Shown in pieces: positions 1 through 48,312 of a stretch of DNA of 48,312 nt. Position 1 is the first letter of the stretch, and every line of letters starts with the position of its first letter. The notes beneath the pieces were generated by a model that saw only the letters and a list, made by a program, of their open reading frames with translations, ran no database searches and was not told where the DNA came from. The translations under genes and the position numbers were made by a program. The DNA comes from Omnitrophica bacterium GWA2_41_15 (lineage in GTDB: Bacteria; Omnitrophota; Gorgyraeia; Gorgyraeales; Gorgyraeaceae). Where the stretch lies: NCBI GenBank assembly GCA_919902485.1, contig CAKKRB010000023.1, forward strand, positions 1 through 48,312. The letters are read 5' to 3'.

Positions 1-658
1 ACGGGTCATATTCCATGGGCTCGTCTATGCCTTCACCTGCTTCATCTATTATGCCGTTTGCGTTATTATCTATCCCGTCAGAATCCAGGATCCTCTGGTT
101 CTGGTTGTCGTCTACGCCTGCCTCCCCAGGCTGGCTGTCTGGCCCGTATCTAAAGCTTACGATATCATCAAATGCATTGTCAGGATCTTTTAAACCGACA
201 CCAGTCAGGAATTTCTTAAGGTCAAGTTCGTACGGCGTCCATCCTTCTGTAACCTTTAAAGGAGAAAGGTTGTGTTTATACGCCGTATTTATATCCAGAA
301 AATTGTTTTCATCTCTCGCCAGAACAGCGTATCTTCCTATTGTTTCGCCTTCTTCATTATAGATATTTATCCATTTTGAATCAGGGGAAGCGTCTCCATC
401 ATTGTCAATATCTGCTCCTGTAAAAAGCGTGTGCCATTTCTCCTCAAAGCTGTCTATGTTCCTGTCATCTTCTTTTAAAACCTGCTGGGCATATGTAACT
501 CCTGATTGCGCGATATAAGATGCCCTGGTAGCTTCAAGATAATTAACCGCAGACTTTAACTCCAGTCTCATAGTAAACGCAAAAGACACTGCCATTATGC
601 CCGCAACTGCCAGGACGCTTATAACAAGTATTAATGCTATACCTTTTTCTTGCCTCAT
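1..658 (-). CDS. GspK-like minor pseudopilin (type II secretion / type IV pilus); C-terminus lies outside the window
   Basis: Minus-strand ORF absent from the supplied track because it runs off the window edge. ATG at 658..656, open to base 2. Translation MRQEKGIALILVISVLAVAGIMAVSFAFTMRLELKSAVNYLEATRASYIAQSGV..EDDRNIDSFEEKWH.. shows a pseudopilin-type N-terminal hydrophobic helix plus a GspK-like segment, then Asp-rich DxDxD repeats. Confidence 0.5.
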   Translation of the reverse strand, partial: MRQEKGIALILVISVLAVAGIMAVSFAFTMRLELKSAVNYLEATRASYIAQSGVTYAQQVLKEDDRNIDSFEEKWHTLFTGADIDNDGDASPDSKWINIYNEEGETIGRYAVLARDENNFLDINTAYKHNLSPLKVTEGWTPYELDLKKFLTGVGLKDPDNAFDDIVSFRYGPDSQPGEAGVDDNQNQRILDSDGIDNNANGIIDEAGEGIDEPMEYDP

Positions 659-702
659 ATCTTTTCATTATACAAAGTAGCTTCTGGGATTGCAAACAAA
701 AA

Positions 703-735
703 CCCCGTTCTTTTGGCAAAGCCAAAAGAACGGGG
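703..735 (-). terminator. rho-independent terminator after the TM-helix gene
   Basis: CCCCGTTCTTTTGGC-aaa-GCCAAAAGAACGGGG forms a perfect 15-bp stem. On the minus strand it is followed by TTTTTGTTT. Confidence 0.7.
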
Positions 736-764
736 CGCGCTCCTTATAACAAAACTACCGTCGT

Positions 765-1445
765 TTATTTTCTTTTTAGATTATCCAATAATTCCTGCAT
801 CAGCTTGCCTGCTATATCCTTTGAACCAAGGCCGACTGCAAGCGCAACCGCCAGACCTACTGCTCCAAGTAAAATCGTAATAGTTGTATTCAATATCGCA
901 GTAGCTATGTTCAGCTGTTCCAGAGTCATAATAGCTGCGAATATCACTATCACGGTCTGCGTCACCTGGCTTAGCAATTTCGCCTGTTTTATACCTGCAT
1001 TCATAGAAGCGGTCATAACTATTGAGCCTATAACGCTCGCGAAAAATATACCAAGGGTAATTATAAAAATAGCGGCGATGACACTCGGTATATAAAGTAT
1101 GACCTTATCCAATAAAGACGCTACAACTGTCATGCCCAAAGCATTCAGGGAAGCCATAAATACCAGAAGCATTATTATCCAATAGATAAGCCCGCCTATT
1201 AATTCCGAAAGAGTGTTTTTTATTCCGCCCTTTCTTAAGACATCGGCAAGCCCTGATTTTTCGCTGGCAGCGTCAAACTGTATCATCTTTAACAGTTTCA
1301 CAACTACGTTCTTTAAAACCGCTGCTATAATCCAGCCTACTACCAGTATAACAAGTATACCTATCAACGTAGGCATAAATGTGGCTGCCCTTACCAGCAT
1401 AGCTTTAACTGGCTCAATTACTATAGCGCTCCAGTCCATAGACAC
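765..1445 (-). CDS. polytopic membrane protein with conserved TM-helix repeats (mechanosensitive-channel-associated type)
   Basis: 226-aa ORF with several hydrophobic helices and repeated motifs of the 'conserved TM helix' type (..LIGILVILVVGWIIAAVLKNVV.., ..IPSVIAAIFIITLGIFFASVI..). AAGGGGGTG SD upstream of the ATG. Confidence 0.55.
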   Translation of the reverse strand: MSMDWSAIVIEPVKAMLVRAATFMPTLIGILVILVVGWIIAAVLKNVVVKLLKMIQFDAASEKSGLADVLRKGGIKNTLSELIGGLIYWIIMLLVFMASLNALGMTVVASLLDKVILYIPSVIAAIFIITLGIFFASVIGSIVMTASMNAGIKQAKLLSQVTQTVIVIFAAIMTLEQLNIATAILNTTITILLGAVGLAVALAVGLGSKDIAGKLMQELLDNLKRK

Positions 1446-1454
1446 CCCCTTTTC

Positions 1455-1486
1455 TACATTCGCCCCGATAAATCGGGGCTCAGTAT
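1455..1486. repeat. 32-nt repeat containing a GCCCCGAT-aa-ATCGGGGC hairpin, copy 1
   Basis: TACATTCGCCCCGATAAATCGGGGCTCAGTAT. The reverse complement recurs at 27768..27799 with one mismatch. Confidence 0.85.
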
Positions 1487-1542
1487 TCCGCCCGAGGAAC
1501 CCCAGGTTCTATCCCGGGTGGGCTTCATTTTCTAAGCAATAA

Positions 1543-1571
1543 AGTATATCCTATGATTTACCAATCGTCAA
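1543..1571 (-). promoter_or_regulatory. sigma70-type promoter candidate for the TM-helix gene
   Basis: Minus strand: TTGACG (1571..1566), 17-nt spacer, TATACT (1548..1543). This would give a ~90-nt GC-rich leader that includes the 1455..1486 repeat. Confidence 0.45.
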
Positions 1572-1582
1572 GGGCAGGCAGA

Positions 1583-2338
1583 TTACTTCCTGGCTTTTCC
1601 CTGATTTGCAACAGACGATACCGCTGCCTGGATTTTATCGGGATCTCCTAAATAATAGTGCTTTATAGGGGTTAAATCCTGGGTGAGTTCATAAATAAGC
1701 GGGATGCCTGTGGGTATATTTAATTTTACTATTTCTTCTTCTGATACATTATCCAGATACTTTACAAGGGCCCTTAAACTGTTTCCATGCGCGGCTATGA
1801 TAACCTTTTTGCCGGATTTCAATACAGGCGTGATTGTCTCTTTCCAGTACGGCATAACCCTTGCTACTGTCTCTTTTAGACTCTCTGTAAGAGGCAGGTC
1901 TCTTTCGCTAAGGCCTTTATACATTGGGTCATTCCCGGGATACCTCGGGTCCTTCTTTTCAAGCGCCATCGGCGGGATATCATAACTCCTCCTCCAGATG
2001 AGTACTTGCTCTTCCCCAAACTTCTGAGCCATCTCTGATTTATTCAAACCCTGAAGAGCTCCGTAATGCCGCTCATTCAACTGCCATGCATTATATATAG
2101 GTATCCACATGAGATCCATCTCATCCAGCGCAATCCATAATGTCCTTATGGCCCTTTTCAAAACAGATGTGAAAGCCACATCAAATACATATCCCTTTTT
2201 CTTTAAAATCTTTCCAGCCTCTTTAGCCTCTTCTTTTCCTTTATCAGACAAATCCACATCAGTCCATCCAGTGAATTTATTTTCCTTGTTCCAAACGCTT
2301 TCCCCATGCCGCAAAAGGACTAACTTTATATTACCCAT
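1583..2338 (-). CDS. gpmA: 2,3-bisphosphoglycerate-dependent phosphoglycerate mutase
   Basis: [26 protein letters not shown] (RHGE catalytic motif) and ..[10 protein letters not shown].. are present. The ATG at 2338 overlaps the upstream TGA (TGATG). The track ORF begins one codon earlier, at GTG 2341. Confidence 0.9.
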
Positions 2339-2523
2339 CACGCTTCTCCCTTTTTAATCTTTTCCCAGATTTCTATTTTTCTTTTTGGCAAGGTCTTATA
2401 TACAAAATTATTTACTTCTTCCAGCCATTCCAATTTCGCCTTCGCAGGCATATCCATAGTTTCTTTAATATAATTGATATCAGGCTTAAAAGCAAATCCC
2501 TTTTTGATTTTCTTCTTATGCAT
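2338..2523 (-). CDS. small hypothetical protein (61 aa), translationally coupled to the upstream nucleotidyltransferase-like gene
   Basis: ATG at 2523 overlaps the stop of the 2516..3031 ORF by 8 nt. Lys-rich N-terminus, ..[15 protein letters not shown].. I recognise no family. Confidence 0.35.
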
Positions 2524-3031
2524 TATTCTTCCTGAGTCTTTCAACTTCTCTCAATGCCTCTATATCTGTGATATCCTGCGGCCTGCCAGCAATTGCCTTC
2601 ATCTTTTTTAAATATTTTATAGATATAATAGGTATCTTGACTCTTCCTGCTTTTATGTCTTCCTTTTCTTTATAAGCTTTTTCAAAATCTACAGGCTCAT
2701 AAATAAAGACATCTATGTGGTCCTGATGCCTTTTTAAATGGCAAAAAGAAAATACCAGCATGTTTTTTTCTTTTTTCCATTTTTCCCTGCTGGATTTATC
2801 TGCAAAATCTGATGCCTTAACAGGAATCTTTGGCCTGTATCCTAAATCAGTTAATACCTCTATAAATTTTAATAAATTCTTTTTTTCAAAATCTACAAAT
2901 AAATCAAGGTCAGCTGTCATCCTTACTACGCCATGTAAAACTACAGCCCAGCCGCCAACAACTAAATATCTGACCTTGGTTTTATTCAGCCCCCTGAACA
3001 CCTTTTCATAAAACATAGGTTTAATATACAC
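2516..3031 (-). CDS. putative minimal nucleotidyltransferase-fold protein (DUF6036-like)
   Basis: LVVGGWAVVLHGVVRMTADLDLFVD resembles the G-G-x..HG..R.T.D-x-D nucleotidyltransferase signature. 171 aa. Confidence 0.4.
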   Translation of the reverse strand: MYIKPMFYEKVFRGLNKTKVRYLVVGGWAVVLHGVVRMTADLDLFVDFEKKNLLKFIEVLTDLGYRPKIPVKASDFADKSSREKWKKEKNMLVFSFCHLKRHQDHIDVFIYEPVDFEKAYKEKEDIKAGRVKIPIISIKYLKKMKAIAGRPQDITDIEALREVERLRKNNA

Positions 3032-3151
3032 CAGGCTGGATTAAAAATCAAAGGAAATTAACTGTTCAGGCATTTGGCAGGCGAAACTATGCGGAAGAAT
3101 CAGAATTAATTCCATCCACTTGCGCTATATAAGGCAAACCATATGCGCGGG

Positions 3152-6100
3152 TTATAAATTTTCTCTTGCGCTATGGCTACTATGAAGTATGGCATTAGTT
3201 CCTGGTTCTCCAAGCCATACATTGCCAACTCTAAAGGTAAGCGCGCAATCTTGCCTCCTTATTCCCTTTAAAATTGTCTTATATATAGCTTTTCCATTTT
3301 GAAAATATTCCAATTCTAAAGGAATAGTTACCCATGCCGCATCATCAGGGGTATCGGGAGATGACATAGCATTGGTTCTCACATAGGCCCTTGGCGGTTC
3401 TACTCCAGGCGCAATGAGTATCTCAATAAATACTTCCTCTTTACCATCGCTCAAATCTACAGGAAGCGTCTCTCCAAGCGCAGGCTCTGCTCTTGAGATT
3501 TGAATACCATGAGCAGAAAGATTAATGTTTGCCTCTGTCATAGCGTCATTCTTGCCCATAAGCTTAATATCAAAGGTTTCATTTTCTCCTATTACTTCGC
3601 TCCACCATATAAGGTACGCAGCTATTGTATTACTAACAGTCAATTTGCGGCTTAAAGGTATGGAATTTACTTCATTTCGAGCATAAGCCTCACGATTATT
3701 GTTATAAAAATCTATGTCACGATTAAATGCCTCCCAGAAAGCCCCTTCTGTATTATCGCAAGGCACTATCAGGTTAACGCCTACACTTCCAAGAGAGATT
3801 TGTGTGCCGCCTTCTATCCATGGAGCTGCCAGCTGTTTACCCCCGCTTGCAGTCACGTCAGCTTCCTTAAATTCTTCTGCTCCTGTTCCTCTTCTTGAAA
3901 CCTGACCTTGTACATTCGTAGCTGCAAGAAGCACTCTTTGCTCTTCAGGAGTAAATTTATCAACTAATATAAATGTGCCTTTATAAGCAGAATTCTCTCC
4001 ATTCTTTTTCTTATCATCTTCTATCTCCTCTGCCAATCTCCTGAGTTCTCTATAAAGAGCTATGCTCTCTCTATAAGGCTGGGCATTAGCAAAAAATATA
4101 ACCTGAGCGCCTTTTTTTACTATTTTTCTTATATTCTCTTTTGTAAAAGCCTTAAGGTCTTCTGTCCCGCCTTCCTCAATCCTGCCTTCTCCAATTCCAA
4201 GCTTTTCAGGAACAAGCCGTCCGCTATAGGATATAATAATTTTTTCAGGGTCGAGCTCCAAATACCCTGAGATAATCAAAGGGCTGCTTTTTTTCTCTTT
4301 CAGCATACTGATTAATTTTTCCTTTGCCTTTTTATCTGCAGCTATCATCTGCTCTATTGTAGGATGCTCTACATCTGCATCAGGATATAATTCCAATAAT
4401 ATCTTACGGAATTCTTTTGCTGAAAGCTCGCGCAAGTCTCCATTCGCAAGGCCGCGTAAAGGCAGTGCGTCAATTTCGCTTACTTCAAATGCATGTATGC
4501 GCGAAACACCATTAGGCATATGAGATGTCCTTAACCCTACAGAGCTATCATCAACAACTATCTGACCATCAGGAAGTTTGCTCAGATAATACCAATGATA
4601 CTCATCTTTTATGCCTCTTTTGTCTCTTAAAAACTCGCGCGCTTCTTTAAGATTCTTAAAATATTTAATTGCCCTGTTATTATAAGTATGCGTAACACCT
4701 GATATTGGGATCCTTGCTAAGGCAGCGTATTTTTCAGAATCTTTCTGGTATAAATATCTCCTGTAAAACGCAGCAGGCAGGACCTGACTGTCATGCAGGC
4801 TCAGTAAAATATTTCCCCAGCCTTCTTTTCCACTGCTCTCATCCGCCATTTGAGCCATTCTATTTACTAGTTCAGTAACTGCTGCTGAAAAGAAATCTGT
4901 AAACTCGTCCTGTGTGACCCTGCTGTCTTCCTTGCCATATTTATAAAGTTTCCCTACATAATATCTTTCTTTATCCCTGATCAAATAATCTTCCATCTCA
5001 AATATTTCTGTCTCTCCTCTTTCGTTTGGAACCGCTATTTCTTTAATGCGCCTATAGACCTCAACGTGAATAACTCTTCCTCTAAACTCTACCTCTAAAT
5101 CATCTATTATCTTTTCTCCGGGATCCTCGTTAAAATCATTATAGTAGGGCTCGGCCCATACTAATCTTGCCTTATCTTTTATAAAGCGCTTTATAGCCAC
5201 GCTTTTAGATACCGTAACCCTGCCAAGGCCTCCTGCCATACGCGATATCTCCGGCGCAGCAATAACAATGGTTTTTCCTATTAAGTTGGGCGCGTATTTT
5301 TTAAGCCAGTCATCCGGTATCTTTGATGGAGGTAAAAGCGTAAGTCTAATACTGTCAAATATGGTATGGCTATAAAAATTTTCAGATGCGCCTTCACTGC
5401 CATATGTTTTTTCAATGCCAGAAATTCCTGCTATAAGTTTCTGCTGTGCGGCTTCATCCATCGTAGAGACAGCATCCCATATAGGATAAAATGCCTCTAC
5501 AGGATAGTAAGGCCAGAGTTCTTTTGCATACTTTTCATAACTCAAAAGCAGTGCATTGAGCTGGGATGAATCGCCAAGCTTAGATTCTATTTCTTTCCTT
5601 ATATAATCATAGTCATTACACCATAGAGCTGCTGTGCGGCGTTTCTTATCTCCTGAAATCTTATAGTAACCTTTTTCCCTTTCGATCAATCCTGATGCTG
5701 AGAGTTCACCTAGTAACCCTACAACATATTCCGCAGAAAGCTTTGCATCCTGTTTTAAAATTCCTAAAGCCTTCATCTTAGACTCAAGTTTTTCTCTTAT
5801 CCCTTCAGCTGTTACAGGCCCTTCTTCTATTAAAACCATATCCAGCGCTGTCTGGAGCTTTAACCATTTCGGCTCTGTCACAATCTGCCCGCTTCTCAAG
5901 AATAAAAGCGAGGCAGGATCCATCATACCCTTCAACAGCTTATCCTTTTCAATCACCTGGATATCTGACCTATATTGGCCTCCTCTTAGATTAACGCATA
6001 ATGTATACATCTTAACGCTATTTCCAGCCTCGTCCTTAAAGTCAACTTCCACAATGCCTTCATAGTCATCACCTATATGCTGATATCGCACTTCAACTTT

Positions 6101-8095
6101 CCCCTCATAATCTAATATTTCTTTTACTATCTCTCTTACTTTTTCTGAAAACTCAGCAAACCCGGGGAAAATCCGTTCTGCTTCTTTTTCTAAATCTACA
6201 TAACCCTGGAACCCATACATATAAAAAAGAGGATGCGTATATCCTTCAGCTGTCCCTGAATATTCCATAATAGAAACTCTTTGCCTGTCTTCTTCAGACA
6301 AGCTAATCCACGCCATATACACGCCAAGATAATATGCCCTTAATTTATCTATATTCCATTCCCCTCTCATATCCTTTCCTATGGCATTGATAATAGGACC
6401 ATACTGGGCCTCATCATGGTCATCAAAAATTACCCATGAGGATTGGGGTCTGGATAAATTTCTAAGCCTGGCTTTGAGCAACCCTTGCAATGTTTTAAAA
6501 GAAGTTTGGCCTTCCTGCCTACTGCCGTAATCTCTCAATTCATTATGTATGCCTCCTTGACCTTGTGACTTTGAAAGCACAAGATCTGCGTGAGGCACTT
6601 CTAAAAAGTGTTCCCATTCTCCAATCAGGCCAAGGCCAAGCTTTTTAGCATTTTCCCAGAGTCTATATCCGCCTTTGCTCAAACCTCCCATCTGATCGCA
6701 GCGCACCCATTGAACTCCTAATTTTCTAAGCCTCCTTAAGAACCATGTTGCCAATAATACTGTCTCATCTTTGGAATAATCAAGTTGATACCCCCATGGG
6801 CTGGGCTGATTAGAATAACACCTGTCCGGAAACGGCCTTCCTGATAAATCGCCTCCTGTATGCTCAAGCACAATATCCACTATTATCTCTACCCCATTCT
6901 TTCTCGCCGTATCCACAAGTAATCTAAAATCCTCATCATTCCCATAACGCGGGTCAAAATATAATCCGAAATAACTATAAGGAGAAAGTTCAGCCCCCAT
7001 TGCCTGCAGGCTGCCCATAAGCATTATGCTGTCGTATCCCTTATATCTGGCTATATTATTTGCAAGCCATTTAAATCTATTAGTCTCTGTTTTACATTCT
7101 GCGTCAAGATTTACCTGTTTTATTATTCTTGGCTTTTTAAAAGGAGGGTTTTCTGTGGACTCAAAAGATTTATTATTCTCATACTCGGTTTTAACCTTTT
7201 CTATAAGCGCTTTTACATCCTCATCCTGAACCCCGGAACGGTTATAAATCTCCTCCAGATATTCTATCAACTTTACAGGTAAGCCTACCATTGTTATATC
7301 TCCGCCAAACTCTGAACTATTCTCTGATGCCTGATTTATATACCCGATTAAGTGCCTTATTAAATCACAATTCCATGGAAGCTCTTCTTTGAACTCTTCT
7401 GCCAGTTTTGATTCTAAAGAAACAGCTGTTTGCTTTAATCTATGCATAACGCTGCCGTCTGTTTCTTTAAGTTCCTGCATAAAAATATTCACATATCTAA
7501 CCACAGCCTGATCCTGTTCTTCTTTGCCTGGCTTCAATCTTACGGCTTGTAGCGCAATTTGATATCCTTCGCCATGCCCATTGTGGTATCGAACAAAACC
7601 AGCATAGCTCATTAATGCCAAATATAACCTGTAATTAAATTTATCCCCGTCTGCCTTTTTCAGATTTTCAACCAGCCAGCCTGCAAACTTAACAGGATCC
7701 TGCAGAATCTGCTTATCAAGTGTCCCAGGCAAAGAACCTGTTTCTTGTTCTAATAAAAATTCTCTCCATTTTTCTACCTCTTCTCCTATTTTTCTATTGC
7801 CATGCTCATCAAAACCGGATAATTCAGCATCGCTGCTATCCAAAAAACCAAGAAGTTTCTTATTGGTTACAGGGATATGTTTTTCTCCGTAAGCAAAAAA
7901 AAGATTTGAGGTCAGACTGAATAAGCTGCTCCTTTGCTTATCGATCCCAATAGGGACTCTTAATTTATGTCTTATATTTAACTTATGTTTTAAATATATT
8001 GTATCTTGAGATGATAATAAAGAAGTAAAGACAAAGATTTGGATTAATACGCAGGATATTATCTTTTGGATTTTATGGTGTGTGGAGTTTATCAT
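3152..8095 (-). CDS. 1647-aa exported multidomain alpha-glucan enzyme: GH13-like catalytic module fused to a GT-B glucan phosphorylase/synthase-like module
   Basis: N-terminal hydrophobic signal/anchor (SCVLIQIFVFTSLLSS). GH13 regions I-IV are recognisable: GVEIIVDIVLEHTG, VQWVRCDQMGGL, LIGEWEH, VIFDDHDE, so the Asp/Glu/Asp triad is retained. Downstream there are GT35/GT5-like strings: APEISRMAGGLGRV, GVTHTYNN, PNGVSRIHAFEVS, YSGRLVPEKLG, EADVTASGGKQLA. A C-terminal ~150 aa may be a beta-sandwich. Confidence 0.55.
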   Translation of the reverse strand: MINSTHHKIQKIISCVLIQIFVFTSLLSSQDTIYLKHKLNIRHKLRVPIGIDKQRSSLFSLTSNLFFAYGEKHIPVTNKKLLGFLDSSDAELSGFDEHGNRKIGEEVEKWREFLLEQETGSLPGTLDKQILQDPVKFAGWLVENLKKADGDKFNYRLYLALMSYAGFVRYHNGHGEGYQIALQAVRLKPGKEEQDQAVVRYVNIFMQELKETDGSVMHRLKQTAVSLESKLAEEFKEELPWNCDLIRHLIGYINQASENSSEFGGDITMVGLPVKLIEYLEEIYNRSGVQDEDVKALIEKVKTEYENNKSFESTENPPFKKPRIIKQVNLDAECKTETNRFKWLANNIARYKGYDSIMLMGSLQAMGAELSPYSYFGLYFDPRYGNDEDFRLLVDTARKNGVEIIVDIVLEHTGGDLSGRPFPDRCYSNQPSPWGYQLDYSKDETVLLATWFLRRLRKLGVQWVRCDQMGGLSKGGYRLWENAKKLGLGLIGEWEHFLEVPHADLVLSKSQGQGGIHNELRDYGSRQEGQTSFKTLQGLLKARLRNLSRPQSSWVIFDDHDEAQYGPIINAIGKDMRGEWNIDKLRAYYLGVYMAWISLSEEDRQRVSIMEYSGTAEGYTHPLFYMYGFQGYVDLEKEAERIFPGFAEFSEKVREIVKEILDYEGKVEVRYQHIGDDYEGIVEVDFKDEAGNSVKMYTLCVNLRGGQYRSDIQVIEKDKLLKGMMDPASLLFLRSGQIVTEPKWLKLQTALDMVLIEEGPVTAEGIREKLESKMKALGILKQDAKLSAEYVVGLLGELSASGLIEREKGYYKISGDKKRRTAALWCNDYDYIRKEIESKLGDSSQLNALLLSYEKYAKELWPYYPVEAFYPIWDAVSTMDEAAQQKLIAGISGIEKTYGSEGASENFYSHTIFDSIRLTLLPPSKIPDDWLKKYAPNLIGKTIVIAAPEISRMAGGLGRVTVSKSVAIKRFIKDKARLVWAEPYYNDFNEDPGEKIIDDLEVEFRGRVIHVEVYRRIKEIAVPNERGETEIFEMEDYLIRDKERYYVGKLYKYGKEDSRVTQDEFTDFFSAAVTELVNRMAQMADESSGKEGWGNILLSLHDSQVLPAAFYRRYLYQKDSEKYAALARIPISGVTHTYNNRAIKYFKNLKEAREFLRDKRGIKDEYHWYYLSKLPDGQIVVDDSSVGLRTSHMPNGVSRIHAFEVSEIDALPLRGLANGDLRELSAKEFRKILLELYPDADVEHPTIEQMIAADKKAKEKLISMLKEKKSSPLIISGYLELDPEKIIISYSGRLVPEKLGIGEGRIEEGGTEDLKAFTKENIRKIVKKGAQVIFFANAQPYRESIALYRELRRLAEEIEDDKKKNGENSAYKGTFILVDKFTPEEQRVLLAATNVQGQVSRRGTGAEEFKEADVTASGGKQLAAPWIEGGTQISLGSVGVNLIVPCDNTEGAFWEAFNRDIDFYNNNREAYARNEVNSIPLSRKLTVSNTIAAYLIWWSEVIGENETFDIKLMGKNDAMTEANINLSAHGIQISRAEPALGETLPVDLSDGKEEVFIEILIAPGVEPPRAYVRTNAMSSPDTPDDAAWVTIPLELEYFQNGKAIYKTILKGIRRQDCALTFRVGNVWLGEPGTNAILHSSHSARENL

Positions 8096-8136
8096 ATATT
8101 ACAACTTATTGACAATCTTTTATAAAGAATAATATT

Positions 8137-8165
8137 AGTTTAACACATATTTCTAACTATGTCAA
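8137..8165 (-). promoter_or_regulatory. sigma70-type promoter candidate for the 1647-aa gene
   Basis: Minus strand: TTGACA (8165..8160), 17-nt spacer, TAAACT (8142..8137). It lies ~40 nt upstream of the ATG at 8095. Confidence 0.5.
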
Positions 8166-8184
8166 TCTCTAAAAATCAATAAAA

Positions 8185-8736
8185 TTACTTAGACAGGGTT
8201 ATTGATGTCTGAGCCTGGTATTTGCCTTTACGGTCAGCATAGGTGGTTTCGCATTGTTCGCTTGACTCAAAAAATACAACCTGGCCTATACCTTCATTGG
8301 CGTATATTTTTGCGCTGGAAGGTGAAGTATTGCTTATAGCTATTGTAAGATAACCTTCCCATGAAGGCTCAAGCGGAGTAACATTTACTATTACCCCAAT
8401 CCTGGCATATGTACTTTTGCCTGTGCAAAGCGCAAGAACATTTGAAGGCATCTTAAAATACTCAAATGACCTTGCAAGTATAAACGAATTAGGCGGTATG
8501 ATGCAAAAATCGCTTTTCAAGTCTTGAAATAAACCTGGTTTTACATTTTTGGGGTCTATTGTATCTTTACTGCCAGCATACTTGAATATCTTAAACTCAT
8601 CAGCTAATCTTATATCATAGCCATAACTTGATAAGCCATAGGATATATTGCCTTTTTTTATCTGATCTGGCTCAAATGGCTTGATCATTTCATATTCAAG
8701 AGCCATCTTTTTAATCCAGGTGTCTGGTTTTAGCAT
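8185..8736 (-). CDS. dcd: dCTP deaminase
   Basis: [44 protein letters not shown] matches the typical Dcd N-terminus. The chosen ATG at 8736 lies 3 nt after the nrdJ stop. The track ORF extends 8 codons further, into nrdJ. Confidence 0.85.
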
Positions 8737-11036
8737 TTTGAATAACCGCAAGAGCGGCACACAACGCAGCCTTCTTCGTGCCTTAACGCAGCACCGCAGT
8801 CAGGGCATACGCCAACAACTGTGCCTAACTTGTCTTCTATCATTGTATGAGGCGAATGTTTTTCAAATGCCTCTTCCTGATGGTGCATCTTTCCGTTCCC
8901 AAGCCTTAATTCAAGCACCCTTGCAATGGCATCAGCGCAGGAGAAAATCCTTCCGCTTTTTTCCCATGAAGGAGACGGGCAACGTATGCCTCTTAACTGC
9001 TCCACTATTCTACTATTCTCAACGCCTGAACGTAGTGCAAGCGACACAAGCCTTCCGATTGCCTCAAGCTGGCTTGCAGCGCATCCGCCTGCCTTGCCCA
9101 TCTGGATAAATACTTCAAAAGGCATATTAGAATCATCCACATTAATAGTGATGTAAAGATTGCCGCATCCTGTTGCTACCTTTGTAGTGGTGCCCTTTGT
9201 AACAACAGGCCTTGGCCTTGGGGCAACGCTTTTATTTTCTTTAAGATCTGTAGGGGAGGGTTTTAAACCCTCCCCTACATCCTTCTTTGTATTATTTGAA
9301 TTTATGTTCAGCACCTGTTCCTCCCTTGATTTATCCCTGTAAATGGTTACGCCCTTGCAGCCTAACTTAAAGGCCAGCATATACACCTCGCGCACGTCAT
9401 CCTTTGTGGCCTCGTGAGGGAAATTCACTGTCTTTGAAACAGCATTATCAGTATATTTCTGAAACACCGCCTGCATCCTGATATGCCATAATGGCGCTAT
9501 ATCATGAGAAATGACAAATATCTTTCTGTACTTTTCAGGTACCTCTTCTATATCCTTTATGGAACCTTTTTCTGCAATTGATTCCATAAGCTTCCTTGAA
9601 CAAAAGCCTTCCCTCTTTGCGGTTTCCTCAAAAAGGGCATTGACCTCAATGAGCTTGTCATTATCCATCACATTTCTGTAATAAGACAATGCAAACAAAG
9701 GCTCAATCCCGCTTGAGGCGTCAGAAATGATTGATATGGTTCCCGTGGGAGCAATAGTCGTAAGCGTGGCGTTTCTTAATTTTTTCGCTCCGGTTTCAGC
9801 AAATACGCTCTCATTGAATGAAGGGAACGCCCCTCTTTTTTGCGCCAATTCCTGAGATTTAATCTTTGCTTCATCAGATATAAACTTCATTATTTTTTCG
9901 CCAAGCTGAACCGCCTCTTCGCTATTATAAGGTATCTCGAGTTTTATAAGCATATCTGCCCAGCCCATTACACCAAGGCCTATTTTTCTATTTGTCCTGG
10001 TCATCTTCTCTATCTCAGGCAGAGGGAATTTATTCACGTCAATAACATTGTCAAGAAAATGCACGCTCACATGTACAAGCTTTCTCAGCTTATCCCAATC
10101 TATTTCCTTTTTCTCGTCTCCATATACCACTCTGGAAAGATTTATAGAACCTAAGTTACACGATTCAAATGGAAGCAAAACTTGTTCACCGCAAGGATTG
10201 GTTGACTCATATTTTCCCAGTTTTGGTGTCGGGTTAAATTCGTTCATCTTATCAATAAATATCATTCCTGGTTCGCCATTTTTCCATGAGCATTCAACAA
10301 TCAAATCAAATACCTCTTTTGCCCTGAGCCTTTTAACCTCCTTATTTAAATGCGGATCTATTAGCGAATATTCCTCATCATCTATCACCTTTTTCATAAA
10401 ATCTTCTGTAACTGCAACAGATATGTTAAAATTTGTTATCTCCTTATCGCTCTCCTTACACCTGATAAATTCCAGTATATCAGGGTGTTCTACGCGTAAT
10501 ATCCCCATGTTCGCGCCCCTGCGCGTGCCTCCCTGTTTCACAGCCTGGGTTGCAGCGTTGAATACCTTCATAAAAGAAACAGGGCCGCTTGAAACGCCTC
10601 CTGTAGAGCGAACCACGCTATTTTTAGGCCTGAGCCTTGAAAAGCTAAACCCTGTCCCGCCTCCAGACCGATGAATTAAAGCAGTATTCTTCACTGCTTC
10701 AAAAATAGACTCCATTGAATCTTCTACTGGGATCACAAAGCAGGCCGATAACTGTCCGAGGTCCCTGCCTGCGTTCATAAGCGTGGGGCTATTGGGCATA
10801 AATTCGAAATTTCCCATGATTTTATAAAATCTGTTTTCTGTATCCATCACCTCTGAATCACCTGCGCCATATAATCTGTCAGCCTCTGCTATGTAATGTG
10901 CCACCCTTCTGAACATGCCTTCAGGAGTCTCCATGACTTTCCCATCCTTATCTTTCATGAGATATCTTTTTTCAAGAACCTTAAGGCAATTTTCCGAGAT
11001 GTTTAATTTCTTTTCAGTCTTTGCTTTCAATTCCAT
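8730..11036 (-). CDS. nrdJ: adenosylcobalamin-dependent (class II) ribonucleotide reductase
   Basis: 768 aa with TNPCGEQ active-site loop, ..[26 protein letters not shown].., and a C-terminal zinc ribbon [25 protein letters not shown]. Confidence 0.9.
9250..9278. repeat. GTAGGG-type 29-nt perfect palindrome inside nrdJ
   Basis: GTAGGGGAGGGTTT-T-AAACCCTCCCCTAC. An identical copy lies at 25715..25743. It is translated as [10 protein letters not shown]. Confidence 0.95.
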
Positions 11037-11068
11037 CTATTCCTCCATTTTTGAAAAATTACAAAATA

Positions 11069-11096
11069 AGTATACCACTACAAAAAAAGATGTCAA
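11069..11096 (-). promoter_or_regulatory. sigma70-type promoter candidate for nrdJ-dcd
   Basis: Minus strand: TTGACA (11096..11091), 16-nt spacer, TATACT (11074..11069). GGAGG SD precedes the ATG at 11036. Confidence 0.5.
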
Positions 11097-11105
11097 GTTA
11101 AAAAA

Positions 11106-11152
11106 ACACAATATATTGATATTTTTTTATCGCCTATAACTATATGTAGTGT
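11106..11152. promoter_or_regulatory. two candidate NrdR boxes upstream of nrdJ
   Basis: ACACAATATATTGATA (11106..11121) and TAACTATATGTAGTGT (11137..11152) each match ~13/16 positions of the NrdR-box palindrome acaCwAtATaTwGtgt. Their centres are 31 bp apart, the usual tandem spacing. Confidence 0.45.
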
Positions 11153-11911
11153 TTAGATGATATCGACGCTGGCTTTTGGAATCCAGCCTTTCAAATCACT
11201 TGAAAGGTCAATCTCATACCATTCCTGGGCTTCTTTTATTATCCTCACTTCAGTGCCTTCGTGCAGAGAAAATTGTAAAAGATAATCCTGTTTAGGGCCG
11301 CTCCTGACATCTATTTTTTCAGCCGTAATAATTCCAGTCTTTGTAAAATTTTCATCTCTGATCTTAGCTGATAAAAATATCAAAAAAATAAAGCATATAA
11401 CGCCCAGTGAACCAGCAGTATAAACAAAGTTTTTCCGTTTTGCAACAAAAAATATTGAAAATATTAAAATAAAAATTACAGCGAGATAAAAAAATGAACA
11501 CACAGCGGTAAGCTCGTTTACAGCCACCTTGTCATACAGAAAAAGCACTGCTGCCAGGACAAAACCTTTTTCAGGCGCATTTATCTTATCAACAGACATT
11601 GACCTGGCAAGCCTGAGATTCAGTTGAATATCCCTGTCCCGCGGATCCAGCCTCAGCGCCCTTTCATAATTTAAAACAGCCTTGCCTGTTTTCTTTAATT
11701 TAAAATAGCTGTTGCCCAGATTATAAAAAACCTCGGGGCTTATCCGGTTTATTTTCACAAGCTGCTCATAAAAAGAAACTGCTTTCTCATAATCCCCGTT
11801 TTCATAACTTGAGGCTCCTTTTTTATACAGTTCTTCCGGAATCTCAGCCGCTATAAGAACTCCTGCTGACATAAAAAATATAAGAAAAGAAAAAACTAAA
11901 ATCTTTTTCAT
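11153..11911 (-). CDS. batE: BatE-like TPR/SH3 membrane protein
   Basis: Signal peptide, TPR repeats (YEKAVSFYEQLV, YNLGNSYFKLKK, AVLNYERALRLDP), TM segments, and a C-terminal SH3-like end (..GWIPKASVDII). The ATG overlaps the batD stop. Confidence 0.75.
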   Translation of the reverse strand: MKKILVFSFLIFFMSAGVLIAAEIPEELYKKGASSYENGDYEKAVSFYEQLVKINRISPEVFYNLGNSYFKLKKTGKAVLNYERALRLDPRDRDIQLNLRLARSMSVDKINAPEKGFVLAAVLFLYDKVAVNELTAVCSFFYLAVIFILIFSIFFVAKRKNFVYTAGSLGVICFIFLIFLSAKIRDENFTKTGIITAEKIDVRSGPKQDYLLQFSLHEGTEVRIIKEAQEWYEIDLSSDLKGWIPKASVDII

Positions 11912-13698
11912 ATCCGCCTCTCAAGCAATGTTATTATCTCCTCCGTCTCTTTAAGCGTCTTATGCATGTCGTCCTTTGTAAAGCCGGCTGATGCAAACCT
12001 GGCCATATCGCATGCATCAAACAGCGCCCTTACTTTCTCTGTAACTTCCCTGCTAATTTCTATCTCCGCTAATTTATGCTCGAGCAGATCTTTAGTAATA
12101 GACGGGTGCGGGATGTTCAATTTATCAGCTATATACTCTATAACTGCCTTGTAGATCTCAGTATAGAATTCTTTTGTCATATTTTTATCCATAATCTTTT
12201 TCGCGGCTTTAAGCCTTTTTGCAGCAGAACTTTTTGCGCGCATAGATCTTGCGTATCCAACATCTGTCCTGAACTTCGCCCTGCGTAATTCATACAGATA
12301 CAAAAATACCAGGATAAAAAGCGGCAAAATATTTATGAGTAAAAATATTCTGTTTCTGTATAAGAAATTATTTCTTGGACCGAAACCAGATGAAAACATC
12401 TTTATATAGGCTATATCTCTTTTAAAAAGCTCTACATCTTCTTTTGCAACGCCAGGTACGGAAACTGTTTTTTCAGCAGGCTCTTCTTTTGATTTGGAAA
12501 CACTTATTATCACAGGATCCAGTTTCTTTTTAACATAATCCTTTAAAACAGGGTCAAAATAATCATATTCTATCTGCCCTATGGTAAGGATACCCTCTTT
12601 CTTCGGGATAATCACCTTTTCAAACACCTTTTCCCCCTGAACTATGTAATTATCTTTTGAGATGTTTTCAGAGCTACCTGATTCATAAAATTTAGCATCC
12701 TGGATATCTGGAATAACCGGAGAAGACACCGTCTTTATATTGCCTTTTCCTTTTATCTTTATCTTTAAGCTTACAGGCTGGTTTTCTTCAACTGTATTTT
12801 TATCAGCGCTTACAGATATATCGAAATTCCCTACACCGCCTTTGAATCCCAGGGGCTTATTCTGTTCAGGCAAAGGCATTATTTCCACCTTTATAGGGTC
12901 TGTTGCGAGTATTACAGACTTTCCTCTTTTGAACATGCTGAACGGGTCATCAAAAGGGTTGTTCGATAAAAACCTGTTCATGTCTTCGACAGCTGCCTCT
13001 AATCTTGCCTGGCCTATTGTAAATTCACCAGGGCCTGTGGCAAAAAGAGCTGTTTTAATTTCTGTCACAAGATACTTTGTGCCGTTTATAACCTTATAAT
13101 ACTTTTTCTGCGGAGGCATGTCTTCCAGCCAGAAACCTGTTGTGGAAGGCGGGTTGTACACCGGGTTATCAAACAAATTTACAGCCTGGTAAACAGCAAA
13201 TGTAAGGGTTATCTGCTCATTAACATACGCCCTGAGTTTATTCACATACGCTTCAATAAAAAGTTCTTTGCCATGCTGCGGCTGGGTATTTTGTTCTTCA
13301 GGCACAGAAGACTGTAACCCCCTCGGCAATACCTTTATATTAATGAGCTCGGTAGAATAGGCCTTACCTTTATAATTAATGCTGAATGGCCCCAGAGAAT
13401 ATTCGCCCTGGCTGTTAGGCACCAATATAAAGGTAAAAGATACTGAACTCGAAACCTGGCCGTTTATAATAGAGAGATTTTGAGACCTTCCTGAAGAATA
13501 CGCTGTAAACCCCTTTAGTTCAGGCATGTCAGGCTGCGGGATATTAGACACATTGCCTGATACTGTTATGGTAAGCGTTATCTGGTCATCCAAACTGGCT
13601 TCCTGCTTATCTACATCAGCGGAGATAGTTATATCATCTGCATAGGAAATCCCTGCAACGAATGAAAAAAATAATAAAAATGGGATAAAATATTTCAT
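11908..13698 (-). CDS. batD: BatD-like oxygen-tolerance protein
   Basis: 596 aa with a signal peptide, a large extracytoplasmic region, a TM segment (IFLLINILPLFILVFLYLY) and a helical tail. Size and operon position match BatD. Confidence 0.75.
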   Translation of the reverse strand: MKYFIPFLLFFSFVAGISYADDITISADVDKQEASLDDQITLTITVSGNVSNIPQPDMPELKGFTAYSSGRSQNLSIINGQVSSSVSFTFILVPNSQGEYSLGPFSINYKGKAYSTELINIKVLPRGLQSSVPEEQNTQPQHGKELFIEAYVNKLRAYVNEQITLTFAVYQAVNLFDNPVYNPPSTTGFWLEDMPPQKKYYKVINGTKYLVTEIKTALFATGPGEFTIGQARLEAAVEDMNRFLSNNPFDDPFSMFKRGKSVILATDPIKVEIMPLPEQNKPLGFKGGVGNFDISVSADKNTVEENQPVSLKIKIKGKGNIKTVSSPVIPDIQDAKFYESGSSENISKDNYIVQGEKVFEKVIIPKKEGILTIGQIEYDYFDPVLKDYVKKKLDPVIISVSKSKEEPAEKTVSVPGVAKEDVELFKRDIAYIKMFSSGFGPRNNFLYRNRIFLLINILPLFILVFLYLYELRRAKFRTDVGYARSMRAKSSAAKRLKAAKKIMDKNMTKEFYTEIYKAVIEYIADKLNIPHPSITKDLLEHKLAEIEISREVTEKVRALFDACDMARFASAGFTKDDMHKTLKETEEIITLLERRI

Positions 13699-13710
13699 AA
13701 CCTCACCTGC

Positions 13711-13747
13711 TATTTCACAAAACGAGTATGACTCGTTTTGTGAAATA
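13711..13747. repeat. TTCACAAAACGAGT-type palindrome, copy A (intercistronic batC/batD)
   Basis: TATTTCACAAAACGAGT-atg-ACTCGTTTTGTGAAATA has perfect 17-bp arms. It lies 3 nt after the batC stop and 12 nt before the batD ATG, and the spacer contains the GGTGAGG SD. Confidence 0.95.
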
Positions 13748-13750
13748 ACG

Positions 13751-14350
13751 CTACCAATCCTTTTCTACTTTATATCCGCCTTCCACAGGCTTTGTTCTTA
13801 ATTCTTTCTGCAAATCATTTTCATCATCTTTAAGCGCGTCCAAAAGCCTTACAGCATCCTCTTTAGACATTTCATCTTTCTTTTCTTTCTGTTCCTGAGT
13901 TTGATTTTTCTCTTCTTCTTTGGGTTTTTCTTTCAGTTTCTTTTTTATAAATTCAATATTATATTTTGCATCCTCGTCATTTGGATTTATATCCAGGCAT
14001 TTTTTATAGTCTTCTATCGCCTCTGGTAATTTACCCATTCTGTAGTGCGTATTGCCTATATTATAATACGCCTTCGACCTAAGTTCACTATCTTTTGAAT
14101 CTAAGGACTTTTCGTATTCCTTGAATGCGTCTTCATATTTCTTCTGTTCATGAAGGCCGTTACCTATATTATAGTAAAGCTTGTCGCTGTCAGGATTTTC
14201 AATCTGCGCATCGCGCCATTTGGATAAGGCCTCGTCAATCTTACCTTCTTTATACAGTTTGTTCCCTTCTTTATTCTTTGAAGCAAGCGAATCTCCCCAC
14301 GACCAACCCAATATAGAAACGTAGAACACTACTATCAATAGCAATCTCAT
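13751..14350 (-). CDS. batC: BatC-like TPR protein
   Basis: Signal/TM segment, TPR repeats (YYNIGNGLHEQKKYEDAFKEYEKSL; YYNIGNTHYRMGKLPEAIEDYKKCLDINP) and a Lys/Glu-rich tail. Confidence 0.75.
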   Translation of the reverse strand: MRLLLIVVFYVSILGWSWGDSLASKNKEGNKLYKEGKIDEALSKWRDAQIENPDSDKLYYNIGNGLHEQKKYEDAFKEYEKSLDSKDSELRSKAYYNIGNTHYRMGKLPEAIEDYKKCLDINPNDEDAKYNIEFIKKKLKEKPKEEEKNQTQEQKEKKDEMSKEDAVRLLDALKDDENDLQKELRTKPVEGGYKVEKDW

Positions 14351-15348
14351 TTCTTTTTTCTATCTCCTATTATGAATTCTATGCATAATAATATAAAAGC
14401 AATACCAAGAAAATATTGAAACCTATCCTCATACTGAGTATATAATCTGCTTGAAAGTTCTTTTTTCTCCATCCCGCTGATCTCATCATAAATTTTATCC
14501 AGCTCAAATTCGGACAGGGTGGCATTGTAATATTTTCCATCTGTAATAAGGGCTATTTTCTGGAGCATGTCTTCGTCAAGCCTGGTCATCACCACTCCGT
14601 CTTTGGTGTCCTTTTTATACCCACTGACCTTGCCTGTTTCATCCGTCAGAGGAATAGGTTCTCCTTTTTTTGTGCCCATGCCTATTGTATAAATTATAAT
14701 CCCTTCTTTTTTAGCCTCGTTTGCGGCATCTATAGGGTTAGTATCGTGATCTTCTCCGTCTGTAAAAAGCACCAGGACCTTGTGTTTTCTTTCTTTCCTG
14801 CTGAATCCTTTTATGGCTGTTCTTATTGCACCACCTATGGCTGTGCCAGGCTTAGGCATCATGCCTGGTTCTATTATGCTTAAAAACATCTTTGCTGCGT
14901 TATAGTCTAATGTCAGCGGGCACTGCATGAAACTATCCCCTGCAAATGTTAGTACCCCAACTCTGTCGCCTTTCAGTTTATCTATAAGAGAAGAAATCTC
15001 CAGTTTTGCTTTTTCAATGCGATTTGGCTTTATGTCCTGGGCAAGCATGCTTGAAGATGTATCTATAGCTATCATTATATCCACTCCGTAACGTTTAGTC
15101 ATGGTAAGCCTGGCGCCTATCTGAGGCATGGTTAAAGCCAGAATCAAAAAAATACACGCAATAACTATTATAATCTTTCTTGCCTTTTCTTTTGCTATAC
15201 TCTTGGAACCGGAAAGCCTTTCTATAAGAGCGGCATCGCCAAACTTTTCTATCTTTTTCCTCTTGCTTATCCTGACAAAAATGAAAAATACAGCCATTAT
15301 TGGGACTAATAAAAGAAAATTTAAATATACAGGCGCTCCCCAATGCAT
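14347..15348 (-). CDS. batB: BatB-like VWA-domain membrane protein
   Basis: Two N-terminal TM helices, a VWA domain with MIDAS motif AIDTSSSM, and a C-terminal TM. Confidence 0.8.
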   Translation of the reverse strand: MHWGAPVYLNFLLLVPIMAVFFIFVRISKRKKIEKFGDAALIERLSGSKSIAKEKARKIIIVIACIFLILALTMPQIGARLTMTKRYGVDIMIAIDTSSSMLAQDIKPNRIEKAKLEISSLIDKLKGDRVGVLTFAGDSFMQCPLTLDYNAAKMFLSIIEPGMMPKPGTAIGGAIRTAIKGFSRKERKHKVLVLFTDGEDHDTNPIDAANEAKKEGIIIYTIGMGTKKGEPIPLTDETGKVSGYKKDTKDGVVMTRLDEDMLQKIALITDGKYYNATLSEFELDKIYDEISGMEKKELSSRLYTQYEDRFQYFLGIAFILLCIEFIIGDRKKK

Positions 15349-15358
15349 ATCAAAACCC

Positions 15359-16348
15359 CTAAGGTATTTTTCTCAACAAAGTATTTGCTAATACTATTTC
15401 CAGTAAAAACAATATAAATCCCGGCAATATAAAAAATACTGCCAGTTCAGTATAGTTTGCGTATTCCTTTGTTTCTATTTTTGTTTTTTCCAGCTTGCCT
15501 ATTGTTTTATAAATCTCCTCCAGGCCATGTTTGTCTTTTGCCCTGAAATAAATCCCGCCTGTTTCATCTGCAATCTTTTTAAGAAGCTCTTCGTCTATTT
15601 CTGTATCCATATGCACGTATCTTTTTCCAAAAATAGGGTCTTCCACTGGATACATAGCACCTCCTGGCTTTCCTGCTCCTACTGTGTATATCTTTATGCC
15701 AAGCGCTTTGGCTGCATTAGCGGCAGTTAAAGGATCGATCTTGCCGGCATTATTAACGCCGTCTGTCAAAAGTATTATTATCTTACTCTTAACATTAGAA
15801 TCCCTGAGCCTGTTTACAGCATTTGTAATTGCTGTCCCTATGGCAGTTCCGTCTTCTATCATCCCTATATCTATTTTGTCTAACAGTTCAAGCAATGTGC
15901 CGTAATCAAGCGTAAGAGGGCATTGTGTAAAACTAAACCTGGAAAATACTACAAGGCCTATTCTGTCATTGCGCCTTGATTTTATAAATTCCCTTAAAAC
16001 ATCTTTAGCAGCGGCAAGTCTATTCTGCGGAGCAAAATCTTCTGCCTTCATGCTGCCTGATGTATCCAGAGTAAGCATTATGTCTATGCCTTCTGTGATG
16101 ATTTCCTCTTCCTTCTGGCCTGCCTGAGGCCTTGCCAGCGCCAGGATAAAAATAAAAATAGCTGCCATCCTTAATATCATCGGCGCATGCCTGTATTTCA
16201 CGCGAATCCCTGGCCGTATGTTTTTCAGAATAGCAATATCTGAGAAAATAATGCTCGCTTCGCGTAATTTAGCGCGCCTGAAATAATCCCGGACTAATAA
16301 CGGGATAATGCTGAGTAATATTAAAAATAATGGGCTTGCAAATCTCAT
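15359..16348 (-). CDS. batA: BatA-like VWA-domain membrane protein
   Basis: N-terminal TM helices, a VWA domain with MIDAS motif TLDTSGSM, and a C-terminal TM. Confidence 0.8.
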   Translation of the reverse strand: MRFASPLFLILLSIIPLLVRDYFRRAKLREASIIFSDIAILKNIRPGIRVKYRHAPMILRMAAIFIFILALARPQAGQKEEEIITEGIDIMLTLDTSGSMKAEDFAPQNRLAAAKDVLREFIKSRRNDRIGLVVFSRFSFTQCPLTLDYGTLLELLDKIDIGMIEDGTAIGTAITNAVNRLRDSNVKSKIIILLTDGVNNAGKIDPLTAANAAKALGIKIYTVGAGKPGGAMYPVEDPIFGKRYVHMDTEIDEELLKKIADETGGIYFRAKDKHGLEEIYKTIGKLEKTKIETKEYANYTELAVFFILPGFILFLLEIVLANTLLRKIP

Positions 16349-16845
16349 GTTATAATTTTAGGCGTAGTTATATCTATTATCTCTTCTGCTTTTTTATAAA
16401 TATCTTCGACCTCTTTCTGATCCGGCGTATATTTTGCAAACTTTACCATATCGCAGTCTTCAAGAAAATAATTTATCTTATCTACATGCTGACGTTCTAT
16501 TCTTTTTGACTTCATTTCCTGAAAAAGTTCCCATGTAGTCCTGTCCATAGCAAAAATCCTGTACCTATTTTCTATATAGGTACGGATTATATCGGAAAGG
16601 CCTATATAAAAATCTTTGATCAGGCCTTTTTCTATAAGCTTTTTTTCTTTAAGGGCTTTCAGGGCTTCTCTTGCGATTTCCTCTGCAGGCATTGGAGGTG
16701 CGTAAGTTTTTTCTTCTGCCTTTTTCTTTTTAAAATAGATAAATGCCGCTATGGCAAGCGCTGTTAAAATTAATGCAGTAAACGGCAATATAGAAAATCT
16801 TTCATTTATATCAACGATATCTTTTAACGGCCTTATATCATTCAT
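16345..16845 (-). CDS. DUF4381-like single-pass membrane protein of the Bat operon
   Basis: One TM helix (FTALILTALAIAAFIYF), then a helical domain ending ..CDMVKFAKYTP.. Its position between DUF58 and batA is typical. Confidence 0.6.
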   Translation of the reverse strand: MNDIRPLKDIVDINERFSILPFTALILTALAIAAFIYFKKKKAEEKTYAPPMPAEEIAREALKALKEKKLIEKGLIKDFYIGLSDIIRTYIENRYRIFAMDRTTWELFQEMKSKRIERQHVDKINYFLEDCDMVKFAKYTPDQKEVEDIYKKAEEIIDITTPKIIT

Positions 16846-16851
16846 ATGCCT

Positions 16852-17730
16852 TCATCTGAATCTTCTGGCGCGGGCTTTGAAAAAAAGTATCAACGGCTCT
16901 ATATAAGATCTATCAGTTGAGATATCTACTGAATCAATGCCCATGGATCTGAAGACCCTGTTTCTGCCTTCTGTGAAAGATGCTCTTCCTTTTGCAAGTT
17001 CTTTTCTTAAAAGATTGTCTCCTGTGTCCAGAAATAAAATCTCGCCTGTTTCTGCGTCTTCTAATTCCACAAGGCCTATATCTATTAGGTCTTTTTCCCT
17101 TGGGTCAGATATGGAGATGCCTATAATATCATGGCGCCTATTCAGAATCCCGAGGCGCCTTTCATAATTAGAATCCATAAAATCAGAGATAAGAAAAATA
17201 ACGGAGCGCTTTTTTAAAACCTTTCCCAAGTATTCCAAAGCTAAATTTATTGATGTGTTTCTGGATTCCGGCTTATAATACAAAAGCTCTCTTATGACTC
17301 TTAATACATGCGGCCTGCCTTTTTTAGGTGGGATAAATTTTTCAACCTTATCTGTAAATAATAATAAACCGATTTTATCATTATTTTTTATTGCGCTGAA
17401 AGAAAGCACTGCGCCTATCTCTGCCATTAATTCTATCTTCATCTTGTTTCTGGTGCCAAAACTGCCAGAGCCGCTCATATCTGCCATAATTATTACCGTA
17501 AGCTCTCTTTCTTCTATGAATTTTTTGACATACGGGTGGCCTGCTCTGGCAGTTACGTTCCAATCAATGGAACGTATATCATCTCCAGGCACATATTCCC
17601 GGACTTCATGAAACTCCATGCCTCTGCCTTTAAATACAGACTCGTATTCTCCGGCAAAGACATCGTTCACAAGCCTTCCGGTCCTTATCTCGATCTGCCT
17701 GACTTTTTTAAGGATTTCTTTGGGGATCAC
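16852..17730 (-). CDS. DUF58 protein (MoxR partner, VWA-like)
   Basis: ..GDDIRSIDWNVTARAGHPYVKKF.. is the DUF58 signature. The ORF overlaps the moxR stop by 4 nt. Confidence 0.8.
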   Translation of the reverse strand: MIPKEILKKVRQIEIRTGRLVNDVFAGEYESVFKGRGMEFHEVREYVPGDDIRSIDWNVTARAGHPYVKKFIEERELTVIIMADMSGSGSFGTRNKMKIELMAEIGAVLSFSAIKNNDKIGLLLFTDKVEKFIPPKKGRPHVLRVIRELLYYKPESRNTSINLALEYLGKVLKKRSVIFLISDFMDSNYERRLGILNRRHDIIGISISDPREKDLIDIGLVELEDAETGEILFLDTGDNLLRKELAKGRASFTEGRNRVFRSMGIDSVDISTDRSYIEPLILFFKARARRFR

Positions 17731-18734
17731 GGGACTTCTATCTGGTCAAATACCTTCTTTATAATATCTTCACTCGTCATCTCTTCTGCCTCTGCCTCGT
17801 AAGTAAGAATAACGCGATGCCTTAATATATCCATACCCACTGCCTTTATATCCTCAGGAGTTACATATCCTCTTCTGCGGACAAATGCATGCGCCTTAGA
17901 GGCTATATTAAGGTATATGGATGCTCGGGGAGATGCGCCGTAAGCAATGAAATTCTTTATGTCGAGTTTATACTCTTCCGGAGTGCGGGTTGCATAAATG
18001 ATATTTACTATGTAATCCTTGATCTTTTCATCCATATATATCTCATTTACAACCTCTCTTGCCTTTATGATATCCTGCGGAGAAACAATAGCCCTCACTT
18101 CACTCGGGTTATGGCCTGCCATGCGCTCCATTATTTCTTTCTCTTCTTTTTTATCAGGATAATCAATTTTTATCTTGAGCATGAATCTATCTATCTGCGC
18201 TTCAGGCAGAGGATATGTTCCTTCCTGTTCTATCGGGTTTTGAGTAGCCAGGACTAAAAATGGTTCTTCTAATAGAAACGTGTTTTCTCCAATGGTGACC
18301 TGCCTCTCCTGCATAGCTTCAAGAAGCGCGCTCTGAACCTTTGCAGGGGCCCTGTTGATTTCATCTGCTAATATAAGATTTGAGAAAATCGGGCCTTTTT
18401 TGGTAGTAAATGCCCCATCCTTTGGATTATAAACAAGCGTGCCTATTAAATCTGCTGGTAATAAATCAGGAGTGAATTGAATGCGCTGGAATTTTGTCTG
18501 TATGCATCTGGAAAGTGTTTTAACAGCAAGCGTTTTTGCAAGGCCTGGAACACCTTCTATCAATATATGGCCGTTTGCGAGCAATGCTATTAGGAGCCTG
18601 TCCACAAGATAACGCTGGCCCACTATTACTCTGGATAATTCCTGGGTAATCTGCTGGATAAATAAACCGGACTCTTTTACTTTTTCGCTTATCTGTTTTA
18701 TGTCCTGGCCGTACTTAGGACTAAAATCTGTCAT
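17727..18734 (-). CDS. moxR: MoxR-family AAA+ ATPase
   Basis: Walker A GVPGLAKT, Walker B LILADEINRA, and ..ATQNPIEQEGTYPLPEAQIDRF.. (AAA_3). Confidence 0.9.
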   Translation of the reverse strand: MTDFSPKYGQDIKQISEKVKESGLFIQQITQELSRVIVGQRYLVDRLLIALLANGHILIEGVPGLAKTLAVKTLSRCIQTKFQRIQFTPDLLPADLIGTLVYNPKDGAFTTKKGPIFSNLILADEINRAPAKVQSALLEAMQERQVTIGENTFLLEEPFLVLATQNPIEQEGTYPLPEAQIDRFMLKIKIDYPDKKEEKEIMERMAGHNPSEVRAIVSPQDIIKAREVVNEIYMDEKIKDYIVNIIYATRTPEEYKLDIKNFIAYGASPRASIYLNIASKAHAFVRRRGYVTPEDIKAVGMDILRHRVILTYEAEAEEMTSEDIIKKVFDQIEVP

Positions 18735-18745
18735 ATATACACCTC

Positions 18746-19588
18746 CTATTGAATTGTCATATTTTCTAATCTCTTTACCCTTTCTCTTATCGGCGGATGT
18801 GTGCTGAAAAGCGCTGCAATAGCATTAGCTCTTAAAGGATTTACAATAAATAGATGCGCCGTAGCCTGATTCGCATCCATAGGATAGACCTTATTCCCTT
18901 TTTCCAATTTCAAAAGCGCATGGCTAAGACCCGTCGGCGTGCCTGCTATTAAAGCGCCTCTCTTGTCAGCAGCGTATTCTCTGGATCTTGATATCGCAAG
19001 CTGTATGAGCATGGCTGCTATGGGAGCAACTATCAGCATAACCAGCATGGCTATAGCATTGCCCTCTCTGTCCCTGTCACTTCTCCCTCCGAATACAGCT
19101 GCCCATCTTGCCATGTTTGCAATCATTGTAATCGCGCCTGCAATCGTAGCTGCTACAGTCATTATCAAAGTATCCCTGTTTTTTATATGTGAAAGTTCAT
19201 GGGCTATCACGCCTTTTAATTCTTCGCGGGCAAGAAGATTCAATATACCCTGTGTCACGCATACCGCGGCATGTTCAGGTGAACGGCCTGTTGCAAAAGC
19301 ATTGGGCGCGTTCTGCGGAGTTATGTATACCTTTGGCATTGGAATTTTCGCAGAATCCGCAAGCTCTTTTACTATATTATAAAGCTCGGGCACCTCATTT
19401 ATATCCGCTTCTTTTGCGCCATACATCTTAAGGATTATCTTATCGCTGAACCAGTATGATGCAATATTCATAACAAAGGCAAATATAAACGCATACAATG
19501 CGCCCTGCTGGCCGCCGAAATAACCTCCTATAAATATAAAAAGCATAGTCAACAAGACCAGCAATACTCCTGTCTTAAAATAATTCAT
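18746..19588 (-). CDS. htpX: M48 zinc metalloprotease HtpX
   Basis: HELSH (HEXXH) motif, four TM segments, and GGAGGTG SD. Confidence 0.9.
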   Translation of the reverse strand: MNYFKTGVLLVLLTMLFIFIGGYFGGQQGALYAFIFAFVMNIASYWFSDKIILKMYGAKEADINEVPELYNIVKELADSAKIPMPKVYITPQNAPNAFATGRSPEHAAVCVTQGILNLLAREELKGVIAHELSHIKNRDTLIMTVAATIAGAITMIANMARWAAVFGGRSDRDREGNAIAMLVMLIVAPIAAMLIQLAISRSREYAADKRGALIAGTPTGLSHALLKLEKGNKVYPMDANQATAHLFIVNPLRANAIAALFSTHPPIRERVKRLENMTIQ

Positions 19589-19617
19589 ACATCCCCACCT
19601 CCGCGGGCAAACAACAT

Positions 19618-19658
19618 AAATGAAGAGAGCCCCAACGCTACAGGGCTCTTCTTCATTT
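19618..19658 (-). terminator. hairpin terminator after the small membrane-protein gene (T-rich on both sides)
   Basis: AAATGAAGAGAGCCC..GGGCTCTTCTTCATTT forms a ~15-bp stem with one bulge. T-rich tracts follow on both strands. Confidence 0.55.
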
Positions 19659-19677
19659 AATTTTATTCTGTTTTAAC

Positions 19678-19899
19678 CTACTTTTTCTCTTCTTTACTCT
19701 TGGTTTCTTCTTTTTTAGCCTGCATGCAATCCTTTATCTCGCTTACGCCTGCAAAAAGCGCTGCAAGGCCTCCCAGAATCAATATAGCAGGAACAGAACC
19801 TTTTAATAGTATCACAAAGCTATACCACCAGGTTATGAGCCCCCATATGCCCAGAATAATGCTTATTAGTCCGCCAAGCACTGTTATGTATTTTCCCAT
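19678..19899 (-). CDS. small two-TM membrane protein with Lys/Glu-rich tail
   Basis: 73 aa, two hydrophobic helices, AAGGAGGA SD, its own promoter and terminator. I recognise no family. Confidence 0.5.
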   Translation of the reverse strand: MGKYITVLGGLISIILGIWGLITWWYSFVILLKGSVPAILILGGLAALFAGVSEIKDCMQAKKEETKSKEEKK

Positions 19900-19936
19900 T
19901 TTTTTCCTCCTTCTTTCTTAATTTTAATTATACTAA

Positions 19937-19965
19937 CTTATAACATTTAAAAGCCGGTTTGTCAA
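19937..19965 (-). promoter_or_regulatory. sigma70-type promoter candidate
   Basis: Minus strand: TTGACA (19965..19960), 17-nt spacer, TATAAG (19942..19937). Confidence 0.5.
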
Positions 19966-19969
19966 TACC

Positions 19970-20548
19970 TTATAAATGCTTGCCAAGCAGATTCCAGGTT
20001 TTCGGTCCTACTACTCCGTCAGGCACAAGGCCTTTGGACTTCTGAAAATCCTTTATTGCCTGCCTGGTCCTTGGCCCCATCTTCCCATCAATCTTGCCAG
20101 GATCAAAGCCCGCATTCTTTAAAGCAGTCTGTATATCTTTCCCGGCAGGCTTGAACTCTGCCTTAGCCCCTGCCTTTTCCTTTGATTCCTTTACCTTCAG
20201 CGCGTAATCCTTTTTAGATTCAAGTATTTCTTTAGCCCTCCTTGAATCCTCCAGCTGGGTCAAAGTGGTTTTATCAATGTAGCCTGTGCTTTTAAGGCCT
20301 ATTGATTCCTGAAATGCCTTTATGGCATCGCGGGTTTCTTTGCCCATCCTGCCGTCAGTATTGCCGGGTTCATAACCTTCGCTTTTAAGTATTACCTGCA
20401 CCTCTTCAACCTTTGGGTTAATTATATCAGTGCTTCCTATAAGCTTTTCCTCTTCCCTCTGGTACTGGACTGATTTGGGCACAATATTGCACCCATAGAA
20501 AGATATCAGAACCAATGCAGCTAAAATAATGTTTTTGCCTATTCTCAT
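19970..20548 (-). CDS. lipoprotein with two peptidoglycan-binding (PG_binding_1) repeats
   Basis: Lipobox ..ISFYGC. Two repeats of G(Y/F)(E/D)PG..DG.MG..TR.AIK.FQ...GL...G. Confidence 0.75.
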   Translation of the reverse strand: MRIGKNIILAALVLISFYGCNIVPKSVQYQREEEKLIGSTDIINPKVEEVQVILKSEGYEPGNTDGRMGKETRDAIKAFQESIGLKSTGYIDKTTLTQLEDSRRAKEILESKKDYALKVKESKEKAGAKAEFKPAGKDIQTALKNAGFDPGKIDGKMGPRTRQAIKDFQKSKGLVPDGVVGPKTWNLLGKHL

Positions 20549-20628
20549 ATTTATTCCCCTTTTGCCGCTTTTTGGTATTATATCAAAAAATAAATGTAAA
20601 GTGAAGACATTAATGGTAAAATTGTTTT

Positions 20629-21945
20629 ATGCTGAAACAAATAATTCCGAACAATATTTGCCTTTCCTGCGATGTGTGCTGCAGATTCCTGGATAAAAAT
20701 GCAGCACTTAGGCCTCTTTTTCTGCCGCATGAGATAACTTCTAAAATAAAACCGCACCTGGATAAAACATCCAGTGTAGAATTAAAAGAATTTCAGAATA
20801 TGTACACCTGTCCCTTCTTTAATACAAAAAGCAATAAATGCGCCATATATTCAAAAAGGCCTTTTGACTGCCAGCTTTACCCGTTTGCTGTAATGTTTGA
20901 CGAAAAACATGAAAAGGTTGTCCTTGGCATTGATAAAAAATGCCCATTTGCTATAAATCCTGAAAATACGCGACTAATAAAAGAAAACTTCCATTATCTA
21001 GTTGATCTGCTGGAAAAGAAAGAAAATGCCTCCCTGATAGTTAAAAATCCTTCATTCATAAGTAATTTTCAGGGAGAAGTGATTCAATTCTCCTGCCTGG
21101 ATACGCTTACAAAAATGCTTATTAATAATCCTGAAAAAAATGGATTTAAAAAAATCTCCTTAAAGGATAAACCGGTATTTACACCTTTTCCACCCCGTAG
21201 GTGGCCGAAGGCCACCTACGGGGTGGAAAAGTATCCTGACTCAAGCCAGAATTTTATAAATCTCTTTATATGGAAAGACAAAAACCCTGTTTGGTGGAAG
21301 TATACCCATTCTGATCGGCGATCGGAGCCAGGTTCATTAGAAATCCTATTAGAAACAGACTCCGGATATATAGATTTTAATTCCCTCAAAAAATTTCCTG
21401 ATTATATTTATCTCCAAAAAAACCTGGCTGGCCTTATGGGAAACAGGTATAAACACAAAAGGGCGTGCTGTAATTACTTTTCAAAGAATTACAAGTTTGA
21501 ATATCTAGCGTACAAACAGAACATGAAAAAAGACTGCATGAAACTTTTTTCGAAATGGGCTTCTGAAAGAAAAAAGAAATTTCCAGACCTCTATTACCAC
21601 AAACTCCTGGAGGATAGCTTTTCAGCGCATAAACTCGCTATAGAGAATTATAAAGCCCTTGGCCTGATAGGACGTGTTATAAAAATAAGAGACAGGATCT
21701 GCGCCTATACCTTTGGCTTTCCCCTCTCCCTCATTGAGGGAGAGGGAAGGGTGAGGGAGCCTATGTTCTGCGTGCTGCTGGAAGTCTGTGATTTGAAATT
21801 CAAAGGTATCGCGGAATTTATATTCAGGGAATTCTGCAGGGAATTAAGCAGCTACAAATATATCAACACTATGGACGACTCAGGCCTTGAAAACCTGCGC
21901 ATCTCCAAACTCTCCTATCACCCTGATTATCCCCAGCAGATGTGA
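20629..21945 (+). CDS. fusion protein: YkgJ-type CxxCxxCC cysteine-cluster domain + DUF2156 (lysyl-PG-synthase C-terminal-like) domain
   Basis: N-terminus CLSCDVCCRF...CPFF...CAIY..RPFDCQLYPF is the YkgJ/UPF0153 pattern. The C-terminal half (..NRYKHKRACCNYFSKNYKFEY.., ..INTMDDSGLENLRISKLSYHP) resembles DUF2156. The ORF carries three palindromic inserts. Confidence 0.5.
   Translation: MLKQIIPNNICLSCDVCCRFLDKNAALRPLFLPHEITSKIKPHLDKTSSVELKEFQNMYTCPFFNTKSNKCAIYSKRPFDCQLYPFAVMFDEKHEKVVLGIDKKCPFAINPENTRLIKENFHYLVDLLEKKENASLIVKNPSFISNFQGEVIQFSCLDTLTKMLINNPEKNGFKKISLKDKPVFTPFPPRRWPKATYGVEKYPDSSQNFINLFIWKDKNPVWWKYTHSDRRSEPGSLEILLETDSGYIDFNSLKKFPDYIYLQKNLAGLMGNRYKHKRACCNYFSKNYKFEYLAYKQNMKKDCMKLFSKWASERKKKFPDLYYHKLLEDSFSAHKLAIENYKALGLIGRVIKIRDRICAYTFGFPLSLIEGEGRVREPMFCVLLEVCDLKFKGIAEFIFREFCRELSSYKYINTMDDSGLENLRISKLSYHPDYPQQM
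21186..21230. repeat. 45-nt perfect hairpin inside the CDS
   Basis: TTTTCCACCCCGTAGGTGGCC-gaa-GGCCACCTACGGGGTGGAAAA has 21-bp arms. It spans 15 codons and reads FPPRRWPKATYGVEK. Confidence 0.95.
21722..21759. repeat. CCTCTCCC/GGTGAGGG-type GC-rich palindromic element inside the CDS
   Basis: CCCTCTCCCTCAtTGAGGGAGAGGGAAGGGTGAGGGAG is related to the era insert at 37807..37860. It reads PLSLIEGEGRVRE. Confidence 0.8.
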
Positions 21946-24900
21946 TCGAAATCGCAATTGCCGCATTTATCTTTATCGCGCTCAGGAAGTTTTTCAAAAT
22001 GAAGAGTCTGGATATTTTTCCAGGCATTCTTTATTATATTGACCATTTCATCTACCATTTCTTCTTTTAGCTCTATTTTAAATTCTGTCGGCTCGCCTTG
22101 TTTTATCCCGTATTTTATTAAATCCTTTTGGGCTGGCTCTACAAATACAAGCACTCCATGGTTTACAATCATATTTTTATCCTGCCTGGTTTTGTCTCTT
22201 TCATATAAAAGCTTATAGCACACCAGCTGCCTCAAATAATCGTCGCATTCTTCGCTTTCAAGGCTTTTTGGCTCAAAGATGCCTTTAGCGTGTTTATTCG
22301 GCTGGCCTGTTTTATAATCAACCACTCTGACAAGATTATTTTTCTCGTCTTCCAATTCTAACTTGTCGTATTTCCCGGTAAAGACAATGCCGTCTATATT
22401 TACAGGCATCCTGTTTTCAAGCCCGATTGGTTTTATAGGCTTTTTGGAAATCCTTTCGTAATATTTTTTCAGGCCCTCAAATTGTTCCCTGCATCTTAAT
22501 TCTATAGCCTTCTCAGGCCCCTGGAATTTCAATGCCTCTATAAATCTTTCCTTGAAAAACTGGAAATCAGGAAACCTCTTTGTCTTGATGTATTCCCTGT
22601 ATAAACCTTCCAGCCCTGCGTGCACTGCGTTGCCGAACATAAGGCTTTGTTTTTTCGCAGAAGGAAGCATCAGCGCGTTATCATAAAGAAATTTCCGCCT
22701 GCACCTTAGATAATTATCCAGGCTCGTAGGATTCAAAGGCATATTCTTAATAATGTCAGTCAGAACCTCTTTTGTGCCGATAAAAGGCTCCATAAGGTTT
22801 GTTTTTTCAAGAAAACTTACCAGGATATCCTCTTCTTTTAAATCAGGCATTTTTGATTTTATGCCAAGCCTGTGTAAAAACGCGCTTGAAACCACGCTCT
22901 CGTCAGGGCTCGCGGTAAATATAATATTGCTCCTGGCCCTTGATACAGCTACATAAAAAAGCCTTGTCTCGTCGTAAAACCTTAGCTCCTTTATCCTTTC
23001 TTTATTGTCAACTCTCTCCGCGTTTTTGGCCAGGCCAGGAGGAAGCGGGATCGTATCAGGCCTTGGCTTTATAGGCCAGCTTTTATCCTGTAAACAGAAC
23101 GGGATTATAACACTGTGAAACTCCTGGCCTTTGGAACCATGCGCTGTAAAGATCCTGACCCCATCCTGAGTCATTGTTACAAGCTGGCCTTCCAGCGCCA
23201 TGCCATGCTCATTCCTTGTCCTTATCTCCTCTACAAAATCCTTTAATGTTATGCCTGGTTTTGATATGTCTGAACTCTTTACCATATTTATAAAAGACGA
23301 AAGCGCCCTTAATTCCCTGATTTTCATAACATCATCCTTATCGTATTTCTCCAGGATATATTTATAGATCCCTGCGTCTTCAATATATTCCATCAGGATT
23401 GTATGCGCCGGCTTAAATTGCGAATTCTCTATAAGTTTTTTTATCGTAGCCCCTGCATTTTTCAGGCTCCCTGATAAATCTTCTGAATTCAAGAGTTCCA
23501 GCAATATCTTCGCATCTTCTTTGTTTCTTTTCTTCTTATTTACTCTGGCTATCAGGCCCAATGTATCCTTTAGCGGAATTTTAAAATAATCCGCTATGAG
23601 TATTTTATATAAAACCCTGTCCCTGTCTTCATAATTTTCCGGATCCAGGCTTGCGAGCTCCAGCACATCCAGCATCTGCCTGACCCGCGGTTCAGGCCTC
23701 ATATCCTCTTTGCCGTCAGTTGCATACGGGATGCCTGCCTGTAAAAATTTGTCTATTATCCTCAATATCAAATCTCTCTTCCTGACTAAAATAGCTATAT
23801 TATTGTAAGGGTTTTCTTTTTCTTCCAGGCTAAGGTCTTTTGAAGATTCAATCTGATGTTTGAACTCCTTTACCTTTTTCACAATAAAACCCAGTTCCTC
23901 CGCCTCTTGCGTGAATTCATAGTAGTCTATTGATTTTTTCTTAAAATCCGTTACATTTATAAGCTCTTTATCGCCTGTTCTTTCATTCTCAGGCACCTCT
24001 TTTATTAAGGACCGGGCAAGGCCTATTATCTCTTTTGTTGAGCGGTAATTATTCTTCAAAGATATTATTTCCAAGTTTTTGAATTTCTTTTTAAGCTCCT
24101 TAAAATTACCTACGCTAGCGCCCTGGAACCTGTATATCGACTGGTCATCGTCTCCAACACAGCATACATTAGGATTATCCGGCTTGAGTATGGAAAACAA
24201 TAATTTCAATTGCGCGCCGTTTGTATCCTGGAATTCATCCACCATGAAAAACTGATACTGGTCCTGGTATTTTTTCTTTAAAACCGGCTCGTTGTTAACC
24301 GCGTGGATGGCCATCATAATCATGTCGTCATAATCATATCTGCCCCGTTCGTCAAAAACCTCTTTGTTCCCGCTTGCCTTAAGTTTTTCATACTGGTCAT
24401 AGATAATGGCCAGCGCTTTTATCCTTGGAATATGCTTTTCCTCTATATAAGCGCTGTCCGGCTTTAATGTCTTTACATGTTCCAGGAATTCTTCAGGGCT
24501 CACGCCTTCCCTTTTAAGATCGCTTATCCTTTTTTGTATCTCTCTCTCGTAATTATACGGGGCGTTAAAAGGCCTTATTTCAGAAATACCCTGAGTATGG
24601 TCCAGGATATATTCTATTGCTCTTACCTGCTCTATGTCTTCAATCTGTATCCTCTCCTGGATATAGTTAGCTGCCTCTTCGGAATCCAAAAGGATTGAGT
24701 TTGCAAAACTATGGAATGTCGCGACATATACATCATAGCCTTTAAATCCGATAATCTTTGCAAGGCGCTCTTTCATTGTCTTGGCTGCGGCATTTGTGTA
24801 GGTAAGTATCAGGATATTTTCAGGAAGGGCCTTTTTCTGGCGTATTATATTCGCTGCCCGCACAGAAAGTATCTGCGTCTTGCCTGTACCAGGCCCTGCC

Positions 24901-24986
24901 AGAACCAGCACAGGGCCTTCAATGGTATCTACGGCCTTTTTCTGTTCTATATTTAACTCTTTGTAGAATTTCCCGAAGTTTTCCAT
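21927..24986 (-). CDS. UvrD/PcrA-type SF1 helicase fused to a C-terminal Cas4/AddB-like PD-(D/E)XK nuclease with a 4-Cys cluster
   Basis: Helicase motifs are intact: AGPGTGKT, LTYTNAAAKTM, VDEFQDTN, GDDDQSIYRFQGA, TAHGSKGQEF, LFYVAVSRAR. The nuclease domain shows ..YLRCRRKF.., VVDYKTG, QLVCYKLLY and CGNCDFDHIC. The start is set at ATG 24986 (MENFGKF..); the track's TTG at 25016 lies inside the palindrome. Confidence 0.8.
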   Translation of the reverse strand: MENFGKFYKELNIEQKKAVDTIEGPVLVLAGPGTGKTQILSVRAANIIRQKKALPENILILTYTNAAAKTMKERLAKIIGFKGYDVYVATFHSFANSILLDSEEAANYIQERIQIEDIEQVRAIEYILDHTQGISEIRPFNAPYNYEREIQKRISDLKREGVSPEEFLEHVKTLKPDSAYIEEKHIPRIKALAIIYDQYEKLKASGNKEVFDERGRYDYDDMIMMAIHAVNNEPVLKKKYQDQYQFFMVDEFQDTNGAQLKLLFSILKPDNPNVCCVGDDDQSIYRFQGASVGNFKELKKKFKNLEIISLKNNYRSTKEIIGLARSLIKEVPENERTGDKELINVTDFKKKSIDYYEFTQEAEELGFIVKKVKEFKHQIESSKDLSLEEKENPYNNIAILVRKRDLILRIIDKFLQAGIPYATDGKEDMRPEPRVRQMLDVLELASLDPENYEDRDRVLYKILIADYFKIPLKDTLGLIARVNKKKRNKEDAKILLELLNSEDLSGSLKNAGATIKKLIENSQFKPAHTILMEYIEDAGIYKYILEKYDKDDVMKIRELRALSSFINMVKSSDISKPGITLKDFVEEIRTRNEHGMALEGQLVTMTQDGVRIFTAHGSKGQEFHSVIIPFCLQDKSWPIKPRPDTIPLPPGLAKNAERVDNKERIKELRFYDETRLFYVAVSRARSNIIFTASPDESVVSSAFLHRLGIKSKMPDLKEEDILVSFLEKTNLMEPFIGTKEVLTDIIKNMPLNPTSLDNYLRCRRKFLYDNALMLPSAKKQSLMFGNAVHAGLEGLYREYIKTKRFPDFQFFKERFIEALKFQGPEKAIELRCREQFEGLKKYYERISKKPIKPIGLENRMPVNIDGIVFTGKYDKLELEDEKNNLVRVVDYKTGQPNKHAKGIFEPKSLESEECDDYLRQLVCYKLLYERDKTRQDKNMIVNHGVLVFVEPAQKDLIKYGIKQGEPTEFKIELKEEMVDEMVNIIKNAWKNIQTLHFEKLPERDKDKCGNCDFDHICWG

Positions 24987-24998
24987 CTTTATAGTTTC

Positions 24999-25041
24999 CG
25001 TTATTTCACAAAACAAGTCATACTCGTTTTGTGAAATAACG
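24999..25041. repeat. TTCACAAAACGAGT-type palindrome, copy B (intercistronic)
   Basis: CGTTATTTCACAAAACAAGT-cat-ACTCGTTTTGTGAAATAACG has 20-bp arms with one mismatch (25015/25025). It lies 6 nt after the upstream stop and 12 nt before ATG 24986. Confidence 0.95.
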
Positions 25042-25047
25042 CCTCTG

Positions 25048-25614
25048 TTAAATTTCTTTGCCTATGGAAAATGCGCGGCCCAAACATTTACCTATGCCAT
25101 GATACGTATAGACTTCAGGGTCATATAAAATAGGCTTTATCTTCTCTATGTCAGGCAGGCCATCTTTTCCAAGCGCATTCTCATCGCACTTCACATCTAA
25201 TATCTCACCTATAAACTGGGTATGCAGGCCTATTTCAATGGTATTAATAACCCTGCATTCTAAAATCAGAGGAAACTCTTTTATATAAGGCGCATCTACA
25301 AGCCCGCTCTTTACAGGAGACAGGCCTGTTTTTAAAAACTTATCTTCGTTTTTACCTGATACTATCCCAAAATAATCAGCCTCTTTAATGTATTTTTCAG
25401 AAGTTACATTGACTGTAAATGCTTTTTTATCCATTATATTTCCGTAGGAATAAGCTGCCTTTCTTAAAGATATGCCCACGCATGGCGGCTTAGAACAGGT
25501 AACCCCTCCCCAGGCAACTGCGCAAGCATTTGCCTTCCCATTTTTATCATATGTTCCTATAATCCACACGGGCGTGGTAAAAACAAGGGCCTTGGCCCCC
25601 AATGATTTTTTCAT
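25048..25614 (-). CDS. flavin reductase-like FMN-binding protein
   Basis: 188 aa. ..VFTTPVWIIGTYDKNGKANACAVAWGG.. is the split-barrel flavin reductase pattern. Confidence 0.7.
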   Translation of the reverse strand: MKKSLGAKALVFTTPVWIIGTYDKNGKANACAVAWGGVTCSKPPCVGISLRKAAYSYGNIMDKKAFTVNVTSEKYIKEADYFGIVSGKNEDKFLKTGLSPVKSGLVDAPYIKEFPLILECRVINTIEIGLHTQFIGEILDVKCDENALGKDGLPDIEKIKPILYDPEVYTYHGIGKCLGRAFSIGKEI

Positions 25615-25678
25615 ATAAACCCCTTTCTCTGTTGCAGCATATTATAACACTCTTATCCAAAGACGTCTACCAGGCTAT

Positions 25679-25707
25679 TTGACATATCCTGGATTATTGA
25701 ATATACT
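25679..25707 (+). promoter_or_regulatory. sigma70-type promoter candidate for the NSS transporter
   Basis: TTGACA (25679..25684), 17-nt spacer, TATACT (25702..25707). The predicted TSS, ~25714/25715, is the first base of the palindrome. Confidence 0.55.
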
Positions 25708-25714
25708 ATTTATT

Positions 25715-25743
25715 GTAGGGGAGGGTTTTAAACCCTCCCCTAC
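25715..25743. repeat. GTAGGG-type 29-nt perfect palindrome, intergenic copy
   Basis: Identical to 9250..9278. It ends 9 nt before the ATG at 25753. Confidence 0.95.
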
Positions 25744-25752
25744 ACAATCTAT

Positions 25753-27303
25753 ATGAAACATCGAGAAACATGGAAATCAAGGATGGGGATTATAATGGCT
25801 GTTGCAGGGAGCGCCATAGGGCTTGGAAACTTTCTCCGCTTCCCTGTGCAGGCAGCTCAGAATGGCGGCGGCGCATTTATGATCCCATATTTTATCTCTC
25901 TTCTCCTCTTAGGTATACCCTTAATGTGGGTGGAATGGACCATTGGACGTTTTGGCGGAGGTTTCGGCCACGGAACAGCCCCAGGCATATTCCACAACAT
26001 GTGGACCAAGAATAAGTTCATAAAATATTTCGGCATAATAGGCATATTCGGGCCCCTGGTAATATTTATATACTATACCTATATAGAATCCTGGACACTT
26101 GCATACGCATTCTTCTCAGCAGTAGAAAAATACAGCCAGGCAACAACACAGGACAGCATGATCTCCTTCCTGAAAGGATTCCAGGGCATTGAAAAAAATA
26201 ATTTCTTTTCCAGCATTCAATGCGCTTACATTTTTTTCCTTATCACGTTCTGCCTTAATATGTTTGTCATATATAAAGGTATATCAGGCGGCATAGAAAA
26301 ATTATGCAATATTGCGCTCCCTGCCCTTTTTATATTCGGGATCATAATAGCTGTAAGGGTATTAACATTCGGTTCTCCTGATCCTTTAAGGCATGATTGG
26401 AACATTGTAAACGGCCTTGGATTTTTATGGAATCCTGATTTCAGCGCTTTAAAAAGCGCTAAAGTATGGCTCGCTGCAGCAGGCCAGATATTTTTTACAT
26501 TAAGCGTTGGCATAGGCGTGATATTAACATACGCGAGCTATCTTAAAAAAACAGACGACGTAGTGCTTTCAGGCCTCACCTCTGTGAGCGCTAATGAATT
26601 CGCAGAGGTCATACTCGGATCTTCCATCATCATACCTGCGGCATTTGCTTTTTTCGGCCCAAGCGAAATACAAACAATCGCAAAAAGCGGGGCATTTAAT
26701 CTCGGCTTTGTCACAATGCCTCTTATATTTGAAAAAATATCGCTAGGCGCAATATTCGGATGCATGTGGTTTCTGCTACTTTTTCTCGCGGGCATAACCT
26801 CTTCCATATCCCTGGCCCAGCCTGCCATAACATTTCTAGAAGATGAATTTAATATCTCAAAGAAAAAGGCTGTTGTTATTTTCGGCATTGTGTCTTTCAT
26901 CTTGTGCCAGCCCGCTATATTCTTTTTGAAAAATGGCGTTGTAAATGAGCTGGATTTCTGGGGAGGCACTTTCTGCTTAGTGTTATTCGCAACTATCGAG
27001 ACCATACTTTTCGGCTGGATATTCGGGATTGAAAAGGCCTGGGAGGAAATACATCACGGCGCAGAAATGCAAGTGCCTAAGATATACAAATTTATAATAA
27101 AATATATAACGCCTGTATTTTTACTCTTAATACTGGGATTTTGGTTCTATCAGGAAGGCATGCCTGTAATATTGATGAAAAGCGCTGCCCAGAGCGATAA
27201 ACCTTATATATTAGGCGCAAGGCTTATGCTTCTGGGAATATTTATTATCCTGGCAATACTTGTAAAGATTGCCTGGCGAAAAAGAAAGGTTACTAAGAAA
27301 TGA
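25753..27303 (+). CDS. sodium-dependent transporter, NSS (SNF) family
   Basis: ..AGSAIGLGNFLRFPVQAAQNGGGAFMIPYFISLLLLGIPLMWVEWTIGR.. is the LeuT-type signature. ~12 TM helices. Confidence 0.9.
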   Translation: MKHRETWKSRMGIIMAVAGSAIGLGNFLRFPVQAAQNGGGAFMIPYFISLLLLGIPLMWVEWTIGRFGGGFGHGTAPGIFHNMWTKNKFIKYFGIIGIFGPLVIFIYYTYIESWTLAYAFFSAVEKYSQATTQDSMISFLKGFQGIEKNNFFSSIQCAYIFFLITFCLNMFVIYKGISGGIEKLCNIALPALFIFGIIIAVRVLTFGSPDPLRHDWNIVNGLGFLWNPDFSALKSAKVWLAAAGQIFFTLSVGIGVILTYASYLKKTDDVVLSGLTSVSANEFAEVILGSSIIIPAAFAFFGPSEIQTIAKSGAFNLGFVTMPLIFEKISLGAIFGCMWFLLLFLAGITSSISLAQPAITFLEDEFNISKKKAVVIFGIVSFILCQPAIFFLKNGVVNELDFWGGTFCLVLFATIETILFGWIFGIEKAWEEIHHGAEMQVPKIYKFIIKYITPVFLLLILGFWFYQEGMPVILMKSAAQSDKPYILGARLMLLGIFIILAILVKIAWRKRKVTKK

Positions 27304-27398
27304 ATACCTTCGGCTGGTTATTTCTGATTATATCCTGGGGAATTATTACAGCGCTTACCATATTCTGCTTCGCGAGAGTCTTATCTAAAAAGAATTAA
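27300..27398 (+). CDS. NSS-transporter small subunit (MetS-like), 32 aa, single TM
   Basis: Not in the track (<60 aa). Its ATG overlaps the transporter's TGA (ATGA). Sequence: MNTFGWLFLIISWGIITALTIFCFARVLSKKN. Confidence 0.55.
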   Translation: MNTFGWLFLIISWGIITALTIFCFARVLSKKN

Positions 27399-27412
27399 CT
27401 AACCACCCCGGT

Positions 27413-27598
27413 TTACTCTATAATAATAGCTTCAACAGGGCATTCGTCCTTGGACTGTTTTGTGCAATCTTCGCTTGCCGGCGGAACCACTTTCACCTTC
27501 GTAACAGCCTTATCGTCTTTCATTTCAAAGATATCAGCGCAGGTATTAACACACAACCCGCAGCCAACGCATAAATCCTGATCAATACTTACCTTCAT
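27413..27598 (-). CDS. small monocluster ferredoxin
   Basis: MKVSIDQDLCVGCGLCVNTC...CPVEAI. GGAGGA SD lies 4 nt before ATG 27598; the track ORF starts at an upstream TTG. Confidence 0.85.
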   Translation of the reverse strand: MKVSIDQDLCVGCGLCVNTCADIFEMKDDKAVTKVKVVPPASEDCTKQSKDECPVEAIIIE

Positions 27599-27706
27599 AT
27601 CATCCTCCAAATTTGTGAAACAAATTTGATCCTGAGCAAGCCTAATAATGCGATGAATAAGAGCATTATAGGCGAAGCGAAGGACCTATTGCCTAAATTT
27701 TCATCT

Positions 27707-27735
27707 ATAATATATTCAAGCCTATTTATTGTCAA
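27707..27735 (-). promoter_or_regulatory. sigma70-type promoter candidate for the ferredoxin gene (long leader)
   Basis: Minus strand: TTGACA (27735..27730), 17-nt spacer, TATTAT (27712..27707). The resulting leader is ~100 nt. Confidence 0.55.
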
Positions 27736-27767
27736 CCAATTTCTTGGGTCTTAAATATCTGAAATTG

Positions 27768-27799
27768 ATACTGAGCCCAGATTTATCGGGGCGAATGTA
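27768..27799. repeat. 32-nt repeat, copy 2 (inverted relative to 1455..1486)
   Basis: The reverse complement, TACATTCGCCCCGATAAATCTGGGCTCAGTAT, has one mismatch to copy 1. It lies 5 nt downstream of the ATPase stop. Confidence 0.85.
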
Positions 27800-27804
27800 T
27801 ACAA

Positions 27805-28929
27805 TTATTCCGATGCGAATTTCGCGATAAATTCTCCGAACATCAGATCCTGGATAAAAAAACTCCCGTTTTCCATCCTTTTTACAAGCCCTTTTTCTTC
27901 CAGTCTGTAGAGAAAATTCTTTATGTTGGCTATAGGAAATTTTTTTGCCCTTTTTCCCACTATCATCATTGTTGTAAAATCCTTTATTGTAAGCGGTCTT
28001 TTCTCTTCTGCCAATATGCTTAATAAATCCTTTTCCCTGTCGCTTGCCTTTGACAAAAGAAAATCAAAATAATCCCTGCCGAGTTCTTTAAGCGTGTTAT
28101 TTGATGCGCTGTCCCAGGCCCCTGCATTAACAACACCCTCTATCTGGCTGTCGTATAAATGGCTTGCCAGAAGCTGCACCTCATAGGGATGGCCCCCCGT
28201 ATATTCAAATATATTCTTCTTTATGCTTTCTTCAAATTCAACGCCTGTGCCTTTAAGCGTCATATCTATAGTAGCCGTAACCTCTGCAGGTTTAAGATTA
28301 TCCGCATTCAATCTTTTCTTGAAAAACCTGCCTACGGGGTCATGTTTATCAATAAAAGACGCCCAGCCAGCCGGGGTAGAAGAAAGCACAAAAAGAAATC
28401 TGGCGTTTTTAATAACATCCTCTGCGCTTAAAACAGCTCTCAGTATATCTATTGTATTTGAAATCTCTATGAGATTCTGAGTATCGTCCAGAAGCACAAC
28501 TGCCAGTTGCGTATCCAGGGATCTCCAGAGTTCCAGTAAAAACTTTGTAAACTGCATCTGAGGGTTTGATAAAGATTTCCTTTTGGAAAAAAGCTCCAGC
28601 AAATCTTTCTGGACTTTTTCTGTTTTTGGAAAACCCATCAACATTTCTTCTGCAATCAAATGTATTGCATCAAGCGCCTTGTTTTTTTCTGTAAACTTTG
28701 AAATCCCGCAAAAAGCTGCAGGAAAACCTTTTTCCTGGCTTATACGCCTGAATTGTTTCAGAAGAGAGGTCTTGCCAGCGCCCCATTCACCCAGAACTAC
28801 AAGGTGGCTGAGCTTTTCATTTGCAGCATCGCTCAGACTTGATTCAAATACGCCCAATTCCTGGTTTCTCCCGCCGAATATCTTCGGCTCCCATCCTGAC
28901 TGAGGGGTAAACGGATTTGGAGATATCAT
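27805..28929 (-). CDS. AAA ATPase of the 'archaeal ATPase'/ORC-like type with C-terminal winged helix
   Basis: ..FGGRNQELGVFESSL.., Walker A GEWGAGKTSL, Walker B VVLLDD, and a C-terminal ..FLYRLEEKGLVKR.. wHTH-like segment. Confidence 0.6.
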   Translation of the reverse strand: MISPNPFTPQSGWEPKIFGGRNQELGVFESSLSDAANEKLSHLVVLGEWGAGKTSLLKQFRRISQEKGFPAAFCGISKFTEKNKALDAIHLIAEEMLMGFPKTEKVQKDLLELFSKRKSLSNPQMQFTKFLLELWRSLDTQLAVVLLDDTQNLIEISNTIDILRAVLSAEDVIKNARFLFVLSSTPAGWASFIDKHDPVGRFFKKRLNADNLKPAEVTATIDMTLKGTGVEFEESIKKNIFEYTGGHPYEVQLLASHLYDSQIEGVVNAGAWDSASNNTLKELGRDYFDFLLSKASDREKDLLSILAEEKRPLTIKDFTTMMIVGKRAKKFPIANIKNFLYRLEEKGLVKRMENGSFFIQDLMFGEFIAKFASE

Positions 28930-28953
28930 ATAGACTCACCTCTAAACATTACG

Positions 28954-28996
28954 CGTTAATTCACAAAACGAGTATGACTCGTTTTGTGAATTAACG
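28954..28996. repeat. TTCACAAAACGAGT-type palindrome, copy C (intercistronic nth/ATPase)
   Basis: CGTTAATTCACAAAACGAGT-atg-ACTCGTTTTGTGAATTAACG has perfect 20-bp arms. It contains the nth stop codon (28991..28993) and lies 24 nt before the ATPase ATG. Confidence 0.95.
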
Positions 28997-29620
28997 GAAT
29001 TTGAAAGCGCTCGGGCATAATTTGCTTATCTTGCACTCTTTGCAAAGCGGTTTTCTCGCATTGCAGATCTTTCTCCCATGCAAAATCAAAAGATGAGAAA
29101 CTATGCCCCAACTCCTTTTTGGGACTATTTTCATCAAATCTTCTTCTATCTTCACAGCATCTGTATTTTTTGTAAAACCTAAACGCTGCGACAGCCTGAT
29201 GACATGCGTATCAACCACGATACCGACTACTATTCCAAAACCGGAAGAAAGAATAACATTTGCTGTTTTTCTTCCTATGCCTGGAAGGCCAGTCAGCCCC
29301 TCCATAGTATCAGGTACCTTGCCGTTAAATTCGCTTAATATCTTCTTAGCTGCCCCTATGATACTCTTTGCTTTGTTCTTATAAAAACCTGTAGAATGGA
29401 TATCTTTCTCAAATTCTTCGAGATCAGCCTTTGCAAAACCGGGGGTATCTTTATACTTTTTAAATAAACCGGGCGTTACCAGATTTACCCTGACATCAGT
29501 GCATTGCGCTGAAAGAATAGTGGCAACTAAAAGCTGCCAGGTATTTTTAAATTTAAGGGCTGTCTTTGCGTCCGGGTATTCTTTTTTTAAAATTTTTATT
29601 ATCTTTCCGATATTTTTCAT
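28991..29620 (-). CDS. nth: endonuclease III
   Basis: HhH-GPD motif (LTGLPGIGRKTANVIL) and a C-terminal C-x6-C-x2-C-x5-C cluster (CNARKPLCKECKISKLC). Confidence 0.9.
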   Translation of the reverse strand: MKNIGKIIKILKKEYPDAKTALKFKNTWQLLVATILSAQCTDVRVNLVTPGLFKKYKDTPGFAKADLEEFEKDIHSTGFYKNKAKSIIGAAKKILSEFNGKVPDTMEGLTGLPGIGRKTANVILSSGFGIVVGIVVDTHVIRLSQRLGFTKNTDAVKIEEDLMKIVPKRSWGIVSHLLILHGRKICNARKPLCKECKISKLCPSAFKFR

Positions 29621-29976
29621 TTACCTATTAACATATATATAGAAATAAATAAAAGCATAGCAGCGAATATTTTTTTAAGCACAGGGCTTGGAACTGTTTG
29701 AGCGAAAGTTGCGCCTATAAAACCTCCTATAATAAACCCGCAAGCTATAAATAAGGCTATCTTTATATTCACATCACCTGACTTATAATATTTTATGACA
29801 GCTAAGATTCCTACCGGCAAAAGAAGCGCTGCGAGAGCTGTGCCCTGGGCTAAATGCTGAGAAAATTTAAAAATATAGACAAGAGCGGGGATTAATATTA
29901 TAGCCCCTCCTATCCCAAAAAACCCTGAGGATACACCTGACACAAGCCCTATTAATACGCTTAAAATATTGTCCAT
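29617..29976 (-). CDS. half-size TauE/SafE-family membrane protein
   Basis: 119 aa, 4 TM helices, ..GVSSGFFGIGGAIILIPAL.. motif. It overlaps the nth start by 4 nt. Confidence 0.65.
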   Translation of the reverse strand: MDNILSVLIGLVSGVSSGFFGIGGAIILIPALVYIFKFSQHLAQGTALAALLLPVGILAVIKYYKSGDVNIKIALFIACGFIIGGFIGATFAQTVPSPVLKKIFAAMLLFISIYMLIGK

Positions 29977-30012
29977 GTTTACTTTATTTATTGTATATGG
30001 TAGATTATACCT

Positions 30013-31461
30013 ATGATTATAAAGAGAGACCCTGACATTATCAAGAGTTATTTTGAAGACTATTCAGGCCTTCTGGGCGGCTACGCTGACAAAGTAATAT
30101 TGCCTGAAAACGAGAAAGAAATAAAGGATATCCTGCTTGAAGCCTGCTCTAAAAAAATACCCGTGACAATTTCAGGCGGAGGAACAGGCGTTACAGGCGC
30201 CAGAATACCTTTTGGCGGATGGGTGCTTTCCACGGAAAACCTGGATAAAATCATAGAAATAGATAAAAAATCCTTATCCGCAACCCTCCAGCCAGGCGTC
30301 CGGCTGTCAGGCCTTGAAAATCAATTATCTCCAATCGGCCTGACCTACCCTCCTGACCCGACAGAGCCAAACGCATTCCTGGGCGGCACCATATCCACAA
30401 ACGCCTCAGGAGCAAAAGGTTTTAAATACGGCCCTACCCGCAATTATATAAAAAAATTAAGGGTCATGCTTTCCACAGGAGATATCATTGATATAAAACG
30501 CGGGGAATATTTTATAAATAAAGGCAAGGCATTCCAATTAAAGCTCAAAGATAAAGAAATAAAAATCAATATGCCGGATTATTCAATGCCTGGGATAAAA
30601 ACAGCCGCAGGATATTATATTAAAGATAACATGGACCTTCTGGACCTGTTCATAGGCCAGGAAGGCACTCTTGGCATTATACTTGAAGCTGATATAACGC
30701 TGGGCATAAGGCCTGAAGAAATGATGAGTTTTTTCAGTTTTTTCCCATCGCAGGATAATGCCATTGATTTCGTAAGAGACGCTAAATCCGGACAGGCAAT
30801 GTCCCTGGAATACATGGACTTGAATTCCCTGGACCTTTTGCGCACAAAATACACAAATATACCAGAATCTGCCAGAGGCCTGGTTTATTTTGAACAGGAT
30901 TATAAGAAAGAGTCTGAATCAAAGACAATAGATTTCTGGACGCGCCTGCTTGAAAAGCATAATGCATTAATAGAGGTTTCTTACTTTGCAGACTCTGACA
31001 AAGAAAGAATAAAACTGAAAGAATTAAGGCACGCCCTGCCTGACATGGTAAATGAGATTGTAAGGAAAAATAAAATGCCGAAGGTCGGAACAGACATAGC
31101 TGTACCTGATAATAGGTTCAAAGAGATGTTCGGATTCTACAAAGAAAAACTTACGTCTTCAGATATCAACTACGTGATATTCGGCCACATAGGCGAAAAC
31201 CATATGCATGTCAACATGCTGCCAGAGACAGAAGAAGAATTCAAAAAAAGCCGCCTCATATATATGGATTTTGTAAAAAAGGCTGTAAGCCTTGGCGGCA
31301 CTGTATCAGCAGAACACGGCATAGGAAAATTAAAGCATGCTTTTCTGGAAATCATGTACGGAAAAGACAATCTGAAACAAATGGCAGTTCTTAAAAAATC
31401 CCTGGACCCGTATTGCATACTGGGTCTTGATAACATATTCCCAAAAGAGCTTCTAAAATGA
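30013..31461 (+). CDS. FAD-linked oxidase (GlcD / D-lactate dehydrogenase family)
   Basis: FAD_binding_4 pattern (..PVTISGGGTGVTGARIP..) and a C-terminal ..GGTVSAEHGIGKLK.. motif. Confidence 0.8.
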   Translation: MIIKRDPDIIKSYFEDYSGLLGGYADKVILPENEKEIKDILLEACSKKIPVTISGGGTGVTGARIPFGGWVLSTENLDKIIEIDKKSLSATLQPGVRLSGLENQLSPIGLTYPPDPTEPNAFLGGTISTNASGAKGFKYGPTRNYIKKLRVMLSTGDIIDIKRGEYFINKGKAFQLKLKDKEIKINMPDYSMPGIKTAAGYYIKDNMDLLDLFIGQEGTLGIILEADITLGIRPEEMMSFFSFFPSQDNAIDFVRDAKSGQAMSLEYMDLNSLDLLRTKYTNIPESARGLVYFEQDYKKESESKTIDFWTRLLEKHNALIEVSYFADSDKERIKLKELRHALPDMVNEIVRKNKMPKVGTDIAVPDNRFKEMFGFYKEKLTSSDINYVIFGHIGENHMHVNMLPETEEEFKKSRLIYMDFVKKAVSLGGTVSAEHGIGKLKHAFLEIMYGKDNLKQMAVLKKSLDPYCILGLDNIFPKELLK

Positions 31462-32552
31462 AAACTATCATAGCTGTTCCAGACTTTACGCGCGAGGCGC
31501 ATCTTAAAAAAGTACTGCCTCCTCTTATTCTAAAACTAAATAAACAGGGTTTTCAGAATAAGGATATAGAAATACTTATAGGAACCGGACTTCACAGAGA
31601 ACCTACAAGAAAAGAATTAAAAAGCAATCTTGGGAATATTATAAAAAGGGTTAAAGTATCCTCTCATAACTACAACAACGTTTTCTATCTGGGCAGGTCG
31701 AAAACCCGCATACCGATATATCTTGATAAAAAATTAAAACAAGCTGATTCTATAATAACCATAGGCGTTGTAGAGCCGCATCTTTATGCCGGATACAGCG
31801 GCGGCGTAAAAGTCCTCTCCATAGGCCTGGCAGGAGAAAAAACAATCAATGCCACGCACCATCCAAGATTCCTGGACCATCCAGGCACAAGGATATGCTC
31901 CATAAAAAATAACCCATTTCAGGATTTCATACAGGAAACCGCGTCCTTATTGCCGATAAAACATTCTATAAACATAATAAACAGCAGAAATGGAAAGATT
32001 CTTAAAATATTTGAAGGCCTGCCAAGGGAATGCTTCAAGAATGCTATTCAATATGCATATAAAATATTTGAGAAAAATATACCTGAATTCATAGACGCGG
32101 TTATATGCGATATCCCTAAAGAAAAAGGCGTAAATATATACCAGGCTTCCCGCATATTTAATTATGTCGCGGATACCAGAAGCCCTGTAATAAAAAAAGA
32201 TTCTTTTATACTTGTGAAGGCAGATCTGGAAGAAGGCTTTGGTAAAGGTCTCGGAGAAAAGCGTTTCATGAAAAAAATACTGGAAATGAAAAACCCTGAA
32301 AAACTCATTTCCAGCATTAAAAAATGCGGCTGCCTTGCAGGAGAGCACCGCGCTTACATGGCGGCAAAGGCTCTTAAAAAAGCCAGGTTAGGCTTTATAT
32401 CCAAAAAGGCTTATATGTATAAAAATAAAGGCCTTCCGTTTTTATTCTTTGAAGGCCTCAACGAAGCTAAAAAATATATAAGAAAAAACTTCAAAAATCC
32501 AAAAATATATTACCTCAAAAACGCGTTTACAACTATTTTAACCAAAATTTAA
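31458..32552 (+). CDS. LarA-like (nickel-pincer-dependent 2-hydroxyacid racemase/epimerase family) protein
   Basis: ..IGTGLHREPTRKEL.., ..VEPHLYAGYSGGVKVLSIGLAG.., ..KNNPFQDFIQE.. match LarA/DUF2088 signatures. Its ATG overlaps the upstream TGA (ATGA). Confidence 0.65.
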   Translation: MKTIIAVPDFTREAHLKKVLPPLILKLNKQGFQNKDIEILIGTGLHREPTRKELKSNLGNIIKRVKVSSHNYNNVFYLGRSKTRIPIYLDKKLKQADSIITIGVVEPHLYAGYSGGVKVLSIGLAGEKTINATHHPRFLDHPGTRICSIKNNPFQDFIQETASLLPIKHSINIINSRNGKILKIFEGLPRECFKNAIQYAYKIFEKNIPEFIDAVICDIPKEKGVNIYQASRIFNYVADTRSPVIKKDSFILVKADLEEGFGKGLGEKRFMKKILEMKNPEKLISSIKKCGCLAGEHRAYMAAKALKKARLGFISKKAYMYKNKGLPFLFFEGLNEAKKYIRKNFKNPKIYYLKNAFTTILTKI

Positions 32553-32555
32553 TAA

Positions 32556-32590
32556 ACCTACGCGGTCGGATTTAATCCGACCGCGTAGGT
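32556..32590. terminator. GC-rich perfect hairpin between convergent genes
   Basis: ACCTACGCGGTCGGATT-t-AATCCGACCGCGTAGGT has 17-bp arms. No clear T tract. It contains the CCTACG/CGTAGG core seen in other hairpins of this window. Confidence 0.5.
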
Positions 32591-32599
32591 TGAGATGGT

Positions 32600-33289
32600 C
32601 TAAAAATCCCTGCTTATTCCCAAGGAAACCTCCTCCCCATCAATAAAATCGCCCTCTATATTTAACCTTGTATCTTTCGCAAGCAAATAATCCATGCCCA
32701 CCACAGCTCCCCACATTTTTTCAGATTTAATACGTTTTCTATCGTGCTCATTCACCCACTTTATAAAATCCACTGTTCCATATCTAGTTCCGAGATATGG
32801 AACAAAATTACCCGCATTCTTTGATATCAATACAGACCCCTGCCAGTCATCTATTATCACCCTGTGCTTATCATTCCCGATGTCTGCTGTGGGAGGATGA
32901 ACGCTTATGTGCTGGAATCCAGCAACAGTTTTTATGCCGAATTTCTTATTTTCATATCCCTTTATCCTGAAACCATACCCGCCTGCAAAGCCTGTATTAT
33001 AATTAAGATTACCAGGGTTAGAATTATGCCAGGCCACGTCTCCTACTCCTATTTTTCCGTCAAAGCATATCCAGTTAAACACTCCAAGGGAACATGTCAA
33101 AAAATATCTGTTTCCGCTTGTCCCGCCCTGGTGACCCTTAAGGTTCCTGTCCAATAAAAAATCTCCTTGCAACCCCCATACCCACTGTCTCTCCTTCGGC
33201 ACATGAGTGCCATAACATGGTGCTGCATGCGCAACTCCAGCAGATATTGCAATTAAAGCTATGACCGGAAATAAAAATCTTTTAAGCAA
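32600..33289 (-). CDS. putative outer-membrane beta-barrel protein
   Basis: Signal peptide ..AGVAHA|AP, alternating aromatic/Gly-rich strands, C-terminal ..GISRDF. TTG start with AAGGAG SD 7 nt upstream. Confidence 0.45.
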   Translation of the reverse strand: MLKRFLFPVIALIAISAGVAHAAPCYGTHVPKERQWVWGLQGDFLLDRNLKGHQGGTSGNRYFLTCSLGVFNWICFDGKIGVGDVAWHNSNPGNLNYNTGFAGGYGFRIKGYENKKFGIKTVAGFQHISVHPPTADIGNDKHRVIIDDWQGSVLISKNAGNFVPYLGTRYGTVDFIKWVNEHDRKRIKSEKMWGAVVGMDYLLAKDTRLNIEGDFIDGEEVSLGISRDF

Positions 33290-33303
33290 GCCTTATCTCC
33301 TTT

Positions 33304-34107
33304 TTAAAATAATTTCCTTCCTTTTCCTGCCAGTTCTCTGAGATCAGGCCATAATTTCTTCCCTCTGAGCATTACCACTATCACATTATGCCTTTTATCA
33401 TACTGGATATATCCGACAAAACACTGCTTTGCCCTTATAGTATACCCTGTCTTCCCCAGTATTAAGTAAGACGTGTCTTTCCAAAGGCTCTTATTATGAT
33501 TTCTTAATTTTATATGCCTTCCGCTGCTTAACTCTGTTATTTCAGTTTCTTTTATCCGTAGAATATCCAGAAGCCTTTTATCCTTCACTGCCTCGCGCAT
33601 TATGAGCGCCAGGTCATATGCTGTAGAGTACTGGCCTTTTGCAGGCAAGCCATTTGAGGTTTTAAAAACAGTATTGCGGCAGCCTATTTTTTTCGCCATA
33701 TCATTCATCATCCTGACAAATTCTTTTTCGCTGCCCGCAACGCTCTCCGCAAGAGCAACGCTGGCATCATTCCCGGAATTCAACAACGCTGCTTTCAACA
33801 TATCCTCCGTAGAATAAACCTCTCCTTTTTTAATATCCACTTTGCTGGGGGGCATGCACGTTGCGCATCTTGACACATTTACATTTTTACTAAGCTCTGA
33901 TTTTTTTAAAACCACAAGCGCCATCATTATTTTTGTAGTAGAGGCGGGGGCAAGCTTAACGTAAGGATTTTTAGCGTAAAGGACTTTCTTGTTCCAGGTA
34001 TTCATGAGTACAGCGGAATAGGCGGTTATATTAATAGATTCTTTTGCAAAAAGATTTGCGCTTAAGAAAAATATGATAAATAGGAAGATAATGCTTTTTC
34101 GGAACAT
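33304..34107 (-). CDS. D-alanyl-D-alanine carboxypeptidase (S11, PBP5/6-like)
   Basis: SxxK (ASTTK), SGN (LNSGND) and KTG (GKTGYT) motifs, plus a signal peptide. Confidence 0.85.
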   Translation of the reverse strand: MFRKSIIFLFIIFFLSANLFAKESINITAYSAVLMNTWNKKVLYAKNPYVKLAPASTTKIMMALVVLKKSELSKNVNVSRCATCMPPSKVDIKKGEVYSTEDMLKAALLNSGNDASVALAESVAGSEKEFVRMMNDMAKKIGCRNTVFKTSNGLPAKGQYSTAYDLALIMREAVKDKRLLDILRIKETEITELSSGRHIKLRNHNKSLWKDTSYLILGKTGYTIRAKQCFVGYIQYDKRHNVIVVMLRGKKLWPDLRELAGKGRKLF

Positions 34108-34386
34108 TTAACCTTGATGCATCTTGCGGGTTTCTTCGGTAGCATCCTGGATGGCCCTCTTTGTGCGCTCTAGTTCAGTAGCAAGCCTGTTGGTTATAAC
34201 GAGGTGCTTATAGGAAAGCAAGCTGAATGCCACATTTAAGAGCGCAAGCAGGAATAAATATAAATTTACCTTGGTATTCATCATAAAGTATATAAAAAAG
34301 AATATGCCAAGCATAATTAATAACCTGTTTACCCTCATTACTACTGCTATGAACATCTCTTCACTTGTCATTCTTTCCATATACAT
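34108..34386 (-). CDS. small membrane protein
   Basis: 92 aa, two or three TM helices. It abuts the carboxypeptidase gene with no gap. Confidence 0.4.
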   Translation of the reverse strand: MYMERMTSEEMFIAVVMRVNRLLIMLGIFFFIYFMMNTKVNLYLFLLALLNVAFSLLSYKHLVITNRLATELERTKRAIQDATEETRKMHQG

Positions 34387-34421
34387 CCTCCGATTAAGAC
34401 ATATATATTATATATCAAAAA

Positions 34422-48312: not shown

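Follow-up and report, generated by a model that had tools for sequence, protein, structure and literature searches.

A leader-bearing Omnitrophota protein that joins a GH13-like module to a GT5-like GT-B module

What would a bacterium do with two glucan-enzyme modules fused in one polypeptide behind an export-type leader? The question is raised by a long open reading frame in a 48,312-nucleotide stretch of DNA (the window) from Omnitrophica bacterium GWA2_41_15. An original prediction, made from the letters alone, had read its product as an exported fusion of a GH13-like barrel and a phosphorylase- or synthase-like GT-B module with an architecture not known to it from any characterised enzyme. 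Our follow-up makes it probable that this protein, here called P0001, is a leader-bearing, two-enzyme protein active on alpha-glucans and a small member of the modular multi-enzyme family of the Omnitrophota.

Integrity of the gene and layout of the protein

P0001 is encoded at positions 3152-8095 of the window, on the minus strand, as a single ATG-to-stop frame of 1647 aa, the length and position first claimed for it. The source genome is a MAG broken into 297 contigs, in which a misassembly could have fused two unrelated genes. Against such an artefact, the reading frame is uninterrupted and GC content is even along the gene (0.37-0.41), and the same parts follow one another in the same order over the full length of P0002 (1629 aa, from an ENA contig) and of P0003 (genome G274, an NCBI MAG; ORF of 1618 aa), the latter assigned by NCBI to Candidatus Omnitrophota. 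Three other assemblies contain full-length, collinear orthologues that are 67% identical to P0001. Because these independent assemblies hold the whole gene, P0001 is not chimeric; the gene is real, and we give the artefact almost no credence. The features of the locus, all on the minus strand, are as follows.

8137-8165, minus strand: candidate sigma-70-like promoter (TTGACA, 17 nt, TG-extended TAAACT; consensus match only)
8006-8095, minus strand: N-terminal leader, aa 1-30, by its sequence a putative Sec-type signal peptide or uncleaved signal anchor
7946-7963, minus strand: conserved LRVPxG motif, aa 45-50, 15-25 residues past the leader
7136-7798, minus strand: all-helical region, aa ~100-320 (AF2 model m6fd7f65601db, pLDDT about 60-85)
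5936-7135, minus strand: divergent GH13 (beta/alpha)8 barrel with C-terminal beta-sandwich domain, aa ~321-720 (Foldseek, profile, PF00128)
6695-6697, 6617-6619 and 6413-6415, minus strand: GH13 catalytic codons for Asp467, Glu493 and Asp561, respectively
5282-5878, minus strand: helical N-terminal domain of a recurrent unit, aa 740-938 (AF2 model m270b8606a4c0, pLDDT above 90)
3584-5281, minus strand: GT-B core of the GT5-like glucan-synthase type, aa 939-1504 (AF2, VIA-align, hhalign, PF08323)
3176-3511, minus strand: beta-sandwich tail, aa ~1529-1640 (AF2, 8 strands, pLDDT about 87-96)

These features reproduce the five parts first proposed, namely a leader, a region (here helical) before the barrel, a GH13 module, a winged-helix-like segment and the GT-B core, with a beta-sandwich tail at the end. 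The further suggestion that the gene has its own promoter was not supported. The promoter candidate (8165-8137) does lie upstream of the P0001 ATG, in the 89-bp gap after dcd, but sigma-70-like sites were no more frequent in the region than expected from shuffled sequence, so we treat it as a consensus match only. The neighbouring genes (nrdJ and dcd, a Bat operon, an NTase and gpmA) revealed no functional link to P0001.

P0002, P0003 and P0007 also have the helical region at aa ~100-320, and L036 has part of it. Pfam gave no family for aa 30-335, even at E <= 5, and an Atlas feature search with aa 100-325 returned no match.

The GH13-like module and the C-terminal tail

The assignment of aa ~321-720 to GH13 was supported by fold, profile and residue conservation. 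In Foldseek, the predicted model of this part matched at least 500 PDB chains at E <= 0.001 (best E 2.2e-12); all 50 among the matches listed were GH13, with TM up to 0.63 (4gkl). The A4 profile of the same part matched 221 distinct GH13 sequences of the PDB, the best at E 1.7e-9, and PF00128 reached 25.9 bits (cut-off 22) over a match restricted to 36 residues (aa 381-416). DSSP of the model gave alternating strands and helices followed by four long strands. The model of the N-terminal half is of moderate confidence (pLDDT 75) and was built from 8 sequences.

The three motifs picked out at first reading, VRCDQ (aa 464-468), GEWEH (492-496) and DDHDE (558-562), are all present and hold the expected Asp/Glu/Asp triad. 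In an alignment of 8 sequences that share 23-62% identity, Asp467, Glu493 and Asp561 do not vary, and neither do Arg465, His412 and His560. The AF2 model places these residues where strands beta3, beta4, beta5 and beta7 end; for the catalytic three the predicted strands are aa 463-467, 489-493 and 552-556, with an Arg two residues before Asp467 and with His560 directly preceding Asp561. Conserved region I is present as DIVLEH (aa 407-412). The region-II histidine (D-x-x-K-H) is absent, and the putative nucleophile is followed by Q-M-G-G-L (D-Q-M-G-G-L). Not all GH13 enzymes have this histidine, which is missing from several transferase subfamilies, and its loss therefore weakens membership of the family without excluding it. 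The module carries a complete retaining machinery, with Asp467 as the predicted nucleophile, Glu493 as acid/base and Asp561 as stabiliser.

Compared with solved GH13 enzymes (the branching enzymes 1m7x and 4lpc, TreZ 1eh9, the B. subtilis amylase 1bag and AmyB 4gkl), P0001 has the same barrel and C-domain, the same catalytic triad and the four conserved regions (I-IV). It differs from them in its low identity (11-17%), in a short domain B, in the 220-aa helical domain ahead of the barrel and in the missing region-II His, and it was assigned to no subfamily. The module is rare, occurring in 7 of 401 Omnitrophota genomes, the source genome included, and a word-indexed search of limited sensitivity found no relatives of it at E <= 1e-3 in proteins under 905 aa.

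The tail agrees with the beta-sandwich first proposed, with eight predicted strands. Among the relatives it is shared only with P0002-P0006, and Pfam gave no family for aa 1500-1647 even at E <= 5. Atlas feature matches to CBM53, CBM21 and Alpha-amylase_N clusters (0.90-0.93) are weak leads only. The tail is possibly glucan-binding, in which case it may hold the polymer for the two modules.

The GT-B core and the phosphorylase question

The C-terminal enzyme lies within a unit of ~765 aa (aa 740-1504) that recurs in other proteins. Its helical N-terminal domain contains, at aa ~763-812, a predicted helix/helix/beta-hairpin element (DSSP H24-38, H49-61 and hairpin 66-73 in model numbering). From this secondary-structure pattern we infer a winged-helix-like fold, in agreement with the wHTH-like linker of the original prediction. 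Among 73 relatives, aa 800-938 were covered by 60 and aa 740-800 by 23. Pfam found no family in aa 735-940, even at E <= 5.

The GT-B model as a whole is predicted with high confidence (pLDDT 93, pTM 0.92). VIA-align placed it closest to GT5, with Z 25.4 to 6gne (SSIV; 460/494 aa, 2.9 A) and 22.8 to 2qzs, compared with Z of about 20-21.6 to GT35 phosphorylases. The kinship with both families that had been predicted was thereby upheld, GT5 being the closer (Z 25.4 vs 21.6). An hhalign comparison with the genome's own GlgA gave a probability of 98% (E 1.7e-13). PF08323 matched P0001 at 23.3-26.4 bits (cut-off 22.7) and was found in 27 of 30 copies of the recurrent unit (best E 6.9e-16). The motifs noted earlier were again in place: MAGGLGRV (aa 953-960), NGVSRIH (1195-1201), SGRLVPEK (1291-1298) and EADVTASGGK (1411-1420).

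Across the 73 copies, the invariant residues are Glu949, Gly955-Gly956-Leu957, Gln1104, His1136, Thr1137, Asn1218, Arg1293, Glu1297, Lys1298, Ser1400 and Glu1411; Asp1102 is conserved in 72 copies. Among these, His1136 and Arg1293/Lys1298 are the equivalents of GlgA His161 and Arg300/Lys305. The column equivalent to GlgA Glu377 holds Glu in 42 copies; in the others a Glu lies three residues on, as Glu1408 does in P0001. Only these two combinations were seen (E..G in 42, G..E in 31), so one Glu is always kept, and a swap that always preserves the carboxylate argues for selection on catalysis. The lysine of the GT5 KxGGL motif (E. coli GlgA Lys15) is Ala954 in P0001, and across the 73 copies this position is Ala in 47, Gly in 14 and Lys in 5. 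The glycine loop itself reads GGLGR, as in GT35, with GGL invariant.

Alongside GT5 enzymes (GlgA 2qzs, A. tumefaciens 1rzu, Arabidopsis SSIV 6gne and GBSS 3vue/6gnf; Z 22.8-25.4 over 444-464 residues), the core aligns along almost the full enzyme and in its His (HN/THT), NG(D), R-x4-K and catalytic Glu motifs. It departs from them in its 12-16% identity, the absent KxGGL lysine, an additional invariant Glu1411, a beta-hairpin insertion of ~50 aa (aa ~994-1041) and the 200-aa helical N-domain.

This divergence bears on whether the modules are enzymes at all. One or both could be pseudo-enzymes, serving as glucan-binding or structural parts of a surface protein, as might be argued from identities of only 12-16% to solved enzymes and from the loss of both GT5 Lys15 and the GH13 region-II histidine. 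However, the GH13 triad and the GT-B His/Arg/Lys/Glu set are invariant among sequences that share only 23-38% identity, and the compensatory E/G swap retains the carboxylate. We therefore consider a non-catalytic scaffold improbable. We favour an active retaining glucosyltransferase that would transfer glucose, without PLP, between an alpha-glucan chain and a donor activated by phosphate, using His1136, a phosphate clamp of Arg1293/Lys1298 and a mobile carboxylate at Glu1408. The GH13 module would cut or transglycosylate the same polymer.

The original prediction had leaned towards a phosphate-using, phosphorylase-like GT-B module that processes alpha-glucans extracellularly with the hydrolase, and had set EADVTASGGK beside the PLP-lysine motif of GT35, with Lys1420 as the candidate lysine. 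Several observations are consistent with such an enzyme. The best Foldseek E-value (2.6e-20) went to the GT35 alpha-glucan phosphorylase 9l6i, GT35-like motifs (GGLGR, T-H-T and TEAxGY...NGG) are present, and in the relative P0006 the unit is preceded by DUF3417, a domain that alpha-glucan phosphorylases have at their N-terminus. Phosphate, unlike nucleotide sugars, is also present outside the cell. The proposed parallel nevertheless fails at the lysine. In profile alignments to 9l6i and 4l22, the Schiff-base lysine of GT35 (rabbit Lys680, E-A-S-G-T-x-x-M-K) aligns to Asp1413, a position that is Asp in 51 and Asn in 18 of the 73 relatives. Lys1420 was rejected as a substitute, being Leu in 54 of the 73 and Lys in 3, the close orthologues only. 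No other conserved Lys was found near this position in the 73 copies; the columns of the GT-B core with Lys above 70% are 1254, 1258 and 1298 only. PF00343 gave no match to P0001 at E <= 1 and matched 1 of 30 relatives (E 1.7e-3), and the structure is closer to GT5. Set against rabbit muscle GP, Segatella copri 9l6i and E. coli MalP/GlgP, the core shares the GT-B fold and the GGLGR, (N/T)HT, TNG, R-x4-K and TEA.G...NG motifs; it lacks the Schiff-base lysine, a PF00343 match and the large insertions of GT35. A phosphorylase of the kind first proposed, including the PLP version through Lys1420, now appears very unlikely.

Relatives, membrane side and likely role

The ~765-aa unit recurs at 30-50% identity in long and giant Omnitrophota ORFs. 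Of 401 Omnitrophota genomes, 71 carry it, within open frames that range from 800 to 54,392 codons, and it gave only 233 matches among 1.84 billion representative proteins. Giant Omnitrophota proteins bear many glycogen-synthase-like domains, and the unit is the GT5/starch-synthase domain that earlier work described as common in these (Archaeovorin) proteins (West-Roberts et al. 2023, bioRxiv 10.1101/2023.11.21.568195; 10.64898/2026.06.07.730766). P0001 shares with the Archaeovorins and the 'Module 2' long proteins the same unit, its PF08323 label (27/30 copies) and the common occurrence of leaders. It is unlike the giants, which have many modules and run to thousands or tens of thousands of residues, in having 1647 aa and two enzymes only. 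Neither RSExR nor GARLA junction motifs were found in P0001, and the RSExR tags of some relatives map onto its GH13/GT junction. P0001 is a small member of a modular multi-enzyme family already described, not a one-off, and is best seen as a short relative of the Archaeovorins rather than one of them proper.

A second precedent for this architecture, which the original prediction had not known in any characterised enzyme, is the fungal alpha-1,3-glucan synthase Ags1, in which a signal peptide, an extracellular GH13 domain that acts as a transglycosylase and a glycogen-synthase-like domain lie on one polypeptide (PMC5753165). P0001 resembles Ags1/Mok1/AgsB in its putative signal sequence, N-terminal GH13 module and downstream glycogen-synthase-like domain. 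The likeness lies in domain order only. In Ags1 the two domains stand on opposite membrane sides with a TM segment between them, followed by a C-terminal multipass exporter, whereas P0001 has neither arrangement. Since no membrane segment separates its modules, both would be on one side of the membrane.

The predicted N-terminal signal or anchor is present. In it, two lysines (Lys8 and Lys11) precede the hydrophobic core (aa 12-27), which is followed by Ser-Ser-Gln, and aa 9-30 form the sole hydrophobic segment of the protein (Kyte-Doolittle above 1.6). The leader is kept in P0002 and in the G274 orthologue. Leaders occur in 67 of 130 complete (Met-starting) relatives, many with A-x-A or A-Q type cleavage-site sequences, and in 51 of the leader-bearing proteins the leader is the only hydrophobic segment. 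Because Sec-type leaders begin about half of the complete relatives and P0001 is free of further hydrophobic segments, its export is likely, as judged from sequence. The I-I-S-C at aa 12-15 might be read as a lipoprotein signal; we rejected this on inspection, since the hydrophobic core comes after the Cys, not before it. The LRVPxG motif is shared by P0001, P0002, P0004, P0005, P0007 (as LRIP) and the G274 orthologue, against a background of 2% of 90-aa windows.

Basic residues after the hydrophobic core (Lys36, Lys38, Arg42, Lys44 and Arg46) outnumber those on the N-terminal side. This excess of positive charge would also be compatible with an N-out/C-in anchor and cytoplasmic enzymes.

Another genomic setting for glucan synthesis is a separate cluster, on contig C279, that encodes a leaderless GlgA between two GH57 enzymes. 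This GH57-GlgA-GH57 cluster serves ordinary glycogen synthesis, which weakens the idea of P0001, with its leader, as the housekeeping glycogen synthase. Elsewhere in the genome, which is 90% complete, neither a GT35 phosphorylase (PF00343) nor a GH77 turned up, and P0001 is the sole PF00128 match.

Outside the cytoplasm, nucleotide-sugar and sugar-phosphate donors are not known, and an exported synthase-type enzyme would hence have no obvious substrate. A cytoplasmic site would solve this donor problem. P0001 would then be a membrane-tethered glycogen enzyme, held by a reverse signal anchor (N-out/C-in) and using ADP- or UDP-glucose on intracellular glycogen, perhaps as a synthase kept at the membrane and coupled to an enzyme that remodels or debranches the polymer. 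The charge distribution around the core fits this, as does the PF00128, PF00343 and GH77 inventory, by which a glucan-degrading or remodelling activity would otherwise be missing from the genome. A 2026 preprint favours the cytoplasmic face for the sugar-metabolism modules of long Omnitrophota proteins (10.64898/2026.06.07.730766). On the other hand, the core spans only ~16 residues, a length typical of the h-region in signal peptides, and the leaders of many relatives are textbook examples of cleavable ones (A-x-A or A-Q). The canonical leaderless GlgA with its GH57 enzymes is already encoded on C279, and the P0001 gene is patchily distributed even among members of the genus (present in 1 of 5 other genomes), unlike a housekeeping function. 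We regard the cytoplasmic enzyme as unlikely. Both modules of the two-enzyme protein that we favour would most likely work outside the cytoplasm, in the periplasm, at the cell surface or at a prey interface.

A more specific and rather doubtful proposal is that the unit belongs to a distinct clade, intermediate between GT5 and GT35, of active and cofactor-free enzymes with an extracytoplasmic site of action. Such an enzyme might be a PLP-independent alpha-glucan phosphorylase, a transglycosylase, or a synthase whose donors come from a host or prey cell. If P0001 were instead a cytoplasmic glycogen enzyme, the finding would be routine. If the extracytoplasmic clade is real, P0001, with its two enzymes only, would be the minimal version, tractable by experiment, of the sugar-enzyme arrays on the giant surface proteins of Omnitrophota. 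With one unit and one partner enzyme behind a simple leader, it offers a practical construct for asking about export, donor and whether glucan is built or broken. The residue map supplies the mutational targets for such work, among them the two positions where the PLP lysine and GlgA Lys15 are lacking, the His/Arg/Lys/Glu residues that never vary, and the carboxylate that swaps between E and G.

The open reading frame and its surroundings

The gene encoding P0001 runs in a single frame on the minus strand of the window, from an ATG at 8095 to a stop at 3152–3154 (1647 aa), with an even GC content of 0.37–0.41. Full-length collinear orthologues share 67% identity with it: P0002 (1629 aa) on an ENA contig, P0003 in a MAG that NCBI labels Candidatus Omnitrophota, and a 1618-aa ORF of G274, a genome of the same genus. 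With such orthologues elsewhere, the gene is very unlikely to be an assembly chimera. The anatomy set out in the original prediction, from an N-terminal signal or anchor through GH13-like and GT-B modules to a beta-sandwich-like tail, was correct, and all the motifs quoted there were found in P0001.

The window is one contig of a 1.37-Mb genome (297 contigs, 90% complete) whose relatives are Omnitrophota. The P0001 gene is flanked upstream by nrdJ-dcd and, past nrdJ, the Bat aerotolerance operon, and downstream by an NTase-like gene and gpmA; none of these flanking genes was tied to glucan metabolism. In the pair directly upstream (8185–11036), the ribonucleotide reductase is of class II (B12-type) and carries a TSCPD domain, and its gene overlaps the start of the dCTP deaminase-like gene. 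Downstream, ~810 bp (2342–3151) holding the 171-aa NTase-like gene separate the P0001 gene from gpmA, whereas in G274 the NTase genes are absent and the orthologue lies directly upstream of gpmA at a spacing of 88 bp (L002:1374–1461, in the orthologue's locus). This difference is consistent with an insertion of NTase genes in the window's genome. As for the promoter of its own that had been proposed for the gene, a sigma-70-like site (TTGACA, 17 nt, TG-TAAACT) does lie within the 89-bp gap after dcd, but it is only a candidate because such sites were no more numerous in the region than in shuffled sequence.

The GH13 module

GH13 signals in the P0001 sequence were weak but consistent. PF00128 matched aa 381–416 at 25.9 bits, the single-sequence PDB matches in this stretch were GH13 throughout, and the NCBIfam hints for the module (aa ~321–720) were TreZ, GlgB and amylases. 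A profile from an alignment of eight homologues (A4) matched 221 distinct GH13 PDB sequences (best E 1.7e-9). Foldseek with an AlphaFold model of aa 100–745 (pLDDT 75, pTM 0.73) returned at least 500 PDB chains at E <= 0.001 (best E 2.2e-12), and all 50 of the matches listed were GH13 (amylases, branching enzymes, neopullulanases, TreZ). In the model, the residues of regions I to IV sit at the C-terminal ends of predicted strands beta3, beta4, beta5 and beta7. The region-II histidine is absent from P0001, and no GH13 subfamily assignment was obtained.

Residues of the GH13 regions in P0001, invariant among homologues of 23–62% identity
Region I: Asp407...His412
Region II: Arg465/Asp467
Region III: Glu493
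Region IV: His560/Asp561

The GH13-like module is rare, occurring in 7 of 401 Omnitrophota genomes and always within long ORFs; in its own genome, P0001 was the only match to PF00128. The relative P0007 (2392 aa) has in common with P0001 both the barrel and the preceding region. This region (aa ~100–320), helical in the model and also common to P0002 and P0003, had no match in Pfam or in an Atlas feature search.

The GT-B unit

The helical domain and GT-B core of P0001 form a recurrent unit of ~765 aa (aa 740–1504), present at ~30–40% identity to P0001 in 71 of the 401 Omnitrophota genomes, in open frames as long as 54,392, 39,687 and 19,748 codons. Searched exhaustively, 1.84 billion representative proteins yielded only 233 unit matches; the 150 listed were mostly multi-domain proteins of 800–7,600 aa with a few shorter fragments, and no canonical synthase or phosphorylase was among them. 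P0001 contains no RSExR tag, a feature of 22 of 152 relatives. Six tagged relatives (P0033, P0040, P0048, P0052, P0064 and P0146) carry RSExR 20–170 aa upstream of the unit, and their nearest tags project to P0001 aa ~594–736. In five of the six the projection falls at aa 701–736, where the GH13 C-domain meets the helical domain (the exception, P0052, projects to aa 594). These projections provide independent support for a unit that would be self-contained and start at aa ~740.

A model of the unit and tail based on a 73-sequence alignment (A2) reached pLDDT 93 and pTM 0.92; its helical domain leads into a GT-B core of twin-Rossmann type, and a beta-sandwich tail ends the chain. From its predicted secondary structure (helix/helix/beta-hairpin), aa ~763–812 looks like a winged helix. 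Foldseek hits included GT35 phosphorylases (9l6i, E 2.6e-20) as well as GT5 synthases (6gne, E 3.5e-16, TM 0.71 on target). VIA-align, over an aligned core of aa 939–1504, placed GT5 (Z 25.4 for 6gne over 460/494 residues at 2.9 A; Z 22.8 for E. coli GlgA) ahead of GT35 (Z at most 21.6). The unit profile matched the genome's own canonical GlgA (probability 98%, E 1.7e-13), and PF08323 was found in 27 of 30 unit copies compared to one of 30 for PF00343. A GT5 glycogen-synthase-like domain ranks second in frequency among Archaeovorin domains (West-Roberts et al., bioRxiv 10.1101/2023.11.21.568195), and PF08323 was counted in 153 long proteins in a 2026 preprint (10.64898/2026.06.07.730766). The structure, profile and PF08323 results therefore identify the unit as this Archaeovorin domain.

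Invariant in all 73 copies are Glu949, Gly955-Gly956-Leu957, Gln1104, His1136, Thr1137, Asn1218, Arg1293, Glu1297, Lys1298, Ser1400 and Glu1411; Asp1102 is kept in 72. In alignments to GlgA and SSIV, His1136 corresponds to GlgA His161, Arg1293/Lys1298 to Arg300/Lys305, and the unit's 'TEA' glutamate to Glu377. The carboxylate equivalent to GlgA Glu377 (phosphorylase Glu672) has shifted three residues along in some members of the family: 42 copies have Glu1405 with Gly1408, 31, including P0001 (window 3872–3883), have Gly1405 with Glu1408, and no other combination occurs. Unless catalysis is under selection, such a compensated shift is difficult to account for. Lys15 of the GT5 K-x-G-G-L motif is Ala in P0001 and Lys in five of 73 copies.

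The module had been described as glucan phosphorylase/synthase-like. Several of the unit's motifs (GGLGR, T-H-T, TNG, TEAxGY..NGG) are closer to GT35 in wording, and in P0006 (1112 aa) DUF3417 (PF11897, E 1.3e-10), the N-terminal domain of alpha-glucan family phosphorylases, lies between leader and unit at aa 78–154; the unit itself lacks the PLP lysine. A PLP-dependent phosphorylase was not supported, because Asp1413 of P0001 occupies the position of the GT35 PLP lysine (Asp or Asn in 69 of 73 copies), and Lys1420, which had been put forward for that role, occurs only in the three orthologues (Leu in 54 of 73). The module is synthase-like instead. We read the unit as probably a separate clade of the GT5/GT35 glucan-enzyme lineage, nearer GT5.

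The tail (aa ~1529–1640) is a confidently modelled beta-sandwich, common only to the closest clade (P0002–P0006) and without a Pfam match. Among its language-model neighbours are CBM53, CBM21 and amylase N-domain clusters (0.90–0.93), and we take this starch-binding-type likeness as only a lead.

Leader, location and precedents

The genome holds other glycogen genes. Contig C279 carries a compact leaderless GH57-GlgA-GH57 cluster (L038, L050, L052) whose 476-aa GlgA matches PF08323 at 265 bits, and a second GH57/GT5-like pair lies at the end of contig C110 (L039, L051). GT35 phosphorylase (PF00343), GH77 and a true GlgC were not found in the 90%-complete assembly. Given this cluster and pair, ordinary glycogen synthesis would not need P0001.

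P0001 has one hydrophobic segment (aa 9–30) and none between the modules, which would put the GH13 and GT-B enzymes together on one side of the membrane. With Lys8 and Lys11, a 16-residue core and then Ser-Ser-Gln, the segment resembles a signal peptide. Leaders of this kind occur in 67 of 130 Met-starting relatives, many of them with a cleavage-site sequence of the classic A-x-A or A-Q type; the leader is the sole hydrophobic segment in 51 of the 67. Against export, the flank after the P0001 core is more basic than the N-terminus, and we know of no donor for a synthase-type enzyme outside the cell. In the closest clade of relatives a short motif follows the leader by 15–25 residues, in the three orthologues, P0004, P0005 and P0007 (LRIP in P0007):

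Window 7946–7963, minus strand: LRVPxG, aa 45–50 of P0001; also in the N-termini of P0002, P0004, P0005, P0007 and L002:6019–6318

The loose pattern has a background of 2% of 90-aa windows, and the motif could be a sorting or processing signal. Unit-bearing proteins also show several classes of conserved 'head' sequence directly after the signal peptide, for example ...HIQDAH..AQ..., ...LAPPSIF...SD..L..V.FSIA.HFL... and ...LP.PG...L......P.L..G...HPENP..FDF.....

The architecture, first thought to lack precedent, proved to have one: in fungal Ags1 (PMC5753165) one protein has a signal peptide, then an extracellular GH13 domain that is a transglycosylase, and downstream of it a glycogen-synthase-like domain, and the unit is common in long and giant Omnitrophota proteins. 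In Ags1, unlike P0001, a membrane segment separates the GH13 and synthase domains, and Ags1 has an added multipass exporter. P0001 is a compact new member among known unit-bearing Omnitrophota proteins. It is valuable as a minimal test case of where, and on what, these exported-looking glucan enzymes act.

Follow-up and report, generated by a model that had tools for sequence, protein, structure and literature searches.

A probable family of double-foot GTAG REP palindromes in an Omnitrophota genome, with copies translated inside nrdJ and nadE

A 29-nt palindrome dispersed in the genome of Omnitrophica bacterium GWA2_41_15 is probably a 'double-foot' GTAG REP, a non-autonomous repeat of the RAYT subclass 2.4 kind. 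The window (the whole 48,312-nt stretch of contig CAKKRB010000023.1 that was analysed) holds five copies in three arm variants, where zero are expected per 48 kb. One copy lies in the essential enzyme NrdJ, at a site where presence, absence, decay and compensation of the element can be compared among related Omnitrophota.

Copies in the window and their contexts

Using the degenerate pattern GTAGGGNNNGGTTTNAAACCNNNCCCTAC, we obtained exactly four matches in the window (9250, 25715, 35296 and 36599) and none in 100 dinucleotide-preserving shuffles of it, a strong over-representation of the kind that a preliminary description of this DNA had supposed. The nrdJ element described there was confirmed: GTAGGGGAGGGTTTTAAACCCTCCCCTAC occupies positions 9250-9278 with 14-nt perfect arms around one central base, and the identical 29-mer reported at 25715-25743 is also present, in the leader of a symporter gene. 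A second sequence, GTAGGGAACGGTTTCAAACCGTTCCCTAC, likewise occurs twice (35296-35324 and 36599-36627). The fifth copy had been given as an extended 44-nt version at 46067-46110; it is in fact a 46-nt perfect palindrome at 46066-46111 with 23-nt arms and no central base, its core being GTAGGGCAGGTTT followed by AAACCTGCCCTAC, with 10 bp more paired on either side (Table 1).

GTAG opens and CTAC closes all five copies (or, in the 46-nt palindrome, its core), and the 29-nt copies form perfect 13-14 bp stems with a variable central base. Predicted DNA hairpins of the two 29-nt forms have energies of -13.9 and -13.6 kcal/mol (z = -5.1 and -7.7), and that of the 46-nt copy -28.2 kcal/mol (z = -10.3). 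The window has about 40% G+C, and the original picture of GC-rich elements is overstated, since they are only moderately GC-rich at about 52-55%. No Rfam family reached its gathering threshold anywhere in the window, and a permissive scan near 25715 returned generic hairpin noise. Neither a target-site duplication nor a flank consensus is visible around the copies.

Table 1 Palindromes and principal host genes in the window
Feature	Position	Strand	Context or description
nrdJ	8730..11036	minus	Class II B12-dependent ribonucleotide reductase, 768 aa; Pfam Ribonuc_red_lgN, Ribonuc_red_lgC, TSCPD
Probable double-foot GTAG REP, arm variant GAGG/CCTC	9250..9278		Inside nrdJ, read on minus strand
Both-feet palindrome (..CCCC GTAG GTGGCC gaa GGCCAC CTAC GGGG.., 22-nt arms)	21185..21231		In frame, ORF 20629-21945
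Probable double-foot GTAG REP, identical 29-mer	25715..25743		5' leader of SNF-family symporter gene (start 25753)
Reversed-feet palindrome (CCTAC...GTAGG)	32553..32593		Between convergent Lar_N gene and ORF 32600-33289
nadE	34422..36137	minus	Glutamine-dependent NAD+ synthetase, 571 aa (close orthologues 534-543 aa)
Probable double-foot GTAG REP, arm variant AACG/CGTT	35296..35324		Inside nadE
Second AACG/CGTT copy	36599..36627		EamA gene stop / tail of ORF 36181-36732
Both-feet palindrome (AACTGC GTAG GACGCC tac GGCGAC CTAC GCAGTT)	38081..38115		Between convergent era and DsbD_2-like gene
46-nt perfect palindrome	46066..46111		Between flavoprotein gene (46122-47345, minus) and rubrerythrin gene

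The nadE copy is read as VGNGLKPFPT, as had been noted, and lies in the linker that joins the CN_hydrolase domain to the NAD_synthase domain. Among 120 NadE orthologues examined, the window protein is the only one with the element; it is absent from the other 119, and also from the relatives L202 and L203. A half-element elsewhere in nadE (35576-35599) was considered as a relic of one arm and rejected, the alignment with L202 showing native sequence there.

The sister copy at 36599, also listed in the preliminary description, is present and is not simply intergenic. An EamA gene (36628-37047, minus strand) ends in a TAG stop directly before it, and the copy is also translated as SRERFQTVPY, the C-terminal tail of a convergent plus-strand ORF (36181-36732, ORF183) that is conserved in two relatives. 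L203 has this copy and L202 is without it (net +18 nt). At the position orthologous to 25715, L202 carries an identical copy; in the window this copy has a promoter-like TTGACA-N17-TATACT upstream and the symporter start codon downstream. The 46066 copy separates two genes of a single operon and is located just 5' of the ribosome-binding site of the rubrerythrin gene, and a similar element occurs in L126 at 324-359. The presence and absence of the nadE, 36599 and nrdJ copies among relatives is consistent with mobility.

Three of the five window copies are translated, in two different frames, and the other two are intergenic. By reading of the sequence, one frame of the element has TAG on both strands, and the TTTTAAA variant has TAA in another. 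The nrdJ and nadE copies do share a frame relative to the element, as previously stated, and the 36599 copy is translated in a different one. The shared frame is a residue of purifying selection, and not a property of the element or an adaptation, because stop codons lie in other frames.

The nrdJ site

The nrdJ copy is translated as a 10-residue peptide in an interdomain linker, between Ribonuc_red_lgC (aa 97-566) and TSCPD (aa 619-710). Like the NadE of the window, this NrdJ is 100% identical to a protein of a Candidatus Omnitrophota MAG (P0001 in the case of NrdJ). The peptide or variants of it occur in NrdJ orthologues P0002-4, 6, 14, 26 and 72, and decayed forms in P0007, 19, 20 and 31. 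Relatives with 85-86% identical NrdJ (P0008-P0013 and others) are without the peptide, as the proposal of an inserted element had implied, and have an unrelated linker that is two codons shorter. The clean insertion of about 10 codons that had also been envisaged is not what the alignments contain: at the DNA level, the 29-mer takes the place of about 20 nt of unrelated linker, with a net gain of two codons. A length of 29 nt is not divisible by three, and the nrdJ event was not a simple insertion. In a rough neighbour-joining tree of NrdJ, too shallow to separate repeated loss from recombination, element-bearing and element-free alleles are intermixed.

To collect orthologous copies at this site, protein homology was used in place of the DNA pattern. 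The arm variant GAGG/CCTC is found in the window, L122 and L124, GACG/CGTC in L123, L125 and L131, GGCG/CGCC with one mismatch in L139, and GCGG/CCGC with another loop in L126, where the copy is imperfect and its arms differ. P0024 has the same linker peptide as L126 and had been grouped with the decayed forms; a decayed copy is present in L140. All four bases occur at the central position. Across the aligned copies, 94.4% of cells are paired and both sides have changed in 5 of 14 pairs, values reached in none of 500 shuffles, and slid registers of the alignment give only 39-56% pairing. The arms are thus complementary to each other, which indicates a hairpin kept by mutual complementarity and not a protein operator with two half-sites. 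The nrdJ copy appears to be old and common to several related Omnitrophota lineages.

It is unlikely that this copy is more than a tolerated passenger, namely a functional DNA or RNA hairpin kept within an essential coding region. Its persistence over several Omnitrophota lineages in four arm variants, three of them perfectly palindromic, is the observation behind this reading; on it, the mixture of element-bearing and element-free alleles in close relatives would imply either selection on structure inside an ORF or active, repeated rewriting by REP/RAYT machinery.

Distribution across genomes and association with RAYT genes

We scanned one genome per GTDB species with GTAGGGNNNNGTTTNAAACNNNNCCCTAC and obtained at least 125 copies on at least 117 stretches. 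Perfect palindromes make up 104 of the 125 listed copies, though eight arm positions were left free, and 73 of the 125 have the main form GTAGGGGCGGGTTTnAAACCCGCCCCTAC. Arm variants across genomes include GCGG, GCAG, AACG, ACAG, GAGG and others, always with the matching partner arm. Carriers among the matches listed comprise Dehalococcoidia, Anaerolineae, Nitrospirota, Thermodesulfobacteriota, Rubrobacter, anammox Planctomycetota, Patescibacteria, Alpha-, Beta- and Gammaproteobacteria and several Omnitrophota. One carrier is a cultured isolate, Lamprocystis purpurea DSM 4197 (L102), and nearly all other listed carriers are metagenome-assembled. The element was also found on 33 stretches of IMG/VR contigs. 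If it is transfer that placed near-identical 29-mers in so many phyla, they would be among the most widely transferred bacterial repeats.

About half of the listed copies fall within reading frames that stay open for 150 codons or more. In-frame copies were verified in two proteins from other phyla: a CheA-like kinase (L099), where the element lies in the linker that joins the CheW domain to the REC domain, and an MMPL protein (L027), where it separates the two matched stretches. Related Omnitrophota contigs carry further variants of the element, and several close relatives have zero copies in 20 kb.

By inspecting ORFs at loci with two element copies, we found a family of RAYT-like genes that themselves contain the element. 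Three of the 125 listed copies lie inside such genes (L115, Dehalococcoidia; L116, Bacteroidales; L014, Desantisbacteria), and a fourth RAYT-like gene, at locus L070 (also Desantisbacteria), contains a copy that has diverged slightly. In each of the four genes the internal copy directly follows the HuH motif MPNH[VF]HGI, and the internal peptides include VGNGFKPFPT and VRNGLKPFPT. Three of 125 copies at the same position of a single small gene family greatly exceed what chance would give. Further copies lie near the RAYT-like gene at L115, L014 and L070, and at these three loci the arm variant within the gene is the same as the dispersed variant.

The RAYT-like proteins match Pfam Y1_Tnp at 31-32 bits, above its cutoff of 23. 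In NCBIfam they score highest with REP_Tyr_transpos, at 60-72 bits against a cutoff of 80, the match being interrupted by the insert. NH[VF]H, WQ and YIxxNP are all present in them, near the published subclass 2.4 motifs, which have YIxNNP in the last position. A profile search returned at least 8,000 homologues, named 'RayT' or 'REP-associated tyrosine transposase' by their sources. Among the best 120 of these, the HuH motif is followed by [V..]G.G[FL]KP.PT in 94, and split or variant forms of the peptide occur in many of the other 26.

Within the 48-kb window there is no Y1/RAYT or other transposase gene, and the RAYT type that bears the 29-mer was not found in any Omnitrophota locus examined. 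The only RAYT-like gene found in a close relative stands beside nrdJ-dcd in L003 and L128; it is of another type, and its flanks carry inverted repeats of its own and not GTAGGG elements. A search with the L003 Y1 protein as query found no RAYT adjoining the elements, because that protein belongs to another subclass. For the genome of the window, we infer mobilisation by a RAYT from the family-level association.

Known repeat systems, alternative explanations and further inserts

In the mechanism that we propose, the GTAG 5' foot and the CTAC 3' foot flank a G+C-rich stem with an A/T loop, and the element would fold into a hairpin in single-stranded DNA. By homology with the REP/RAYT system of E. 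coli, a single-copy HuH/Y1 enzyme (TnpA_REP/RAYT subclass 2.4) would recognise the hairpin together with the GTAG foot and would cut and rejoin hairpins, so that it probably spreads them. Copies would land anywhere. Inside genes, a copy would persist only if its frame is free of stops (giving VGxG[F/L]KPxPT or RxxFxTxPY), if the length changes by whole codons, and if the surrounding linker or loop tolerates it; such a filter would account for the copies in nrdJ, nadE and ORF183. The paired substitutions that keep the nrdJ arms complementary may reflect either selection on the hairpin, whether to stay mobilisable or for a DNA or RNA effect, or repeated overwriting from other copies. We know of no RAYT for which REP transposition in vivo has been demonstrated.

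Long double-foot REPs with 5' GT[AG]G and 3' C[TC]AC have been described for TnpA_Y1 subclass 2.4, whose members have the motifs NH[IFV]H, WQ and YIxNNP and a median length of 194 aa, in the available part of Quentin, Siguier, Chandler & Fichant (2018, BMC Genomics 19:475, PMC6006769). As far as that part of the study goes, those REPs and the window elements alike have both feet on one long hairpin, in-frame copies in genes, and a patchy distribution over phyla. The same part assigns the subclass mainly to Cyanobacteria and Bacteroidetes and to 'various phyla', Omnitrophota not being among those mentioned. The cognate enzyme was not found in the window; compensatory evolution at one orthologous coding site, as seen at nrdJ, was not found in that part of the study.

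The elements also resemble the GTAG REP superfamily of Di Nocera, De Gregorio & Rocco (2013, BMC Genomics 14:522, PMC3733652). Both comprise GTAG-tagged palindromes of 20-40 bp, which fall into sub-families by complementary stem changes, and both also occur near stop codons, which REP termini abut in that study, and between convergent genes. The tag, however, is unpaired and at one end in PMC3733652, and at both ends and part of the perfect palindrome in the window. Intragenic GTAG REPs are already listed in that study, the majority from Opitutus terrae, which belongs to the PVC superphylum. They encode 'VG...' peptides there, such as VGPALAAG, and in other species too. The strings GTAGGGG and GTAGGGA occur in none of its text-form supplementary files that were available.

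REPINs and RAYTs of Pseudomonas and Enterobacteria (Bertels & Rainey 2011, PMC3116915) share with the window elements a hairpin-forming, non-autonomous nature and a tie to a single-copy Y1 transposase. A REPIN consists of two inverted REPs with a spacer, is nearly always extragenic and is inherited vertically with its RAYT (PMC3116915); the window unit, by comparison, consists of one 29-nt hairpin whose arms are separated by a central base alone and not by a spacer, and nearly identical counterparts of it are spread over many phyla. The 29-mer is therefore outside the REPIN definition; some RAYT genes do contain split forms that have a spacer.

The preliminary description took the palindromes for elements like those of Rickettsia. 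Much of the behaviour it pointed to is there, namely a dispersed repeat that enters conserved genes in frame at tolerant linkers, and Rickettsia palindromic elements (RPEs) likewise lie in frame in conserved genes at tolerant positions. That the window elements are themselves of the RPE kind, an independent selfish class specialised for insertion into genes in frame, is nevertheless very improbable, and we assign them to the GTAG REPs instead. RPE-1 insertions are longer, and the intragenic CGTC repeats of R. conorii have been equated with RPE-4 and RPE-6 (PMC3733652); CGTC repeats have no reported association with RAYTs, whereas the elements here are 29 nt long, tagged with GTAG and linked to RAYT-like genes. 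Relatedness to the RPE families was thus not found, and if membership requires relatedness in sequence or structure, the RPE reading is already refuted. Nor is the frame special, since two of the five window copies are intergenic and the translated ones are in two frames.

It is quite unlikely that the palindromes are host regulatory sites and not mobile DNA, whether operators for a dimeric protein or RNA terminators, stabilisers or processing sites. The positions of the 25715 copy, between a promoter-like sequence and the symporter start and identical in L202, and of the 46066 copy, ahead of the rubrerythrin ribosome-binding site within an operon, would suit such a role, as would published work in which REPs are mostly downstream of ORFs and probably transcribed. 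The arms, however, covary instead of keeping consensus half-sites, which points to base pairing and not to a protein dimer; the copies in nrdJ, nadE, RAYT genes and unrelated genes from many phyla are without a common regulatory context; and no window copy that was read has a hairpin followed by a T-run on the transcribed strand or matches an Rfam family. Individual copies may have been co-opted for regulation. An assembly or library artefact, or low-complexity sequence arising by chance, has a negligible likelihood. The predominance of metagenome-assembled genomes among the carriers would be in keeping with it, but the shuffles gave no match, sequence variants of the nrdJ copy are present in independent JGI and ENA assemblies, the element is present in cultured L. 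purpurea, and host ORFs stay open through it.

For the double-foot GTAG REP, the earlier suggestion that such elements were undescribed in a lineage like this one holds for the Omnitrophota host and not for the behaviour, in-frame REP copies within genes having been published already (PMC3733652, PMC6006769). A literature search for 'Omnitrophota' with 'palindromic' returned nothing relevant, and full-text searches for strings of the element sequence returned unrelated eukaryotic papers only. Relative to the available parts of these sources, what is new is the host, together with the examples in NrdJ and NadE and the series of compensatory changes at a single orthologous site; the phenomenon itself is known, and no new class of mechanism is opened.

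The double-foot REP/RAYT system would thereby be extended to Candidatus Omnitrophota, an uncultured phylum related to the PVC group, and the NrdJ linker would be a natural example of a REP fixed in an essential enzyme. For annotation, VGxG[F/L]KPxPT and RxGFxTxPY in proteins from metagenome-assembled genomes would be translated REPs and not protein motifs, and differences of linker length in NrdJ, NadE and Era of this lineage would arise from such insertions.

The window holds further palindromic inserts gained relative to L202 and L203. The CN_hydrolase domain of NadE has a clean 69-nt in-frame insert, and the KH-domain loop of Era also has an insert, in both cases by comparison with these two relatives. 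Both relatives lack the reversed-feet palindrome at 32553, which represents a clean insert of about 45 nt. A family of A+T-rich palindromes is represented in the window by three copies. The palindrome at 21185 lies between the CxxCxxCC and LPG_synthase_C domains of its ORF, and a related 60-nt palindrome occurs in L137 at 177-236.

An insertion from another repeat family in NadE and a possible insertion hot spot in its linker

Besides the double-foot REP in its inter-domain linker, NadE carries a clean in-frame insertion in its CN_hydrolase domain (Table), centred on an imperfect palindrome (TTCGACAAGCTCAGGgtcgtCCTGAGCCTGTCGAA, 35617-35651) that belongs to a repeat family other than the REP. 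The insertion was found neither in the other 119 NadE orthologues among the matches listed nor in L202 or L203, two loci from relatives of the window genome. Four NadE proteins from other Omnitrophota (P0123, P0143, P0147 and P0164) have G+C-rich inserts of 30-45 residues in the inter-domain linker, for example EPPRAKARGSLGGILSGHCLS.... These inserts are unrelated, and their occurrence in the same linker that bears the REP in the window suggests that it is an insertion-tolerant hot spot.

Palindromes and accessory features in the window and comparison loci
Feature	Position	Strand	Setting
In-frame insertion, 69 nt, clean, PSTSSFDRLRTTLSLSNGSLGTG	35598-35666	minus (nadE)	NadE aa 158-180, CN_hydrolase domain
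Imperfect palindrome, G+C-rich, CCCCCTCACCCTCCCCTCTCCCCCAaaTGGGGGAGAGGattaaGGTGAGGGGG	about 37804-37860	plus (era)	Era aa 227-245, KH domain loop
Palindrome similar to that in era, CCCTCTCCCTCA/TGAGGGAGAGGG	21720-21748		read in frame
A+T-rich palindrome (..TTCACAAAACGAGTatgACTCGTTTTGTGAA..), copy 1 of 3	13711-13747		short spacer, co-directional genes either side
A+T-rich palindrome, copy 2 of 3	24999-25041		as copy 1
A+T-rich palindrome, copy 3 of 3	28954-28996		as copy 1
Imperfect palindrome, CGATCG-rich, TTCCGATCGGCGATCGG...CCGATCGCCGATCGGAA	45420-45461		within ORF 44835-45473
RAYT-like Y1 gene, 196 aa	L003 13271-14017; L128 11831-12577		a short way downstream of nrdJ-dcd

Other palindromes and a conserved gene overlap

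The palindrome in era lengthens a KH-domain loop by ~15-20 residues (RPPSPSPLPQMGERIKVRG), an insert found neither in L202 nor in solved Era structures. The A+T-rich pattern, present three times in the window versus no matches in shuffles, has an orthologous copy in L203 (7636-7680); in L202 the copy is absent because its two flanking genes overlap there, and the remaining comparison loci contained no exact matches. Elsewhere in the window, an EamA gene (minus) and a conserved 183-aa ORF (plus) are convergent and overlap by ~105 nt (36628-36732), an arrangement kept in both L202 and L203.

Inteins and a RAYT-like gene at nrdJ

Many close NrdJ orthologues (P0005, P0007, P0014, P0019-22, P0024, P0027 and others) are interrupted by an intein that includes a LAGLIDADG domain (Pfam matches: Intein_splicing and LAGLIDADG_3), which accounts for their length of ~1170-1240 aa; NrdJ of the window is without an intein. 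In L003 and L128, loci from close relatives whose nrdJ is free of the element, the product of the RAYT-like gene scored 60.7 bits against REP_Tyr_transpos, below the cutoff. The gene is bordered by inverted repeats of its own (AGGGACGTGTCAAnnAGGGACA), an arrangement similar to the TIRYT of Di Nocera et al.
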